Of a stretch of 64,000 bases of DNA, positions 1 through 64,000 are shown one piece after another. The first letter of the stretch is position 1. Each line of letters begins with the position of its first letter. Made by a program: the position numbers and the translations under genes. The stretch covers positions 12,321 through 76,320 of the forward strand of contig JBCCLH010000006.1 of the NCBI GenBank assembly GCA_039026955.1, read 5' to 3'. The stretch comes from Bacteroidota bacterium (GTDB taxonomy: Bacteria > Bacteroidota > Bacteroidia > Flavobacteriales > Flavobacteriaceae). A model generated the notes under the pieces. It did not search any database and was not told the origin of the DNA. It saw only the letters and a list, made by a program, of their open reading frames with translations.

Positions 1-1
1 C

Positions 2-121
2 GAGAAACCGACAAGTTTTAAAATATACGATACATACACAAAAAATGTCACCTTATTCATTGAAGGCATCTCTGAAAATGGTGATTTGATCTCTGAACGG
101 AAAACGATAAAAGTCCGTTAG
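2..121 (+). CDS. 3' end of an upstream paralog of the MG2/plug-like array (partial)
   Basis: Frame 2 reads EKPTSFKIYDTYTKNVTLFIEGISENGDLISERKTIKVR-stop, nearly identical to the C-termini of the next ORFs. Confidence 0.9.
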   Translation, partial: EKPTSFKIYDTYTKNVTLFIEGISENGDLISERKTIKVR

Positions 122-134
122 CAAATTGTTACCG

Positions 135-155
135 AAACGCTTGTAAAAGCAATAT
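135..155 (+). repeat. Duplicated intergenic segment of the paralog array, copy 1
   Basis: aaacgcttgtaaaagcaatat is identical to 2535..2555. Confidence 0.9.
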
Positions 156-183
156 ATATAATAGATTACATTAACGAAAACCA

Positions 184-2529
184 ATGATTATGAAAAAAAA
201 GTACTTATTGTTACCGATTATTCTGCTAAGCTGCTTTCAACTTTTTAGTCAGCAAAAAAATGTGGAAGATGAATATTACGACTATTTTAAACTTCCGCGT
301 GAAGGTTTGCATCTTCATTTAAACAAAACAACCTATTTTCAAGGAGAAGAAATTTGGTTCAAAGGCTACGCGTACGATCAAAAGAATCAGCGTACTTCAA
401 AAGCTACGGTCAACATCAACGTAGGAATTTATGATGCAGAAGGAAAGCAGGTGAAGAAAGCATTGTTTTCTTCTGAAAATGGCTTGACATATGGAAATTT
501 TGCCGTCGATTCTACATTTACAGCCGGAACCTATTATATAAAAGCAGCAACCAATTGGATGAACAACTTTAAAGAAAATGATGCATTCATCCAAAAAATT
601 AAAATCATTACCAATCAAGAAACTGCCGAAACGAAGGTGAAAGAAGATGTGAAATTTGACTTTCAATTCTTGCCTGAAGGTGGACATATTGTAGCCAATA
701 CTACAAATAACATCGGCTTTAAAGTCATCAACAACAATGGAAAAGGTGTCATTGCTTATGGAACTTTGTTTGATCAGGATAAAAACAAAATCGCTTCTTT
801 TGAAGCGAATGCATTGGGCATGGGGAAATTTTTGTTAAAAGCAGATAAAAACGCCACCTACACCGCGGAAATTTTCATGGAAGACGGAAGTGTGCTCATA
901 AAAGAATTACCCAAAGCAAAAGCACAAGGTATCTCACTTATCGCGCGAAATACATCAAAAGATAAAGTCATTCTTGAATTCAACACAAATGAAGAAACGT
1001 TGGCGAATCATGCGGATAAAAGCTATAAAATCTTAATTCAACAAAGCGGAAAATTAAAAACAGCATCCTTACAATTTACAGATACACAAAAAGCCGTAAG
1101 TATTGAGAAGAAAAGTTTATTCAAAGGTGTCAACATCATCACTGTATTTGACAACGATCAAAATCCAATCTTAGAACGTTTGCTTTTTAACGATTACGGA
1201 ATTAAAAAGACAGATGTAAAAGTGGAAAAACTCAGAAAGATGAAGGATTCCATCATACTTTCTGTAGAAGCGCTCAATCTCAACACAAAAGGAAACATCA
1301 GTATCTCTGTATTACCAGAAGGAACCGAAAGTTACAATCCGAAGCACAACATTCTTTCTAGTTTTTATTTAAAACCACACATAAAAGGTCCGATTGACAA
1401 TCCACAATATTACTTCCACAATATGGACAGAAAGAAAAAATACGAGTTGGATGTGTTATTATTGACGCAAGGTTGGAGTCGTTACGAGTGGAAAGATATT
1501 TTTGAAAATAAACCCACAGCAAAATATAATTTTGAAAATGGAATTTCAGTCGCAGGACGTGTCAATCTGCCTGCCACAGGTGTAAAACAGCTCTTTTTAC
1601 ATGCAACAAAAAATCATGACAGCAAGTTTATTGACTTAGACAAAGATCAACGTTTTGAACTCACGGGTTTATTTTTGGAAGAAGACGAAACACTCAGATT
1701 CTCGTATATTTCTCAAAACGGTCCGTTGCGAAAACCAAGTATGTATGTTCGATTTTTAACGCCTGGCAAAGAAGACAAAATTCCAGAAATCTACCTAGAA
1801 GGAGAAACCAAAAAAATCATATCCAACACTGCAAATTTCAGAGTTCCAGATGACTTCTTCAACAAAGATGCAGAAGCATTAGGTGTAGTACTTTTAAAAG
1901 CAGAAAAAGAAAGACCTAAGTATAATACAAATTTTCTACTACATCCAAGCGTTACCGAAATTACTTTAAAAGAATACAATCGTTACATATACCTTGTAGA
2001 ATATTTAAATGATAATGGTTTTATTGCCAGTGAAGATTTTGGGCAAGTAGTTATCAACTCCAGAATTGCTTCTGGAAGACCGCCTACCGTATTTTTCAAC
2101 GATGTACGCTTAAAAGATTATAACATTCTTTTCAAAATGTCGTTAGCAGAAATTGAACGCATCGTGATCGATAAATATGGTATGGCACTTGACCCACATA
2201 AAGCGACCCAAGGCGTTATCAAAATATATTCACGAACCACACCATTATTTAAAAAACCAGATGTAGAAAGTCCCTATTTAAAAGCTGCTGCGCCACTATC
2301 TTTTGCGGTTCGAAAAAAGTATTATGCACCGAGATATACTTCGTATTTAAATCCTGTATTTGAAAAATTTGGGGCTATTTCATGGCATCCAATTGTAGAA
2401 CTCAATACCAAAACTGCCAGCACTTTTAAAATATACGATACCTATACAAAAAACATCACCTTATTCATAGAAGGCATTTCCGAAAATGGTGATTTGATCT
2501 CTGAACGGAAAACCATCCAAATCCGTTAG
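184..2529 (+). CDS. Secreted MG2-like / beta-sandwich / TonB-plug-like protein without barrel, paralog 2 (start may be 190)
   Basis: Signal peptide ending LFS|Q; LHLNKTTYFQGEEIWFKGY, QFLPEGG, LLLTQGWSRY, plug-like PTVFFND...IERIVIDK...GVIKIYSR. Confidence 0.75.
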   Translation: MIMKKKYLLLPIILLSCFQLFSQQKNVEDEYYDYFKLPREGLHLHLNKTTYFQGEEIWFKGYAYDQKNQRTSKATVNINVGIYDAEGKQVKKALFSSENGLTYGNFAVDSTFTAGTYYIKAATNWMNNFKENDAFIQKIKIITNQETAETKVKEDVKFDFQFLPEGGHIVANTTNNIGFKVINNNGKGVIAYGTLFDQDKNKIASFEANALGMGKFLLKADKNATYTAEIFMEDGSVLIKELPKAKAQGISLIARNTSKDKVILEFNTNEETLANHADKSYKILIQQSGKLKTASLQFTDTQKAVSIEKKSLFKGVNIITVFDNDQNPILERLLFNDYGIKKTDVKVEKLRKMKDSIILSVEALNLNTKGNISISVLPEGTESYNPKHNILSSFYLKPHIKGPIDNPQYYFHNMDRKKKYELDVLLLTQGWSRYEWKDIFENKPTAKYNFENGISVAGRVNLPATGVKQLFLHATKNHDSKFIDLDKDQRFELTGLFLEEDETLRFSYISQNGPLRKPSMYVRFLTPGKEDKIPEIYLEGETKKIISNTANFRVPDDFFNKDAEALGVVLLKAEKERPKYNTNFLLHPSVTEITLKEYNRYIYLVEYLNDNGFIASEDFGQVVINSRIASGRPPTVFFNDVRLKDYNILFKMSLAEIERIVIDKYGMALDPHKATQGVIKIYSRTTPLFKKPDVESPYLKAAAPLSFAVRKKYYAPRYTSYLNPVFEKFGAISWHPIVELNTKTASTFKIYDTYTKNITLFIEGISENGDLISERKTIQIR

Positions 2530-2534
2530 TTACA

Positions 2535-2555
2535 AAACGCTTGTAAAAGCAATAT
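2535..2555 (+). repeat. Duplicated intergenic segment of the paralog array, copy 2
   Basis: Identical 21-mer to 135..155, 2400 bp away. Confidence 0.9.
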
Positions 2556-2588
2556 GTATGATTATGACATTAAGTAAAACCGATTATC

Positions 2589-4934
2589 ATGAAAAACAAA
2601 TATGTATATATACTCCTACCACTCATCATACTGAGTTGTTTTCCGCTATTTAGTCAGGAAAAAACAATTGAAGAAGAATATGCAGCGTATTTCACCTTAC
2701 CACGGGAAGCGCTTCACATTCATTTAAACAAAACGACCTATTTTCAGGGAGAAGAAATTTGGTTCAAAGGCTATGCGTACGACCAAAAAAATCAGCTATC
2801 ATCAAAAGCAACCACAAATATCAATGTGGGCATTTATGATGCAGAAGGCAAGCAAATCAAAAAAGCGTTGTTTGCGGCTGAAAATGGAGTGACCAATGGA
2901 AATTTTGCGGTAGATTCTACCTTCACCGCAGGAACATATTACCTAAAAGCAGAAACCAATTGGATGAAAAATTTCAAAGAAAGCAATGCATTCATTCAAA
3001 AAATTGAAATTGTCACTGATGAAAGTATCAAAGAAAAGATACAAAAAGAAGCAGCCAGTTTCGATTTTCAGTTCTTGCCAGAAGGTGGACATATTGTCGC
3101 AAACACCAAAAACAATATTGGCTTTAAAGTCATTGCGAATGATGGAAAAGGCGTCACGGCTTCAGGAATTATTTTTGATCAGGAGAAAAAGCAAGTCGCT
3201 TCCTTTGAAAGCAATACCTTGGGAATGGGCAAATTTCTATTTCAACCAAAAAAAGATCGAGAATACACAGCAGAAATTACGCTGGAAAACGGCGCAAGCA
3301 TCACAAAAAAATTACCAAAAGCCAATGCACAAGGAATTTCGCTGATGATCAAAAATCTGTTCGACGATAAAATTGTACTTGAATTTAACACGAATGAAGA
3401 AACCTTGGCAAATCACCCAAATAAAACGTACAAAATTCTCATTCACCAAAATGGCAAACTAAAAACAACTGCATTGCAGTTTAGCGATACGAAAAAAGCG
3501 GTGACCATCGAAAAAAAGGGATTGTTTAAAGGTGTGAATACGATTACGGTATTCGATAACGAACAGCATCCGATCATGGAACGCTTATTTTTTAACGACT
3601 ACGGAATTAAAAAAGCGAAAATTAACGTAGCGAAGTTGAACACCATACAAGATTCTATTTTACTTTCTCTAAAAGAACTCAATCTTAACGAAAAGGCAAA
3701 TGTGAGTATTTCTATCTTACCAGAAACGACCGATAGTTACCATCCTGAGCATAACATTCTTTCCAATTTCTATCTCAAACCACATGTAAGAGGTTTTGTG
3801 GAAAATCCGCGATATTATTTTTACGACATGGACCGAAAGAAAAAATATGAACTAGATGTATTACTGTTAACGCAAGGTTGGAGTCGCTACCAATGGAAAG
3901 ATATTTTTGAGAACAAACCTAAAATAAAGTATCCTTTTGAAAATGGAATCACTGTTTCGGGTCGTGTCAATAAACCTGCTACTGACATCAAACAAATCTT
4001 TTTACACAGCACAAAAAATCATACTGCAAAATTTATTGACATAGATGAAGATCAACGATTTGAACTTACAGGTTTATTTTTAGAAGAAGATGAAAAAGTA
4101 CGCTTTTCGTATATTGATGCAAAAGGTGAGTTGAAAAAACCAGGCATGTATCTTCGATTCCAAGTGACCGATAAAGAAGATAAAATTGCAGAAGTCTTTT
4201 TGAGTGAAACCATCAATGTGTCCACCACCGCAAACTTTACCGTGCCCAAAGATTTCTTTGTGGAAAAAGCGGAGGAATTGGATACCGTAGTTTTAGAAGC
4301 TGAAAACTCAAGATTGGCATATGAAGATCCGTTTATGGCTGATCCGCAAGTTACAGACGTTACCGAAGAAGATTATTACACACATTACAACATCATCCGA
4401 TTTCTTCGCATGAATGGTTTTGACGCAACAGAACAAGATGGCGGTGTCATAGTACGACATTGGTCGCGTCACAGAGGTGCGCCTGGTGTATTTTTAAACA
4501 ATAGACAATTACTGGGCAACGGAATGCGCATGTTATACAACATGTCGTTGTCAGATATTGAACGAATTGTCATTGACAAAGACAGCAGAGTACCGATTAA
4601 TGGTGGTGTGGCAGACGGAGTCATAAAAATTTATATGCGAGAAGACTCCATGTTTGCACAACAAGCAGACGATATTGTGTATTTGGCGACCACAACTACG
4701 AAATCTTTTGCGACAGGAAAAGAATACTACGCACCAAATTACAGTTCCTATCTCAATCCTATTTTCAAAAAATACGGAACCATTTCTTGGTTGCCAACCG
4801 TAGAATTGAACACAAATACGGCAACAAGTTTCAAAATTTATGATACCTATACCAAAAATGTAACCTTGTTCATTGAAGGAATTTCAGAAAATGGAAATCT
4901 CATCTCTGAACGGAAAACCATCCAAGTTCGATAA
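2589..4934 (+). CDS. Secreted MG2-like / plug-like protein, paralog 3
   Basis: Same motifs and same length (781 aa) as paralog 2. Confidence 0.75.
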   Translation: MKNKYVYILLPLIILSCFPLFSQEKTIEEEYAAYFTLPREALHIHLNKTTYFQGEEIWFKGYAYDQKNQLSSKATTNINVGIYDAEGKQIKKALFAAENGVTNGNFAVDSTFTAGTYYLKAETNWMKNFKESNAFIQKIEIVTDESIKEKIQKEAASFDFQFLPEGGHIVANTKNNIGFKVIANDGKGVTASGIIFDQEKKQVASFESNTLGMGKFLFQPKKDREYTAEITLENGASITKKLPKANAQGISLMIKNLFDDKIVLEFNTNEETLANHPNKTYKILIHQNGKLKTTALQFSDTKKAVTIEKKGLFKGVNTITVFDNEQHPIMERLFFNDYGIKKAKINVAKLNTIQDSILLSLKELNLNEKANVSISILPETTDSYHPEHNILSNFYLKPHVRGFVENPRYYFYDMDRKKKYELDVLLLTQGWSRYQWKDIFENKPKIKYPFENGITVSGRVNKPATDIKQIFLHSTKNHTAKFIDIDEDQRFELTGLFLEEDEKVRFSYIDAKGELKKPGMYLRFQVTDKEDKIAEVFLSETINVSTTANFTVPKDFFVEKAEELDTVVLEAENSRLAYEDPFMADPQVTDVTEEDYYTHYNIIRFLRMNGFDATEQDGGVIVRHWSRHRGAPGVFLNNRQLLGNGMRMLYNMSLSDIERIVIDKDSRVPINGGVADGVIKIYMREDSMFAQQADDIVYLATTTTKSFATGKEYYAPNYSSYLNPIFKKYGTISWLPTVELNTNTATSFKIYDTYTKNVTLFIEGISENGNLISERKTIQVR

Positions 4935-4943
4935 AACCCAACA

Positions 4944-4988
4944 CAAAACCTCTGAAGCAATACAAAGCGAAGAGGTTTTGTTACTTTT
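4944..4988 (+). terminator. Probable intrinsic terminator or stabilising hairpin within the array
   Basis: 10-bp inverted repeat caaaacctct/agaggttttg followed by a T-rich tract, 10 bp after the stop codon. Confidence 0.5.
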
Positions 4989-5114
4989 TTCTACGATGAA
5001 TAGAAACATTTTACATCGCGATTACCAAGAAAATTTTAGCTTTTTTTTAATAGTTCAAAAAGTAGGTACATTCTACTAAAACCTTAATTTAGAGCTTGGA
5101 TTTATGCACTTACT

Positions 5115-7463
5115 ATGAAAAAAAACTATCTATTTTTACTCCTATTCATTTTAGGAAGTTCCTTAAGTTGCAGTTACGCACAACAAAAAAAAGTTGAAGA
5201 CGAATATGCAGCATATTTTACCTTACCCAGAGAAGCTTTATATGTACATCTCAACAAAACCATCTATTTTCAAGGAGAAGAAATTTGGTTGAAAGGCTAT
5301 GCGTTTGATCAAAAAAATCAATTGACGTCAAAGGCAACAACCAACATTCATGTCGGCGTATACGATGCAGAAGGAAAGCAAGTGCAAAAAGCGTTATTCA
5401 GAGCGGAAGATGGTGTGGCAAAAGGAAACATTCTAATCGATTCGACATACACCGCCGGAACTTACTATGTGAAAGCGGAAACCAATTGGATGAAAAACTT
5501 CAAAGAAGACAATGCATACATTCAAAAAATTCAAATTCTCACAGATCAATCGAAAGCGAAAGATGCAGTAAGCGAAGAGGAACGGTATGACTTTCAATTT
5601 CTTCCAGAAGGTGGAAATTTGGTTGTGGCAACTCAAAATACGATTGGTTTTAAAGTCATCAATCAACAAGGAAAAGGCGTTATTGCCAACGGAATTGTGT
5701 ATGATGCTGACGGAAACGAAATCACTTCATTCAAAGGAAATGACAAAGGTTTGGGCAAATTTTTATTCTATCCAAAAACCGATCAAGCATATACTGCTAA
5801 AATCACGCTTGAAACGGGAGAAGAAATCACGCAAGTGCTACCAAAAGCAGAAGACAGCGGAATTGCACTGACGCTTAAAGATCCGTTTCAAGATAAAATC
5901 TTTCTCAACTTCAACACCAATCAAGCTACGTTAGAACGTTTTCCGACCAGGAAATACAAAGTGCTCATTCACCAAAATGGAAAACAAAAAACCATTGAAT
6001 TCTCGTTTGACGGCGCAACAGAAAAAATTGTGAGTGTCTTGAAAAAAGATTTGTTCAAAGGTGTCAATACGATCACTGTTTTTACGGAAGACAATACGCC
6101 CATTCTAGAACGTTTATTTTTCAACGACCACTTTATTAAAACCTCAAAAATTAATATTGCCAAAGTACAAACATTGAGTGATTCTATCGTGCTTTCAATT
6201 AGCGAATCTGAATTACAGGAAAATAGTAATGTAAGTATTTCGGTCTTGCCAGAATTGACAAAAGCCTACGAACCGCAGCACAATATTGCCTCGCATTTTT
6301 ACCTAAAACCACATCTAAAAGGTTCGGTGGAAGATCCGCAGTACTACTTTAGAAAAATGACGCGCAAGACAAAATATGAATTGGATATCTTATTGCTCAC
6401 GCAAGGTTGGAGTCGTTACGAGTGGAAAAATATTTTTGAAGAAAAACCGAATGGTTCCAATCGTTTTGAAAACGGAATTACCATTCAAGGAACCGTAAAT
6501 CGTCCTGCGAAAAATGTAGATCGTTTATTTTTGTATGCGACTAAAAATCATTCTGCACAATTCATCGATTTAGACAAAGATCAAAAATTTACCATATCCA
6601 ATTTATTTCTAGAACAAGGAGAAGAAGTGCGTTTCTCGTACATGGATAACAAAGGACGTTTTAAAAAACCAAGCATTTATTTGCGTTTCAAAGTCAATGA
6701 TGGAAAAGATCAAATTTCTTCTGAAATTCGCAACGAGAAAACGCCAATCTTACGCAATGCTTCCACTTTTCAGGTTCCAGAAAATTTCTTTTACGAAGAA
6801 GCACAACAATTAGATCAAGTGGTGATCAAAGCCAAGAAAAAGAAAGAAATCTATACAAAAGAGCCAATTTTGATGAACGCGAAAGTCACGAAAGTAACCA
6901 AACAAATCTACGAACGCTACTTTAACGTGACCGATTTCATTCAAGACAACGGATACGATGTATTTGAAAATTTGGGACAGGTTTCCATCACTACCAGACG
7001 ACGTCCAATAGCATCACCATTGGTGTTTTATGACGGCGCCCAATTGACAAATTTGACGATTTTATACGGTTTATCCACTGCAAACGTTGAAAAAATTGTC
7101 ATCGATAAAACGGGACAAGGACAAGGAATGAACGCAGGTTTTGGTGGTGTCATTAAAATCTATTCGCGTCAAACGCCTTTGTTTGAAAAAGGACCTGGCG
7201 AAAAAATGTATACAAGCGCCAAAGCGCCCGAAGCTTTTACGCCTACCAAAGAATACTACGCGCCAAAATACGCCTCCTATTTCAACAGTACTTTTGAAAA
7301 ATACGGAGTAATTTCATGGATTCCAGAACTAAAACTTCAAAATTCGGAAGCTGTCAATTTCAATATCTATGATACGCGTACCAAAAACATCATACTGTTT
7401 ATTGAAGGGATTTCAGAAAGTGGCGAACTCATCTCGGAACGTAGAATCATTCAAGTCCGATAA
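5115..7463 (+). CDS. Secreted MG2-like / plug-like protein, paralog 4
   Basis: Signal peptide SYA|Q; same motifs; plug-like PLVFYDG...VEKIVIDKTG...GGVIKIYSR. Confidence 0.75.
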   Translation: MKKNYLFLLLFILGSSLSCSYAQQKKVEDEYAAYFTLPREALYVHLNKTIYFQGEEIWLKGYAFDQKNQLTSKATTNIHVGVYDAEGKQVQKALFRAEDGVAKGNILIDSTYTAGTYYVKAETNWMKNFKEDNAYIQKIQILTDQSKAKDAVSEEERYDFQFLPEGGNLVVATQNTIGFKVINQQGKGVIANGIVYDADGNEITSFKGNDKGLGKFLFYPKTDQAYTAKITLETGEEITQVLPKAEDSGIALTLKDPFQDKIFLNFNTNQATLERFPTRKYKVLIHQNGKQKTIEFSFDGATEKIVSVLKKDLFKGVNTITVFTEDNTPILERLFFNDHFIKTSKINIAKVQTLSDSIVLSISESELQENSNVSISVLPELTKAYEPQHNIASHFYLKPHLKGSVEDPQYYFRKMTRKTKYELDILLLTQGWSRYEWKNIFEEKPNGSNRFENGITIQGTVNRPAKNVDRLFLYATKNHSAQFIDLDKDQKFTISNLFLEQGEEVRFSYMDNKGRFKKPSIYLRFKVNDGKDQISSEIRNEKTPILRNASTFQVPENFFYEEAQQLDQVVIKAKKKKEIYTKEPILMNAKVTKVTKQIYERYFNVTDFIQDNGYDVFENLGQVSITTRRRPIASPLVFYDGAQLTNLTILYGLSTANVEKIVIDKTGQGQGMNAGFGGVIKIYSRQTPLFEKGPGEKMYTSAKAPEAFTPTKEYYAPKYASYFNSTFEKYGVISWIPELKLQNSEAVNFNIYDTRTKNIILFIEGISESGELISERRIIQVR

Positions 7464-7703
7464 AAATTTCATCTTCTAAATTCAAAAAAAAGCTGTATCT
7501 TTAAATAAATGAAGGTATATAATTATTTTAATAAGAATTATCATTCAAAAACAATAATTACATACTTTTAATAAAAGACCTATTCTCACATTATTCCCCC
7601 AAAAGTGAATTGTTCCCAGCAAAATTCATTTTCAATACAAGTCTGTCTTGAAGTATTTCTTGACGGTATTTAAAAACGAATTACAACTGTTGAGCCATTA
7701 TTT

Positions 7704-10085
7704 ATGAGAAAAAATTATCTTTTATGTATGTTGCTGTGCCTGTCGTGGTGCGCACTTTCGCAAACGAATGCTTCTATTCGTGAAAACTATCTAGATCATT
7801 TTAAATATTCTGAAGAAGAAGCTGTTTTTATTCACCTTAACAAAACCAGTTATTTAGTCGGAGAAGAAATTTGGTTAAAAGGATATGTGTATAGCAAACG
7901 AGACGAAAAAGCTTCGAGAACCTCTTCCAATTTGTATGTAGGATTGTACGATGCTGATGGAACTCAAGTTTCCAAAAAGCTACTTCGAATTCAAAACGGA
8001 ATGGCACAAGGAAATATTGAGTTGGATGAAAAATTAAACTCAGGTCGCTACTACATCAAAGCCACCACACAATATATGATGGATGCACAACCTGAAGATG
8101 ATGCTTTTGTTGAAGAAATTGTTATCTACGGAGCTACTGTGGCAACCAAAGCAGACAATAATACTGCTGAAACTTACGATATTCAATTTTTACCCGAAGG
8201 TGGACATTTGGTGAAAAATATTGAAAATACCATTGCTTTTAAAGCGATCAATCAGGAAGGAAAAGGTGTCTATGTCACGGGAATTGTCTATGATGAAAAC
8301 GATACGGAAATCACTGATTTTGAAAGTAATAATTACGGGATTGGCACTTTTGAGTTTATTCCGAAAGACAATACCATTTACAAGGTAAAAACAACTTTTA
8401 AAGAAGAAGAAACTAGTCAACAGACATTGCCCAAAGCAAAAGATACAGGCATTGCGATTCAGGTAAACGCTATTGAAAAAGACAGCATTAAAATTTCATT
8501 AAACACCAATCCAGAAACTTTGCGATCTATTGTTTCTAAAGATTATACTTTATTCATTCACAAAGATGGAAAAGCACGTTCGATGCCTTTTTCTTTTAAA
8601 AATACAGAAACTGTCACGCTGACAATTGCAAGAGACGGACTCTTTAATGGCGTCAATACCATCACACTTTTTGACGGGAGAGTTCCTATTTTGGAGCGTT
8701 TGTTTTTTAATAGAAAAACGCCAAAAAATCTTTCTATAATGGTTAAAAAGGGAAACACAGAAAAAGACTTTTCTGATTTTTCTATTTATCTCATTAAAAG
8801 AAGAAAAGGAATTTTAGAAGCCAATGTGAGCATTTCTATATTGCCCGAAACGACCGAAGCGTACAATCCTGCACACAGCATGTATTCTAGCTTTTATCTA
8901 AAACCGTATGTGAAAGGTGAAATTGAAAATCCGAAGTATTATTTTCCGAATACCACCAAAACGAAGAGAGAAGACTTGGATGCTTTATTGATCACGCAAG
9001 GTTGGAGCGCATACGATTGGACTTATATTTTTCAAAATCCTTCCAAAAAACGAGCGGTAGAAAACGGCATCACCATCAGTGGTACCTTAAATTTCCCGAA
9101 TAAACGTGTAAAAGGGATTCTTTTGCAAGACACCAAAGAACAACCTGCAAAATTCATTCCGCTCGATAAAGAACGAAAATTTGTAATTAAAAATTTATAT
9201 CCGCATGCGGATGAAGAACTTCGTTTTTCAGCAGTAGATTACAGTAAAAAATTCTTAAAACCTAGATTATATCTGACGTATAGTGCCAATTCAAAAGAAG
9301 ATCAAATCACCGATAATATGATTATTGATCGTTCCTTTTTAAATAAACTAAACATCTTTTCGCTTCCTGACGGATTCTTTCCAGAAGATGCGGAAGACCT
9401 TGAGGCTGTTCTCATTGAAGGCGCGAATAAAAATCAGCGAAAAAGTATTGATCCAATGATGGTAAAAGGGAAAGAAACTGTTTTTGGCATTGAAGAATAT
9501 TTGCAATATCCACAAGTAAAAAACTTTATTGAGAACAGCGGTTATCATGTATGGGAAGATCCTTTAAGCAATACAAAACTTAATATTACACCAAGAAAGA
9601 GGCTAACATTACAAGGAAATCCCGTAGTGCCACTTATCTTTTTAGACGATGCGCCACTAAGTGATTTTTCAATTCTGCGTGATTTTTCATCCTCACAAGT
9701 AGCACGAGTTATTGTAGATAAAAGCGGACAAGGATATGGCTTGCGTGGTGTTGGTGGTGTCATTAAAATTTATACGCGAAGAACACCGCTTACGGAAACG
9801 GCTCCTATACGAAGAGACTCGTATGCGGGCTACACACCGCCAATAGGATACAGTCCGCACAAACGCTACTACGAACCAAAATACCAATCGTATACGAGCG
9901 ACACTTTCCAAAAATACGGGGCAATTGATTGGCAACCGAACATTACCATTCCAAGAAGAGGCCCGTATAATTTTATTGTCAAACACAAAGACGTCAAAGC
10001 CATCACGATGTTTATAGAAGGTATCTCAAAAGACGGAAGCTTGATTTCAGAAAAGAGAACCATTACGCTTGTGGAGGAGGAATAG
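7704..10085 (+). CDS. Secreted MG2-like / plug-like protein, paralog 5 (most divergent)
   Basis: FIHLNKTSYLVGEEIWLKGY, QFLPEGG, LLITQGWSAY, GGVIKIYTR, FIEGISKDG. Confidence 0.75.
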   Translation: MRKNYLLCMLLCLSWCALSQTNASIRENYLDHFKYSEEEAVFIHLNKTSYLVGEEIWLKGYVYSKRDEKASRTSSNLYVGLYDADGTQVSKKLLRIQNGMAQGNIELDEKLNSGRYYIKATTQYMMDAQPEDDAFVEEIVIYGATVATKADNNTAETYDIQFLPEGGHLVKNIENTIAFKAINQEGKGVYVTGIVYDENDTEITDFESNNYGIGTFEFIPKDNTIYKVKTTFKEEETSQQTLPKAKDTGIAIQVNAIEKDSIKISLNTNPETLRSIVSKDYTLFIHKDGKARSMPFSFKNTETVTLTIARDGLFNGVNTITLFDGRVPILERLFFNRKTPKNLSIMVKKGNTEKDFSDFSIYLIKRRKGILEANVSISILPETTEAYNPAHSMYSSFYLKPYVKGEIENPKYYFPNTTKTKREDLDALLITQGWSAYDWTYIFQNPSKKRAVENGITISGTLNFPNKRVKGILLQDTKEQPAKFIPLDKERKFVIKNLYPHADEELRFSAVDYSKKFLKPRLYLTYSANSKEDQITDNMIIDRSFLNKLNIFSLPDGFFPEDAEDLEAVLIEGANKNQRKSIDPMMVKGKETVFGIEEYLQYPQVKNFIENSGYHVWEDPLSNTKLNITPRKRLTLQGNPVVPLIFLDDAPLSDFSILRDFSSSQVARVIVDKSGQGYGLRGVGGVIKIYTRRTPLTETAPIRRDSYAGYTPPIGYSPHKRYYEPKYQSYTSDTFQKYGAIDWQPNITIPRRGPYNFIVKHKDVKAITMFIEGISKDGSLISEKRTITLVEEE

Positions 10086-10105
10086 GTTGTTTTTTGTTTT
10101 TGGGG

Positions 10106-10203
10106 AGTTGTGGAGTTGTGGATTTGTGGATTTGTTAATTTGTTTTTTGTGGATTTGTGGAGTCGTGGATTTGTGGATTTGTTTTTTGTGGATTTGTTGA
10201 TTT
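10106..10203. repeat. Degenerate TTGTGGAT (~8-mer) low-complexity array
   Basis: Many ttgtggat/gatttgt units directly after the stop of paralog 5; related arrays near 30075, 39470 and 52670. Confidence 0.8.
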
Positions 10204-10213
10204 CCTTTGAAAA

Positions 10214-10254
10214 ATACCAATATACGAACATACCAAAATACCAACATACCAAAG
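10214..10254. repeat. Degenerate ATACCAA(C/A) tandem repeat
   Basis: aataccaatatacgaacataccaaaataccaacataccaaa. Confidence 0.6.
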
Positions 10255-10296
10255 GCAAAGCCGTGTCTAAAATTCCAAAAGCAAAACATGTCTAAA

Positions 10297-10353
10297 AGCA
10301 TAGCGCATCTAAATTCTAACAGCGTAGCGCGTCTAGAAAGCGTAGCGTATCTA
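10297..10353. repeat. Three direct copies of a 15-mer, agc(g/a)tagcg(c/t)(a/g)tcta
   Basis: Copies at 10297, 10321 and 10339. Confidence 0.7.
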
Positions 10354-10355
10354 AG

Positions 10356-10796
10356 CTAAAACTCCTCATGCTTTATCTTTCGTTGATAATAAAAAGCAGG
10401 CAGTAAAATCAACACAAAAAGTGGTTGAATTAAAAAGCGGCGTACATAAAAAGTAAGTAAATAATCTTCGGATAAATCGTGTTTGATCAAATAAAAATAG
10501 AGTGAAACTAAAATCATAAAGGCAATCACATACAATCCGAGAGAAAACTTAACGACATTCTTGTTTTCAAACGCAATATAAATAATTGCTAAGGAAACTA
10601 TCATATTCAAACCGTACCGAAACAGGTGACTAAAAAAGAGCGACCACGTTTCATAGCTCGGAATGGTTCCTTGAAAATAATCGTACTTAAAAAAGTTTAA
10701 AAACGGATCGTAAAAGAGTTCGTTTTCAAAAGCTCTAATTAAGACAAGCAATCCAAACAAAAATCCAATGACGATATATTTCCAAACTTTCTGCAT
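10356..10796 (-). CDS. Exosortase F system-associated membrane protein
   Basis: RAFENELFYDPF and YVRRFLIQP motifs; abuts xrtF. Confidence 0.85.
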   Translation of the reverse strand: MQKVWKYIVIGFLFGLLVLIRAFENELFYDPFLNFFKYDYFQGTIPSYETWSLFFSHLFRYGLNMIVSLAIIYIAFENKNVVKFSLGLYVIAFMILVSLYFYLIKHDLSEDYLLTFYVRRFLIQPLFVLILLPAFYYQRKIKHEEF

Positions 10797-11324
10797 CTAC
10801 TTCTTTGAAAACTTTTGCACCCAAAACATCCATAACAAAAACACCATTCCATAAATGATGGTCGGAAACACTATTTGATGTAGTACATATTCTTTATCGG
10901 GAAAACTGTACAAGCCAATTCCCAACACGACAATTCGAAACAAATTTGCCAAATACACCAATACACTTCCTACAAGCACAAATAAAACTGTATTTTTAAA
11001 ATTCCCTGTAAAGGCAATCACAAAGGTGATGAACAAAATCAACACACTAATGGAATTACAGCCTTCCACAATGCGTCCCACATAATTGCCATGCATCAAC
11101 AACTTCATTGTAGGTTCGGACTCGTGAACTTCCACGCTCGCATCATACCCAAAGGCATCAATAATACTTTCGGTTTGATCGGCCACAATGCGCGTAACAC
11201 CATCAGGTTCGCCCTCAAAATTTGACAAATACAAGCTATACACATACGTCAATACCGCGTATACGATAAAGAATTTGACAATAAATCCTAAGGCTGATTT
11301 ATATTTTTGAATGCTTTCTAACAC
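10797..11324 (-). CDS. xrtF: Exosortase family protein XrtF
   Basis: RIVEGCNSISV (Cys), NLFRIV (Arg), LHQIVFP (His); multi-TM; short flavobacterial form. Confidence 0.85.
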   Translation of the reverse strand: MLESIQKYKSALGFIVKFFIVYAVLTYVYSLYLSNFEGEPDGVTRIVADQTESIIDAFGYDASVEVHESEPTMKLLMHGNYVGRIVEGCNSISVLILFITFVIAFTGNFKNTVLFVLVGSVLVYLANLFRIVVLGIGLYSFPDKEYVLHQIVFPTIIYGMVFLLWMFWVQKFSKK

Positions 11325-11462
11325 AATTAAACGCTAATCTCGAATGCTACAAACTTACAGTAAAAGCTTTGAAAATATCACATTTTCTATAAAATTTGTC
11401 GAATTCATTTTTTCTGTGATTTTATTCACAATTCCAAGAAAGGGAGTTCTCTTTTTTTCGAC

Positions 11463-11470
11463 TATTTTTG
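11463..11470 (+). promoter_or_regulatory. Bacteroidota -7 promoter element
   Basis: TATTTTTG matches TAnnTTTG, 21 bp upstream of the ATG at 11492. Confidence 0.5.
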
Positions 11471-11491
11471 TCGAATAATTAAGATTAAAAC

Positions 11492-11947
11492 ATGGCATTA
11501 GCATCCTATAAACCCGAAATCGAAACCATTATTTCTAACGCAGCACTTTCTGTAGACGATCGCATGACCAAAATTTGCGAACTCTTACAAGAAAATATTG
11601 AACACTACGACTGGGTTGGATTTTACTTTCGAAACGGAGACAAACCCGAATTAAAATTACGTGCCTTTGCAGGCGAACCCACAGATCATACGATTATTCC
11701 TTTTGGAAAAGGTATTTGTGGACAAGTCGCAGTTTCCAACCAAAACTTTTTAGTTCCTGATGTAAAAGCGCAAGACAACTATATTGCGTGCAGCATTCAC
11801 GTGAAAGCAGAAATTGTGATTCCTTTATTTGTAAATGGAGAAAACATTGGTCAAATCGACATTGACTCGCACACACCAGATCCATTCACCAAAGAAGACG
11901 AAGAATTTTTAGAATTTATCAATGCAAAAGTGGCGGAGATTCTTTGA
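11492..11947 (+). CDS. Stand-alone GAF domain protein, free Met-(R)-sulfoxide reductase (MsrC/YebR)-like
   Basis: YDWVGFY, GKGICG, YIACS, AEIVIP, GQIDIDS. Confidence 0.8.
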   Translation: MALASYKPEIETIISNAALSVDDRMTKICELLQENIEHYDWVGFYFRNGDKPELKLRAFAGEPTDHTIIPFGKGICGQVAVSNQNFLVPDVKAQDNYIACSIHVKAEIVIPLFVNGENIGQIDIDSHTPDPFTKEDEEFLEFINAKVAEIL

Positions 11948-12125
11948 TTAGTATTGAGGTTTTAGTAGTGAGTATTGAGATGGTTTCAAAGGAAACTCTT
12001 TTTTATTGACTTTACCTTAAGAATAAAAGATAATTTGTGATAGAAGCTGTTTATTAGTTTATAAGTTTACTAGTTTAAGTTGCGAAGCAAAAAGCTAAAA
12101 GCAAAACAAACAAATCAACAAAAAG

Positions 12126-12164
12126 CTGGCGTTCATTAGTTTAAATGTGAACGCCAGTTTTTTT
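12126..12164 (+). terminator. Intrinsic terminator
   Basis: ctggcgttca/tgaacgccag 10-bp stem followed by T7. Confidence 0.75.
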
Positions 12165-12316
12165 ATGAAATAAATCCAGTAATCAATCATTTATAAATGC
12201 CGAAATTAGACGCAATCTTACCGTCTATTTAGTATATTTACTCAGTTCAGAAGACGAACGCAAACATGAAAATTCAGTATATTGCAACTCAGTTGCATTA
12301 AAATAAATCCATTCCT

Positions 12317-15300
12317 ATGAAATTGAAAATATCTAAACTTTTTGTGTTACTACTTTGTTGGATACTAAATTCAAATCAAGCTTCCGCACAAGGGTTTGAA
12401 GGCTACTATCAATATCCTGACATTCATCAAAATACCATTGTTTTTACGGCAGAAGGTGATATTTGGAAAGTATCCATTAACGGTGGACTCGCACAAAGAT
12501 TGACAACACATGCCGAAGAAGAAGAATATCCAGTCATCTCACCTGATGGAAAAACTGTCGCCTACTCCGCAACCTATGAAGGTCCCAAAGAAGTCTACAC
12601 CATTCCCATTGATGGAGGATTAACAACGCGTTGGACCTATGAATCGAGTTGGTCTGTAGTTAACAGTTGGACACCAGATGGTAAAATTGTGTATCAAACC
12701 AACAACTATAGTAAGCTACCTAATCCGCAATTGGTTACTATTGATATCAACTCCAAAGAAAAATCTGTAGTACCACTCCATCAAGCTAGTGAAGGTATTT
12801 TTAATGAAGAAGGCACCTGCTTTTTTGTCCGTCCTCCGAATCATAATGATAGTGCTAAACGCTATGTAGGTGGTTGGGCACGTCAAATCTGGAAATTTGA
12901 TGGCACGAACGAAGCTATAAAACTAAGTACCGATCATTTGGGTGAAAGTTGTGAGCCAATGTGGCATGATGGACGCGTCTATTTTCTTACGGATAAAGAT
13001 GGCATTATGAACATTTGGTCTATGAATACAGAAGGAAAAGATCTAAAACAACACACCAAACACGATTTGTATGACGTTCGTTATGCCAATGTAGACAATG
13101 GAAAAATTGTATACCAACATGGGGCTGATATTTGGTTGCTAAACATTGCTTCTGGAGACTACAATAAAATCGATATTCGCTTAACTTCAGATTTGGAGCA
13201 ACTACGAGAAAAGTGGGTGGAAGATCCTCAGGATTACATTACTTCCGTACATCCTGATGCAAAAGGTGAAAAAATTGTTGTAACTGCTAGAGGTCGTGTC
13301 TTTGTGGTTCCTGTAAAATCAGGGAGAACAGTTTCCTTTACGGAACAAAAAGATGTGCGTTTTCGCGATGCGGTTTTTTCTCATGATGGAAAAAATATTG
13401 TCACCTTATCGGATGAAAGTGGCGAATTTGAATTCGTGCAATTTCCAGCAGATGGTTTAGGCACCACAACTCCTTTAACTACTGATAAAAATACACTCAG
13501 GTACCAAGCGATTCCGTCTCCAGATGGAAAATGGCTTGCGTATGATGACATAGAAGGCAATATGTATGTCTTCAATATAGCGACAAAAACTAGCAAAAAA
13601 ATATCTACCAATACGGAAGGTATTCTAGACTTTTCTTGGTCGCCCGACAGTCAGTGGCTGGCATTTGCAGAAACTGCTTTAAACACAATGCTACAAATTA
13701 AAGTGTATAATATAAATGACGAATCTACTTTTGACTTAACAACGGACAGAGCCAATAGCTACAATCCGAATTGGAGTCCTGATGGCAAATTCATCTATTT
13801 CTTATCCGATCGAAGTTTTTCCACGTTGGTGGGAAGTCCGTGGGGACCAAGACAACCGGAACCGTACTGGGATGCGAGTGAAGTTATATATCATGTAGCA
13901 CTCAAAAAAGGCACAAGATCACCTTTCAGAGAAAAGGACGAACTCATGAACGAAAAGAAAGAGGAAGTCAAACCTACTAAAGACAAGAAAAAGAAGAAAA
14001 AGAAATCGAAAGACATTGAAAAAAAATTAGTAGTATCTATTGATAAAGAAGGAATTCAGTCTAGAATTGCAAGAGTTCCTGTCGCTCCTGGAAATTATTA
14101 CAACCTGGCAGTGAATGACAAAGCGCTCTATGTAATGGCTACAGAAACTGGCGTCAACGCGAAATCGCACCTAAAAGTAGTCAAGATCACGAATGAAAAA
14201 CCAAAACTCACCAATATGGCTTCTGAAGTCAGCGGTTTTGAAATGACACGAGATGGCAAAAAATTACTCGTCAGAAAAAGAAGATCGTATTATATGGTCA
14301 ATGCGGGTACTGGCAGTGTCAAACTAAATGATAGTAGGATTGATGTAAGTAGTATGAAATTTTCTATTGATCCGAAGCAAGACTGGAAACAAATGTACAA
14401 AGATGCTTGGCGCATGCAGCGTGATTATTTTTACGATAAAAACATGCATGGTGTTGATTGGAATGCCATGTACGAGAAGTATCTTCCTTTCATAGATCGC
14501 TTAACGACTCGAAAAGAACTCACAGATGTCATTGGGCAATTGGTAGGCGAACTTTCTGCCTTACATACCTATACAAGTGATGGTGACAACCGAAGTGATG
14601 AAAAAAACATTCAAGTAGCGAGTCTTGGTGCCGAAACAAGCAGAGACGAAGCCAATGGTGGCTACAGAATCGAGTACATCTACAAAGTAGATCCTGATTA
14701 TCCAAACCGAAAATCACCACTCGATGATCCGTATCTCGATGTCAGAGAAGGCGACATTATTACCAAAGTAAATGGTAGAGATGCGCTAGCTGCAATAGAC
14801 ATTGGCGAATTGATTCGGAACCAAGCAGGAAAACAAGTGCGATTACAACTAAAAAGAGGAACCTCAACCAGAGATATCATCATCAAACCTAGAGGCAGTT
14901 CGTATTGGTTACGCTATGCGGACTGGGAATATGCGAATCGTCTCAAAGTAGATGAAGACAGTGACAATCAAATCGGATATGTACACTTAAGCGCCATGAG
15001 CACTTGGGATATTGGGCAGTTTTACCGAGAATATTATCCAATCTTCAATAGAAAAGGACTCATTATTGACGTTCGAAACAACGGTGGTGGAAATATTGAC
15101 TCTTTTATTCTGGAAAAATTACTGCGAAAAGCATGGATGTACTGGAAAGATAGAAGCGGACAACCCACTTGGAATATGCAATATGCATTTAGAGGACATA
15201 TGGTTGTATTAGTGAATGAAAAAACAGGTTCGGATGGAGAAACTTTTGCAGAAGGTTTCCGAAGATTAGGACTCGGACAAACGATTGGTATGCGTACGTG

Positions 15301-15592
15301 GGGCGGACAAATTTGGTTAACAGGCGTAAATACCTTAACAGATTACGGAAGAGCGGGCGCTCCGATGTTAGGCGTCTACGGACCTGAAGGAAAATGGCTC
15401 ATTGAAGGTAACGGACATGTTCCTGACATTGAATTGGACAATTTACCACACGAAACCTTCAACGGAAAAGACGCACAATTGGATGCTGCCATCAAACATT
15501 TACAAGACAAAATCAAAGAAGATCCAAGGAATGTGCCGCCTGTTCCTGCGTATCCGGATAAGTCTACAAGGAAGAATCGTAAAAGGAATTAA
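12317..15592 (+). CDS. Secreted tricorn-like S41 protease (beta-propellers, PDZ, catalytic domain)
   Basis: PD40-like SPDG repeats, GELSALH, IDVRNNGGG, catalytic GSDGE, GMRTWGG, GHVPDI. Confidence 0.9.
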   Translation: MKLKISKLFVLLLCWILNSNQASAQGFEGYYQYPDIHQNTIVFTAEGDIWKVSINGGLAQRLTTHAEEEEYPVISPDGKTVAYSATYEGPKEVYTIPIDGGLTTRWTYESSWSVVNSWTPDGKIVYQTNNYSKLPNPQLVTIDINSKEKSVVPLHQASEGIFNEEGTCFFVRPPNHNDSAKRYVGGWARQIWKFDGTNEAIKLSTDHLGESCEPMWHDGRVYFLTDKDGIMNIWSMNTEGKDLKQHTKHDLYDVRYANVDNGKIVYQHGADIWLLNIASGDYNKIDIRLTSDLEQLREKWVEDPQDYITSVHPDAKGEKIVVTARGRVFVVPVKSGRTVSFTEQKDVRFRDAVFSHDGKNIVTLSDESGEFEFVQFPADGLGTTTPLTTDKNTLRYQAIPSPDGKWLAYDDIEGNMYVFNIATKTSKKISTNTEGILDFSWSPDSQWLAFAETALNTMLQIKVYNINDESTFDLTTDRANSYNPNWSPDGKFIYFLSDRSFSTLVGSPWGPRQPEPYWDASEVIYHVALKKGTRSPFREKDELMNEKKEEVKPTKDKKKKKKKSKDIEKKLVVSIDKEGIQSRIARVPVAPGNYYNLAVNDKALYVMATETGVNAKSHLKVVKITNEKPKLTNMASEVSGFEMTRDGKKLLVRKRRSYYMVNAGTGSVKLNDSRIDVSSMKFSIDPKQDWKQMYKDAWRMQRDYFYDKNMHGVDWNAMYEKYLPFIDRLTTRKELTDVIGQLVGELSALHTYTSDGDNRSDEKNIQVASLGAETSRDEANGGYRIEYIYKVDPDYPNRKSPLDDPYLDVREGDIITKVNGRDALAAIDIGELIRNQAGKQVRLQLKRGTSTRDIIIKPRGSSYWLRYADWEYANRLKVDEDSDNQIGYVHLSAMSTWDIGQFYREYYPIFNRKGLIIDVRNNGGGNIDSFILEKLLRKAWMYWKDRSGQPTWNMQYAFRGHMVVLVNEKTGSDGETFAEGFRRLGLGQTIGMRTWGGQIWLTGVNTLTDYGRAGAPMLGVYGPEGKWLIEGNGHVPDIELDNLPHETFNGKDAQLDAAIKHLQDKIKEDPRNVPPVPAYPDKSTRKNRKRN

Positions 15593-15624
15593 TTTTTGTT
15601 GATTCTTTAAAATAATACATCACC

Positions 15625-15960
15625 TTGGGAATACTTGAAATTATATTACTAATCCTTTCGGCGATTTTTCTATTGGTGCTGATTGCATATATCATTCGAA
15701 CCGTAAAAGAAAACAAACGCGGTTGGAGAGCACAACCAATAGGTCGAGATAGTATTCTGTATCAACAAAAGATCAAAAATGAGTGGAAAGAAATTCAAAT
15801 TGAAGGAGAAATGTTAGTAGGTGACATTCATAAAATTATTTATTTCAAAACAGAGCAAGATTGGGCAGCATATCCAGAATGGGCACAAAATCGTACCGAA
15901 ATCATTCAACGAATCAAAATTGACTATCCACCACATAGCACAGAATATCTAAATGATTGA
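15625..15960 (+). CDS. Small protein with N-terminal TM anchor, unknown function (TTG start)
   Basis: 111-aa ORF co-oriented 32 bp after the protease; hydrophobic N-terminus. Confidence 0.6.
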   Translation: MGILEIILLILSAIFLLVLIAYIIRTVKENKRGWRAQPIGRDSILYQQKIKNEWKEIQIEGEMLVGDIHKIIYFKTEQDWAAYPEWAQNRTEIIQRIKIDYPPHSTEYLND

Positions 15961-15981
15961 AAATTCATCACTTTTAAATAT

Positions 15982-16235
15982 TAGTGATGCGTTTACTATA
16001 AAAATTATTGTCATTCTTTTATTTATTAAGGATTTTTAAAGTTTTACATTTTTCAGATTTGAATTTCGTAGCCCAAAGAAACTTTGTTAAGTTCAAAATG
16101 ATTTTCGCTAATCCCATAAACTACGATACTTTAAACGTCTCTTCGAGTGATTTTTCGTAATGAAATGAAGAAAAATAGTATCGAGAAGTGCTTGAAGGTT
16201 CCAAAGTTTTCATCGCTTCAGTTAACATATCACTA
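15982..16235. mobile_element. MITE-like element, family 1 copy A (TA-flanked, ~250 bp)
   Basis: Terminal inverted repeats atattagtgatgcgtttac / gttaacatatcactaatat (16/19); no ORF; similar in reverse orientation to 40299..40543; contains REP-like family A at 16135..16189. Confidence 0.7.
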
Positions 16236-16341
16236 ATATCTTTTAAAGACCAATCCTACCATTCCACAACCCAATCCCAAACCACCCCAAAATTCTCTCA
16301 TAATTATTTGAAGAAGAGCGTGTTTTTTTAGTGGTAATTAT

Positions 16342-16349
16342 TACTTTTG
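16342..16349 (+). promoter_or_regulatory. Bacteroidota -7 promoter element of purH
   Basis: TACTTTTG matches TAnnTTTG. Confidence 0.5.
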
Positions 16350-16385
16350 CAGCTTCACACAACACAATTAAACAACTCAATTCGA

Positions 16386-17918
16386 ATGGATTCCCAAAAA
16401 CAAGCAACATCCGCTTTAATTTCGGTTTTTAGCAAAGACGGTTTAGCACCTATCGTAGAAAAATTACACGCGCTAGGTATGACCATTTATTCTACAGGTG
16501 GCACAGAAAAATTTATCAAAAATCTTGGTATTCCTGTGGTTCCTGTTGAAGATGTGACTTCGTATCCTTCTATTTTAGGCGGACGCGTAAAAACATTGCA
16601 TCCAAAAGTGTTTGGTGGTATTTTGAATCGTCAAAACAATGAAAGTGATGTCGCCGAATTGGCACAATATGAAATTCCGCAAATCGATATTGTCATTGTA
16701 GACTTATATCCGTTTGAAAAAACTGTGGCTTCGGGCGCAAGTGAGCAAGACATTATTGAAAAAATTGATATTGGAGGCATATCACTAATCAGAGCTGCTG
16801 CGAAAAACTTTGCAGATGTGATGTGCGTTTCTTCCGTAGAAGATTACGAAGGCTTTTTACACTTGTTAGAAACGCAAGAAGGCGCTTTTTCTTTAGCAGA
16901 TAGAAAAATGTTTGCAGCGAAAGCATTCAACGTTTCTTCACATTATGATACAGCGATTTTCAACTACTTCAATCACGATCATGAGATTGCTGCGTTGAAA
17001 GTAAGCGAAACGCAAGGAAAAGTATTGCGTTACGGAGAAAATCCACACCAACGCGGATTCTTCTTCGGAAACTTTGACGACATGTTTGAAAAGTTACACG
17101 GAAAAGAATTAAGCTATAACAATTTATTAGATGTTGATGCGGCAGTCAACTTGATGAGCGAGTTCACCAACGATGATCCAACATTCGCAATCTTAAAGCA
17201 CAACAACGCATGCGGATTTGCCACACGTGCAACCATTTACCAAGCGTATGTAGATGCCTTAGCGGGCGATCCTATTTCTGCTTTCGGCGGAATCTTAATC
17301 GCAAATACAAAAATTGACAAAGCTACCGCGGAAGAAATTCACAAACTATTCTGTGAAGTAGTCATCGCGCCATCGTATGACGAAGATGCATTAGCAGTTT
17401 TAAAAGGAAAGAAAAACAGAATCATCTTAATTCAAAACGAAGTAGCCTTGCCAGAAATGCAAGTGCGTACGTGTTTAAACGGTGTATTGCTTCAAGACAA
17501 AGACACAAAAACAGACGCGAAAGAAGATTTAACATATCCAACTAACAATAAACCAACGGATTCGCAGTTAGAAGATTTACTATTCGCTTCTAAAATTTGC
17601 AAACACACAAAATCAAATACGATTGTTTTGGTAAAAGACAAACAATTGTGCGCAAGTGGAACTGGACAAACAAGTCGCGTTGATGCGTTGCGTCAGTCGA
17701 TTGAAAAGGCAAACAATTTCAAATTTGACTTAGACGGAGCGGTGATGGCAAGTGATGCTTTCTTCCCGTTTCCAGACTGTGTAGAAATTGCAGATAAGGC
17801 AGGAATCAAAGCAGTAATTCAACCTGGTGGATCAATCAAAGATCAATTGAGCATCGATTACTGTAATGCGAATGAAATTGCCATGGTATTTACAGGCACA
17901 AGACACTTTAAACACTAA
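16386..17918 (+). CDS. purH: Bifunctional AICAR transformylase / IMP cyclohydrolase
   Basis: ALISV, STGGT, GGRVKTLHP, IDIGG, LRYGENPHQ, SYNN, ASDAFFPF, IQPGGS, RHFKH; ATG at 16386 preferred to TTG at 16347. Confidence 0.98.
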   Translation: MDSQKQATSALISVFSKDGLAPIVEKLHALGMTIYSTGGTEKFIKNLGIPVVPVEDVTSYPSILGGRVKTLHPKVFGGILNRQNNESDVAELAQYEIPQIDIVIVDLYPFEKTVASGASEQDIIEKIDIGGISLIRAAAKNFADVMCVSSVEDYEGFLHLLETQEGAFSLADRKMFAAKAFNVSSHYDTAIFNYFNHDHEIAALKVSETQGKVLRYGENPHQRGFFFGNFDDMFEKLHGKELSYNNLLDVDAAVNLMSEFTNDDPTFAILKHNNACGFATRATIYQAYVDALAGDPISAFGGILIANTKIDKATAEEIHKLFCEVVIAPSYDEDALAVLKGKKNRIILIQNEVALPEMQVRTCLNGVLLQDKDTKTDAKEDLTYPTNNKPTDSQLEDLLFASKICKHTKSNTIVLVKDKQLCASGTGQTSRVDALRQSIEKANNFKFDLDGAVMASDAFFPFPDCVEIADKAGIKAVIQPGGSIKDQLSIDYCNANEIAMVFTGTRHFKH

Positions 17919-17961
17919 TACCAAAACATTATTTTATAACTAATTTGGTATAAATTTTTTA

Positions 17962-17969
17962 TAACTTTG
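17962..17969 (+). promoter_or_regulatory. Bacteroidota -7 promoter element of the mre operon
   Basis: TAACTTTG matches TAnnTTTG, ~50 bp before mreB. Confidence 0.45.
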
Positions 17970-18020
17970 TAAGTCACTAACACTGAATTACAAAACACAC
18001 TCTAACAGCAGACATAACAC

Positions 18021-19058
18021 ATGGGATTTTTTGACTTCTTAACTGAGGAAATCGCGATAGATTTAGGAACGGCTAACACCTTAATTATCCATAACGATAA
18101 AGTAGTTGTGGACAGTCCATCAATTGTCGCCAGGGACCGAATGTCCAACAAAATTATTGCTGTCGGTCAAGAAGCTGCACGCATGCAGGGAAAAACCCAT
18201 GAGAACATCAAAACGATTCGTCCATTGAAAGATGGAGTTATCGCCGATTTTGATGCATCTGAAAAAATGATCAGTCTGTTCATAAAAAATATTCCAGCAC
18301 TCAAAAAGAAGTTATTTCCACCTTCGTTACGTATGGTAATTTGTATTCCTTCGGGAATTACAGAAGTGGAAATGCGCGCTGTAAAAGAATCGGCAGAACG
18401 TGTTAATGGAAAAGAAGTCTATTTGATACACGAGCCAATGGCAGCTGCCATTGGTATCGGTGTCGATATCATGCAACCAAAAGGAAACATGATTGTAGAT
18501 ATCGGTGGTGGAACTACGGAAATTGCGGTGATCGCTTTGGGCGGAATTGTCTGTGACAAATCAGTCAAAGTAGCAGGAGACGTATTTACCAACGATATTG
18601 TATACTATATGCGTACGCAACACAACTTGTATGTGGGAGAACGTACCGCTGAGAAAATCAAAATTCAAATTGGAGCCGCGACGGAAGATTTGGAAATTCC
18701 GCCAGAAGAAATGTCGGTACAAGGACGTGACTTACTAACGGGAAAACCAAAGCAGGTACAAATTTCGTATCGTGAGGTTGCCAAAGCCTTGGACAAATCG
18801 ATCTTACGTATCGAAGACGCAGTCATGGAAACCTTATCACAAACACCGCCAGAATTGGCAGCAGATATTTACAATACAGGAATTTATCTTGCCGGTGGAG
18901 GATCAATGTTACGCGGATTGGACAAACGTCTTTCTCAAAAAACTGACTTACCAGTGTATATTGCTGAAGATCCATTACGTGCCGTGGTTCGTGGAACAGG
19001 AATTACGCTGAAAAATCTTAGTAAATTCAAAAGTGTATTAATTGGGAAGAAGAACTAA
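18021..19058 (+). CDS. mreB: Rod shape-determining protein MreB
   Basis: AIDLGTANT, EPMAAAIG, VDIGGGTTE, LAGGGS. Confidence 0.98.
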   Translation: MGFFDFLTEEIAIDLGTANTLIIHNDKVVVDSPSIVARDRMSNKIIAVGQEAARMQGKTHENIKTIRPLKDGVIADFDASEKMISLFIKNIPALKKKLFPPSLRMVICIPSGITEVEMRAVKESAERVNGKEVYLIHEPMAAAIGIGVDIMQPKGNMIVDIGGGTTEIAVIALGGIVCDKSVKVAGDVFTNDIVYYMRTQHNLYVGERTAEKIKIQIGAATEDLEIPPEEMSVQGRDLLTGKPKQVQISYREVAKALDKSILRIEDAVMETLSQTPPELAADIYNTGIYLAGGGSMLRGLDKRLSQKTDLPVYIAEDPLRAVVRGTGITLKNLSKFKSVLIGKKN

Positions 19059-19065
19059 GTAGAAC

Positions 19066-19887
19066 ATGCAACATATCATCAATTTTCTAATCAGGAATAA
19101 AAACTTTATTCTGTTTTTAATGTTGCTCTCTATTTCGTTGCTCTTTACGGTTCAATCACATTCCTATCACAAAAGTAAATTTATCAACTCTGCCAATTGG
19201 CTTTCGGGTGGAATCTACGAAGGATTTAATGGTGTTTCTTCTTATTTCAATCTACAATCTGAAAATGAGCGTTTGGCAGAAGAAAACCGCCGACTCAAAA
19301 ATATTCTTTACAATAAAAAAGACAGTTTGAGCACTGTTCAGTTTATTGACAGCACTTCCTATCGAACGGATTATTTATTTCGTTCTGCAAAAATTACTAA
19401 AAACAGTTACGCGAGTCGTAATAACATCTTGTTGATCAACAAAGGAAGCAACGACAGCATTGCCATCGATATGGGCGTCATCAATTCCAAAGGTGTCATT
19501 GGCATTGTAGATAATGTAGGCGGAAGTCACGCAACAGTAATTAGTCTGTTAAACTCCATCTCAAAAATCAATGCGCAATTCAAAAACAGCAATCATTTTG
19601 GAACATTGACATGGAATGGTAAAGATCCAAATATTGTACAATTGGAAGACATTGAAAAATTAGCTCAGTTTACCGAAAATGATACTATTGTTACGGGAGG
19701 AAACTCTACTTTATTTCCGAAAGGCATTCCGATTGGAACGGTCAAAGACTTTCAACTCAACACACTAGAGAATTTATACAAGATCAACGTACAATTATTC
19801 AATGACATGACCGATTTAGAACATGTGTACGTCATTGAAAATTTACACAGAGAAGAAATTGATAACTTATTAGCTCCGCAAAACTAA
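19066..19887 (+). CDS. mreC: Rod shape-determining protein MreC
   Basis: N-terminal TM, coiled coil, GVIGIV, IVTGG..LFPKGIPIG; operon position. Confidence 0.95.
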   Translation: MQHIINFLIRNKNFILFLMLLSISLLFTVQSHSYHKSKFINSANWLSGGIYEGFNGVSSYFNLQSENERLAEENRRLKNILYNKKDSLSTVQFIDSTSYRTDYLFRSAKITKNSYASRNNILLINKGSNDSIAIDMGVINSKGVIGIVDNVGGSHATVISLLNSISKINAQFKNSNHFGTLTWNGKDPNIVQLEDIEKLAQFTENDTIVTGGNSTLFPKGIPIGTVKDFQLNTLENLYKINVQLFNDMTDLEHVYVIENLHREEIDNLLAPQN

Positions 19888-20394
19888 ATGGGTTCTGTTA
19901 TATTTTGGAATAGCGTCCGATTTGTCATCGCAGTCTTAGCGCAGGTTTTGGTATGCAATCATATCGAATTCATGGGCTATATCAATCCGTTGGTGTACAT
20001 CTATTTCATCTTCTTGTTTCCACTCAATGCGAACCGAAGTACCTTTTTAGTCATTGCCTTTTTATTAGGATTGACGGTTGATACCTTTTCAGATACAGGA
20101 GGCGCACACGCCGCTGCTTGCGTCATCATCGCCTACATCCGACCATTTGTATTGCGCTTTGCTTTTGGCGTGAGTTATGAGCATCAATCGGTAAAGCTTG
20201 AAAACACAGCCTTTGGACAACGTTTGGTATATGTGTTGATTCTGACGGTGATTCATCATTTTTTCTTTTTTCTGTTAGAAATATTTAACATTTCTTCCAT
20301 CCTAATCATTCTAAGAAATACCGCATTCTTTAGTATATTTACTATTCTAATCATCACACTATCAATAACTTTATTTAGTCGTAAAAATTCATGA
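19888..20394 (+). CDS. mreD: Rod shape-determining protein MreD
   Basis: Polytopic membrane protein, AFLLGLTVDTF; between mreC and mrdA. Confidence 0.85.
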   Translation: MGSVIFWNSVRFVIAVLAQVLVCNHIEFMGYINPLVYIYFIFLFPLNANRSTFLVIAFLLGLTVDTFSDTGGAHAAACVIIAYIRPFVLRFAFGVSYEHQSVKLENTAFGQRLVYVLILTVIHHFFFFLLEIFNISSILIILRNTAFFSIFTILIITLSITLFSRKNS

Positions 20395-22274
20395 GGAAAC
20401 TGTTGTTATACCTTGTCGTGGTCTCTGTAGGTGCAATTTACACAGGACGTCTCTCCTACCTTCAATTATTCAATGAAGTGGAAGTGGCGACCAATTTCCT
20501 GAATGATAGTGCTATCAAAACAGAATATACCTATCCGCAACGTGGTTATGTGTATGACAGAAACGGAACTTTGCTCGTGGCAAACCAACCGTCGTACGAT
20601 GTGATGATTATTCCACGCGAAATGAAAGCACTAGATACGCTGGAATTCTGTAAATTTTTACGCATTACAAAAGAAGATTTCCTAAAGCGTTTTGAAAAAG
20701 CAAAAAACTTCTCTTGGCGCGTTCCGTCGGTATTTGTGGCGCAAATGGCAAAGAAAGATTATGCTTATCTGCAAGAGAAAATGCATCACTACAAAGGATT
20801 TTATATTCAAAAGCGATCTATTCGCAACTACCAAACCGATCACGGCGCTAATGTGTTGGGCTTTATCAGTGAAGTAAACAATTCCGATTTAGAAAAGAAT
20901 CCCTATTACCAATCAGGCGAATTGATTGGTCGTACAGGAATTGAAAAGACCTATGAAAAGGAATTGCGTGGTGTAAAAGGTGTGAAACGCATTCAAAAGG
21001 ACATTCACAACAAAATATTAGGCTCGTATAAAAATGGCGCTTTGGACACACTTCCCGTCAACGGAAAAGACATTCAAATTACGATTGATGCCAAATTGCA
21101 AGCTTACGGTGAAAAACTCATGGTGAACAAACGCGGCGGTATCGTTGCCATTGAACCTTCTTCAGGAGAAATCCTTGCACTAATTTCGGCACCAAGTTAC
21201 AATCCCGATTTGTTAGTCGGACGCCAACGTTCAAAGAATTATAGCGCATTGCATTACGATTCTATCAGCAAACCATTATACGACAGAGGTTTACTTGCAC
21301 AATATGCACCAGGTTCACCATTTAAAACGCTGAATGCACTCGTAGCACTGCAAGAAGGCATCATCACCCCAAAAACGACCTATACCTGTCGCAATGGATA
21401 TTATTATGGAAGAAGTGGTAGTAAAATGGGTTGTCACTGTGGAAGCGGAAAGCGAAACGTTATCAACGGAGTTGCCAAATCTTGCAATGCGTATTTTGCC
21501 AATGCCTATCGTCAAACCATTAGCAAATACGATTCGCCACGAGAAGGCATGAATGTATGGAGCGATCATATCAAAAGTTTTGGCTTGGGCGAATATTTCG
21601 GAAATGACTTATCTACAGGACGAAAAGGAAGAATTCCGTCGGGTGATTATTATACGGATACCTACTTCAAACGTGACAACTGGCATGTGTTGAATACGAT
21701 TTCCAATGCTATTGGACAAGGACAAGTAGAATTGACGCCGATTCAATTGGCAAATATGACAGCTGCCATTGCGAATCGTGGATATTATTACACACCACAC
21801 ATCATCAAGAAAATTGACGGAAAACCATTAGAAAATCCACACTTTACAGAACCGAAACACACTACGATTGACAAGCAGCATTTTGAACCTGTGATTCAGG
21901 GAATGCATGATGTATTCAGCATGAAAAAAGGCGGAACTGCCAAATGGTTAAATGTTCCTGGAATAGAAATCTGTGGAAAAACGGGAACTGCGGAAAACTT
22001 TACCAAGATTGAAGGCGAACGCACACAGCTCACCGATCATTCTATTTTTGTGGCTTTTGCACCAAAAGACGATCCAAAGATTGCCATTGCGGTGTTTGTG
22101 GAAAATGGATACTACGGCGCGCGTTGGGCAGGAAAGATTTCCAGCTTGATGATAGAGCAATATTTAAAAGGCGAAATTAGCTTGAAGAATATGGAAAAAC
22201 TGGTGCTAGAGAAGAGTTTGGAGGAAGAATATGCAAAGCCACTAAGTGGAAAACCATTTACGATTAATGAGTAG
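20391..22274 (+). CDS. mrdA: Penicillin-binding protein 2
   Basis: PQRG..YDRNG, SxxK (GSPFK), SCN, KTGTA. Confidence 0.95.
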   Translation: MRKLLLYLVVVSVGAIYTGRLSYLQLFNEVEVATNFLNDSAIKTEYTYPQRGYVYDRNGTLLVANQPSYDVMIIPREMKALDTLEFCKFLRITKEDFLKRFEKAKNFSWRVPSVFVAQMAKKDYAYLQEKMHHYKGFYIQKRSIRNYQTDHGANVLGFISEVNNSDLEKNPYYQSGELIGRTGIEKTYEKELRGVKGVKRIQKDIHNKILGSYKNGALDTLPVNGKDIQITIDAKLQAYGEKLMVNKRGGIVAIEPSSGEILALISAPSYNPDLLVGRQRSKNYSALHYDSISKPLYDRGLLAQYAPGSPFKTLNALVALQEGIITPKTTYTCRNGYYYGRSGSKMGCHCGSGKRNVINGVAKSCNAYFANAYRQTISKYDSPREGMNVWSDHIKSFGLGEYFGNDLSTGRKGRIPSGDYYTDTYFKRDNWHVLNTISNAIGQGQVELTPIQLANMTAAIANRGYYYTPHIIKKIDGKPLENPHFTEPKHTTIDKQHFEPVIQGMHDVFSMKKGGTAKWLNVPGIEICGKTGTAENFTKIEGERTQLTDHSIFVAFAPKDDPKIAIAVFVENGYYGARWAGKISSLMIEQYLKGEISLKNMEKLVLEKSLEEEYAKPLSGKPFTINE

Positions 22275-23559
22275 AGAAGTAAAATTTGTCAAAAAAATAG
22301 ATTGGCTTTCCATATTGCTGTATTTTTTGTTGGTAGGCATTGGCTGGATTAACATCTATTCCGCTTCCGTCACTGAAACGGCGAACGGTTTTCTGGACAT
22401 GAATGAATTGTATGGAAAGCAATTGTTTTTTATTGGAACAAGTATCATCATTATTGTGCTCATTCTTTCGATAGAAGCTAAGTTTTACGAACGGTTTTCC
22501 AGTATTATTTATATCGTCGCACTGGTGAGTTTACTCGCGTTGATGGTGCTTGGGAAAGAAATCAACGGTGCCAAATCTTGGTATGCTATTGGGAGTTTTA
22601 CCTTGCAACCTTCGGAGTTTGCCAAAGTCGCCACTGTACTTGCCTTAGCAAAGTTTCTGAGTGATATTCAGACGAACATCAATCTTTTTAAGCATCAATT
22701 ATTTGCATTTGCGATCATTTTATTGCCGCCTATGCTCATTATGTTACAACCCGATGCGGGAAGTGCCATGGTGTATATGGCGTTCTTTTTTGTATTGTAT
22801 CGTGAAGGTTTGCCTGCTATTTATCTGTGGATTGGTTTTGGATTGATCTTCTTATTCATCATCACCTTGAAACTTGGGTATATTTACACCATCATCGGAA
22901 CGGCAGTAATAGGAATCGCTTGTATCTTTTTCTTCTTTAAAAAGAAATTAAAACGAGAGCGAAAAACTACTTTAGCCTTAACTTCTTTAGTCGCTGCGAT
23001 CGGATTTATTTTAGCCGTAAACTACATCTTTTACAATGTATTTAAACAACATCATCGCGATCGTTTTACCTTGGTTTTGGGCTTGGAGAACGATCCTGTA
23101 AAGTTGGAAAAAATGCGAAAAACCTTTGGTTTCAACACCAATCAATCTGAAATTGCAGTAAGTTCTGGTGGAATGTGGGGAAAAGGTTGGCAAAAAGGAA
23201 CGCGTACTAAGGGAGATTTTGTCCCTGCGCAAGACACCGATTATATTTTTACTACCGTGGGTGAAGAATGGGGATTTGTAGGAAGCACCGTGGTTATTAT
23301 TCTATTTATGATCTTACTCATACGAATTTTAAACCGAGCCGAGCAGCAGAAAAACAAGTTCAGTCGCGTGTATGGCTATAGTGTCGCCGCGATTCTTTTC
23401 TTTCACTTTGCTATTAACATAGGAATGGTTATTGGTTTATTTCCTACTGTGGGAATTCCACTGCCTTTCTTTAGTTATGGAGGTTCGGGACTTTGGGGCT
23501 TTACTATTTTACTCTTTATTTTTATTAAGCTGGATGCGAATCGGATTAATGAGTGGTAG
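22267..23559 (+). CDS. rodA: SEDS peptidoglycan polymerase RodA
   Basis: GAKSW, QPSEFAK, LQPDAGS, QDTDYIF, GIPLPFFSYGGS; ATG at 22267 overlaps the mrdA stop. Confidence 0.95.
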   Translation: MSREVKFVKKIDWLSILLYFLLVGIGWINIYSASVTETANGFLDMNELYGKQLFFIGTSIIIIVLILSIEAKFYERFSSIIYIVALVSLLALMVLGKEINGAKSWYAIGSFTLQPSEFAKVATVLALAKFLSDIQTNINLFKHQLFAFAIILLPPMLIMLQPDAGSAMVYMAFFFVLYREGLPAIYLWIGFGLIFLFIITLKLGYIYTIIGTAVIGIACIFFFFKKKLKRERKTTLALTSLVAAIGFILAVNYIFYNVFKQHHRDRFTLVLGLENDPVKLEKMRKTFGFNTNQSEIAVSSGGMWGKGWQKGTRTKGDFVPAQDTDYIFTTVGEEWGFVGSTVVIILFMILLIRILNRAEQQKNKFSRVYGYSVAAILFFHFAINIGMVIGLFPTVGIPLPFFSYGGSGLWGFTILLFIFIKLDANRINEW

Positions 23560-23569
23560 TTTTTAATTT

Positions 23570-24127
23570 CTACTGAATTTTATACAACACAACTCGTTGC
23601 ACATTCGCAAAAGAATAATTGACAACACCTTTTTCTTCGGCGATTTCTTTTCCTGAGGTGACTTCAAAAATAAGTGCATTCTCTAATAATTCCGTAGTAG
23701 AAGTTAAGTAAATATCATTTACTTTGAAGAGACTGTACAGTTTATTGCTTACGTTGTATTCTACCAATTTCACGCCGTCACCTTCATCTAACAGATAACG
23801 TCCTTTTTTTAAGTCGTCCACCACAAGTTCATAATCTTTGACTACAGGTGTTGTTGGGGAAAGATATTCCGTTTTCCAAGTATATCGACCACTTGTGTCC
23901 GTTTTTGCTGCTGTGAATCGTACTTTGACACTATCACGCAACGTATTGTATTGATAGATATGCATCATTCCTTCCCAAACACCGAGACATTTTTCAGGAA
24001 AAATTAGCGCATCTACCGATTCAACTTTCGTAGTCAGTATGGTTGAATTTATACTAGCAGTCTCAACCTGCTGTGCCATACAAGGAAATACACATACAGA
24101 TAAAAGGAAAACAAAAAAATTCTTCAT
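23570..24127 (-). CDS. Secreted hypothetical protein, probably beta-rich
   Basis: Signal peptide ending CMA|Q; 185 aa. Confidence 0.7.
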   Translation of the reverse strand: MKNFFVFLLSVCVFPCMAQQVETASINSTILTTKVESVDALIFPEKCLGVWEGMMHIYQYNTLRDSVKVRFTAAKTDTSGRYTWKTEYLSPTTPVVKDYELVVDDLKKGRYLLDEGDGVKLVEYNVSNKLYSLFKVNDIYLTSTTELLENALIFEVTSGKEIAEEKGVVNYSFANVQRVVLYKIQ

Positions 24128-24304
24128 CGTAGATTGTCTTTAATGATTAGCAGTTTAAATATATAAATAATTGTTGTGCCAATAACCGATTCCTTTTTAG
24201 TGTGCGCATCATTTTGAGGTCAGAAATGTTAAGTAAGGAATTACCGTACACACTTCTGAACACATTTTTGTAATTTCTAGATCATAACCAAAAAAATTAC
24301 TACC

Positions 24305-24493
24305 ATGTTACAACAAATTTCAACAGTAGGAACCCTATTAAACAAAAAGCAACAAAGTCAAATTAAAGGAAGAGACGGAATGGTTCCTGGAATGGTTCCC
24401 ATAAATCCAACACAATGTAGATATTGTAGCGGAGAGTGGCTAGAAGATTTCGGATTGTGTGCTTTGCCTATTGGCTATCCGTGCGGACTTTAG
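24305..24493 (+). CDS. Putative RiPP/bacteriocin-like precursor: leader ending KKQQSQIKGR plus a 4-Cys core
   Basis: A-rich initiation region, own terminator, resembles the L-x-K-x-x-Q-x-x-I-x-GG leader; core CRYC-x10-C-x7-C. Confidence 0.65.
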   Translation: MLQQISTVGTLLNKKQQSQIKGRDGMVPGMVPINPTQCRYCSGEWLEDFGLCALPIGYPCGL

Positions 24494-24520
24494 TAATACA
24501 ATACACGCAAATTACGATGA

Positions 24521-24547
24521 AGAAGCGGACAAAAGTTCGCTTTTTTT
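24521..24547 (+). terminator. Intrinsic terminator after the peptide gene
   Basis: aagcggac-aaaa-gttcgctt stem (one G-U pair) followed by a T tract. Confidence 0.75.
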
Positions 24548-24689
24548 ATAGGATATTCGTCATTTTATAAAATGAACAGCTTGATTTCTTAAAAAGAACT
24601 ATTCATAGTATGTAGCTCAAAAATACTTTCTATCTTTAGTCAGTCTTAAGTAATTTTTTAATTTCCCCTACCAAAATTAAAACAACTGA

Positions 24690-26240
24690 ATGGAACATAT
24701 TATACTTTCCCTGTTAACGAACAACAGCTATTTAGATATCAACCGTGAATTATTGAACTTGCAATTTTTGTCACATCCAGAATATCCAAGTTTAAAATCC
24801 ATTACCGATACACTCGATTATTTTGAGATTGAAAATTTAGCCGCTACCGTACCCAAAGAAGCATTGGATCAGATGCCGAATTCGTTTTTAGCGTTGGTCA
24901 AAGGTGAACGCGGTGATGAAGTCGTTTTGGTAGAAAAGAAACGCAATGCCATTCAACTATTGAATACAGAAGAAAAGAAAGAAAAAATTTCGGAAGCTGA
25001 TTTTTCGGAACGTTGGACAGGAACGATTGTCGCGGTGGAAGAACAAGAAAAGAAGAGTGGCATTCAATCCATTCAACAAGCACTTCCCTATTTTATTGTG
25101 GCTGCAGTGGCGTCTGCAAATGTCATTCTAAATTTTAATATTACCTATTTATTATATACCGCACTTACTTTAGTCGGACTGTACATTAGTATTTTAATCA
25201 TTCGAGAAGATTTAGGGATTAAAAGTAAAACGGTTGCAAAAGTTTGTGGTGCCATTTCTAAAAATAGTACTTGTGGCGAAGTCATCAATACCAAAGGCAA
25301 TAAAATATTTGGAATCATTTCTTTAAGTGATGCTTCATTTGTGTTTTTTGCGGGTTTATTTTTGATTTTATCCTCTATCGGATTTCATCATGCAACCTTA
25401 CTTGTCATGTCTTTAGCGGGACTTCCTATCGTCATATATGCCTTATACCGACAAGGTGTTGTGCTTAAAAAATGGTGTGCATTGTGTTTGTTAATTGCTG
25501 GAATCTTAATTTTACAAACCGCATTATTACTCGCAACTTTTAACTATTTCTGGTTCTTTTATACAGCGTATGTTGTAAAACTGGTGAGCATTTTTGCATT
25601 ACTCTACATTGCTTGGATGTATTGTAAATCGTATTGGGAAAGTCATGAGAAACTAGCCACTACAGAGACCAACTTCTTAAAATTCAAGCGAAATCCTGAG
25701 TTGTTTAAAACTTTATTACAAGAGAAAAGCGTGCTCAATCCAAATGTGATTGAGCAACCATTGCGTGTTGTCTATGGAAATCCTAAGGGTGCGATCAAGT
25801 TACAAGGTGTTACCAATCCGTTGTGTGGCTATTGTACAGGCGCTTTTGAAGCCTATGATAAGTTGATGAGTACGTATGGAAATGACATTCAGTTAGAGTT
25901 TATTTTCAACGTTCCTCCAGATACAAAAAACAAGAGTACGCAAATTGCTTCTCAACTCATTGATTTGTATCTAAAAGATCCAAAACAATCATACGCCGCT
26001 TTACAAGAATGGTTTGCAAATAGAGATGTAGACGCATGGCAAGCAAAGTTTGGGTTGTCTGAAAGTGCCATGGTACAAGAAATCTTGGCAGCGCACAAAG
26101 AATGGTGTGGCATCAACAGTGTAAATTATACACCTGCCAGTATTTTGAACGATCAGTTCTTCCCACAATCCTATGAGATTAAGGATTTACCATTGTTTAT
26201 TCAGGATATGATTTTGGAGTTGCAGGGAGAAGAGACTTAA
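24690..26240 (+). CDS. C39-like / VKOR / thioredoxin (DsbA-like) fusion membrane protein
   Basis: N-terminal SHPEYPSLKSI...RWTG C39-like domain with no Cys; VKOR loop C-x8-C and WCALC; Trx-fold CGYC and YTP cis-Pro. Confidence 0.85.
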   Translation: MEHIILSLLTNNSYLDINRELLNLQFLSHPEYPSLKSITDTLDYFEIENLAATVPKEALDQMPNSFLALVKGERGDEVVLVEKKRNAIQLLNTEEKKEKISEADFSERWTGTIVAVEEQEKKSGIQSIQQALPYFIVAAVASANVILNFNITYLLYTALTLVGLYISILIIREDLGIKSKTVAKVCGAISKNSTCGEVINTKGNKIFGIISLSDASFVFFAGLFLILSSIGFHHATLLVMSLAGLPIVIYALYRQGVVLKKWCALCLLIAGILILQTALLLATFNYFWFFYTAYVVKLVSIFALLYIAWMYCKSYWESHEKLATTETNFLKFKRNPELFKTLLQEKSVLNPNVIEQPLRVVYGNPKGAIKLQGVTNPLCGYCTGAFEAYDKLMSTYGNDIQLEFIFNVPPDTKNKSTQIASQLIDLYLKDPKQSYAALQEWFANRDVDAWQAKFGLSESAMVQEILAAHKEWCGINSVNYTPASILNDQFFPQSYEIKDLPLFIQDMILELQGEET

Positions 26241-26413
26241 AACTTTAGACCTCTGTTGCAAAAAGCAGTAAGTAGCAACGACTCTTTCTAATCACTTTTC
26301 TTTCCAACTATTCATAGTTCTTGTGGGTTTTGAGTTTGATCTATAATTACAGTGTTAAAGAGACAAAATACAACTATTCGTAACTGAATAGATAACAATA
26401 GCTTATAACACAT

Positions 26414-27391
26414 ATGAAAAAAACCAAATTTATATATGAGAATGATTCGCTAATTCTAAAATTATTTGAAGAGACTTTTCATAAAAGTGTTTTAGATAAT
26501 CTTGAAGAGTATTATTTTCCGAAATTTTCACATCATAAAAAATGGAATTGTTACAGTGATTATTCCTTTGATTCAAAAAAAGCAAACGATGTAATAACAT
26601 TTACTTTTTTGCCTTATTTAGCTGATCCTTTAGTTATTTCTGAGATTATTAGCAAGCTTGCACCTTCAGAAATAAAAAAGACTAGAAGCGTAAATCCTAA
26701 GTTTTTAGAGTTTATAAAAAACTCACCATTTGTCACATTTTCAATCATTATTGAAGACCATAAAAATTATTATTTTGAAAATAGAGATAAATTGAAAGAG
26801 GCAATGCTATTATCTCTTAATAGCTTACTCAATGAAAGTTTTCCCAAATGGACTAAAAGTAGACCACATCTCAAAGATTATCATCGAAGGTTAACTAAAA
26901 AAACAAAAGCTGTTATTAGGTTGATAGAAAGAGATAAGAAGATTCGAATTATTAAAAACCTTTTTTTAATAACTTCATTTGGAAGTTATATCGCAACACA
27001 ATTTGCAAACAAAACAAAAGCTGAAATTTTTGGATGGTTCTCTGATAGAGATGAAATTAATGATGTCGAAAAAAATTATTCTCTTGACTTATTTAATATA
27101 CAGTTTAGTGAACACCTAATAAACGAAAATTGCAAATTTGTTGCCTCTCCTGCAAGTAGTTCTGATAACGAATGGTATGGAGAATTTATTAAAATACCAG
27201 ACTTAATAACTGGCGCTATTGCAGATTATGATTTTATGAATGATAAAGTTAGTCATGATAAATTTATTCCTATAATCCGTGATTTAATATCAGATAATAA
27301 AAGAAATATTTTTGTTTTTAGATTATTTTTAGACAACAATGGTCAAATAAATCTTGGAAGATTAACAACTCATAAAAAGGTGAATGATTAG
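26414..27391 (+). CDS. Low-GC orphan soluble protein, possibly RNase H-fold/DUF3800-like
   Basis: 325-aa ORF; hand-counted 60-nt lines give ~23-27% GC; acidic motifs CYSDY, WFSDRD, KIPDLITG. Confidence 0.55.
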   Translation: MKKTKFIYENDSLILKLFEETFHKSVLDNLEEYYFPKFSHHKKWNCYSDYSFDSKKANDVITFTFLPYLADPLVISEIISKLAPSEIKKTRSVNPKFLEFIKNSPFVTFSIIIEDHKNYYFENRDKLKEAMLLSLNSLLNESFPKWTKSRPHLKDYHRRLTKKTKAVIRLIERDKKIRIIKNLFLITSFGSYIATQFANKTKAEIFGWFSDRDEINDVEKNYSLDLFNIQFSEHLINENCKFVASPASSSDNEWYGEFIKIPDLITGAIADYDFMNDKVSHDKFIPIIRDLISDNKRNIFVFRLFLDNNGQINLGRLTTHKKVND

Positions 27392-27477
27392 TCTTCGGTT
27401 ACATAAGTTGTAACTACAATTACAAAGGATTTGACTAAATTCAAAGAGATAAGAACGATTTACATGCATTTGCTGCT

Positions 27478-28098
27478 TCACTCAAAAACCATCTCAAACA
27501 CCAAATAATGTTTAATCCCAAATTCCTTTCCCCAGTTTTCGATGTTTTTTCCGCTGCTTTCTACCGCGCACCAATATTTGGAGCCGTCTTTTTCATATGG
27601 TAAAATATAGGCAAGTAGATAGAACTTTTTACCATAAATGATCTTTGTTCCTGCATTGCTGGCTATGTTTCGCAAACTGTAATCATCCGATTTAATAGCA
27701 TCAAATTGTTTCTCTGTAGAAAATCGTGGAAAACAGAAGTTCATTTTTAGTTTGTTATCAGGTGTAAGCTTTGAAATGATCTTTAGATTGAAAACAGTAT
27801 CATTGATCTTTTTCAGTTCATCGTACGGCATCACATTGCTATCAATAATGGTACTTTCTGTTTTAATCTTCCCATCCCAGATTTCTTTTACCGTGAGTTT
27901 ATAGGTTTTGTCTGCTAATTCCTTTCCAGCGAATTTTAGTTTCTTGAATTCAATTCCTTCAAAATTGAGAATATCTCTGATTTCAGAGTTTTTAATAGTA
28001 TCATCGGAAGTAAGCTTTACGGAGTTATTTTGTGTGTTTTGTGCGAAAGAAACGGAAGACAACAACGCACACACAAGCGCAATACAAAGAGATTTCAT
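27478..28098 (-). CDS. Secreted hypothetical protein
   Basis: Signal peptide ending SFA|Q; 206 aa. Confidence 0.7.
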   Translation of the reverse strand: MKSLCIALVCALLSSVSFAQNTQNNSVKLTSDDTIKNSEIRDILNFEGIEFKKLKFAGKELADKTYKLTVKEIWDGKIKTESTIIDSNVMPYDELKKINDTVFNLKIISKLTPDNKLKMNFCFPRFSTEKQFDAIKSDDYSLRNIASNAGTKIIYGKKFYLLAYILPYEKDGSKYWCAVESSGKNIENWGKEFGIKHYLVFEMVFE

Positions 28099-28263
28099 AG
28101 GATAGTTTTTTAGTGATGATGAACTTTCACTTCAAACTTAGCATATTTTTTCTAGCAATATTCTAAAAATGAGTTAATTGTTTTTATGAGTTCGTAAAGC
28201 TATTTTTTTAGCGAGTAAAGACCAAGTAAATACACTGTCTTGATAAGGTTGAAACTTCAAACG

Positions 28264-28309
28264 AATCTCTTGAGCTTCGCTCGGTGCTTTCGCAATGCTC
28301 GATTTGACA
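28264..28309. repeat. REP-like family B copy
   Basis: aatctcttgagcttcgctcggtgctttcgcaatgctcgatttgaca is close to 42845..42891 and to the reverse complement of 36190..36236. Confidence 0.8.
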
Positions 28310-28372
28310 GTTAGTATAACAAATGAATGATCTATACTATAAGAAAGGTATATAAAACTTACTTACTTTACA

Positions 28373-28648
28373 CTATTCTTTTAAGCTGTTCCACCACGCT
28401 ATCACTTCAGTGACCATGTTCGCAACGGCATCATCTGCTACACTGAAACCATAGTTATGGTTCAATTCGAACTTTAATGCTTTCGCTATTTTAAATGCAT
28501 CCGATCCTTTATATAACTGACTTAACAATAAATGATCTATGGCATCAAACTCATCTTCTGGAGCATCAGGAATAAGTTCCCATGCATTGATTACCGCTCG
28601 TAATTCAACGAACTTTCGTTTGTATGCTTTACTGAGTTTTGTCATCAT
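28373..28648 (-). CDS. Small acidic helical protein (W..IP..P.DEFD motif)
   Basis: ATG at 28648 overlaps the ycxB-like stop (TAATG), consistent with translational coupling. Confidence 0.6.
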   Translation of the reverse strand: MMTKLSKAYKRKFVELRAVINAWELIPDAPEDEFDAIDHLLLSQLYKGSDAFKIAKALKFELNHNYGFSVADDAVANMVTEVIAWWNSLKE

Positions 28649-29178
28649 TACCATTTCCAATTTGTCTTATCGTAAACAGGAATTCCAAGCGATTTGAATT
28701 TTTCACGCAGCGCTTCTATAGTCGTCAATTCTTTTTTAGGAATCCCTAATGTTTCGCCAGAAGATACACGTACAAAAAAATGCTGCGCTGTTTCGTCAAC
28801 TTTTGTAATAGCATTAATTTTCATACTTCCTTCTGCGATACTATTTTTAAAAAGGATAGCTTCCGACTGTATTTCCAGTGTTTCTTCTCTCCCAAAACGA
28901 TTTGCATAACTTTCATCGACATGCTTTGTGTAATGCCTTTTGTATCTATTGTTGAAATAGGTCGGATAAAATAATGCTGTGACCAACGCTACAATACCGT
29001 ACGTAATTGTTAGAAAGTTATCATCACGTCTATAGAAAATAAACGCTGCTGTCGCAAAGCCAATTGATATAAGAATCCACGCATACAATTTTCTTTTTTG
29101 GATTCTTTTAGAGTTTGAAGCATTAAACAATAATACGGCTAAGAAGTCTTCTTTTTGCACTCTGTACGTGATGGTCAT
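28648..29178 (-). CDS. YcxB-like membrane protein
   Basis: Two N-terminal TM helices plus a soluble domain with ET..HFF and IPK. Confidence 0.65.
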   Translation of the reverse strand: MTITYRVQKEDFLAVLLFNASNSKRIQKRKLYAWILISIGFATAAFIFYRRDDNFLTITYGIVALVTALFYPTYFNNRYKRHYTKHVDESYANRFGREETLEIQSEAILFKNSIAEGSMKINAITKVDETAQHFFVRVSSGETLGIPKKELTTIEALREKFKSLGIPVYDKTNWKW

Positions 29179-29223
29179 GGTTCGGATTGGTTTTAGTTGC
29201 GATACATATTGTAAATATAGTTG

Positions 29224-30054
29224 TTAGTTTCTAAAACTCCATTGTTTGTAGGTTGTTATGGCTTCTAGTCTATTTTCTTTGGCATCATCTAGTTCAGGGA
29301 AGAAATCAATTCCTGTACGTTTTTCTATTTCATCTACCGAAACTACATATTCGTATAGCGGTTTGGTAGAAGCTTCATGTGGTAGTAAAAACGCAATCAT
29401 CTTTGTGTTTCCACCTGCATTGTCCAGTAAAATTTTATAGAAATACTTTGGGACGGCTACGTCTTCTTTTCCTATGGTTTTAAGATTGTTTTCTAAAATA
29501 CCGCCTGTTACTACAAAAACACCATCGTATTTTTTTGCCCAATAGCGGACTTTTTGCTCGAGTCGATTCCAAATACCTGCGTTGAATTCATGTTCTTGTG
29601 GAGAAACATTACTGGTCAAAAATGTTTCTGTAAAGGCTGTTTTGGTATACTTCCGATCGGCAGCCGGACACAAATGCCCACGATCGTACCCAGAGTTTTT
29701 ATAATTTCGCCAATGTGCCGATTCGGTTTTTACCGCTGCATCTTGTTCAAAGTATGGACGTTTGAAATCAGTGTATACGACTTGATGCTGTTTCAATTCA
29801 TACGCTACCCATTCTGCTTGTTCATAAGCCTCATGATAGGACAACGAATAGCCTTCATGATGTACTACTTGTCCTGTCGTAGAACTTGGCAAGTAAAATT
29901 CGTTGGTTAACTTTTTCGGTTTTTTGGCTTCGGTTTGCTTTGTAGTTTCTTGTGCTTTATCAGTGCCAAATCCAGATTTGTTGTATTCTTCGTATATGAT
30001 GAATGCAGCGCCAACTAAGAGTACTAAAAGAGGATATATTTTGTTTCTTTTCAA
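29224..30054 (-). CDS. DNA/RNA non-specific endonuclease (NucA/EndG type), membrane anchored
   Basis: YDRGHLCPAAD, TFLTSNVSPQ, FNAGIWNRLE, VAVPKYFYK; TTG start. Confidence 0.95.
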   Translation of the reverse strand: MKRNKIYPLLVLLVGAAFIIYEEYNKSGFGTDKAQETTKQTEAKKPKKLTNEFYLPSSTTGQVVHHEGYSLSYHEAYEQAEWVAYELKQHQVVYTDFKRPYFEQDAAVKTESAHWRNYKNSGYDRGHLCPAADRKYTKTAFTETFLTSNVSPQEHEFNAGIWNRLEQKVRYWAKKYDGVFVVTGGILENNLKTIGKEDVAVPKYFYKILLDNAGGNTKMIAFLLPHEASTKPLYEYVVSVDEIEKRTGIDFFPELDDAKENRLEAITTYKQWSFRN

Positions 30055-30074
30055 TTTTTTGGGGTTGGTTTTTT

Positions 30075-30195
30075 GTTAATTTGTGGATTTGTGGATTTGT
30101 TGTTTTTCTGCTGATGTTTTTTTGTTGATTCGCCGATTTGTCGATTCGTTAATTTGTTGTTTTTAGCTTTTGGCTTTTAACCTTTAGCTATTCGC
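30075..30195. repeat. TTGTGGAT-type array followed by a TTTTAGC-type degenerate repeat
   Basis: ttgtggatttgtggatttgt and ttttagcttttggcttttaacctttagc. Confidence 0.6.
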
Positions 30196-30284
30196 TTTTT
30201 TTAATCACACTTTGCTTATCAAAGTCTAAGTCTATTTGGAGTCAATTTTCAAATTAAAACATTTTCAAATCATCAAATTGAAAG

Positions 30285-31394
30285 CTAACTCTTCACATCC
30301 AACGCATCGCGCAACGCATTTCCAACCAACATAAAAGCCATCACCAAACTCATAATGGCAATTCCTGGAATAATAGCTAAATACGGTTTCCCGAGAATGA
30401 TATAACTGTAATGATCTTTAATCATCGCGCCCCAACTTGGCATCGGTGGTTGCGCTCCGATTCCTAAAAAGCTCAGTCCGCTTTCTATGAGAATAGCTGC
30501 TGCAAAGTTTGCTGCTGAGATTACAATGACAGGCGCCATAATGTTTGGCAAAATATGCTTTACAATGATACGAACGTCATGATAACCCAACGCACGCGCA
30601 GCAGTTACGTATTGCATCTGCTTGACACTTAATACTTGCCCGCGGACAATTCTTGCCACCTCAACCCACATGGTGAGTCCGACAGCGACAAATACTTGCC
30701 AAAATCCTTTTCCGAGTGTCAGCGTAATCGCAATAACTAATAATAATGTCGGAATGGACCATGTCACGTTGATAATCCACATAATGATGGCGTCGACTCT
30801 GCCTTCAAAATAACCTGCTAACGCGCCTAATGAAATCCCGATAAGCAAGGAAATGAAGACTGCGACAAATCCAATCGTAAACGAAATACGCATGCCGACG
30901 AGCATTCTACTCAATACATCTCGTCCGTATTTATCGGTTCCTAAATGAAAGGTTTTTTGTTGAATGAATTGCGCGGGAATTTCGCTGGCTTTTTTAATTG
31001 TTAGAAAGGAACTCAGTGGAATTTCCTTCTCGATTCCAGTCACAGCTTCATCCGTATATTCTGTGATAAAGAGTTGATTGTTATCAATTCGAAAGTTGGT
31101 GATGGGAATTTCTTCTGCCGTATTTTGTTTCCCAAAGAAAAGTGTATTTAGAAAACTTTCTTTTGCTTGTTCTGTAGAAGGAATTGTCAACATTTGCACC
31201 GAAAACCCAGGTTTTTTTGAATGAATAGACAAATGCATTTGATTGGCATTTCGTGTATCATCTGGCGCAAAGGCATAGGCAAATATCACAATGAATGCAC
31301 ACAATACAATGAAGCTAAAACTCAAAACGCCCCAAAAATTCTTTTTGAATTTCTGGAGCGCTAATTTTGTTAGTGAATTTGAGTTTTGACTCAT
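30285..31394 (-). CDS. Oligopeptide/dipeptide ABC transporter permease (OppC/DppC-like)
   Basis: HLGTDKYGRD, EAA-like YVTAARALG, KHILPN, LSFLGIG. Confidence 0.9.
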   Translation of the reverse strand: MSQNSNSLTKLALQKFKKNFWGVLSFSFIVLCAFIVIFAYAFAPDDTRNANQMHLSIHSKKPGFSVQMLTIPSTEQAKESFLNTLFFGKQNTAEEIPITNFRIDNNQLFITEYTDEAVTGIEKEIPLSSFLTIKKASEIPAQFIQQKTFHLGTDKYGRDVLSRMLVGMRISFTIGFVAVFISLLIGISLGALAGYFEGRVDAIIMWIINVTWSIPTLLLVIAITLTLGKGFWQVFVAVGLTMWVEVARIVRGQVLSVKQMQYVTAARALGYHDVRIIVKHILPNIMAPVIVISAANFAAAILIESGLSFLGIGAQPPMPSWGAMIKDHYSYIILGKPYLAIIPGIAIMSLVMAFMLVGNALRDALDVKS

Positions 31395-31408
31395 TAATAT
31401 CGTTTAGA

Positions 31409-33538
31409 TTAGCCTTTTACAACCGCTCTCTTTTTCTTTTTAATATTGTTCAATTGGATGTCGCCCAACACGTTGATTGCTTCTTCTACATAAACATCTT
31501 TTGCTAAATCTTCATGCCACGCTTGACGCTTTCCTTGTAGCGTAGAATCCTTTTGCATCAACAATTCCTCATACGGCAACGAAGTAAAGACTAAGTTGGT
31601 ATTGTATTCTGAAATGGCTTTGAAACGTTTTGCATATTCTTCATCCGCATCTGCTTCCTTCTTATACTCCGCGTAGTTTAATGGATATACATTATCATCA
31701 CGGCGTTTCTTAATCCACTTTGCGTTTTCTTCAATCAATTTTAATTGCGCATTGTTTGCCATACGCGCTTTACTTTTCTTGATGGTTTCTTCATATCCAA
31801 TATACCCATCCCATAAATCATACGAAGCTGGATCAATTTGATCCCAAGCTAATGGATTTTCTTGGTCTTTTTCTCCCACATCAATAAAGCTATACTTATC
31901 TACCACAACAACATCACTTTTTACACCTTCCAATTGTGTAGAACCACCGTTGATTCTGTAGAATTTTTGAGTTGTTAGTTTTAAATCACCTAACTTCACT
32001 TCGCTTTTTCCCCTTATAAATCTGTCTAAACTAACAACATTTTGAACCGTTCCTTTTCCATAAGTTTGCTTACTTCCAATCACAATCGCTCTTTTATAAT
32101 CTTGCAATGCTGCTGCTAAAATTTCTGAAGCAGAAGCTGATAATTCATTTACTAAAATTACCAACGGTCCGTCCCACTGAATGCGACTGTCTTCATCTCT
32201 TAATACTTCTTTATCGTCTACAGAACTCTTAACTTGTACAATTGGACCATCTTTTATGAAGAATCCTGCCATGTCTACCACAGTTTTTAATGATCCTCCA
32301 CCATTATTTCTAAGATCCAACACCAAACCTTCCATGCCCTCTTCTTTCAAACGCTCAATTTCTTTTTTCACGTCACTAGCGGCATTTCGTTTGTTGTAAT
32401 CTTCAAAATCTACATAGAATTTAGGCAAGTTGATGACTCCAAACGTACGTTCTCCTTTTTTCACTACTGCCGATTTTGCAAAAGTTTCTTCAATCTCTAC
32501 CAAATCTCTTGTAATGGTAATGATTTCGATTGAACCATCTACTTTTTTAACAGTCAAACCTACTTTTGTTCCTTTTGGTCCTTTGATGAGTTTGACAGCA
32601 TCGTCCAAGCGCATTCCCACAATATCAACAGGATCTTCTCCTTCTTGTGCTACTTTTAAAATCACGTCACCTGCTTCAATCTTTTTACTTCTCCACGCGG
32701 GTCCTCCCGAAATCACTTCAAAGATTTTAGCACCTTCCGTACGTTTTTGCAAACGCGCGCCAATTCCTTCCAATTTTCCAGACATGTTCATGTCGAAACG
32801 ATCTTTGTCTTGAGGTGACAAATATGCCGTATGCGGATCAAATTCTTCTACAATCGCATTGATATAAATGCTGAACCAATCTTTTCGTTCTAAATCATCC
32901 ATCAAGTCGAAAAACTCCACAAACGTTTTTGCGGTAGATTCGCGTGCTTCTTTTTCAAGCGTTTCACTATCTTTTATTTCATACGAAGCGTCGTCTTTCT
33001 TTTTGTTTTCTTCTACTTCCAACTTTATATCATAATTGGCAAGCGTAGAGAACTTCAATTCTTTTCGCCAACGTTCTTTTAGCGCAGCTTTGTCTTCCGC
33101 GAAATCGAGATTTTCATAATCTCTATTAATCGTTTCATTCTTTGTAAAGTCGAACGATCCTGCCAAAAGTTTCTCTTGAAAGAATTTTGACTCTTGCATT
33201 CGCTTCATCAAACGATCGTATACCAAGCTAAAGAATTGTACGCCTGGCTCTCTAATTTCGTCGTCAATTTTATCTTTGTATTCACTAAATTCCTTAATGT
33301 CAGACGCTAAAAAGTAGCGTTTCATCGGATCTACGGACTCAATAAAGTCGTTGTATACATTTTCAGAAAAATCATCGTTGATGTCTTGCGGATTAAAATG
33401 CCATCTTCCTAATACATAAGATATTAGGTCAACTAAGGTTTTATCTTGTCCTGGATCATCAAATGATTTTTTTGCGAAACCGCATGACACCATCGCGAAG
33501 ATTAATAGTGTCACTAAGTATATTCTGTTCCTTCTCAT
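31409..33538 (-). CDS. prc: Carboxy-terminal processing protease (Prc/Tsp, S41A)
   Basis: DPHTAY, GIGA (PDZ), DLRNNGGG, SASASE, YGKGTVQ; start MRRNR at 33538 preferred. Confidence 0.92.
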   Translation of the reverse strand: MRRNRIYLVTLLIFAMVSCGFAKKSFDDPGQDKTLVDLISYVLGRWHFNPQDINDDFSENVYNDFIESVDPMKRYFLASDIKEFSEYKDKIDDEIREPGVQFFSLVYDRLMKRMQESKFFQEKLLAGSFDFTKNETINRDYENLDFAEDKAALKERWRKELKFSTLANYDIKLEVEENKKKDDASYEIKDSETLEKEARESTAKTFVEFFDLMDDLERKDWFSIYINAIVEEFDPHTAYLSPQDKDRFDMNMSGKLEGIGARLQKRTEGAKIFEVISGGPAWRSKKIEAGDVILKVAQEGEDPVDIVGMRLDDAVKLIKGPKGTKVGLTVKKVDGSIEIITITRDLVEIEETFAKSAVVKKGERTFGVINLPKFYVDFEDYNKRNAASDVKKEIERLKEEGMEGLVLDLRNNGGGSLKTVVDMAGFFIKDGPIVQVKSSVDDKEVLRDEDSRIQWDGPLVILVNELSASASEILAAALQDYKRAIVIGSKQTYGKGTVQNVVSLDRFIRGKSEVKLGDLKLTTQKFYRINGGSTQLEGVKSDVVVVDKYSFIDVGEKDQENPLAWDQIDPASYDLWDGYIGYEETIKKSKARMANNAQLKLIEENAKWIKKRRDDNVYPLNYAEYKKEADADEEYAKRFKAISEYNTNLVFTSLPYEELLMQKDSTLQGKRQAWHEDLAKDVYVEEAINVLGDIQLNNIKKKKRAVVKG

Positions 33539-33774
33539 AAAAGCTCTAATTTTCACACATTTAGTTTTTTTCATTTTCATAATTTAGCATTCTGCTGATA
33601 ATCAGTCTGAATACTGCAATAGAAATTACGCTAATTTCTTTAATTTTTTACTAAAATAAAGAAAATATGATGCCGTTTTTTAACAATCTTACTAATTTTT
33701 TGTTAAACCCAATTATTGATGCAAGTAAACAGTAAATTGTGTACTTTAGCAACTTAAAATGAAGTACTTTTTTT

Positions 33775-34554
33775 ATGGACGAAAAACCTTTAATTTTAGT
33801 GACCAACGATGACGGAATTACAGCTCCAGGTTTGCGAGCTTTGATTGATGTCATGAACGAATTAGGCGATGTAATTGTCGTAGCTCCTGATAGTCCACAA
33901 AGTGGAATGGGACATGCCATTACGGTAAATTCTACTATTAATTGCAATGCCATTACCATTGATGATGGACCGCAAATTGAATATTCGAGTTCAGGAACGC
34001 CGGTAGATTGTGTAAAGCTTGCTGTAAATCAGATTTTAAACAAAAAACCTGCTATTTGTGTTTCTGGAATCAATCACGGAGCCAATTCTTCGATCAATGT
34101 GATTTATTCAGGAACCATGAGTGCTGCGGTAGAAGCTGGTGTGGAAGGAATTCCTGCGATTGGTTTTTCATTACTAGATTACGATTGGGAAGCTAATTTT
34201 GAAGCGACAAAGAAGTATGTAAAACAAATTACCAAGACCGTCATGGAAAATGGACTGCCAGAAGGTGTGGTATTGAATGTAAATATTCCGAAGCTTCGCG
34301 AAAAAGATATTAAAGGAATTCGTGTATGCCGACAAGCGAAAGCACGTTGGGAAGCTGATTTTGATAAAAGAACCAATCCGTATGGAAAGCCTTATTATTG
34401 GCTTTACGGAAATTTTGTAAATGAAGATAAAGGCGAAGATACTGACGAATGGGCATTGGCAAACGGATATGTTTCTATTGTGCCAGTACAGTTTGATTTG
34501 ACCGCGCATCACGCCATACAAAAACTTAATAGCTTAGGATTCAATGAAAAATAA
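33775..34554 (+). CDS. surE: 5'/3'-nucleotidase SurE
   Basis: LVTNDDG, SGTPVDCV, SGINHGAN, YSGT, LNVNIP. Confidence 0.96.
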   Translation: MDEKPLILVTNDDGITAPGLRALIDVMNELGDVIVVAPDSPQSGMGHAITVNSTINCNAITIDDGPQIEYSSSGTPVDCVKLAVNQILNKKPAICVSGINHGANSSINVIYSGTMSAAVEAGVEGIPAIGFSLLDYDWEANFEATKKYVKQITKTVMENGLPEGVVLNVNIPKLREKDIKGIRVCRQAKARWEADFDKRTNPYGKPYYWLYGNFVNEDKGEDTDEWALANGYVSIVPVQFDLTAHHAIQKLNSLGFNEK

Positions 34555-34840
34555 TAAAGGTGTTATTATCGGTGCGATTGTCGGTTTGTGTGCCACGATT
34601 TTAGGAACATTTTTGTATTTGATTTTTGTGGCGTATCAACGAAATGCTTCTTTTGGTGCCGTGTGGGATTTTGCTAGAGATGGCAATGAAATTAGTTCGG
34701 TAGTCGTTTTTGGAGCAGCCTTGAATTTGGTTGCCTTTTTCGGGTTTTTACATTACAACAAAGAAACACATGCCAAAGGCGTGTTGGTCATTACGATTGT
34801 GATTGCCGTTGCCGTATTGATCCATAAATTGCTTACTTAA
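34544..34840 (+). CDS. Small 3-TM hypothetical membrane protein
   Basis: Overlaps the surE stop; hydrophobic segments. Confidence 0.7.
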   Translation: MKNNKGVIIGAIVGLCATILGTFLYLIFVAYQRNASFGAVWDFARDGNEISSVVVFGAALNLVAFFGFLHYNKETHAKGVLVITIVIAVAVLIHKLLT

Positions 34841-34849
34841 GAAACATTC

Positions 34850-35962
34850 ATGAAGTACTATATTGTTGCAGGAGAAGCGTCGGGCGATTTACATGGTTCT
34901 AATTTGATGAAAGCCATTGTAAAGGAAGATCCTTCAGCCGATTTTCGGTTTTGGGGCGGCGATTTGATGCAAGCAGTTGGCGGTACGTTGGTGATGCACT
35001 ACAAGGAACGTGCTTTTATGGGATTCATCGAAATTATCATGAATCTGCGTAAGATTTTGGGAATGATTTCTTTTTGCAAGAAAGATATTGCCGAGTTTCA
35101 ACCTGATGTTGTGATTTTTATAGATAATTCAGGATTTAATCTGCGCGTAGCAAAATGGGCGAAAGAAGCCGGTTTTCGAACCAATTATTATATTTCTCCG
35201 CAAGTTTGGGCAAGTAGAGCGAGTAGAGTGCAAAAGATCAAAAGAGATATTGACGCCATGTTTGTCATTCTTCCTTTTGAGAAAGATTTTTACAAGAAAT
35301 ACGAGTACGATGTACATTTTGTAGGACATCCGTTGCTGGATGCGATTGCCGATAGAAAACCTGTAGATGATACACAGTTTCGAGCAGCAAACGGATTGGA
35401 TGCACGACCAATTATAGCGTTGTTGCCTGGAAGTAGAAAGCAGGAAATTACCAAAATGTTGTCTGTGATGCTTTCGGTAGTCAAGGATTTTTCGGAATAT
35501 CAGTTTGTGATTGCAGGCGCGCCGAGTCAGGAGAAATCCTTTTACGATCAGTTTATTCAGGGGAAAGATGTACATTTTATTAGTAACAAAACCTATGACT
35601 TATTGAATGTTTCCTACGCAGCTTTAGTTACTTCTGGAACCGCAACTTTGGAAACCGCTTTGTATAAAGTGCCGCAAGTGGTTTGTTATAAAGCCAATAC
35701 AATTTCTTATCAAATTGCCAAGCGAATTATTACTTTAGATTTTATCTCGTTGGTGAATTTAATTATGGATCGAGAAGTAGTAAAAGAGTTGATTCAGCAT
35801 GATTTCAACACTAAGAATCTAAAGCAAGAATTGACGCGCATTCTCGATGAAAACGAACGCACACGACTGTTTGAGGATTATTTTGAACTCGAACAAAAAC
35901 TCGGTGGTAAAGGTGCAAGTAGAAATGCAGCTCGCTTGATTTGTGGAGCGATTCAACAATAA
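34850..35962 (+). CDS. lpxB: Lipid-A-disaccharide synthase
   Basis: AGEASGDLHG, YYISPQVWA, FVGHPL, LLPGSR, SGTATLE. Confidence 0.97.
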   Translation: MKYYIVAGEASGDLHGSNLMKAIVKEDPSADFRFWGGDLMQAVGGTLVMHYKERAFMGFIEIIMNLRKILGMISFCKKDIAEFQPDVVIFIDNSGFNLRVAKWAKEAGFRTNYYISPQVWASRASRVQKIKRDIDAMFVILPFEKDFYKKYEYDVHFVGHPLLDAIADRKPVDDTQFRAANGLDARPIIALLPGSRKQEITKMLSVMLSVVKDFSEYQFVIAGAPSQEKSFYDQFIQGKDVHFISNKTYDLLNVSYAALVTSGTATLETALYKVPQVVCYKANTISYQIAKRIITLDFISLVNLIMDREVVKELIQHDFNTKNLKQELTRILDENERTRLFEDYFELEQKLGGKGASRNAARLICGAIQQ

Positions 35963-36005
35963 TTTTATTTCTTCTTTAAAATTGAAGTTACGTTTTGTTT
36001 CATAC

Positions 36006-36668
36006 GTGATTGCAAGGTTTTGGAAAACTTGTGGCAATCTGCTTCTTTCGAAGTATAGTTTTGCTATGAAACAAACAGATTACCGCGCTTTCGCTCGTAA
36101 TGACGTTTCATAGATGTATCAAACATATTTAACGTGAAATCGATATAACTATTTCATTAAACACTGACTATTCAATAACTTACGTAAATTGTCAAATCGA
36201 GCATTGCTGAAAGCACCGAGCGAAGCTCACGAGATTACTTTGAAATTATCGATTCTTAGCTGTTCTCGATACATTTTTTACTACGTTTTACTCCGTAAAA
36301 AACACTCGAACTGACGTTTGATGTTTCAAATTCAATTTCGAGTTACCAACGTCACTTCGAGTGATTTTGAGGTACGAAAAATCGTATCGAGAAGTACTTG
36401 ATTGCAATGTATCAATTTGATAATTTGAAAATGTGTCAATGTGTTTCAAAGGAAATTTTGCAGTTTATTAGAAGCAGATTACTTCGTCGTAAACTCCTCG
36501 TAATGACGCATCAAAGTTTTATTTAGTTGATTAGGAATTCTTCGAAACGTCATTGCGAACAACGTGAAGCAATCCGTTACTTAAAATAACGAATAGGTTC
36601 TGTGACAAACAGATTACCTCGTCATGCTTTCTCGGATAACGTTTTAAAGATGTATCAAACGTATTTAG
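36006..36668. repeat. BIME-like mosaic of REP-like palindromes (families A, B, C) between convergent genes
   Basis: Family C at 36006-36043, 36073-36105, 36473-36508, 36548-36575, 36607-36641; family B at 36190-36236; family A at 36263-36317 (inverted) and 36349-36395. Confidence 0.85.
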
Positions 36669-36673
36669 AAAAC

Positions 36674-38041
36674 TCACTCAATAAACGAATGCTTCTTCAA
36701 GAAGTTCACGATTTCAATACAAACTTGTGGTGATATTCTATAAAAATGCCAATAACTTTGATCGTTTCCTAAGTCAATATTTCTAGCCTGTGTTTCCATG
36801 CCATGTTCTGCATTGTAAGCAATGACAGTCGTCAACAGATTTTTTCTATTGCCAAAATAGGTTTCGAGCGCAGCAGTGTTTTCTTTGTACGGCACAATAA
36901 AATCGCGATCACCATAGATGGCTAAAAACGGTTTTTGATAGTTTGATAATAGCTGTTTCGGATCAAAATTGTGACGGCGTACCCAAAGATTATTTATTCC
37001 TTCTACCGAATTTGGAATGTCTGTATCTTCTAAAAGATCTTTCCAACCTTCTTTTTCTGAGACTGCTAGTAAATCCTGCATTTTTTGATAGCCTTTTTGT
37101 GTCGCTTTGGCATCAAACACCAAGTTCGTGTAGGTTCTGACACTATTTTTTGCTTGTTCAGTAAGTTGATATTCCTCTGCTCCATATTCCATGGATTGCA
37201 ATTGTTGATCCTTCACGGAAGTTGCAGGTCCCACAATACTGATCATAAAATCAAAATCCGTCATTTCTTCTGCTTTTACCATGGTCCAACCGCCAGCGCT
37301 TATGCCTAAGACTCCAATTTTTTCAAAACCAATTGGATGCGCTTCCAAATATTTTTTTACATTTTTTACATCGTTTGCTAAATCGTCTATGGTTGCTTTT
37401 CCGCAATCACCGCCAGACGCACCTGTTCCTCGTTTTTGGTAGGCTAGCACCGTAATTCCATATGTTCGCAGAAATTTTGCGTACAAATTATATTGTGTTA
37501 CATTGGCAAAACAACCACGTCCATCTACTAATATCACTGCTACTTTCGTCTGATTGAACTTCGGAATGTGTATGTGTCCTTGTAATTCAATAGCATCAGA
37601 AGGAATCCTCACACTTTCAATGCTGTAGTTGGGTTTGGGTGGTTTTGGTTTCTTTTTTAGATGCATATAAATCGTAGGATTGAACTTTTCAAGCTGTCCA
37701 ACAAGTTCTAAATTGTTTTTATCTAATGTAACCATTGCTTTTCCGTAGCCAGTTCCAAATTTTATGGTTCCTGTACTGTCTATTTCGACAGGCACTTGAA
37801 ATTCCCCGAATGTAGGATGCCATTCGTCCATGATTTGGAGTCCATAAAGTTTGCCTTCTACTTTTGAAAACTCAATTTCTATTTTTTGATACGAGTTATT
37901 TTTGATGAAAGCACCTTCCCAATTTCCTAAAAGTGTGTTGGTAATTTCACTTGTATTTTGAGCTATTGCTACTTGACATAGCAACAATGCACTGATAAGC
38001 ATTTTACAAAAATAGTTGAAGTAGTTTTTAGTTGCGTACAT
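36674..38041 (-). CDS. Secreted alpha/beta-hydrolase (S9/S15-like)
   Basis: Signal peptide, KRGTGASGG, nucleophile GISAGG, YGDRD..VP, AEHG. Confidence 0.85.
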   Translation of the reverse strand: MYATKNYFNYFCKMLISALLLCQVAIAQNTSEITNTLLGNWEGAFIKNNSYQKIEIEFSKVEGKLYGLQIMDEWHPTFGEFQVPVEIDSTGTIKFGTGYGKAMVTLDKNNLELVGQLEKFNPTIYMHLKKKPKPPKPNYSIESVRIPSDAIELQGHIHIPKFNQTKVAVILVDGRGCFANVTQYNLYAKFLRTYGITVLAYQKRGTGASGGDCGKATIDDLANDVKNVKKYLEAHPIGFEKIGVLGISAGGWTMVKAEEMTDFDFMISIVGPATSVKDQQLQSMEYGAEEYQLTEQAKNSVRTYTNLVFDAKATQKGYQKMQDLLAVSEKEGWKDLLEDTDIPNSVEGINNLWVRRHNFDPKQLLSNYQKPFLAIYGDRDFIVPYKENTAALETYFGNRKNLLTTVIAYNAEHGMETQARNIDLGNDQSYWHFYRISPQVCIEIVNFLKKHSFIE

Positions 38042-38062
38042 GAAATTGTATGTATTTTGAAA

Positions 38063-38758
38063 TTATTTATGGTATTTTATGATACGTTTTTGGCTTCTGA
38101 CTAATGTATCATTTATTTCTACTACACGATCCAGCCAGTTTTCTTGCTTATCTCTTGCTATATATGTATAGGTTCTGACATTGAAACGCTTGCCTTTTGC
38201 ATTTTCATAAAATCCTTTAATTTCACGATTTCGTTTGTCAAAATAGAGACTATCATATCCGCGGTATTCTCCTTTTCCGTTTTCGTAGGTTTTCAAGACA
38301 GGATTGCCATTAGCATCAGTTGTAATCGTTGATTTCCATGAAATTTTACCTTCTGAGTTGAGTGACGCTTCTACTTTTTTCCCTTCAGAATTGATATATA
38401 CCGTATCGCGACTTGGTTCGGTGTCACCTTCTTCGTAATATTCTGCTCCGATGAGTTTTTTGTTGGCATCATATTTTCTATAAAATCGTAAGATCGTATC
38501 TCTTTTTTCATTTAGCCAATATACATTCATAGAATTCCCCTCTTTATCAAAGTTTTCAATCGTAGCCGAAATGAATGTTTTCGTATCTTTTCCAAAATCA
38601 AATGTCTCTTCTGTAATTTTTGCTATTTTTTTTATCTTTTTCACCTTTTTCTCATCAACAGTAACCGTAGGTTTTTCCTTTTCCTTTTTTACATCCGCAC
38701 AGGAAATTAAGAGTAAGAATGCACAACTGAGACTTGTAATGTATCTGATTTTTTTCAT
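38063..38758 (-). CDS. Lipoprotein with YD-like beta-hairpin repeats
   Basis: Lipobox LLISC; repeats KYDANKK, TTDANGNP, YFDKRNRE. Confidence 0.6.
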   Translation of the reverse strand: MKKIRYITSLSCAFLLLISCADVKKEKEKPTVTVDEKKVKKIKKIAKITEETFDFGKDTKTFISATIENFDKEGNSMNVYWLNEKRDTILRFYRKYDANKKLIGAEYYEEGDTEPSRDTVYINSEGKKVEASLNSEGKISWKSTITTDANGNPVLKTYENGKGEYRGYDSLYFDKRNREIKGFYENAKGKRFNVRTYTYIARDKQENWLDRVVEINDTLVRSQKRIIKYHK

Positions 38759-38930
38759 AAGATGGCTTTTATTTTGGTTGATACGCTCCTAAGAAAACTT
38801 TCCTGAAGTTATTAGTATATACACGAATATCAATCATTTAGATGTGTTTTCCTTATTTTTTTCTTGTTTTCTAGCTTTTACAGACTTTTTACAAACTAGT
38901 TTTTTGTTATTTTAGCAAAAAGCTCCATGT

Positions 38931-39446
38931 ATGATTCGAAAACTCCTCTTCCTTTTTATTGCTGCTTTGGTTGTCTCCTGTGGTTCGTCCAAAAAAACAG
39001 CTTCAACTCGATCAACTTCCAAATCGACCACAGTCGTAAAAAAAACATCCAAAAACAGTGCTAATAAAGCCAATGCGATTGTAAAAACGGCAATGACCTA
39101 CAAAGGAACTCGCTACAAATTTGGTGGTACTACAAAAAAAGGAATGGATTGCTCAGGATTGACCTATACTGCTTTTGGAGCACATAAAGTGAGTTTACCG
39201 AGAGTTTCGTACGAACAAGCTACCAAAGGAAAACGCATCAAATTAAATACGGTACAAAAAGGAGATTTGCTTTTTTTCCAAACGAATAAGAATAGAAAAC
39301 GCATCAATCATGTAGGTTTGGTCGTATCTCACAAAAGTGGCGTGATCAGGTTTATTCATTCCACAAGTTCTAAAGGTGTGTTGGTTTCTTCATTAAGCGA
39401 GCGCTATTGGAAAAATGCCTTTACGGAAGCGCGTCGGGTACTTTGA
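38931..39446 (+). CDS. NlpC/P60 (C40) peptidoglycan hydrolase lipoprotein
   Basis: Lipobox LVVSC; YKFGG, GMDCSG, NHVG, FIH. Confidence 0.93.
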   Translation: MIRKLLFLFIAALVVSCGSSKKTASTRSTSKSTTVVKKTSKNSANKANAIVKTAMTYKGTRYKFGGTTKKGMDCSGLTYTAFGAHKVSLPRVSYEQATKGKRIKLNTVQKGDLLFFQTNKNRKRINHVGLVVSHKSGVIRFIHSTSSKGVLVSSLSERYWKNAFTEARRVL

Positions 39447-39469
39447 TGTTGTTTTGTTGTTTTTTTGTT

Positions 39470-39547
39470 TTTTGTGGATTTGTTGATTTGTTTTTTGTGG
39501 ATTTGATCTTCCTTGATTCTCAATACTCAATACTAACATCTCAATAC
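39470..39547. repeat. TTGTGGAT-type array followed by a CAATACT-type repeat
   Basis: 20-mer atttgttttttgtggatttg at 39486; tcaatactcaatact resembles the reverse complement of 11948..11981. Confidence 0.6.
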
Positions 39548-39593
39548 CAATTAAACTATAAGATTCGACTTTAAAGACGAAGTTGCTTTGGTA

Positions 39594-40245
39594 TCATGGG
39601 ACGAATTGTGTTGGATCGTTATTCATATAACAATAGGTGGTAATTTCTGAGGTTGCACTACAATCTAGCACAGTGACATCCTGTACTTCAATTGTAAAAT
39701 TATCAATACTACTACAACCTGTACTTACATCTTCAACACGCACAAATATGAGTTGCGGATTTGTGATATTTACATAGTTTGTGACGGCTACAATAGGATT
39801 TGAGTTTCCCAATGCATCTTGAAACGATTCATAAAAAGTAACCGTAAGATTGGCATCACCATTGGTGATTTCTGGAATTTTTGTGCTAAGATCGAAAACT
39901 CCAAAATCCTGTCCATTGGTACTACTTATCACAAAATCTGTAATAGTTCCAATGACTGGAACTGGATTGAATGTTACCTGTACCGTAACAGATGATGGCG
40001 TTCCGTTAATCAAAGCAGTCGCACCATACAAACCACTTTGTGTTGCCGCTAGTGTTGCTGCCGTTTGGTTGATTAAAACTTGTCCGTTTAGTGTCCATTC
40101 ATACGAAGTGGCATTTTGTGTGGTTACATCTAAGATTACAAATTCACCTTCAAAACTTAACACATCATCTCCTAAATCTACTTGAGCAAATCCTACCGAA
40201 ATGCATGCGATAAGCATAAGAAAAGTGCAGTATATTATTTTTCAT
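39594..40245 (-). pseudogene. Frameshifted, C-terminally truncated adhesin-like (T9SS-cargo-like) remnant
   Basis: ATG at 40245 is 1 nt out of frame in an A5 run (restores MK(K)IIYCTFLMLIACISVGFA|Q); Ig-like DLGDD..YEW, VTFYES..DA, IFVRVE; stops right after TYCY.NND. Confidence 0.6.
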
Positions 40246-40298
40246 GGTATGTAACAGATTGGTTTAATATGTTAAAAGTAAGTTTTGTTGACAAATAC

Positions 40299-40543
40299 TA
40301 GTGATGCGTTAACTTTAGAATTTGGTATTTCCAAGCACTTCTCGATACGATTTTTCGTGCCTCAAAATCACTCGAAGTGACGTTTGGGTATTTTAATTCA
40401 ATAGTTTATAGAAAAATAAATTTAAAATAGCTTCTTTTTCTATAGCTAAATTAAAATCAATTCAAATCCAAAAATAAAAAAACGTCTACATCCTTTATTA
40501 AAAGAGGGATCACAATATTTTTTTTAGAGTTAACACATCACTA
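40299..40543. mobile_element. MITE-like element, family 1 copy B (TA-flanked, ~245 bp)
   Basis: Terminal inverted repeats ctagtgatgcgttaact / agttaacacatcactag (16/17); carries family A repeat at 40337..40384 (47/48 identical to the reverse complement of 36348..36395). Confidence 0.75.
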
Positions 40544-40715
40544 GCAGTTGACAAAATTCATGTTTTTTAGTCCTTTTTATTTTGAAAACGTTCTTTTTCA
40601 GGTCAATTTTAGCATTTTCACTGCGCTTATTTGGCGAATGCAACGCTTACAAACTTATTTGAAGGTTACGCCACTTTTTTGACTACTTTGGAGAAATTTA
40701 ATAGACATTTAGACA

Positions 40716-42758
40716 ATGAAGTGGCTCAATTATACCATTACGAAGCTGACAGTTTCGTTAATTTTCGGGATTCTGATCGCGTATTACAGCGCGATTTCTT
40801 GGGCCGCTAGTTGTCTTGTTTTTGGCGGATTATTTTTAGTGTTGTGTCTATTTTTTTGGATTGCCCGAAAGCAATTTATACAAACAATCTACTTTGGAAT
40901 TGTCGCTTTACTCACCATGACAAGTTTGGGAATGGTAATTGAAACTTTTCACGAAGAGAAGAATCACGCTACTCATTACAATCATGTCGATACTATTTCA
41001 GCGATACAGTTTCGCATTCATGAGGTTTTAAAATCCAATTCCTATTACGATAGATATATGGCGGAAGTTTTAGGTGTGAATGATACGGTAGCTTCTGGAA
41101 AAATTTTAGTGCACGTTCGGAAAGATAGTATTTCAGAAACACTTCCCGTAGATGCGATTTTGTATACTGTGAAGTCTCCTATTCCGATAAAAGCAGCTTT
41201 GAATCCGACTTCTTTTGATTATAAAGCTTATTTGAGCGATCGGTATATTTATAAGCAGTTGTATTTGAAATCGGGTGAATTTTTAATAACTAAAGAAGCT
41301 CCAAAAACCTTGTATGGGTATGCTGCCACACTTCGAAACACGATTCACAAACGGTTGTCGGAAGCTAATTTTCAAACAGATGCCTTGGCAGTGATTGAAG
41401 CTTTATTGTTAGGACAGCGACAACAAATTTCCAAAGAGTTGCAAACGAGTTATGCCAATGCTGGCGCCATTCATATTCTGGCAATTTCGGGACTGCATGT
41501 TGGAATTTTGTTGTTGCTTTTACAATTTCTATTACATCCATTGACTCGTGTTCGATATGGGAAATCGATGAAAGTACTATTGATTTTGGGTATTTTATGG
41601 AGTTTTGCCTTTGTGTCTGGCTTATCAGCTTCGGTGGTACGTGCTGTGACCATGTTTACTGCGATTGTAGTCGCTACACATTTTAGAAGGCAAACCAACA
41701 CTTTACAAGTCTTAACTGTTTCCATTTTTTTCTTGCTCCTTTGCAAACCGCACTTTTTGTTTGATGTAGGTTTTCAGTTGAGTTATGCTGCTGTTTTCGC
41801 TATTGTATGTTTGCAACCATTATGGAAGAAAATTTGGAATCCGAGATCTTTTTTAGGAAAATCCTTTTGGGGATTGTTGACGGTAAGTTTGTCTGCACAA
41901 CTAGGTGTATTGCCGTTGAGTTTGTATTATTTTCATCAGTTTCCTGGATTGTTTTTTGTGGCAAATTTGACAATTGTTCCCTTATTGGGAATCATTTTGG
42001 CTTTAGGAATTTTAGTGATTCTCCTTGCCTATTTTCAAATGTTACCTGAGTTTTTGAGTGTATTTTACAGCGAGATCATTCAACAGATGAATGCCTTTGT
42101 GTCTTGGATTGCTTCGCATGAACAGTTTGTTTTGACCAATATTCCGATGCGTCTTATACAAATGATCGGTTGTTATATTGTTTTGATTGCGTTTATTCAA
42201 TATTTACATCACCCCAAAAGAAAACAGTTACCGATAGCCTTGTGTAGTATTTTACTTTGTCAGATATTATGGTTTGTGGATCGTTCTCAGGAGTTTCCAA
42301 CTACGAATTCATTTGCAATCTTTCATCAATCTAAAAAGACAATTTTAGCGCAACAAGAAGGCACAACTTTACAGCTATTTCACAATTTAAAAGATTCCGC
42401 CGCAGCGAAAAATTATACCCTTCAACAGCAACAACAAAGAGATTTTATAGCGCATGTTACGCAAGATACGCTTCAGAATGTATATGCGCTTCATGAAGAT
42501 TATTTGTTACGAATTGACAGTTTGGGTATCTACCAAATTCCGCAGTTACAACCCAAATATGTATTGTTAAGCAATTCACCTAAAATAAATTTGAATCGTA
42601 TGATCAAAACTTTACAACCGCAGCAGATTATTGCTGATGGAAGTAATTATCGAAGTTATGTGGAACGTTGGAGAAAAGCTTCTGAAAAACAAAAAATCCC
42701 TTTTCACTATACAGGTGAAAAAGGATACTTTTCTATTTCTATTGCTGGAAAAAATTAG
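40716..42758 (+). CDS. comEC: ComEC/Rec2 competence family membrane protein
   Basis: AGAIHILAISGLHVG, SASVVRAVTM, DVGFQLSYAAV, HQFP. Confidence 0.92.
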   Translation: MKWLNYTITKLTVSLIFGILIAYYSAISWAASCLVFGGLFLVLCLFFWIARKQFIQTIYFGIVALLTMTSLGMVIETFHEEKNHATHYNHVDTISAIQFRIHEVLKSNSYYDRYMAEVLGVNDTVASGKILVHVRKDSISETLPVDAILYTVKSPIPIKAALNPTSFDYKAYLSDRYIYKQLYLKSGEFLITKEAPKTLYGYAATLRNTIHKRLSEANFQTDALAVIEALLLGQRQQISKELQTSYANAGAIHILAISGLHVGILLLLLQFLLHPLTRVRYGKSMKVLLILGILWSFAFVSGLSASVVRAVTMFTAIVVATHFRRQTNTLQVLTVSIFFLLLCKPHFLFDVGFQLSYAAVFAIVCLQPLWKKIWNPRSFLGKSFWGLLTVSLSAQLGVLPLSLYYFHQFPGLFFVANLTIVPLLGIILALGILVILLAYFQMLPEFLSVFYSEIIQQMNAFVSWIASHEQFVLTNIPMRLIQMIGCYIVLIAFIQYLHHPKRKQLPIALCSILLCQILWFVDRSQEFPTTNSFAIFHQSKKTILAQQEGTTLQLFHNLKDSAAAKNYTLQQQQQRDFIAHVTQDTLQNVYALHEDYLLRIDSLGIYQIPQLQPKYVLLSNSPKINLNRMIKTLQPQQIIADGSNYRSYVERWRKASEKQKIPFHYTGEKGYFSISIAGKN

Positions 42759-42772
42759 CTTTTAAATATCGT

Positions 42773-42891
42773 TGTCAGTTCGAGCATTATCGTAGATACG
42801 GAGCGTAGCTAATGAGAACACTATAAAAGTTAAAACTTCAATTGAATCTCGTGAGCTTTACTCGGTGCTTTCAGCAATGCTCAATTTGACA
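42773..42891. repeat. Inverted pair of REP-like family B copies
   Basis: tgtcagttcgagcatt... (42773-42819) facing ...aatgctcaatttgaca (42845-42891), between convergent genes. Confidence 0.75.
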
Positions 42892-42932
42892 TTTGTCTCA
42901 AGTCAAAAAAATACAATTATTTCTGAATACAC

Positions 42933-43481
42933 TTAACTCTTAAACTCACTTACGAATTCTTTTTGGTATTTTTCCCAGTCTTCTTTGGTGTTTACTTCTT
43001 TGTATTTATTCGTTTTGAAAAGTTTCAAATAGATTTCAATTTGTTTTGGCAATAGATATCCTGAGATTGGCGCAATAAGATTGAATTCTTCATCAAAGAA
43101 CACCATCGTTGGATACGCACGTACGCTTAGATATCTTGCAAACTGATGTTGTGCGTTTCGACGCTTCTTTTTTGCTGGATCGTAATTTGGATTTGTATAC
43201 GTATTCCCTTGAAATTCTACACTTGAGTCGCCTTCTGCATTGAATTTGATTGCATAGTAGTTTTCATTGATATACTTCGCTACATCCGCGTTTCCAAAGG
43301 TATTTTTATCTAACATTTTACACGGTCCGCACCAAACCGTATAGACATCCATGATGACTTTTCGCGGTTCCTTTTTCATAAGTTCTTGTGCTTCTTCAAT
43401 AGAAACCCAATTGATTTTCTGTGCTTGCATGGTCGTGACACTTACCAAAAGTACACTTATAAGAAGAATGATTTTTTTCAT
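42933..43481 (-). CDS. Secreted thioredoxin-fold protein (SoxW/DUF255-like)
   Basis: Signal peptide, YTVWCGPCKML, RAYPT. Confidence 0.88.
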   Translation of the reverse strand: MKKIILLISVLLVSVTTMQAQKINWVSIEEAQELMKKEPRKVIMDVYTVWCGPCKMLDKNTFGNADVAKYINENYYAIKFNAEGDSSVEFQGNTYTNPNYDPAKKKRRNAQHQFARYLSVRAYPTMVFFDEEFNLIAPISGYLLPKQIEIYLKLFKTNKYKEVNTKEDWEKYQKEFVSEFKS

Positions 43482-43561
43482 GTTTTAAGATTTTATAAAA
43501 GCTCTGTCGCAAACGCTGTGCCGAGTTTACGCACAAGGTACAATTTGCCGCCGATATATTA

Positions 43562-43593
43562 AAAAAAGCGTTCCTAAAAGAGAACGCTTTTTT
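43562..43593. terminator. Bidirectional intrinsic terminator
   Basis: aaaaaagcgttc/gaacgctttttt stem with A and T tracts on either side. Confidence 0.8.
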
Positions 43594-43619
43594 GTGATTT
43601 TTATATATTTTGCAGGTTA

Positions 43620-45827
43620 TTATTTGACACCATGCATGAGTTTTTTAACAAATGGCGTCGTTACCCAAGCTAAGAGACTTAAAATAACGGCAACTCCTGT
43701 AAGATACCAAAAGAATGTACTCACGCCTTTTTCCTTGGCGATTCCTTCTGACATTTCTCCGAAGATTCCTGCCATTTTCATTCCGATCGCTACGGCAATA
43801 TACCAGAGTCCGAACATCATGGCAATCATTCGTCCAGGCACCAATTTACTTACATAGGATAGTGCCACTGGTGAGACGCAAAGTTCACCCATCGTATGGA
43901 ACAGATAGACAAACACTAAGATAAACATGCTTGTACTTGCAGAATCCTGTCCTGGTGCAATCCCTGCCGAACCAATCGCTACGACTAACATTCCCAAACC
44001 TAATAACGCCATTCCAATTGCGTATTTTCCGTTGGCATTTGGATTGTATTTACTTTCCCACCATCTTGAAAATAATGGCGCTAAAGCAATGATAAAGAGT
44101 GAGTTTAAGATGTTAAACCAAGTTGCACCAATTTCAACGGCACTTTCTTTGGCTTTTACTGTTGCTGTTGCTTGCTTTTTATCTTGGTTGTCAAATTTGA
44201 TAGCGTGTTTGATGAATATTTGTTTGGAATCGCCTACTTTCAATTCTTTGTTATCGCCTGAAAGTTTTACTTCTTTCGTCACAGTTCTACCTGCTGCGTT
44301 TGTAAATGCGAACATTCCGAAGGTATTTTGGATTCCGGCTCCGATTTTGTCTCTTTTGACTAATTCCGTGATTTTTCCAGTGAAGATTTCACCTTGTTCT
44401 TTATCTTTTTCGTTGAATAGATAATTTCCTTTGATGGTGTTTTTTGCATTTTCTTCAGCATCGGCATCATAAATAGAAATAGTTTCATTGTCCAGAATAG
44501 GCATTTGTTCGCCTTCTTTGAATTCTACGTAGGTGACAATTTTTTCGGTTTTTGTATTGTCGTTATTATCTACATATGCTATCACATACGAAGCAGATTT
44601 GTAATCGTTATACACTTTCATTACCGCCAATCCCCAAATGATGACAAAACTTAGTGCAAGAATGATATTCGCCAATGCATATTTTTGAAATGTTTTTTGG
44701 AATAGTTTGATTAATACATAGGTAATAATTGCCAAAGGAATGATAGTGATCAATGCGTCGACCACTTTAAAGATATCGCCTGACAATCCTTCTAAGACAC
44801 GTTGCGTGTAATCTCTTGCATATAGATTCAAGGAACCTGGCGCTTGCTCAAATAGTGCCCAGAAAAACATTGTAATGAATGCAAAGAATACAATCGCCAA
44901 CATTCGATCTCTTACAATCGGAATGTATTTTGGAATTCGTATCGCAAGTAAGACAATAAATAAGACCAATGCTAAGATGATGATCACATTATTCCCATCT
45001 AATCCAAAAAGATCAAAACTGTAAATATTGTATTCGCCTTCTGTAATTTTGGAGATCGGTTCGTTCAGAATCCATGTTAATCCTAGAATCACGCAAAGTA
45101 CAATGATTACTTGCTGCACTTTTGTAAACGGATTTTTTGGTCCACCATTTTCATCCGAGTATTTATCAACATCAGCTACTGTTTCTTTTTTAGGCTTTAA
45201 TCCAATGTCTCCAAATATGTTTTGTGAGAACCAGAATTGCAACAATCCAAATAACATAAAGATTCCTGCCACTCCGAAACCGTAACTCCAACCTACTTTT
45301 TCACCTAAGTATCCGCAGATCATGATTCCGAAGAATGCACCTGCGTTTACACCCATATAGAAAATAGTATAAGCACCATCTTTCTTTTCGGGTTTGCCTT
45401 TATACATTTCGGAAATGATAGAGGTCATATTCGGCTTAAAGAATCCGCTACCAAAGACCAATAAGGTCAATCCTAAGTATATGAAAAAAGGCGTTTCTAA
45501 AGCCATCGCCCCGTGACCTAAGGTCATCAGCAAAGCTCCAATGACAACTGCCCAGCGAAATCCTATGACTTTATCTGCAAAGTATCCTCCCACCATCGTG
45601 GATAAGTATACCAAAGAGGCATAGGTTCCAAAAATGGCGAGTGCATGCTCTTTTGGCCAGCCCCAACCTTGATCTAAGACAGAAGCCGTGAAGAAAAATA
45701 CCAGCAATACGCGCATTCCGTAATAAGAGAAACGCTCCCACATTTCCGTGAAGAATAATACAAACAATCCCGCAGGATGTCCCATTACTTTTGTATCAAA
45801 AAAGCTTTCATTTGATGATGTACTCAT
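43620..45827 (-). CDS. POT/PTR family proton-coupled peptide transporter with a large soluble insertion
   Basis: EMWERFSYYGMR, FFKPN, FYMGVNAG, GELCVSP; 735 aa. Confidence 0.93.
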   Translation of the reverse strand: MSTSSNESFFDTKVMGHPAGLFVLFFTEMWERFSYYGMRVLLVFFFTASVLDQGWGWPKEHALAIFGTYASLVYLSTMVGGYFADKVIGFRWAVVIGALLMTLGHGAMALETPFFIYLGLTLLVFGSGFFKPNMTSIISEMYKGKPEKKDGAYTIFYMGVNAGAFFGIMICGYLGEKVGWSYGFGVAGIFMLFGLLQFWFSQNIFGDIGLKPKKETVADVDKYSDENGGPKNPFTKVQQVIIVLCVILGLTWILNEPISKITEGEYNIYSFDLFGLDGNNVIIILALVLFIVLLAIRIPKYIPIVRDRMLAIVFFAFITMFFWALFEQAPGSLNLYARDYTQRVLEGLSGDIFKVVDALITIIPLAIITYVLIKLFQKTFQKYALANIILALSFVIIWGLAVMKVYNDYKSASYVIAYVDNNDNTKTEKIVTYVEFKEGEQMPILDNETISIYDADAEENAKNTIKGNYLFNEKDKEQGEIFTGKITELVKRDKIGAGIQNTFGMFAFTNAAGRTVTKEVKLSGDNKELKVGDSKQIFIKHAIKFDNQDKKQATATVKAKESAVEIGATWFNILNSLFIIALAPLFSRWWESKYNPNANGKYAIGMALLGLGMLVVAIGSAGIAPGQDSASTSMFILVFVYLFHTMGELCVSPVALSYVSKLVPGRMIAMMFGLWYIAVAIGMKMAGIFGEMSEGIAKEKGVSTFFWYLTGVAVILSLLAWVTTPFVKKLMHGVK

Positions 45828-45854
45828 GGTGTAAAATTTAAGTTGAACAAGGAA

Positions 45855-47735
45855 TTAACTTTGACCGTCTGCCAATTCGAAACCTTCTGCTTCTTCGTTG
45901 AATGTTCCTTCGTTGTCTTCGGCTCCGTGTGTCAACTTCTTCAATTTCTTTAAGAATATAATCAACAATAATCCAAATGCTACGGTGAAGATTACCAAGA
46001 ATGAGAAAATTTTATATTCTTGCTCGCTTTGCGCTTCTTCCACTACAAACGAAACTCCGTAATCTTTTCCGTCACCTTTGTTTTTTGTAATTTGTGCTTT
46101 GTCTTTGTCTTTTTCAAAAGCTAGTTTTGCATGGTATGGATTTTCCTGTGTCGCACCATTTTCTTTTAGATAGGCTTTTAAGTTTGCTAATGCTTCTTCT
46201 TTTTTCTTTTTCGCTTCTGCGATTTCGTTTGCTTCTTTTCCTTCTTCAGCTACTTTCGTCAGATCGAATAAACTGCTAATATCACTTCCTTTTTCGTGTT
46301 CCGTAAATACTACGTTATCACCATTTAAATATATTTTCGATTTGATAGAGAAGTTTTTGTCTTCATTGATTGGATAGGCAAATACTTTTTCAATCTTTTT
46401 CTCGCCATTCACTAATTTCTTTACTTTGATTGTATCTTTTTCAGTGTAATTGTAGATTTCTTCAATCGAAGCGATCATGCTTCCACTATACGATTCTAGC
46501 TGTGCTGCTTCTCCAATACTTCCTGCCAATTTGTTTCCAAAACCTGTCGCTGCAAAGTAAATTCCCATCATGATGGATGCGTATTTTACTGGTGCCAATT
46601 TGGTGATGAATGATAACGATACTGGCGATGTACATAATTCTCCAATCGTGTGAAATAAGTATGCTAAGAAGATCCAAATCATTGCTGCTTTACCAAATGC
46701 TTCTGCACTAGCTTCTTGCGATGCAAACATCATAAACACATATCCTAATCCCATGATAATGGTTCCGATTGCCATTTTAAATAATGACGATGATTCTTTT
46801 CCTTTTCGTTTCCACCACATCCAGAAACCGCCAATCACCGTTCCGAAGATGATGATGTATCCTGCATTTAACGACTGGAATACAGCAGCTGGAATTTCTT
46901 CTAACCACGATAAGCCGATAGTTCTGTCAACTTTTGCATCTGTATATAAATTCATGAGTCCTCCAGCTTGCTCAAATGCGCCCCAGAATACCACTACGAT
47001 TAAGAATGAAATTAATAATACAATCACTCTGTCTTTTTCAACTTTTGTCAATGGCTTTTTCATCACTGCTGGATCAACTCCAGAATCAGAAGCTCCGATA
47101 AAGTTTCCTACATGTGTTAAATGTTTTTGACCTGCAATGAAAACGGCTTGTCCAATTAACATCCCGATTCCTGCCAATCCGAATCCGTAATGCCATCCGT
47201 ATTTATAGGCAACCAATCCAACGATGATACTCGATAAGAACGCTCCGATATTAATTCCGATGTAGAAAATGGTAAATCCACTATCACGGCGAATGTCTCC
47301 TTCCCTATACAGTCCACCTACCATGGTTGAGATGTTCGGTTTTAATCCTCCAACACCTAAAATAATTAACAATAATCCTGTAAAGAATGCCCATTCTGTA
47401 GGAATTGCTAAGACTAAGTGTCCTGCACAGAGTAAAAATCCTCCGAGCATTACCGTTTTCTTTTGTCCTAAGAATTTATCGGCAATATATCCTCCTGGAA
47501 TCGATGCTACGTATACCAACATCGTGTACCATCCGTAGAGCCAAATTGCATCTCCATTGCTCCAGCCCAATCCAGGATCTACAGCCGTAGCAGAAGTTGC
47601 TACATATAATACTAATAAAGCTCTCATTCCGTAGTATGAGAAACGTTCCCATAATTCGGTAAAGAATAGAACGTACAGTCCAATTGGATGTCCAAAGATT
47701 TCCTTTTCCTTGGCGTGTGTTGCAGAGTTTGTCAT
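45855..47735 (-). CDS. POT/PTR family peptide transporter with a soluble insertion before the last TM
   Basis: ELWERFSYYGMR, LKPN, FYIGINIG, FEQAGG, GELCTSP; 626 aa. Confidence 0.93.
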   Translation of the reverse strand: MTNSATHAKEKEIFGHPIGLYVLFFTELWERFSYYGMRALLVLYVATSATAVDPGLGWSNGDAIWLYGWYTMLVYVASIPGGYIADKFLGQKKTVMLGGFLLCAGHLVLAIPTEWAFFTGLLLIILGVGGLKPNISTMVGGLYREGDIRRDSGFTIFYIGINIGAFLSSIIVGLVAYKYGWHYGFGLAGIGMLIGQAVFIAGQKHLTHVGNFIGASDSGVDPAVMKKPLTKVEKDRVIVLLISFLIVVVFWGAFEQAGGLMNLYTDAKVDRTIGLSWLEEIPAAVFQSLNAGYIIIFGTVIGGFWMWWKRKGKESSSLFKMAIGTIIMGLGYVFMMFASQEASAEAFGKAAMIWIFLAYLFHTIGELCTSPVSLSFITKLAPVKYASIMMGIYFAATGFGNKLAGSIGEAAQLESYSGSMIASIEEIYNYTEKDTIKVKKLVNGEKKIEKVFAYPINEDKNFSIKSKIYLNGDNVVFTEHEKGSDISSLFDLTKVAEEGKEANEIAEAKKKKEEALANLKAYLKENGATQENPYHAKLAFEKDKDKAQITKNKGDGKDYGVSFVVEEAQSEQEYKIFSFLVIFTVAFGLLLIIFLKKLKKLTHGAEDNEGTFNEEAEGFELADGQS

Positions 47736-47780
47736 TATAATTAAATGTTAGGATTAGTGTAATTGTGATTTAAGGTTTGT

Positions 47781-49955
47781 TTATTTTAACAAAGTATCTT
47801 CCACGAACTTTGTCATTTTTGTATAGAGGTGTAAGCGTGTGTAACCGCCGTATATTCCGTGATTTTTGTCTGGATAAATCATCCAATCAAATTGTTTGTT
47901 TGCGTTGATTAATGCTGTAATCATGCGCATGGTGTTTTGTACATGCACATTGTCGTCGCCTGTTCCGTGAATTAGTAAGTAATCTCCTTTTAGTTTGTCT
48001 ACGTGATTGATTGGTGAGTTGTCATCGTAGCCACTTGCGTTTTCTTGTGGTGTTTGCATGTAACGTTCTGTGTAAATTGTATCGTAAAAACGCCAGCTTG
48101 TCACAGGCGCCACCGCAATTGCCATACTAAAGACATCGTTTCCTTTTAAGATACAGTTGCTCGACATGAATCCGCCGTAGCTCCATCCCCAAATTCCGAT
48201 ACGATCTTTGTCTACATACGAACGTTTTCCTAATTCTATTGCTGCGTCAATTTGATCTTCAACTTCAAACTTTCCTAATTCTTTGTAGGTTACTTTTTTG
48301 AAGTTTGCTCCTTTAAATCCAGTTCCGCGTCCGTCTACGCATACCACAATGATTCCTTTTTGTGCTAAGAGTTGATACCAATAATCATTGGCGCCATTCC
48401 ATCTATTAGCAACTTGCTGCGAACCTGGACCTGAGTATTGATACATAAATACAGGATATTTTTTAGATGCATCAAAGTTGGCAGGTTTTACCATCCAAGC
48501 GTTTAACTCGTGTCCTTTAGCTGTTGTCAACGTAAAGAATTCTTTTGGGGACATTGTGTAGCTTGCTAACTTGCTTTTTACACTGTTGTTGTTTTTGATT
48601 TCTTTTTCTAGATCACCATTTTTCGCTAAGTGTAACGAATATTCTGGTGGCGTCGTAGCGCTTGAAAATGTATTGATGTAATACGTGAAGTTTGCACTGA
48701 ATTTAGCGCTATTCGTTCCGTCTTTCGTGGAGAGTCTTTTCTTTTTCTTTCCGTTAATTTTGATGGAATAGATATCGCGATTGATTGAACCATTTTCTAC
48801 TGATTGATAAAACACACGATCTGACTTTTCATCATAGCCATAATAATTGGTCACTTCCCAAGGTCCTTTAGTTACTTGGTTGATTAAGGTTCCGTCTTTT
48901 TTGTAGTGATAGATATGATTGAATCCATCTTTTTCGCTGGTCCAAATAAAACTGTTGTCTTCTAAAAACGTTAAGTTGTCAGTGATATCTACGTAGGCTT
49001 TGTCTGTTTCTTTTAAAACTACAGTAGATTTGTTGTCAGCAGCATTGTACATAATCAAGTCCAATTCATTTTGATGTCTGTTGATCACTTGTACGCTCAA
49101 TACCACAGGATCGTTTGTCCATTTGATTCGTGGAATGTAGAAATCTGTGTAGTTTCCTAAATTGATATCGGTTGTTTTATTAGTTTTCAAACTGTACAAA
49201 TGCAAAGAAACTTCTGCATTTTTCTCTCCTGCTTTTGGATATTTGAATTCGTGTTGTTGTGGATATAATTCGCCACCATACACATCCATAGAAAACTCTG
49301 GAACGTCTGTTTCATCAAAACGAATGAAGGCAATATGATCGCTGGCAGCATTCCACTGAAACGCACGTACAAAGCTAAATTCTTCTTCGTATACCCAATC
49401 TGTCACACCGTTAATGATTTTATTTTGCACACCATCTGTTGTGATTTGTGTGGTTTCTCCTGAAGTCAAATCTTTTACATAGATATTATTTTCAAACACA
49501 TACGCAACTTTGCTAGCATCCGGAGAAAAAGTAGGTTCTTGAATTTTACGATTTGCAACTCTTACCACTTGTTTGGAAGCAATGTCATACACATAGTAAA
49601 CTCCCAATCGCGATCTTCTAAATACAGGTTCTACTTTAGTTGCTAAAATCAACTTGCTCTCATCAGCACTAAATTCATATGAAGAGAAACGCCCAACTTC
49701 TGGAAGATCGCTTGCTTTTAAAATGGTTTCTACTTTTTCAAGCGTTTTATAATCGTATTTGTCAACTGTACCTGCGCGTCTGTTAAATACCGTGTATTGC
49801 TGTCCGTTATTCATGGAATGCAACACATCCATTCCGCTGGTTCTAAAAGCGCCAGTCCATATTTCTTCTAGGGTAATTTCTTTCTCTTGTGCTAGTGTCA
49901 GGTTGGCTATTCCTAAAAACAAAAAAAGAAAAACATATTTTATTTTCATTCGCAT
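47781..49955 (-). CDS. Dipeptidyl peptidase IV (S9B), secreted
   Basis: DWVYEEE, GWSYGG, DDNVH, DKNHGI; start may be 49949. Confidence 0.95.
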   Translation of the reverse strand: MRMKIKYVFLFLFLGIANLTLAQEKEITLEEIWTGAFRTSGMDVLHSMNNGQQYTVFNRRAGTVDKYDYKTLEKVETILKASDLPEVGRFSSYEFSADESKLILATKVEPVFRRSRLGVYYVYDIASKQVVRVANRKIQEPTFSPDASKVAYVFENNIYVKDLTSGETTQITTDGVQNKIINGVTDWVYEEEFSFVRAFQWNAASDHIAFIRFDETDVPEFSMDVYGGELYPQQHEFKYPKAGEKNAEVSLHLYSLKTNKTTDINLGNYTDFYIPRIKWTNDPVVLSVQVINRHQNELDLIMYNAADNKSTVVLKETDKAYVDITDNLTFLEDNSFIWTSEKDGFNHIYHYKKDGTLINQVTKGPWEVTNYYGYDEKSDRVFYQSVENGSINRDIYSIKINGKKKKRLSTKDGTNSAKFSANFTYYINTFSSATTPPEYSLHLAKNGDLEKEIKNNNSVKSKLASYTMSPKEFFTLTTAKGHELNAWMVKPANFDASKKYPVFMYQYSGPGSQQVANRWNGANDYWYQLLAQKGIIVVCVDGRGTGFKGANFKKVTYKELGKFEVEDQIDAAIELGKRSYVDKDRIGIWGWSYGGFMSSNCILKGNDVFSMAIAVAPVTSWRFYDTIYTERYMQTPQENASGYDDNSPINHVDKLKGDYLLIHGTGDDNVHVQNTMRMITALINANKQFDWMIYPDKNHGIYGGYTRLHLYTKMTKFVEDTLLK

Positions 49956-50001
49956 TGCGTTTTTTTAAGTAAGCGTGTTAAATGCTTGTGGGTTTGAGTC
50001 A

Positions 50002-50160
50002 TACCAACTTTATTCTATAATACAACATATAAGCTCGTTCATTTGGCATCCTAGTTTCTTGCGAAATTTTCCGTAGCTAAGGCTATGCAAAACATTCACA
50101 GCGTCCTAGGCTACCAAAGCAACTTCGCTTCTAAAGTCGCATTATAGAACAAATTTGGTA
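50002..50160. mobile_element. MITE-like long palindromic element, family 2 (TA-flanked)
   Basis: 26-bp terminal inverted repeats ataccaactttattctataatacaac / gtcgcattatagaacaaatttggtat (22/26), plus inner IR 13/17 and central gtagc/gctat hairpin. Confidence 0.7.
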
Positions 50161-50375
50161 TCATTTTAAATTATAAAGCTGACAATATACAAATATCAAG
50201 CAAGTACCACAAAAATCAAACCTTAAATTATAAAGCATACAAAAGACGATTCTTACAACACTTTTTTATGAATTTTTGGGTAATTTTTCACTTTTAGCTG
50301 CATTTTGAGTCAATTATGATATTTTCTGTCCATTTTTTAATGCTTTTTGATTGAATTTGTTATTTCTTCATTCCG

Positions 50376-50383
50376 TATCTTTG
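50376..50383 (+). promoter_or_regulatory. Bacteroidota -7 promoter element
   Basis: TATCTTTG followed by CA, 20 bp before the HMGR ATG. Confidence 0.6.
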
Positions 50384-50403
50384 CAGGGATTAAACCCTAA
50401 TGT

Positions 50404-51729
50404 ATGATAGCTCCTATTGCTGGATTCTCTAAATTTTCCAAAGAAGAAAAGATTGAATGGCTTGCAAATACGTATTTTCAGGATAATGAAAGCGTGATTG
50501 CTCTATTGAAAAAATATTGGAATTCAGACGAAAAACTACAAAAACTACACGACGAGTTTATTGAGAACACCATCACGAATTTTTATCTCCCGCTAGGAAT
50601 TGCGCCTAATTTTTTGATTAACGATCAAATGTACGCTATTCCGATGGCGATTGAGGAAAGTTCTGTGGTTGCTGCGGCGAGTAAAGCTGCGAAGTTTTGG
50701 TTGGATCGTGGCGGATTTAAAGCGACGGTTTTGAGTACCGAAAAAGTGGGACAAGTGCATTTTATGTATTTTGGATCGACAGAAAAGTTACAGGACTATT
50801 TTACTACGATTAAACCTGAATTGTTGGCTGCTACGAAGCATATTACTCAAAATATGGAAAAACGTGGCGGCGGCATTACCGATATTGAATTGCGTGATAA
50901 AACCGATGAATTGGACGGATATTTTCAACTGCACTGTACGTTTGAAACGGTAGATTCGATGGGCGCCAACTTTATCAATTCGTGTTTGGAACAGTTTGCC
51001 AAAACTTTTGAAGCGGGCGCGCAGACTTTTGATGCTTTTTCTACCGAAGAAAAGAACATTCAGATTGTGATGAGCATTCTATCGAATTACGTTCCGAATT
51101 GTATTGTGAGAGCAGAAGTCAGTTGTCCTGTGGAGCATTTAACCGAAAGTGAATCAGTTGATGCAGACGAGTTCGCAGCAAAGTTTATTCGCGCGATTGC
51201 TATTGCCAAAACTGAACCGTATCGCGCCGTGACGCATAATAAGGGCATCATGAACGGTATTGACGCCGTTGTATTGGCCACAGGAAATGATTTTAGAGCG
51301 ATTGAAGCGGGAATTCACGCCTATGCTTCCAAAAACGGACAATATACCAGCTTGACACATGCCGAAGTAGTTGATGGCATTTTCAGATTTTGGATTGAAA
51401 TTCCACTGTCTTTAGGAACGGTTGGCGGATTGACTTCTTTACATCCACTTGTGAAATTGGCTTTGGAAATGCTTGGAAAACCGAATGCAAAAGAGTTAAT
51501 GCAGATTGTCGCTGTAGCTGGATTGGCACAGAATTTTGCAGCCGTGCGTTCGTTGGTCACTACAGGAATTCAAAAAGGACATATGAAAATGCATTTGATC
51601 AATATTTTGAATCAACTGGAAGCTACCGAAGCAGAAAAAACGTATTTTGTGAATTATTTTAAAGATAAAACTGTCACACATAGCGCAGTCGTGAATGCGT
51701 TTACCGCTTATAAATCACAGCATGCTTAA
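50404..51729 (+). CDS. mvaA: Class II hydroxymethylglutaryl-CoA reductase
   Basis: PMAIEESSVVAA, DSMGAN, HNKGIMNG, GHMKMH. Confidence 0.92.
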   Translation: MIAPIAGFSKFSKEEKIEWLANTYFQDNESVIALLKKYWNSDEKLQKLHDEFIENTITNFYLPLGIAPNFLINDQMYAIPMAIEESSVVAAASKAAKFWLDRGGFKATVLSTEKVGQVHFMYFGSTEKLQDYFTTIKPELLAATKHITQNMEKRGGGITDIELRDKTDELDGYFQLHCTFETVDSMGANFINSCLEQFAKTFEAGAQTFDAFSTEEKNIQIVMSILSNYVPNCIVRAEVSCPVEHLTESESVDADEFAAKFIRAIAIAKTEPYRAVTHNKGIMNGIDAVVLATGNDFRAIEAGIHAYASKNGQYTSLTHAEVVDGIFRFWIEIPLSLGTVGGLTSLHPLVKLALEMLGKPNAKELMQIVAVAGLAQNFAAVRSLVTTGIQKGHMKMHLINILNQLEATEAEKTYFVNYFKDKTVTHSAVVNAFTAYKSQHA

Positions 51730-52649
51730 TGGAATTTTATAGCAACGGAAAGTTATTACTCTCAGGAGAATATGTCGTACTTGATGGTGCCAAAGCATTG
51801 GCAATTCCCACGAAGTATGGACAGACACTTTCTGTGAATCCTATTGATTTACCAACGGCTGATGAAGTCCCGAATTTGGTTTGGAAAAGTTATGATGATC
51901 GAGATATTATTTGGTATCAGCATGCTTTTGAAATCGATTCGCTCAATACGGCGCGCTCGTATGTAGATGCAGTGAATCAAACATTGCATGATTTGCTCTC
52001 AGAAGCCAAACGTTTGAATCCTGATTTTTTAGCTGACAATACTAGTTATGAAGTACAAACGACCTTAAGTTTTCCGCAAGATTGGGGTTTGGGCTCTTCT
52101 TCTACGTTGATTCATAATATAGCACTTTGGGCAAACGTGAATCCCTATAGTCTTCTTTGGAATGCCTTTAAAGGAAGTGGCTATGATATTGCCTGCGCCA
52201 AGCATAATTTGCCAATTATTTACGAGGTGCATCAACAGCAGCCAACGGTGACAGAGATTGATTTTTCGCCTTCATTTCGCGATCAGTTGTACTTTGTCCA
52301 TTTAAACAAAAAACAAAACAGTAGAAACGCCATCAACAATTATAATGCGCGAAAAGGTTCGATTGCGAATGAGATAAAAATTATCAATGCGATTACTTTG
52401 GAGATGACGCAAACCAATTCGTTAGTCGATTTTGAATTGCTTCTGAAAGAACACGAACAGTTGATCGGAGAGATTATTCAAGAAACACCTGTGCAAGAAG
52501 TGTTGTTTGCAGATTATTTTGGTCAGATTAAAAGTTTGGGCGCTTGGGGCGGTGATTTTGTGTTGGCCACTGGAAATGATGATACTATTACTTATTTTGT
52601 TGAAAAAGGGTATACTACTGTGATTCCTTTCTTGGAGATGGTTTTGTGA
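51729..52649 (+). CDS. GYDIA-family GHMP kinase (mevalonate-pathway associated)
   Basis: GKLLLSGEY, WGLGSSS, GSGYDIA, KSLGAWGGD; TAATG overlap with the HMGR stop. Confidence 0.88.
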   Translation: MEFYSNGKLLLSGEYVVLDGAKALAIPTKYGQTLSVNPIDLPTADEVPNLVWKSYDDRDIIWYQHAFEIDSLNTARSYVDAVNQTLHDLLSEAKRLNPDFLADNTSYEVQTTLSFPQDWGLGSSSTLIHNIALWANVNPYSLLWNAFKGSGYDIACAKHNLPIIYEVHQQQPTVTEIDFSPSFRDQLYFVHLNKKQNSRNAINNYNARKGSIANEIKIINAITLEMTQTNSLVDFELLLKEHEQLIGEIIQETPVQEVLFADYFGQIKSLGAWGGDFVLATGNDDTITYFVEKGYTTVIPFLEMVL

Positions 52650-52669
52650 TTTGGAATGGGGTTGATTTT

Positions 52670-52712
52670 GATTTGTGGGTTTGTTTATTTGTTTTTTGTG
52701 GATTTGTTTTTT
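52670..52712. repeat. TTGTGGAT-type array
   Basis: 20-mer atttgttttttgtggatttg at 52687. Confidence 0.6.
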
Positions 52713-52745
52713 GTGATGTCATAGAAAATTTGTTTTTAGGGCTAG

Positions 52746-53235
52746 AAACAGATTACTTCGTCGCTATCGCTTCTCGTAATGACGAATCAAACTTTTTACT
52801 AAATATACTTGCTTTTGTTATAGAAATTGAAGTGATGATTTTAATGTATCGATTTGAAAATTTGAAAATGTAATAATGCTTATTTCAAAGGAAATGATAT
52901 GTTTTACTAGAAACAGATTGCCGCGCTATGCTCGCAATGACGTATCAGACGAAACACAGCTTCAATTTTACCATACGTCACTTCGATTGATTTTTGGAAT
53001 GAAATGAAGAAAATTGTATTTCGACTGCGCTCAATAGAGCTATCGAGGAGTACTTTAATTTTTACATTTATTTGATTTGTCATTGCGAAAGTTTTGTAAA
53101 AACTTGCGGCAATCTGTTTCTTTCAAAGGATTAATCTTGCTTTGATTTAGACAGATTACCGCGCTGTCGCTCGTAATGACGAATCAAACCTTTTATCAAA
53201 ATCGCTTGTCTTTATTATAGAAACAAAAGTGATGA
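52746..53235. repeat. Second BIME-like mosaic of REP-like palindromes between convergent genes
   Basis: Family C at 52746-52784, 52911-52942, 53079-53119, 53151-53181; family A with an insertion at 52975-53051; spacers resemble those of the 36 kb cluster. Confidence 0.85.
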
Positions 53236-53351
53236 TAGAGTTTTGAAGTTGAATTTGAAACAATTCAAAATTCAACACTCAACATTCAAAATCAAAAAAG
53301 CCCGTAAAATATAGTATTTCACAGGCTTTGTATTTGTTTATCTATTAAAGA

Positions 53352-55463
53352 CTAGTAGAAAACTCCTCTGTTGTCTTCAATTTCCGCAGAGCTTTTTAAG
53401 GCACCTGATACAGAGTTTAATGCTTTTGAAACACGTTGTACTCTGATCGTATTGCTTTCTGCTAAGTATGTGTCTTTCGCTGGCGCTTCTTCTTTAGAAA
53501 CTAACTGAATCATGAAGACTCCTGATTTTCCAGCTACTAATTTTGAGGTTTGTCCTGCATTTAATGCAAACGCAGTTCCCACAACTTTTTGTTCTTCTCC
53601 TGCTGCTGGTACTGTTGGCGATTGCATAGATAATGCCGTTGCTTGTTGCTCTATATTGCTTGATGCAGAAGCCAATTCTGCCAAAGTTGTTGCAGAAGCA
53701 TATTTTTGCTTGATCAATTCTGCTTTTTTCTGATCGCGTAAGATTGGCAATACTCTTGAAGATGCTTCTGGTACTGAAGAAAGTCCCGCAGGATTCTTCG
53801 CTGTCAATTGTGCTACAATAAATCCGCTTCCTACAGATAAACGATTGATGTCACCCACATTGGTATCATCTCTGAAAGCCCAACGTACAACTTCGCGTTG
53901 ATTTGGCAATCCTGGAATGCTTGGGTCTAATTCTTTGATATTATTCGCCGTTTTTACTTCAAATGTATTTTCTTTTGCCAACGTTGCGAAGTCCGTTCCA
54001 GATTTTCCTGCATCCGATTCAAATTTAGAAGATACCGTGAATAAGTTTTGTAATGTTTCTTCGGTTACTTCTACTTCACGATTGATCGTTGCAAGTTTTA
54101 CAACATCTTGCTTATTTTTTTGATCTTCTACTTCGATGATGTGGAATCCGAAAGGCGATTCTACTACGTCCAACGCACCTACTTCTTGTTCGTATACGAA
54201 ATCTTTGTATGTTGGTGTTAGTCTCGCAGAACTGATCGTATTGAACCAGTCTAAGTCTCCACCTTTGTCTGCTGAAGTATCATCAGAGAATTCTTTTGCT
54301 AAGTCTGCAAATTTTGATCTGTTTCTTTTGATTACTGCTAACAAACTATCCGCTTGTGCTTTCGCTTCTTCTTTTGTTTTCTTTAATTCTGCATCTGCTC
54401 CTGTAGAACCTGCAAAACGAATTAAGATATGTCTACTTTTTACAGAATCTGGTAATTGTCTTGTTTCAAGCAATCTAGAGATTTTGTATTTGTTTCCTAC
54501 TTTGTACGGTCCATACACATCACCAATATTCATCGCCATCATGTCTTCCGAGAAGTCTTTTGGCAATTGGCTTTTGTATGTAAATACTTCTGGTTCGTTT
54601 GTTTCTGTGTTGATATTTGCAAACGCACTTGCATCTTCAGCCGCAGCGAATCCATTCTTTAACTCTTCAATTCCGCCTTTTGCTAAATCTTCATCAGATT
54701 TTGAAGGTGTTTCTGGGAAGTATACATATTGAATGTTTCTTGATGCTTTTACTTCGAAGCTAGATTTGTGTGTGTTGATGTAGTTTTGCACATCGCTGTT
54801 TTTGATTTGAACTAACGAGTCTGCAATTGACGTGTAAGGCACACGCACATATTTGAATGTTACTTTGTCATTTTCTGCTCTGTACGCCAATTCTCCTTCT
54901 TTTACCGTCACAATAGAACCTGCTTTTACTAAGTTGTTGTACAATGTTCTTTTTGCATTGTTGATGGCAAAGCGTTCTGTTTGTAACCAGTTTTGGTATT
55001 CTGCCATGCTTTGTTGAGAAAGATTTTTTGTCGCTTCTAAATTATCAACATATTCTTTCAACTTTGCTTCTACAAATGTTCCAGATTCATCTTGGAAACG
55101 TTCGTTGTTTGTGATATTAGGAGTTTGGATTAAAGCATCCCATAATTCATCTTTTTCAATCGTGATCCCTAATTCATCTAATTGCTGTGTGATCAACATG
55201 TCATTTAATGATTGATCCCAAATTGAATTTACAATTTGTATAGTGGTTTGTCTACCACCATATACATTTTTCATGTATTCTACTTGGTTTTGAAATCCGT
55301 CGTAAGGAATACTTTCTCCATTGATGCTTCCTATTTCTGTTGGTCGCTTTTCTCCGCCGCCATTGGTATTGAATACGTCAGATATTACAAAAGCAAAAAG
55401 TGCCAATCCGATGATCAGGATTAGTACTAATGTACGCTGTCTAATTTTTGCAAGAATTGCCAT
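53352..55463 (-). CDS. Membrane-anchored SurA/PpiD-like parvulin peptidyl-prolyl isomerase
   Basis: N-terminal TM (GLALFAFVI), KSRHILI, KGGDLDWF, ESPFGFHII. Confidence 0.9.
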   Translation of the reverse strand: MAILAKIRQRTLVLILIIGLALFAFVISDVFNTNGGGEKRPTEIGSINGESIPYDGFQNQVEYMKNVYGGRQTTIQIVNSIWDQSLNDMLITQQLDELGITIEKDELWDALIQTPNITNNERFQDESGTFVEAKLKEYVDNLEATKNLSQQSMAEYQNWLQTERFAINNAKRTLYNNLVKAGSIVTVKEGELAYRAENDKVTFKYVRVPYTSIADSLVQIKNSDVQNYINTHKSSFEVKASRNIQYVYFPETPSKSDEDLAKGGIEELKNGFAAAEDASAFANINTETNEPEVFTYKSQLPKDFSEDMMAMNIGDVYGPYKVGNKYKISRLLETRQLPDSVKSRHILIRFAGSTGADAELKKTKEEAKAQADSLLAVIKRNRSKFADLAKEFSDDTSADKGGDLDWFNTISSARLTPTYKDFVYEQEVGALDVVESPFGFHIIEVEDQKNKQDVVKLATINREVEVTEETLQNLFTVSSKFESDAGKSGTDFATLAKENTFEVKTANNIKELDPSIPGLPNQREVVRWAFRDDTNVGDINRLSVGSGFIVAQLTAKNPAGLSSVPEASSRVLPILRDQKKAELIKQKYASATTLAELASASSNIEQQATALSMQSPTVPAAGEEQKVVGTAFALNAGQTSKLVAGKSGVFMIQLVSKEEAPAKDTYLAESNTIRVQRVSKALNSVSGALKSSAEIEDNRGVFY

Positions 55464-55559
55464 GTATCTTCAATTTTATGAAATTCAGTGGGCGAAAATA
55501 CAATTTCCTACCAAATTATAAAAGAAGAACTGCGTATTAATTCGTTAATTTTCGGGATT

Positions 55560-56837
55560 TTAATCTTCAGAGAGAATTTGTAGTTGAATTGTATCGATTT
55601 TAGTGTTCGATACTTCTATCATTGTAAACTTTAAGTTGTTGATTACGATGACTTCATCTTGCTGCGGAATTTCTTCTGTTTCGCTCACAATTAAACCTCC
55701 TAAAGTTTCATAATTTTCACTTTCTGGAAGATTTAGTTTGTAGGTTTCATTGATATAATCGACTTCCAAACGCGCTGAAAATAGGTATTCATATTCGCCC
55801 AAACGTTTTTCTAGAAGCTCCGTACTATCATGCTCGTCTTCTATTTCGCCAAATAATTCTTCTACGATATCTTCTACCGTGACAATTCCGGAAGTTCCGC
55901 CGTATTCGTCCAAAACTACGGCAATACTTTTGCGCTTTTTCGTCAATACATCCAATACATCGTTTGCTAACATCGCTTCGGGCACAAATACGACTGGCAA
56001 TACAATGCTACGAATGGTTTTTGGCTTTTTGAAGAGTTCAAACGAATGGACATATCCGATAATATCGTCAATGGTATTTTTGTAGACTAATATTTTAGAA
56101 TATCCAGTTTCAGAAAAGAGTTTCGCTAAATTTTGGGTGCTTTCATGCAATTCAATTGCCACAATTTCTGTTCGTGGAATCATGACTTCGCGCGTTTTTA
56201 CCGCTGAGAATTCTAAGGCATTTTGGAATATTTGAATTTCAGAATCGACATCTTCATCATCGTGTCCGGCTTCCATTTGTTCAGAAATGTAATCGCCCAA
56301 TTCCACTTTGCTGAATTCGAGTTGCACCTCATCGCCTTCTGTCTTGAAGAATTTTTTGAGCAATACATTCGAAATCCACATGACGAATTCAGAAATCAAC
56401 CAAAATAACTGATAGAAAATATACGCGGGAATTGCTAAGAATTTTAAGAGACTGTTGGCGTAGACTTGGAAAAATACTTTTGGTAAAAATTCCGCCGTCA
56501 CTAAAATAACTAACGTAGAGACGATGGTTTGAAACAGCAATTCATATTTTACCGTAATGTATGCATAGAGCCACGGAGTTTCGTGTACCCATTGTGTGAT
56601 GAGATCGCCCATAAAAAATCCATAGATCACCAAGGCAATGTTGTTTCCAACTAGCATGGTAGCGATGAATTTTGAAGGTTTTTGTGTGAGTCGTCTCAGG
56701 ATTTTTGCAAGAATTCCATCTTGCTTTTTTTCGAGTTCGATATGGATTTTATTCGCGGAGACGTACGCGATTTCCATTCCCGAAAAGAATGCGGAAAACA
56801 GTAATGCCGTTATAATAATGAGCACCTGTATTTCCAT
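55560..56837 (-). CDS. Hemolysin family / CorC-HlyC protein (DUF21 + CBS + CorC)
   Basis: SAFFSGMEIA, EFLPK, REVMIPR, DEYGGTSGIVTVEDIVEE. Confidence 0.92.
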   Translation of the reverse strand: MEIQVLIIITALLFSAFFSGMEIAYVSANKIHIELEKKQDGILAKILRRLTQKPSKFIATMLVGNNIALVIYGFFMGDLITQWVHETPWLYAYITVKYELLFQTIVSTLVILVTAEFLPKVFFQVYANSLLKFLAIPAYIFYQLFWLISEFVMWISNVLLKKFFKTEGDEVQLEFSKVELGDYISEQMEAGHDDEDVDSEIQIFQNALEFSAVKTREVMIPRTEIVAIELHESTQNLAKLFSETGYSKILVYKNTIDDIIGYVHSFELFKKPKTIRSIVLPVVFVPEAMLANDVLDVLTKKRKSIAVVLDEYGGTSGIVTVEDIVEELFGEIEDEHDSTELLEKRLGEYEYLFSARLEVDYINETYKLNLPESENYETLGGLIVSETEEIPQQDEVIVINNLKFTMIEVSNTKIDTIQLQILSED

Positions 56838-57038
56838 TTACTCGTCTTTATTTTTTTTGTGTTCTTCAAATTTTTGCTCGTAGTGTCTTCTAAAGAAGAA
56901 CATTAAAAGCGAAACCACAGCGAATGCCACAAATAAATAATCTACAGTACCATCATTTTGCCAAACCGTGATGATTTTAAAAATAGATAATGCCGCCACT
57001 AAAAGGTACACGTATTTTGTATAGCTTAAAACTTTCAC
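56838..57038 (-). CDS. Small 2-TM hypothetical protein
   Basis: 66 aa; abuts the next gene; two hydrophobic segments. Confidence 0.65.
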   Translation of the reverse strand: MKVLSYTKYVYLLVAALSIFKIITVWQNDGTVDYLFVAFAVVSLLMFFFRRHYEQKFEEHKKNKDE

Positions 57039-57068
57039 TTGATTTTGTTTTATTAGGTTGTTTATGTT

Positions 57069-57644
57069 TTATTTTTCGTTTTCTTCTATCGGAATGGTAC
57101 TGTCGTAGATTTCATGAGCCTCCACAATGGTGAATTCTCTGTTAAAGTCAATTCCGTTGGTTCCCTGTAGCAACACGCCGTATTCTGTATTACTGAGCTT
57201 GAATTCGCCTTCGGTAAAAACCCACTCCCGATCTTGATCCCAATAGAGTTGTGGCGCTTCTAGAATGTTTCCTTCGTGTGTTGTGAGCACCACATTTCCT
57301 TGTAAATCTACTAATCTTGTGTCACTATACAAAATAGCATAATCTGCAGTGACGATACTTTTATTACCTTCTTCGTCAAAAAACTCTAGTACAATTCCGT
57401 TTGGAAATTCCATAAATGGAAATTTTTGATTGGAAAAATCTTTGTTGTACGGACTGCGTAAGGTTGATTTTACTTTTCCAGAATCTGTATAGATTAAAAA
57501 CATATTTTCTGCTTCACCGACAGGAAAACGCTTGTTGTACGAAAGCTTTTGGATTTCGCTAAAATTGTCCTGACATGAAAAAAGCATTGCCACAATGAAG
57601 ATTGTGACAATGCCTTGCAACATATATTTTTTTGGTATGTTCAT
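57069..57644 (-). CDS. lptC: LPS export ABC transporter periplasmic protein LptC
   Basis: Lipobox LFSC, YTDSGK, FPNGI, ADYA, LQGNVV, LYWDQ. Confidence 0.82.
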   Translation of the reverse strand: MNIPKKYMLQGIVTIFIVAMLFSCQDNFSEIQKLSYNKRFPVGEAENMFLIYTDSGKVKSTLRSPYNKDFSNQKFPFMEFPNGIVLEFFDEEGNKSIVTADYAILYSDTRLVDLQGNVVLTTHEGNILEAPQLYWDQDREWVFTEGEFKLSNTEYGVLLQGTNGIDFNREFTIVEAHEIYDSTIPIEENEK

Positions 57645-57650
57645 ATATTA

Positions 57651-59024
57651 TTAGAGACTAGGAACTCGTACGCTTCCACCAATCCAACAGTTTAATGGAA
57701 TCGCTTCTCCACCTTTGTATCCTTTGCTAAATACATCTGATTTGCTTGGTGCAGATTTCATGTATGAGTTTACTGTTTTGCTCGCTACACTTTTTAATGA
57801 TGGATCTACTTGTCCAGCTTTTCTAGCCATTTCCGCCGCTTTCCAGTATCCTGCTCTTTTTGTAAACTCGTCGTTTCCACACTGGTTTACACTTGATGCA
57901 TATAATTGTGCAATTTTTAGGTACGCTCCACCTAATGACGGATTGTTTTGAACTGCTTGCAAGTAATACTTTCTCGCTTTTGATTTTTGACCTCTTTTCT
58001 TTGCTTTTGAAGCAATTTTGTATAATAATGTCGCTTTTCTAATTGGATCTTTTTCCATGTCTAACGACTGGTTCAAATACTCTTCAGCTTTTACTAAGTT
58101 TCCTTTTCTTTCGTAAATTCCTGCTAGGTATCTTTTAGAGTTTGCAGATGGCTCTAACGCATCTACTGCTTCTACCAATTCTACGAATAATGGATCTTCA
58201 TCACAGCCTTTTGCATCCAATCTACCTGCAGCTCTTTTTAACCATAAGGCATTGCTTCTGTTTGCGTCAAAGTTCTTTCTAAATAAAGGAATTAAGGTTT
58301 CACAAGTAGATACTTTTTCGATCAACGCTTCCATGTTTCCAGAGAAAATTGCGATTGCTTTTACGTTTGTATCTGCTACTCTTTCTGTTCTTTTTTCCTT
58401 AGACGTTAATTCTTGTCCCGCATCTTTCTTCGTGATTAACTTGTTTTTTGTTTTCGCTAATCTTTCACTTTCTGACTCGAATTTTTCTGTTAATTCTTCA
58501 AACTTCTGGATTAAGTTTTCCAACATTACTCCTGAACTTCCACCTTTATACATATTATAGTATAGTTCAAAATACTGATATAAAGATTTTGGGTTTTTGA
58601 AGTTTGCTAAATCTTCTTTGAATGCTTGATCAAATACATCGTACTGACTTTTTGCATCACCAATTTTGTGATCGACCATTAATGTTCCTATTTTCCCAAG
58701 GATGTCTCCTTTTTTCGTTTTTGCTGGAACGTTTGCCATTCTATCTCTATACAACTGAATCAACTCTTCTGCAACAGCTTTCTTGTCGTCAGTCTTTTTC
58801 ATTTTGTCTTTGTAGATTCTTTCACCGTATGCATACAAAGCAGAACTGATTGTTGGACAATCTTTTCTTAGTTCGGCTAATTGTGTTTCAGCTTCAGCGT
58901 AATTTTTCGCTTTCGCATTTTCGGCAAAGAGAGATAACTTTGTCTTACAATCCTGTGCATTTAAAGTTGTGAAGCTTGTTATCGCAAACAACCCGGCAAC
59001 TAATAATGTAATCGTCTTCTTCAT
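57651..59024 (-). CDS. Secreted tetratricopeptide-repeat protein
   Basis: Signal peptide; TPR-like helical repeats (AEEYLNQSL, ARKYYLQAV). Confidence 0.8.
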   Translation of the reverse strand: MKKTITLLVAGLFAITSFTTLNAQDCKTKLSLFAENAKAKNYAEAETQLAELRKDCPTISSALYAYGERIYKDKMKKTDDKKAVAEELIQLYRDRMANVPAKTKKGDILGKIGTLMVDHKIGDAKSQYDVFDQAFKEDLANFKNPKSLYQYFELYYNMYKGGSSGVMLENLIQKFEELTEKFESESERLAKTKNKLITKKDAGQELTSKEKRTERVADTNVKAIAIFSGNMEALIEKVSTCETLIPLFRKNFDANRSNALWLKRAAGRLDAKGCDEDPLFVELVEAVDALEPSANSKRYLAGIYERKGNLVKAEEYLNQSLDMEKDPIRKATLLYKIASKAKKRGQKSKARKYYLQAVQNNPSLGGAYLKIAQLYASSVNQCGNDEFTKRAGYWKAAEMARKAGQVDPSLKSVASKTVNSYMKSAPSKSDVFSKGYKGGEAIPLNCWIGGSVRVPSL

Positions 59025-59042
59025 TTCTTTAATATTTATCGT

Positions 59043-60356
59043 TTAATTGTATTTTCTTTTTATAAACCATTTATCGTTTAGTGATAAACTTATTTGAAAG
59101 TTTACGTAGTTTTCTTTGATCAATCCTGAGTTCGTTGTTCCTCTTCTACCGAACTCTACACCTAGGTTCACGTTTGATAATGTTCGTCCTACAGGTAGCC
59201 CTACTCCAAAAGATATGCCAAAATCATTTATGGCTTCGTTACGCACCATGATTCCTGTGTCTTCATAACGAATTCCCGCTCTGTAGGTTACTCGTTCCCA
59301 GTAACTTGTAAAAGAGTTGTATTTTGGAATGTAGAATCCTCCCGCTGCAAGTTTTGAACCGTTTTCATAATTTACATTTTCAATCACCGTCAATCCGTTT
59401 CCAAAATCGCTGTTGTTTTGTAATGTGTATTCGATGGCTGTAAACCATTTATTTCTTTCCCCAATTCCCGCTCCTAAAGAGAGTCTTGTTGGCAATACTA
59501 AATCTGTTTTTGTTCTACGTCCCAAATCAACTTGATCTTGTTGTCCTGGACTGATTATTTCTCCTCCTGCACCTGTAATATTTAACGCAGTTAATGTACG
59601 CGTATTGCGCGAGGTGATATCTGATTGTGGCGCAAATGTCAATGACGTTGTTAATGAGAGTTTGTCATTAAATTTGGTTTCATAATAGGCACCTAAGTTA
59701 TAGCTTAAACCACTCAATCGAGATTCATCTCTGGATCGTGTTCCATAATTTAAAGTTCTAAAGAATGTGCCTTCTTCATCTACATCTCCTAAGAATTCCG
59801 TATTCTGATTTTCAATCGTTCCAAAGTTATAATTGACGGTACCACCAATAGAGAAACCTTTCGCAATTTTATATCCCAAAGATAAGAAAACAGAGTTTAA
59901 ACCACCTTCACCTTCGTATTGGGCAAATTTAAATGGCGCAGATGCAAAACCTGTTTCGCCAATACCTTCAAAGCTATATCCTACCGAGGTAAAAGGCACT
60001 AATCCAAAACCTACTCCTAATTTGCTGGTTAAAGGAAACGCCACTGCTAAATAGTCTAATGAAGTAGAAGAGCCTTTGTCTTCACCATTATCACTCTCCA
60101 ATCGCAATTGATTGTAGCTTGCACCTAATGCGTAGGTTGTAAATTTTAAGTTTCCGTAAGATGCTGGATTTTGTAAGTTGATATGAATACTATCTGAATA
60201 GACACTTATCCCACCCATGCTTCTATTTTCTGTTGTTCCGTTAAACTTTAAGTCGCCAATTCCGAGGAAAGAATACGGGGAAGACGTTCCTTGTTGTGCA
60301 GTACTAATTTGGCAGATAAACAACAAAATTAATAATCCTAAAAACTTTCTAATCAT
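59043..60356 (-). CDS. Outer-membrane beta-barrel protein, FadL/OmpP1-like
   Basis: Signal peptide, SPYSFLG, RSMGG, NPASY, alternating beta-strand pattern. Confidence 0.6.
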   Translation of the reverse strand: MIRKFLGLLILLFICQISTAQQGTSSPYSFLGIGDLKFNGTTENRSMGGISVYSDSIHINLQNPASYGNLKFTTYALGASYNQLRLESDNGEDKGSSTSLDYLAVAFPLTSKLGVGFGLVPFTSVGYSFEGIGETGFASAPFKFAQYEGEGGLNSVFLSLGYKIAKGFSIGGTVNYNFGTIENQNTEFLGDVDEEGTFFRTLNYGTRSRDESRLSGLSYNLGAYYETKFNDKLSLTTSLTFAPQSDITSRNTRTLTALNITGAGGEIISPGQQDQVDLGRRTKTDLVLPTRLSLGAGIGERNKWFTAIEYTLQNNSDFGNGLTVIENVNYENGSKLAAGGFYIPKYNSFTSYWERVTYRAGIRYEDTGIMVRNEAINDFGISFGVGLPVGRTLSNVNLGVEFGRRGTTNSGLIKENYVNFQISLSLNDKWFIKRKYN

Positions 60357-61086
60357 TATATCTATTATATTCTAAAACATTATTCAATCCTTGTAACAAG
60401 AATTTTGAATTCGCAAATATGGTATTTTTTAACCTTTTAGCCAAGAAATTAGTGTCGCCGCCTGTTAAAATAACTGTTAAATGTTGAAATTGCTCTTTAT
60501 ATCTATTAATTATTCCGTCGATTTCAGTGATTACTCCTATGCTGACTCCGGAGTGAATTGCGCTATCGGTAGTATTGCCAATATAACTTTCTGGCATTTT
60601 GGGTGCTAGTAGAGGAAGGTTTGCAGTGAGTAGATTTAATGTTTTATATCGAAGTTGGAGTCCTGGGGAAATTCCGCCACCGAGATAGATTTCTTTGTCG
60701 GTTTTAAAATCGTAGGTAATACACGTGCCTGCATCAATTACTAATACATTTTGTTTGGGATATTGTGAAACGGCTGCTACAACCAAGGCAATTCTATCAA
60801 CGCCTAAAGTCTCTGGTGTGGCATAATTATTTTGAAACGGAACTTTTGTTTTGTGGGTTAGTGTATGTACTTGGATGCTGAGAGTATCGAGAAATTCCTT
60901 GGTAGCTTCACTCAATTTTGTCACGGATGATGTAATCATTTGGTCAATTTGGGTGTATTTTTTTAAAATTTCTTCAATTTTTATTTGGAATACTTCTTTT
61001 TTGAAACTTTCGTGCAAGAGCATTTTATCTTTTTGAAAAACAGATACTTTTATATATGTATTTCCTGCATCTACAATTAAATTCAT
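60349..61086 (-). CDS. coaX: Type III pantothenate kinase
   Basis: VDAGNTYIK, LGVDR, DAGTCITYD, GGGISPG, LTGGD. Confidence 0.95.
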   Translation of the reverse strand: MNLIVDAGNTYIKVSVFQKDKMLLHESFKKEVFQIKIEEILKKYTQIDQMITSSVTKLSEATKEFLDTLSIQVHTLTHKTKVPFQNNYATPETLGVDRIALVVAAVSQYPKQNVLVIDAGTCITYDFKTDKEIYLGGGISPGLQLRYKTLNLLTANLPLLAPKMPESYIGNTTDSAIHSGVSIGVITEIDGIINRYKEQFQHLTVILTGGDTNFLAKRLKNTIFANSKFLLQGLNNVLEYNRYND

Positions 61087-61138
61087 GCGTGTAGTTTAGA
61101 GTTTGCTAATTTAAGAAACGTTTTTTTTGCAAAATAGT

Positions 61139-61168
61139 TTTGTCAAGTTTAAAAAACGCTTATATTTG
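61139..61168 (+). promoter_or_regulatory. Bacteroidota -33/-7 promoter of tRNA-Phe
   Basis: TTTG (61139-61142), 18-nt spacer, TATATTTG (61161-61168). Confidence 0.75.
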
Positions 61169-61185
61169 CATCCGCATTTGCGACT

Positions 61186-61258
61186 GGTGCCTTAGCTCAG
61201 TTGGTAGAGCAAAGGACTGAAAATCCTTGTGTCCCTGGTTCGATTCCTGGAGGCACCA
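61186..61258 (+). tRNA. tRNA-Phe (GAA)
   Basis: Acceptor GGTGCCT/AGGCACC, D-arm AGCTCAGTTGGTAGAGC, anticodon arm aagga-ctGAAaa-tcctt, T-loop GGTTCGATTCC; CCA not encoded. Confidence 0.98.
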
Positions 61259-61264
61259 CCGAAG

Positions 61265-61293
61265 AAACCCGATCAAATTTGATCGGGTTTTTT
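61265..61293 (+). terminator. Intrinsic terminator of tRNA-Phe
   Basis: Perfect palindrome aaacccgatcaaatttgatcgggttt followed by a T tract. Confidence 0.85.
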
Positions 61294-61360
61294 GTTTTTT
61301 TATCTAGGAGAAGACACAAAATGTTGGAAATTATTTTAAGCAATCAGGAAATACTATCTA

Positions 61361-62650
61361 GAGACCTTTGCACTAAAATAGGTAAAATGATGTTTTTTAT
61401 TTTCTGAATAGTTATCTTTAAGAAGATGAGTTACAAATTTGAAAATAACATACAAATGGGCTTTAGCGATGGATATGTGGAGCGTCGAATCTCCAAGAAC
61501 ACGTTTTTTCTACAGATGAATCAACTGATAGATTGGCAACCAATAGAAAAAGAATTAAAGAAAGTCTATAAACGCGGCTTGAAAGAGCGTGGTACCAAAG
61601 CTTATAATCCCTTACTTTTATTTAAGATGCAACTCATTAGTATTTGGTATAATTTAAGCGATGTACAGACCGAAGCTATGGTTAATGATAGTTTAAGCGC
61701 GATGCGTTTTTGTAATTTATCTATCGAAGATAGTGTTCCTGATCATAGTACATTGAGCCGCTTTAGAAGTGAACTTACCCAAAAGAAGGCTTACGATCGT
61801 ATTCTAAAAAAGATAAACAAGCAATTAAGTGATCATAAGTTGATTCTCACCACAGGACATGCACAGGTAGATGCTTCCTTGACTCAAAGTCCATTTAATC
61901 CTAAAGGTAAAACTACTTATGAGTTGGCTCAAGACAGAAATGAAGAGAATCGTTCACAAGAAGATAAAGACAAAGAGGAGCAGTATCATCAGTTAAAAAA
62001 AGTAGAGCAGCCAGGGGCAGACCATCAAGCACGTTGGGTAAAGAAAGGAGGTAAATCCGTATTTGGTTACAAAAAGCATATTGGGACAGATAACAATGGA
62101 ATGGTACTGGGAGTTCATACAACAGCCGCTAATGAGCATGATAGTAAAGGACTCGAACCTTTGGTAGATAAAATACTTCCAAGACAACGAAAGCAGGTCA
62201 TGGCAGATAAAGGTTTTAAAAGTAAAGCTAACGATCAAATGCTAAAAGAAAAAGGCAGTAAAAGTAGAATCATGCATAAAGGCTACAGAAATACACCGCT
62301 AACGCACTGGCAAGTAAAATACAACAAAGCCATCAGTAAAAAACGCTGGGTAGTAGAACGTACCTTTGGAAGCATAAAGCGGTGGTTTGGTAGTGGAACT
62401 ACTCGGTTAAAAGGAATAGAAAAAGTTCATTCCATACATGTATTAGAGGCGATAGCACATAATCTTAAACGATCGCCAGGATTGCTATGCCAAATAGCCA
62501 AAACCTAAGGAAAATAGAAGGAAAATTAACCCTCATTAACATAAATTGAATCCAAAAGCTTCAAAATCAAAAGAAGTTCTATCAATCCAAATCATAAAAA
62601 AGCAAAAGTTAAGAAAAGAAAAAGTTGAAAATGATTTTTTCAAAGGTCAC
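61361..62650 (+). mobile_element. IS5-family insertion sequence, 1290 bp
   Basis: Ends GAGACCTTTGCA / TTCAAAGGTCAC (10/12 inverted); flanking 5-bp direct repeat ATCTA (61356-61360, 62651-62655). Confidence 0.88.
61426..62508 (+). CDS. IS5-family DDE transposase
   Basis: WYNLSD, VPDHSTLSRFR, VDAS, GYKKH, HDS, ADKGF, RWVVERTFG. Confidence 0.95.
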   Translation: MSYKFENNIQMGFSDGYVERRISKNTFFLQMNQLIDWQPIEKELKKVYKRGLKERGTKAYNPLLLFKMQLISIWYNLSDVQTEAMVNDSLSAMRFCNLSIEDSVPDHSTLSRFRSELTQKKAYDRILKKINKQLSDHKLILTTGHAQVDASLTQSPFNPKGKTTYELAQDRNEENRSQEDKDKEEQYHQLKKVEQPGADHQARWVKKGGKSVFGYKKHIGTDNNGMVLGVHTTAANEHDSKGLEPLVDKILPRQRKQVMADKGFKSKANDQMLKEKGSKSRIMHKGYRNTPLTHWQVKYNKAISKKRWVVERTFGSIKRWFGSGTTRLKGIEKVHSIHVLEAIAHNLKRSPGLLCQIAKT

Positions 62651-62769
62651 ATCTAAATATTATGTCATAGACGTTTTGTTAGTCATAGGAATTCACATAG
62701 CTTATCTAATCCTAAAAAATGTTTATAAAAAACTGTGTAGCAGTTCGTAAAAAAGTAGAAGATCAAATT

Positions 62770-62800
62770 ATAGGGCGCTAACGATAGCGCCCTATTTTAT
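62770..62800. terminator. Strong hairpin, possibly a terminator, with no adjacent gene end
   Basis: atagggcgcta-acga-tagcgccctat perfect 11-bp stem followed by a T-rich tract. Confidence 0.45.
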
Positions 62801-62922
62801 TTAAATTTATTTATTTTATGTATTATCTTAATCTTTTGATTTAATATGAAGCAATCGCTAAAAATGATTTAAAATATCATGTTATAGAGTTATCTAGTAA
62901 GAGAAATACTAGGAAAAATCAT

Positions 62923-62954
62923 AAAAAAAGCGCCATTCAACCGAACAGCGCTTT
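62923..62954 (-). terminator. Intrinsic terminator of the T9SS cargo gene
   Basis: aaagcgc/gcgcttt stem with a T7 tract on the minus strand, ~27 bp after the stop. Confidence 0.6.
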
Positions 62955-62980
62955 GTATGATATGATTTGGATTTAGTGTC

Positions 62981-63793
62981 TTATTCCTTAATCAACTTCA
63001 CTGTTTTTGATCCTGCTGCTGCAGTGATTTTTGCAAAGTAGATTCCTGTTTTTAGGCTAGACATGTCAATCGTTGACAAGCTTGATACTTGGTTCAACAC
63101 ACGTTGTCCATTTAAGTTGGTTACTACGATAGACTCAATATCTGCTACACCTGTAATCGTTGCTACATTTTTTACTGGATTTGGGAATACATTTACGTCT
63201 TGTAATTCTGCTCCTTCCGTGCTTAACGTTGAGAAGTTAAATGTACTCATGCCTGTTACCGCTGCCGCATTTGGATCTACTACATTTGCAAATAATGCAG
63301 ATCCATCATCAATCATATCCGCTTGCATGAATGATTTTAATGGATTAATATTATTAGCCAATGTAGAATTATTCTCTAAGATATACATATCACCACTCGT
63401 CGGAGTTCCATTTACTGTAAATGTTAACACATCTGTATTTGTCCCCGCGGAAGGTGCTGGCAATGAAATAGGACTTCCTGGCGTTTCAGTCACTAGGTAT
63501 CCATCAATAGCTGGTTGTGAAATCGCAGCTCCATCAAAAAAGTTTAAAGAAGCGGTTCCTCCTAAAGAAGAATTCGAAGTAATACTTATACCATCTGATA
63601 AAATGAGTGTAAATCCATAACTCTGTACAGAAGTTGCAAAGTTGTTTGAACTCGTGTTTGGTACTGCTTGTACCGTAAAGCTATAGCCTCCATTGTGTTG
63701 CAAGGTCCAAGTATAGCCATCTTGGGCATTTGCTTTACTTGAAAATAAAGCGAAAGTTGCGCATAGTAATAAAATAAAAGTAGTTTTTCTCAT
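62981..63793 (-). CDS. T9SS type A sorting-domain (CTD) secreted protein
   Basis: Signal peptide MRKTTFILLLCATFALFSSKANA|Q from 63793; C-terminal VFPNPVKN...LNGQ...LKTGIYFAKI...KLIKE. Confidence 0.9.
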   Translation of the reverse strand: MRKTTFILLLCATFALFSSKANAQDGYTWTLQHNGGYSFTVQAVPNTSSNNFATSVQSYGFTLILSDGISITSNSSLGGTASLNFFDGAAISQPAIDGYLVTETPGSPISLPAPSAGTNTDVLTFTVNGTPTSGDMYILENNSTLANNINPLKSFMQADMIDDGSALFANVVDPNAAAVTGMSTFNFSTLSTEGAELQDVNVFPNPVKNVATITGVADIESIVVTNLNGQRVLNQVSSLSTIDMSSLKTGIYFAKITAAAGSKTVKLIKE

Positions 63794-64000
63794 GTTGATT
63801 TGTTTAAAATATTTAGTTCTCTGGTAATTATTCTTGAATCTGATAGGTGCTAAAATTAAGAAAATTACCGGGATGTGCCAATACATTTTGCAAAATAAAC
63901 GGTGTATCTGGATTTGTTCCCGCATATCGCGTGATTCCGTCCATATTTACATCGTGCATATTGTAGCCTATTACTACAAAAGTTGGGAAATTTAAAAAGT

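Follow-up and report, generated by a model that had tools for sequence, protein, structure and literature searches.

A predicted inward-facing VKOR-DsbA fusion with a C39-like domain, encoded beside a double-glycine-leader peptide gene in Kordia

In the textbook view, oxidative folding in bacteria takes place outside the cytoplasm. The VKOR-Trx protein of Synechococcus (3KP9, 4NV2, 4NV5, 4NV6) and other bacterial VKOR-Trx proteins have in common a four-helix core with a Cys pair in a loop and a CXXC motif in TM4, and in the Synechococcus type a fifth TM helix leads into a Trx-fold domain that is fused to the core and has a CXXC of its own, with quinone as the electron acceptor. Such proteins cross the membrane five times from a cytoplasmic N-terminus, with Cys loop and Trx domain on the outer side. 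VKORs of the opposite orientation have been described from Crenarchaeota only in the literature we searched, and a 2026 paper (PMC13486548) names only a few crenarchaeal paralogs of this kind, in agreement with the initial annotation of this DNA, which had mentioned inverted VKORs in crenarchaea. As summarized in that paper from Hatahet & Ruddock 2013 and Hibender et al. 2017, the Aeropyrum pernix VKOR paralog ApVKORi occurs naturally with its catalytic cysteines on the cytoplasmic side and, in assays in E. coli, supports the formation of disulfides in the cytoplasm. Engineered systems (inverted DsbB or VKOR with leaderless DsbA, and CyDisCo) similarly use a quinone-linked oxidase directed toward the cytoplasm to drive a DsbA-type catalyst. 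Within the Bacteroidota, EH213_01843, the gene for a dedicated oxidoreductase, lies between a PCAT gene and the bacteroidetocin gene, which encodes a 4-Cys bacteriocin with a GG leader, and full toxin activity genetically requires this "thiol oxidoreductase" (Coyne et al. 2019, PMC6671954).

We describe here a gene from the 64,000-nt stretch of Kordia DNA that was analysed (the window), whose product has in common with the Synechococcus type the four-helix core, both kinds of CXXC, the fifth TM helix and, as we read it, the quinone acceptor, but has in addition a TM helix before the core and a C39-like domain at its N-terminus. It differs from the archaeal, hyperthermophile ApVKORi, which by the published description is a stand-alone protein lacking a leader-binding domain or fused DsbA, and from the engineered systems, which are artificial, whereas the fusion would be natural, fused and substrate-targeted. 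A search of our literature library for VKOR in combination with C39, leader peptides or bacteriocins returned nothing relevant.

Architecture of the fusion protein

The fusion gene and its parts, all on the forward strand, are as follows.
24690..26240, +, fusion gene (C39-like / VKOR / DsbA-like), 516 aa with 6 predicted TM helices, from Pfam and an AF2 model
24690..25049, +, C39-like domain, aa 1-120 (Pfam PF03412, Foldseek), lacking the catalytic Cys, His and Asp and lacking a signal peptide
25080..25130, +, TM-a, aa 131-147 (AF2 helix 132-147), an extra helix absent from canonical VKORs
25140..25541, +, VKOR four-helix core, aa 151-284 (Pfam VKOR; AF2 helices 151-174, 212-229, 234-258 and 264-283), comprising TM-b (= VKOR TM1), the Cys loop, TM2, TM3 and TM4
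25203..25322, +, K/R-rich Cys loop, aa 172-211, with shuttle cysteines C186 and C195 and 7 K/R (family mean 5.2)
25476..25487, +, VKOR active-site CXXC at the start of TM4, C263-A-L-C266
25563..25625, +, TM5, aa 292-312 (AF2 helix 292-333, hydropathy), continued as a long helix as far as residue 333, so connecting core and Trx domain
25752..26237, +, DsbA/ScsC/BdbD-like thioredoxin-fold domain, aa 355-516, with CXXC C379-G-Y-C382 (nt 25824-25835) and cis-Pro P482

The AF2 model is of high confidence (pLDDT 94.6, pTM 0.82), and computation shows the order of parts in the protein to be a C39-like domain, the extra TM-a, a 4-TM VKOR core, TM5 and a DsbA-like domain, the Pfam domains being Peptidase_C39 (16-120), VKOR (155-279) and Thioredoxin_4 (359-492). 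Proteins with these three domains form a family of >1300 clusters at 50% identity, almost all of them full length, and a single clade with support of 99/98. Related loci of the fusion gene were collected by a search with a 14-sequence alignment.

The VKOR assignment is supported by a PF07884 match of 44.4 bits (cut-off 27.5) over residues 155-279 and profile positions 2-132 of 134, and by the hallmarks of that family: the four-helix core, a Cys pair in the loop between TM1 and TM2, and a CXXC where TM4 begins. Although phmmer with the single fusion protein against PDB did not find VKOR, profile and fold searches did (3kp9, 4nv6, 6wv9). We observed that C186 and C195 of the loop, C263 and C266 of the core, and C379, C382 and P482 of the Trx domain are invariant in 148 sequences. 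As in the Synechococcus type, a fused Trx fold with CXXC and cis-Pro follows the last TM helix, but in the Kordia protein this part is DsbA/ScsC-like and contains a helical insert; profile searches matched it to 1z6m (8.5e-12) and ScsC 4xvw (2e-9), and its best Foldseek matches were 4gxz, 4xvw, 6eez and 3eu3, while the single sequence scored 20.6 against Pfam Thioredoxin_4, under the cut-off of 23.2.

The N-terminal domain matches PF03412 at 26.1 bits, above the 22-bit cut-off, over profile positions 28-132 only, and residues 14-163 gave a weak match to TIGR01846 (HlyB). Foldseek matched the domain to the ComA and PCAT1 peptidase domains, with 3k8u and 7n87 among the entries. In an alignment with the five PCATs of the same genome, the Q..DCG segment is deleted from the fusion, the His is replaced by E or another residue, and DP is replaced by NT; the Cys segment, His and Asp that mark the active bacteriocin-processing peptidases of PF03412 are all missing. 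The fold and C-terminal motifs (F..W.G..v.v) are nevertheless those of the PCAT/AMS C39 peptidase domains (PCAT1, ComA, LahT) and of the HlyB CLD, and the latter lacks catalytic residues as well. Like a non-catalytic C39-like domain of the HlyB type, the Kordia domain has the fold without the triad, lies N-terminal to a TM segment and would be located in the cytoplasm. In PCAT and HlyB, however, the C39 or C39-like domain is joined to an ABC transporter, whereas here it is joined to a redox module, with a peptide leader as its putative binding partner.

Membrane topology

The initial annotation had proposed a cytoplasmic location for the Cys loop, the CXXC and the Trx domain, reasoning from an N-terminus without a signal peptide, six TM helices and the positive-inside rule, and those steps of this argument that could be computed were borne out. 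No n/h region like that of a signal peptide is seen at the N-terminus (MEHIILSLLTNNSYLDINRE...), which in the AF2 model is the first helix (H2-11) of a folded domain of 120 aa that begins at residue 1. The hydrophobic stretch of 41 residues that had been thought long enough for two helices (residues 131-171, ALPYFIVAAVASANVILNFNITYLLYTALTLVGLYISILII) is uncharged and is indeed modelled as two, 132-147 and 151-174, with a break at 148-150 in alignment columns rich in N, S, G, P and D. Each half has a Wimley-White octanol energy over 19 residues of about -10 kcal/mol, like the other TM helices. For TM-a, the median of this value is -10.3 kcal/mol and it is below zero in 148/148 relatives; across the same 148 sequences TM-a is nearly devoid of charged residues, has a low helical moment comparable to those of true TM helices, and is not amphipathic. 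Of 142 relatives, 135 have a single TM helix ahead of the VKOR core, and residues 20-178 of the Synechococcus VKOR (3kp9/4nv6) align from profile position 160 onward only. By count of the six AF2 helices (132-147, 151-174, 212-229, 234-258, 264-283 and 292-333), both soluble domains lie on one side of the membrane, which bears out the parity by which the N-terminal domain, Cys loop, CXXC and Trx domain had been placed together.

The side is suggested by the distribution of K and R. The Cys loop carries the seven such residues that had been counted in it (R172, K178, K180, K184, K191, K202 and K205), R254, K260 and K261 precede the CXXC as had been pointed out, and the alternate loops, SSIGFHHAT and ATFNYFWF, have none. 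Three very short loops without K/R would have no significance in one protein by itself; the argument takes its weight from the family-wide pattern and from the contrast with canonical relatives. In 118 six-TM members, mean K+R per loop was 3.1 / 0.14 / 5.18 / 0.06 / 1.99 / 0.37 / 3.15. Over the family, the side that holds the Cys loop, the CXXC and the Trx domain had a mean of 13.8 against 0.9 for the other, being the larger in 142/142 members. This is also seen as a 3.4-fold skew in K+R density (0.169 on the Cys side, 0.049 on the other), in contrast to D+E density, which is without bias (0.107 and 0.119). The residues corresponding to K260 and K261, directly before the CXXC, are K/R in 94% and 61% of relatives. 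The bias is the reverse in canonical VKORs of this phylum, whether they are 4-TM proteins (K+R of 0 on the Cys side, 3-5 on the other) or 5-TM VKOR-Trx fusions (3-5 against 8-13). The positive-inside rule would therefore assign the Cys loop, CXXC and Trx domain to the cytoplasm in all 142 relatives and reverse the assignment for the canonical ones, so that the fusion, with six TM helices and the reverse K/R bias, is predicted to depart from the Synechococcus-type topology.

C39 domains of PCAT and HlyB transporters are cytoplasmic leader-binding domains. This location is the strongest support for an inward topology, and is an argument that the initial annotation had not used. From the primary structure of the family, we regard an inward-facing topology as a strong prediction, and the extra TM helix together with the charge pattern indicate that the fusion probably works at the cytoplasmic face.

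Two other arrangements of the chain have to be weighed against this. The protein could be a canonical outward enzyme whose substrates are exported peptides or proteins of the envelope. Both soluble domains would then be periplasmic, with TM-a serving as a reverse signal anchor and the C39-like domain (130 residues) being translocated without a signal peptide. Such an enzyme would agree with the outward orientation of the bacterial VKORs described so far (PMC13486548), with the resemblance of the Trx domain to periplasmic ScsC/DsbA, with the genomic features described below (the lack of DsbB, DSBA and a second VKOR, and the synteny with envelope genes), and with the probably periplasmic orientation of the bacteroidetocin oxidoreductase. 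It would also, however, require the translocation of about 14 K/R, about 3 of them immediately before TM-a, while leaving cytoplasmic loops nearly free of K/R, in the opposite sense to the canonical relatives of the same phylum, which follow the positive-inside rule. It is rare for a folded N-terminal domain of 120 aa to cross the membrane without a signal peptide; C39 and C39-like domains are cytoplasmic in both PCAT and HlyB; and, as PCAT strips the leader during export, a periplasmic leader-binding domain would be left without a ligand. We consider this alternative improbable. Slightly less probable still is a split topology, in which helix 132-147 would be interfacial or re-entrant, like the elbow of an ABC exporter, such that the C39-like domain is cytoplasmic while the Cys loop, CXXC and Trx domain are periplasmic as in the Synechococcus VKOR. 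A MAFFT alignment with the PCATs of the genome does set TM-a against the PCAT elbow region and TM-b against PCAT TM1, and the AF2 helix is just 16 residues long, but PCAT elbow helices are K-rich and amphipathic, unlike TM-a with its near absence of charge, its octanol energy and its low helical moment, and about 10 K/R would still be outside with nearly none inside.

Precursor peptides and genomic setting

The gene upstream of the fusion encodes a small precursor peptide.
24305..24493, +, precursor peptide gene, 62 aa, with a class-II-bacteriocin-like leader (MLQQISTVGTLLNKKQQSQIKGR) and a core containing C38, C41, C52 and C60

This adjacent 4-Cys peptide is the obvious candidate client in the Kordia genome, and about 170 Cys-rich GG-leader peptides encoded elsewhere in that genome are possible ones. 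Among related loci, 62 of 76 have GG-leader peptides with at least 4 Cys no more than 5 kb from the fusion gene, at a density of 1.5 per 10 kb, as compared with 0.33 in the Kordia genome; the NCBIfam leader matches of these neighbouring peptides are sub-threshold only. PCAT genes adjoin the fusion gene in other genera. The Kordia gene is syntenic with mreC-mreD-mrdA-rodA. The Kordia genome encodes five PCATs and also clusters of PCAT, HlyD and OEP (TolC-like) genes, and the presence of the latter makes a link between clients of the fusion and type I export plausible. A leader model built from the genome's own MKK..GG peptides gave at least 150 matches in that genome and essentially none in 22 other Flavobacteriaceae genomes, fusion-bearing or not, so the leader type is Kordia-specific.

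No DsbB, Pfam DSBA or second VKOR was found in the Kordia genome, and the fusion is the sole VKOR/DsbA-like protein there, which, together with the mre-rod synteny, would also fit a housekeeping oxidase of the envelope. However, VKOR is patchy in the Flavobacteriaceae (50 of 301 genomes phylum-wide), and many relatives in that family are without any, which makes the fusion an accessory gene; the genome also has three MauE homologs, which could serve the periplasm. Taken together, the patchy distribution and the MauE homologs mean that a housekeeping Dsb role need not be assigned to the fusion, although it may have one.

Proposed function and alternatives

We propose, with a probability of roughly 0.7, that the fusion is an inward-facing, leader-guided, quinone-linked oxidase that puts disulfides into precursor peptides before their export by PCATs. 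The catalytically dead C39-like domain would bind the double-glycine leader of a Cys-rich precursor in the cytoplasm while the leader is still attached, and the fused DsbA-like domain, with its CGYC motif, would oxidize cysteines of the core. The DsbA-like domain would then be re-oxidized by C186/C195 and, in turn, by C263/C266, with electrons passing to a membrane quinone, probably menaquinone. The oxidized precursor would be handed to a PCAT exporter, in part with HlyD and TolC-like partners, which would cut the leader and export the peptide to the periplasm, or past it where those partners act.

An inward-facing protein could also have another job, as a reductase or isomerase, a redox sensor, or a general oxidase of the cytoplasmic face that docks through its C39-like domain on PCATs and not on leaders. 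The CXXC of the Trx domain is CG[YF]C and PDI-like, HlyB C39-like domains bind regions of the substrate other than GG leaders, and a single copy of the fusion stands against about 170 candidate peptides. On the other hand, Cys-rich GG-leader peptides adjoin the fusion very consistently across genera, VKOR chemistry, from thiols to quinone, is oxidative, and no variation is seen in the shuttle cysteines or in either CXXC motif; we judge another job to be unlikely, to the same degree as the outward enzyme discussed above.

The leader-guided, inward-facing oxidase has difficulties of its own. The close structural relatives of its Trx domain (ScsC, DsbA, BdbD) all act outside the cytoplasm, and the cytoplasm is normally reducing. 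The oxidoreductase of the bacteroidetocin cluster also bears on the question. We retrieved the EH213_01843 gene from a gut metagenome by means of the published cloning primer; it encodes a Trx-like protein of 173 aa with one N-terminal TM helix and a CDLC motif that matches Pfam Thioredoxin_8/2 only and has neither a VKOR nor a C39-like domain. An identification of the fusion with that protein is thus rejected. EH213_01843 probably faces the periplasm, which speaks against the inward reading and indicates that GG-leader peptides of Bacteroidota can be oxidized after they have crossed the inner membrane.

If the proposed function is correct, it would explain disulfides in PCAT/type I-exported peptides of organisms without DsbA or DsbB, and leader-guided installation of disulfides would join the tailoring steps of RiPPs and bacteriocins. 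We think the odds somewhat better than even that this large Bacteroidota family of VKOR-DsbA proteins, turned inward by a TM helix and aimed by a dead leader protease at double-glycine precursors, represents the first natural bacterial pathway for structural disulfides at the cytoplasmic face, in which the single Kordia copy may serve at least 150 Cys-rich GG-leader peptides before PCAT/type I export. Such a protein, with docking domain, oxidase and DsbA in one chain, would moreover be a natural and self-contained tool for producing disulfide-rich peptides in the cytoplasm of E. coli.

One further observation against the proposed function comes from the window's own precursor, in which the double-glycine site reads G-R, not G-G, at the position of cleavage (AGA at 24371-24373). 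The same gene contains a 12-nt tandem duplication at 24377-24400. Of 16 Kordia loci, 10 have an orthologous peptide gene ahead of the fusion gene, and all of these peptides have a true GG site and the same C-x2-C...C...C core.

The fusion family and its peptide neighbourhood

The source of the window is a Kordia-like member of the Flavobacteriaceae, and the nearest homologs are Kordia proteins of 70–90% identity. The features considered here are as follows.

24690–26240, + strand: three-domain fusion gene, ORF of 516 aa
Residues 16–120 of the fusion protein: Peptidase_C39 (Pfam; profile positions 28–132 only)
Residues 155–279 of the fusion protein: VKOR (Pfam; 44.4 bits, cut-off 27.5)
Residues 359–492 of the fusion protein: Thioredoxin_4 (Pfam)
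24305–24493, 197 nt upstream of the fusion gene: precursor peptide ORF of 62 aa, with a bacteriocin-type leader and four Cys

The sole NCBIfam result was a weak match of residues 14–163 to the N-terminus of HlyB-type transporters. A search across all representative proteins recovered 3835 relatives (1347 with E <= 1e-30), and since relatives are so many and the best 150 almost all full length (about 510–560 aa), the fusion is a large and stable family. In a tree of VKOR cores the family forms a single clade (support 99/98) on a long stem. Invariant in an alignment of 148 sequences were the loop pair C186 and C195, C263 and C266 of the VKOR CXXC, C379 and C382 of the thioredoxin (Trx) CXXC, and the cis-proline P482.

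Foldseek hits for the N-terminal domain were the ComA (3k8u) and PCAT1 (7n87, 6v9z) peptidase domains. When it was aligned with the five peptidase-containing exporters (PCATs) of the same genome, the segment that carries the catalytic Cys (Q..DCG) was missing and both the catalytic His and the DP motif were replaced, while the C-terminal F..W.G motif was retained. With all three catalytic elements gone, the domain is, as read from this alignment, a non-catalytic C39-like domain, as is that of HlyB.

Orthologs of the 62-aa peptide occupy the equivalent position in 10 of 16 Kordia loci, with the consensus ML.SISKLGTVL.KKEQ..I.GG followed by C-x2-CGGEW.APLCALP..SPCA. The cleavage site is G-G in all 10 orthologs recovered from the 16 loci scanned and G-R (AGA at 24371–24373) in the window peptide, where a 12-nt tandem duplication, ggaatggttcct/ggaatggttccc, lies just past it at 24377–24400; this copy may be processed differently. 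In other genera, one to three double-glycine (GG) leader peptides with 6–8 Cys lie downstream of the fusion gene, often along with a PCAT gene. Over 76 loci from Kordia, Aquimarina, Dokdonia, Flavobacterium, Leptobacterium, Chryseobacterium, Saprospiraceae and Cytophagales, a GG-leader peptide with at least four Cys was found within 5 kb in 62. The density of such peptides was 1.5 per 10 kb at the loci versus 0.33 per 10 kb in the window's own genome, a baseline that is itself very rich in them.

Two other observations concern the window. The ORF at 26414–27391 (+ strand, 325 aa), which has no Pfam or NCBIfam match, sits where GC is low (0.31 for 26001–28000). K. antarctica and K. jejudonensis lack it at the syntenic position, and it therefore resembles an insertion specific to this strain, placed between the fusion gene and an endonuclease gene. 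Four tandem paralogous ORFs of 781–793 aa occupy 184–10085 on the + strand.

Membrane spans and orientation

The initial annotation held that the protein lacks a signal peptide and that a 41-residue hydrophobic stretch, enough for two helices, precedes the Cys loop. The C39-like domain indeed starts at residue 1 without a hydrophobic leader, and the stretch, uncharged, is present at residues 131–171. AlphaFold2, run with the family alignment (mean pLDDT 94.6, pTM 0.82), folds it as a helix hairpin with a three-residue turn, the turn columns being mostly N, S, G, P and D across the family. Helices in the membrane region were placed at 132–147, 151–174, 212–229, 234–258, 264–283 and 292–333, and loop helices at 180–189 and 195–199. 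The Synechococcus VKOR structures 3kp9 and 4nv6 align only from profile position 160 on, which identifies the second helix (TM-b) as VKOR TM1 and makes the first (TM-a) an addition.

The possibility that the stretch is not two transmembrane helices was examined through the hydrophobicity of TM-a, which resembles that of true spans. In all 148 relatives its best 19-residue Wimley-White octanol energy is negative; the median, -10.3 kcal/mol, agrees with the -9.9 to -11.1 kcal/mol of TM-b to TM5, the last linking to the Trx domain. An interfacial, elbow-like helix is expected to be amphipathic; the helical hydrophobic moment of TM-a is low (0.46) and on a par with that of the remaining spans. Positions 132–146 are almost free of charged residues across the relatives, and the elbow helices of the genome's PCATs are K-rich and amphipathic. 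These observations are strong but indirect evidence that TM-a is a true membrane span, and the predicted six spans would place the C39-like domain, Cys loop, CXXC and Trx domain on a single side of the membrane.

As to which side, the earlier K/R counts proved correct: seven in the Cys loop, R254, K260 and K261 ahead of the CXXC, and none in the alternate loops SSIGFHHAT and ATFNYFWF. We applied a TopPred-like routine (GES scale, trapezoid window, K+R counted in loops plus 15-residue flanks) to the 142 family members with recognisable landmarks, 135 of which have a single TM ahead of the VKOR core. The Cys side was richer in K+R in every one (142/142), with a mean of 13.8 versus 0.9. The K+R density was 0.169 versus 0.049, whereas that of D+E was equal (0.107 versus 0.119), a pattern expected of the positive-inside rule rather than of general loop composition. 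Same-phylum controls had the opposite bias, both the five stand-alone 4-TM VKORs (Cys side 0 versus 3–5) and the nine 5-TM VKOR-Trx proteins (3–5 versus 8–13); three further three-domain proteins from the control search gave 15–17 versus 0–4. Translocation of the N-terminal tail is further disfavoured by the K/R residues, about three, that come before TM-a. To our knowledge, C39 and C39-like domains are cytoplasmic in every characterised case, meeting the substrate before export (PCAT and HlyB), and this independently favours a cytoplasmic N-terminus. The cytoplasm-facing Cys loop, CXXC and Trx domain proposed in the initial annotation are thus supported, as a predicted topology, by every computational test available.

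A proposed leader-docking oxidase and the evidence against it

We suggest that the C39-like domain would dock the uncleaved leader in the cytoplasm while the DsbA-like domain would oxidise the peptide core. Electrons would pass from C379/C382 to C186/C195, then to C263/C266 and quinone, and a PCAT would subsequently cleave and export the oxidised precursor. The computed basis is the domain set, the six TMs, the charge asymmetry, the six invariant redox Cys and the neighbourhood of GG-leader peptides. Because PCATs cut off the leader during export, only in the cytoplasm can a leader-binding domain find a ligand.

Several observations speak against this reading. The nearest structural relatives of the Trx domain are all extracytoplasmic, the Kordia fusion gene is syntenic with mreCD-mrdA-rodA, and no classical quinone-linked oxidase besides the fusion is present in its genome, where a single VKOR and three MauE homologs were found and searches for DsbB and Pfam DSBA found none. 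A 2026 preprint proposes a periplasmic disulfide pathway in which the MauE homologs could take part, and VKOR genes are patchy (50 of 301 genomes of the phylum, and patchy within Flavobacteriaceae too), which fits an accessory role for the fusion. The bacteroidetocin system of the phylum probably has a periplasm-facing solution. Its 'thiol oxidoreductase', whose gene we recovered through the published cloning primer, is a 173-aa Trx-like protein with a single TM that, unlike the fusion, has neither VKOR nor C39-like parts; yet an enzyme that acts once the leader is gone has no need of a domain to bind it, so that this difference also fits the inward-facing model. The G-R site and 12-nt duplication of the window peptide are a further point against the proposal. 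The inward-facing reading is readily testable.

Export complement and related systems

In the window's genome (G000, with C numbers), at least one of the five PCATs has adjacent HlyD and TolC-like OEP genes, and another has HlyD. About 170 GG-leader Cys-rich peptides were counted; 126 with at least four Cys carry an MKK..GG leader (median six Cys, core about 48 aa). A model of this leader has at least 150 matches here and almost none in 22 other Flavobacteriaceae genomes. The small genes that carry it form a very large set of paralogs with Cys-rich cores, their leader reading MKKxNLKSLxLNKKSISxL...GG, as at C9:30437–31750, C20:88667–91864 and C24:68011–70555. Further loci outside the window are as follows.

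G000 C35:15521–15925: MauE-family match, open frame of 401 aa
G000 C9:38542–38898: MauE-family match, open frame of 247 aa
G000 C6:104552–104821: MauE-family match, open frame of 172 aa
L130 7076–10693 (human gut metagenome contig): bacteroidetocin B-type cluster

The L130 cluster encodes a 221-aa multi-TM protein, the peptide, the 173-aa Trx-like protein (CDLC) and a 707-aa PCAT; its peptide ORF is apparently split across two frames.

Full-text literature searches for VKOR combined with C39, leader peptide or bacteriocin returned nothing relevant, and a VKOR phylogeny paper mentions neither C39 fusions nor Bacteroidetes. Five stand-alone VKORs of 136–181 aa (L029, L030, L032, L033 and L034; family f23, of the same phylum and another class) also have K/R on the Cys-loop side (5–8 versus 0–3). 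Their clade is distinct from that of the three-domain proteins, and they may represent a second set of VKORs that face inward in bacteria. A histone-deacetylase-like gene abuts the VKOR gene in both L033 and L029.
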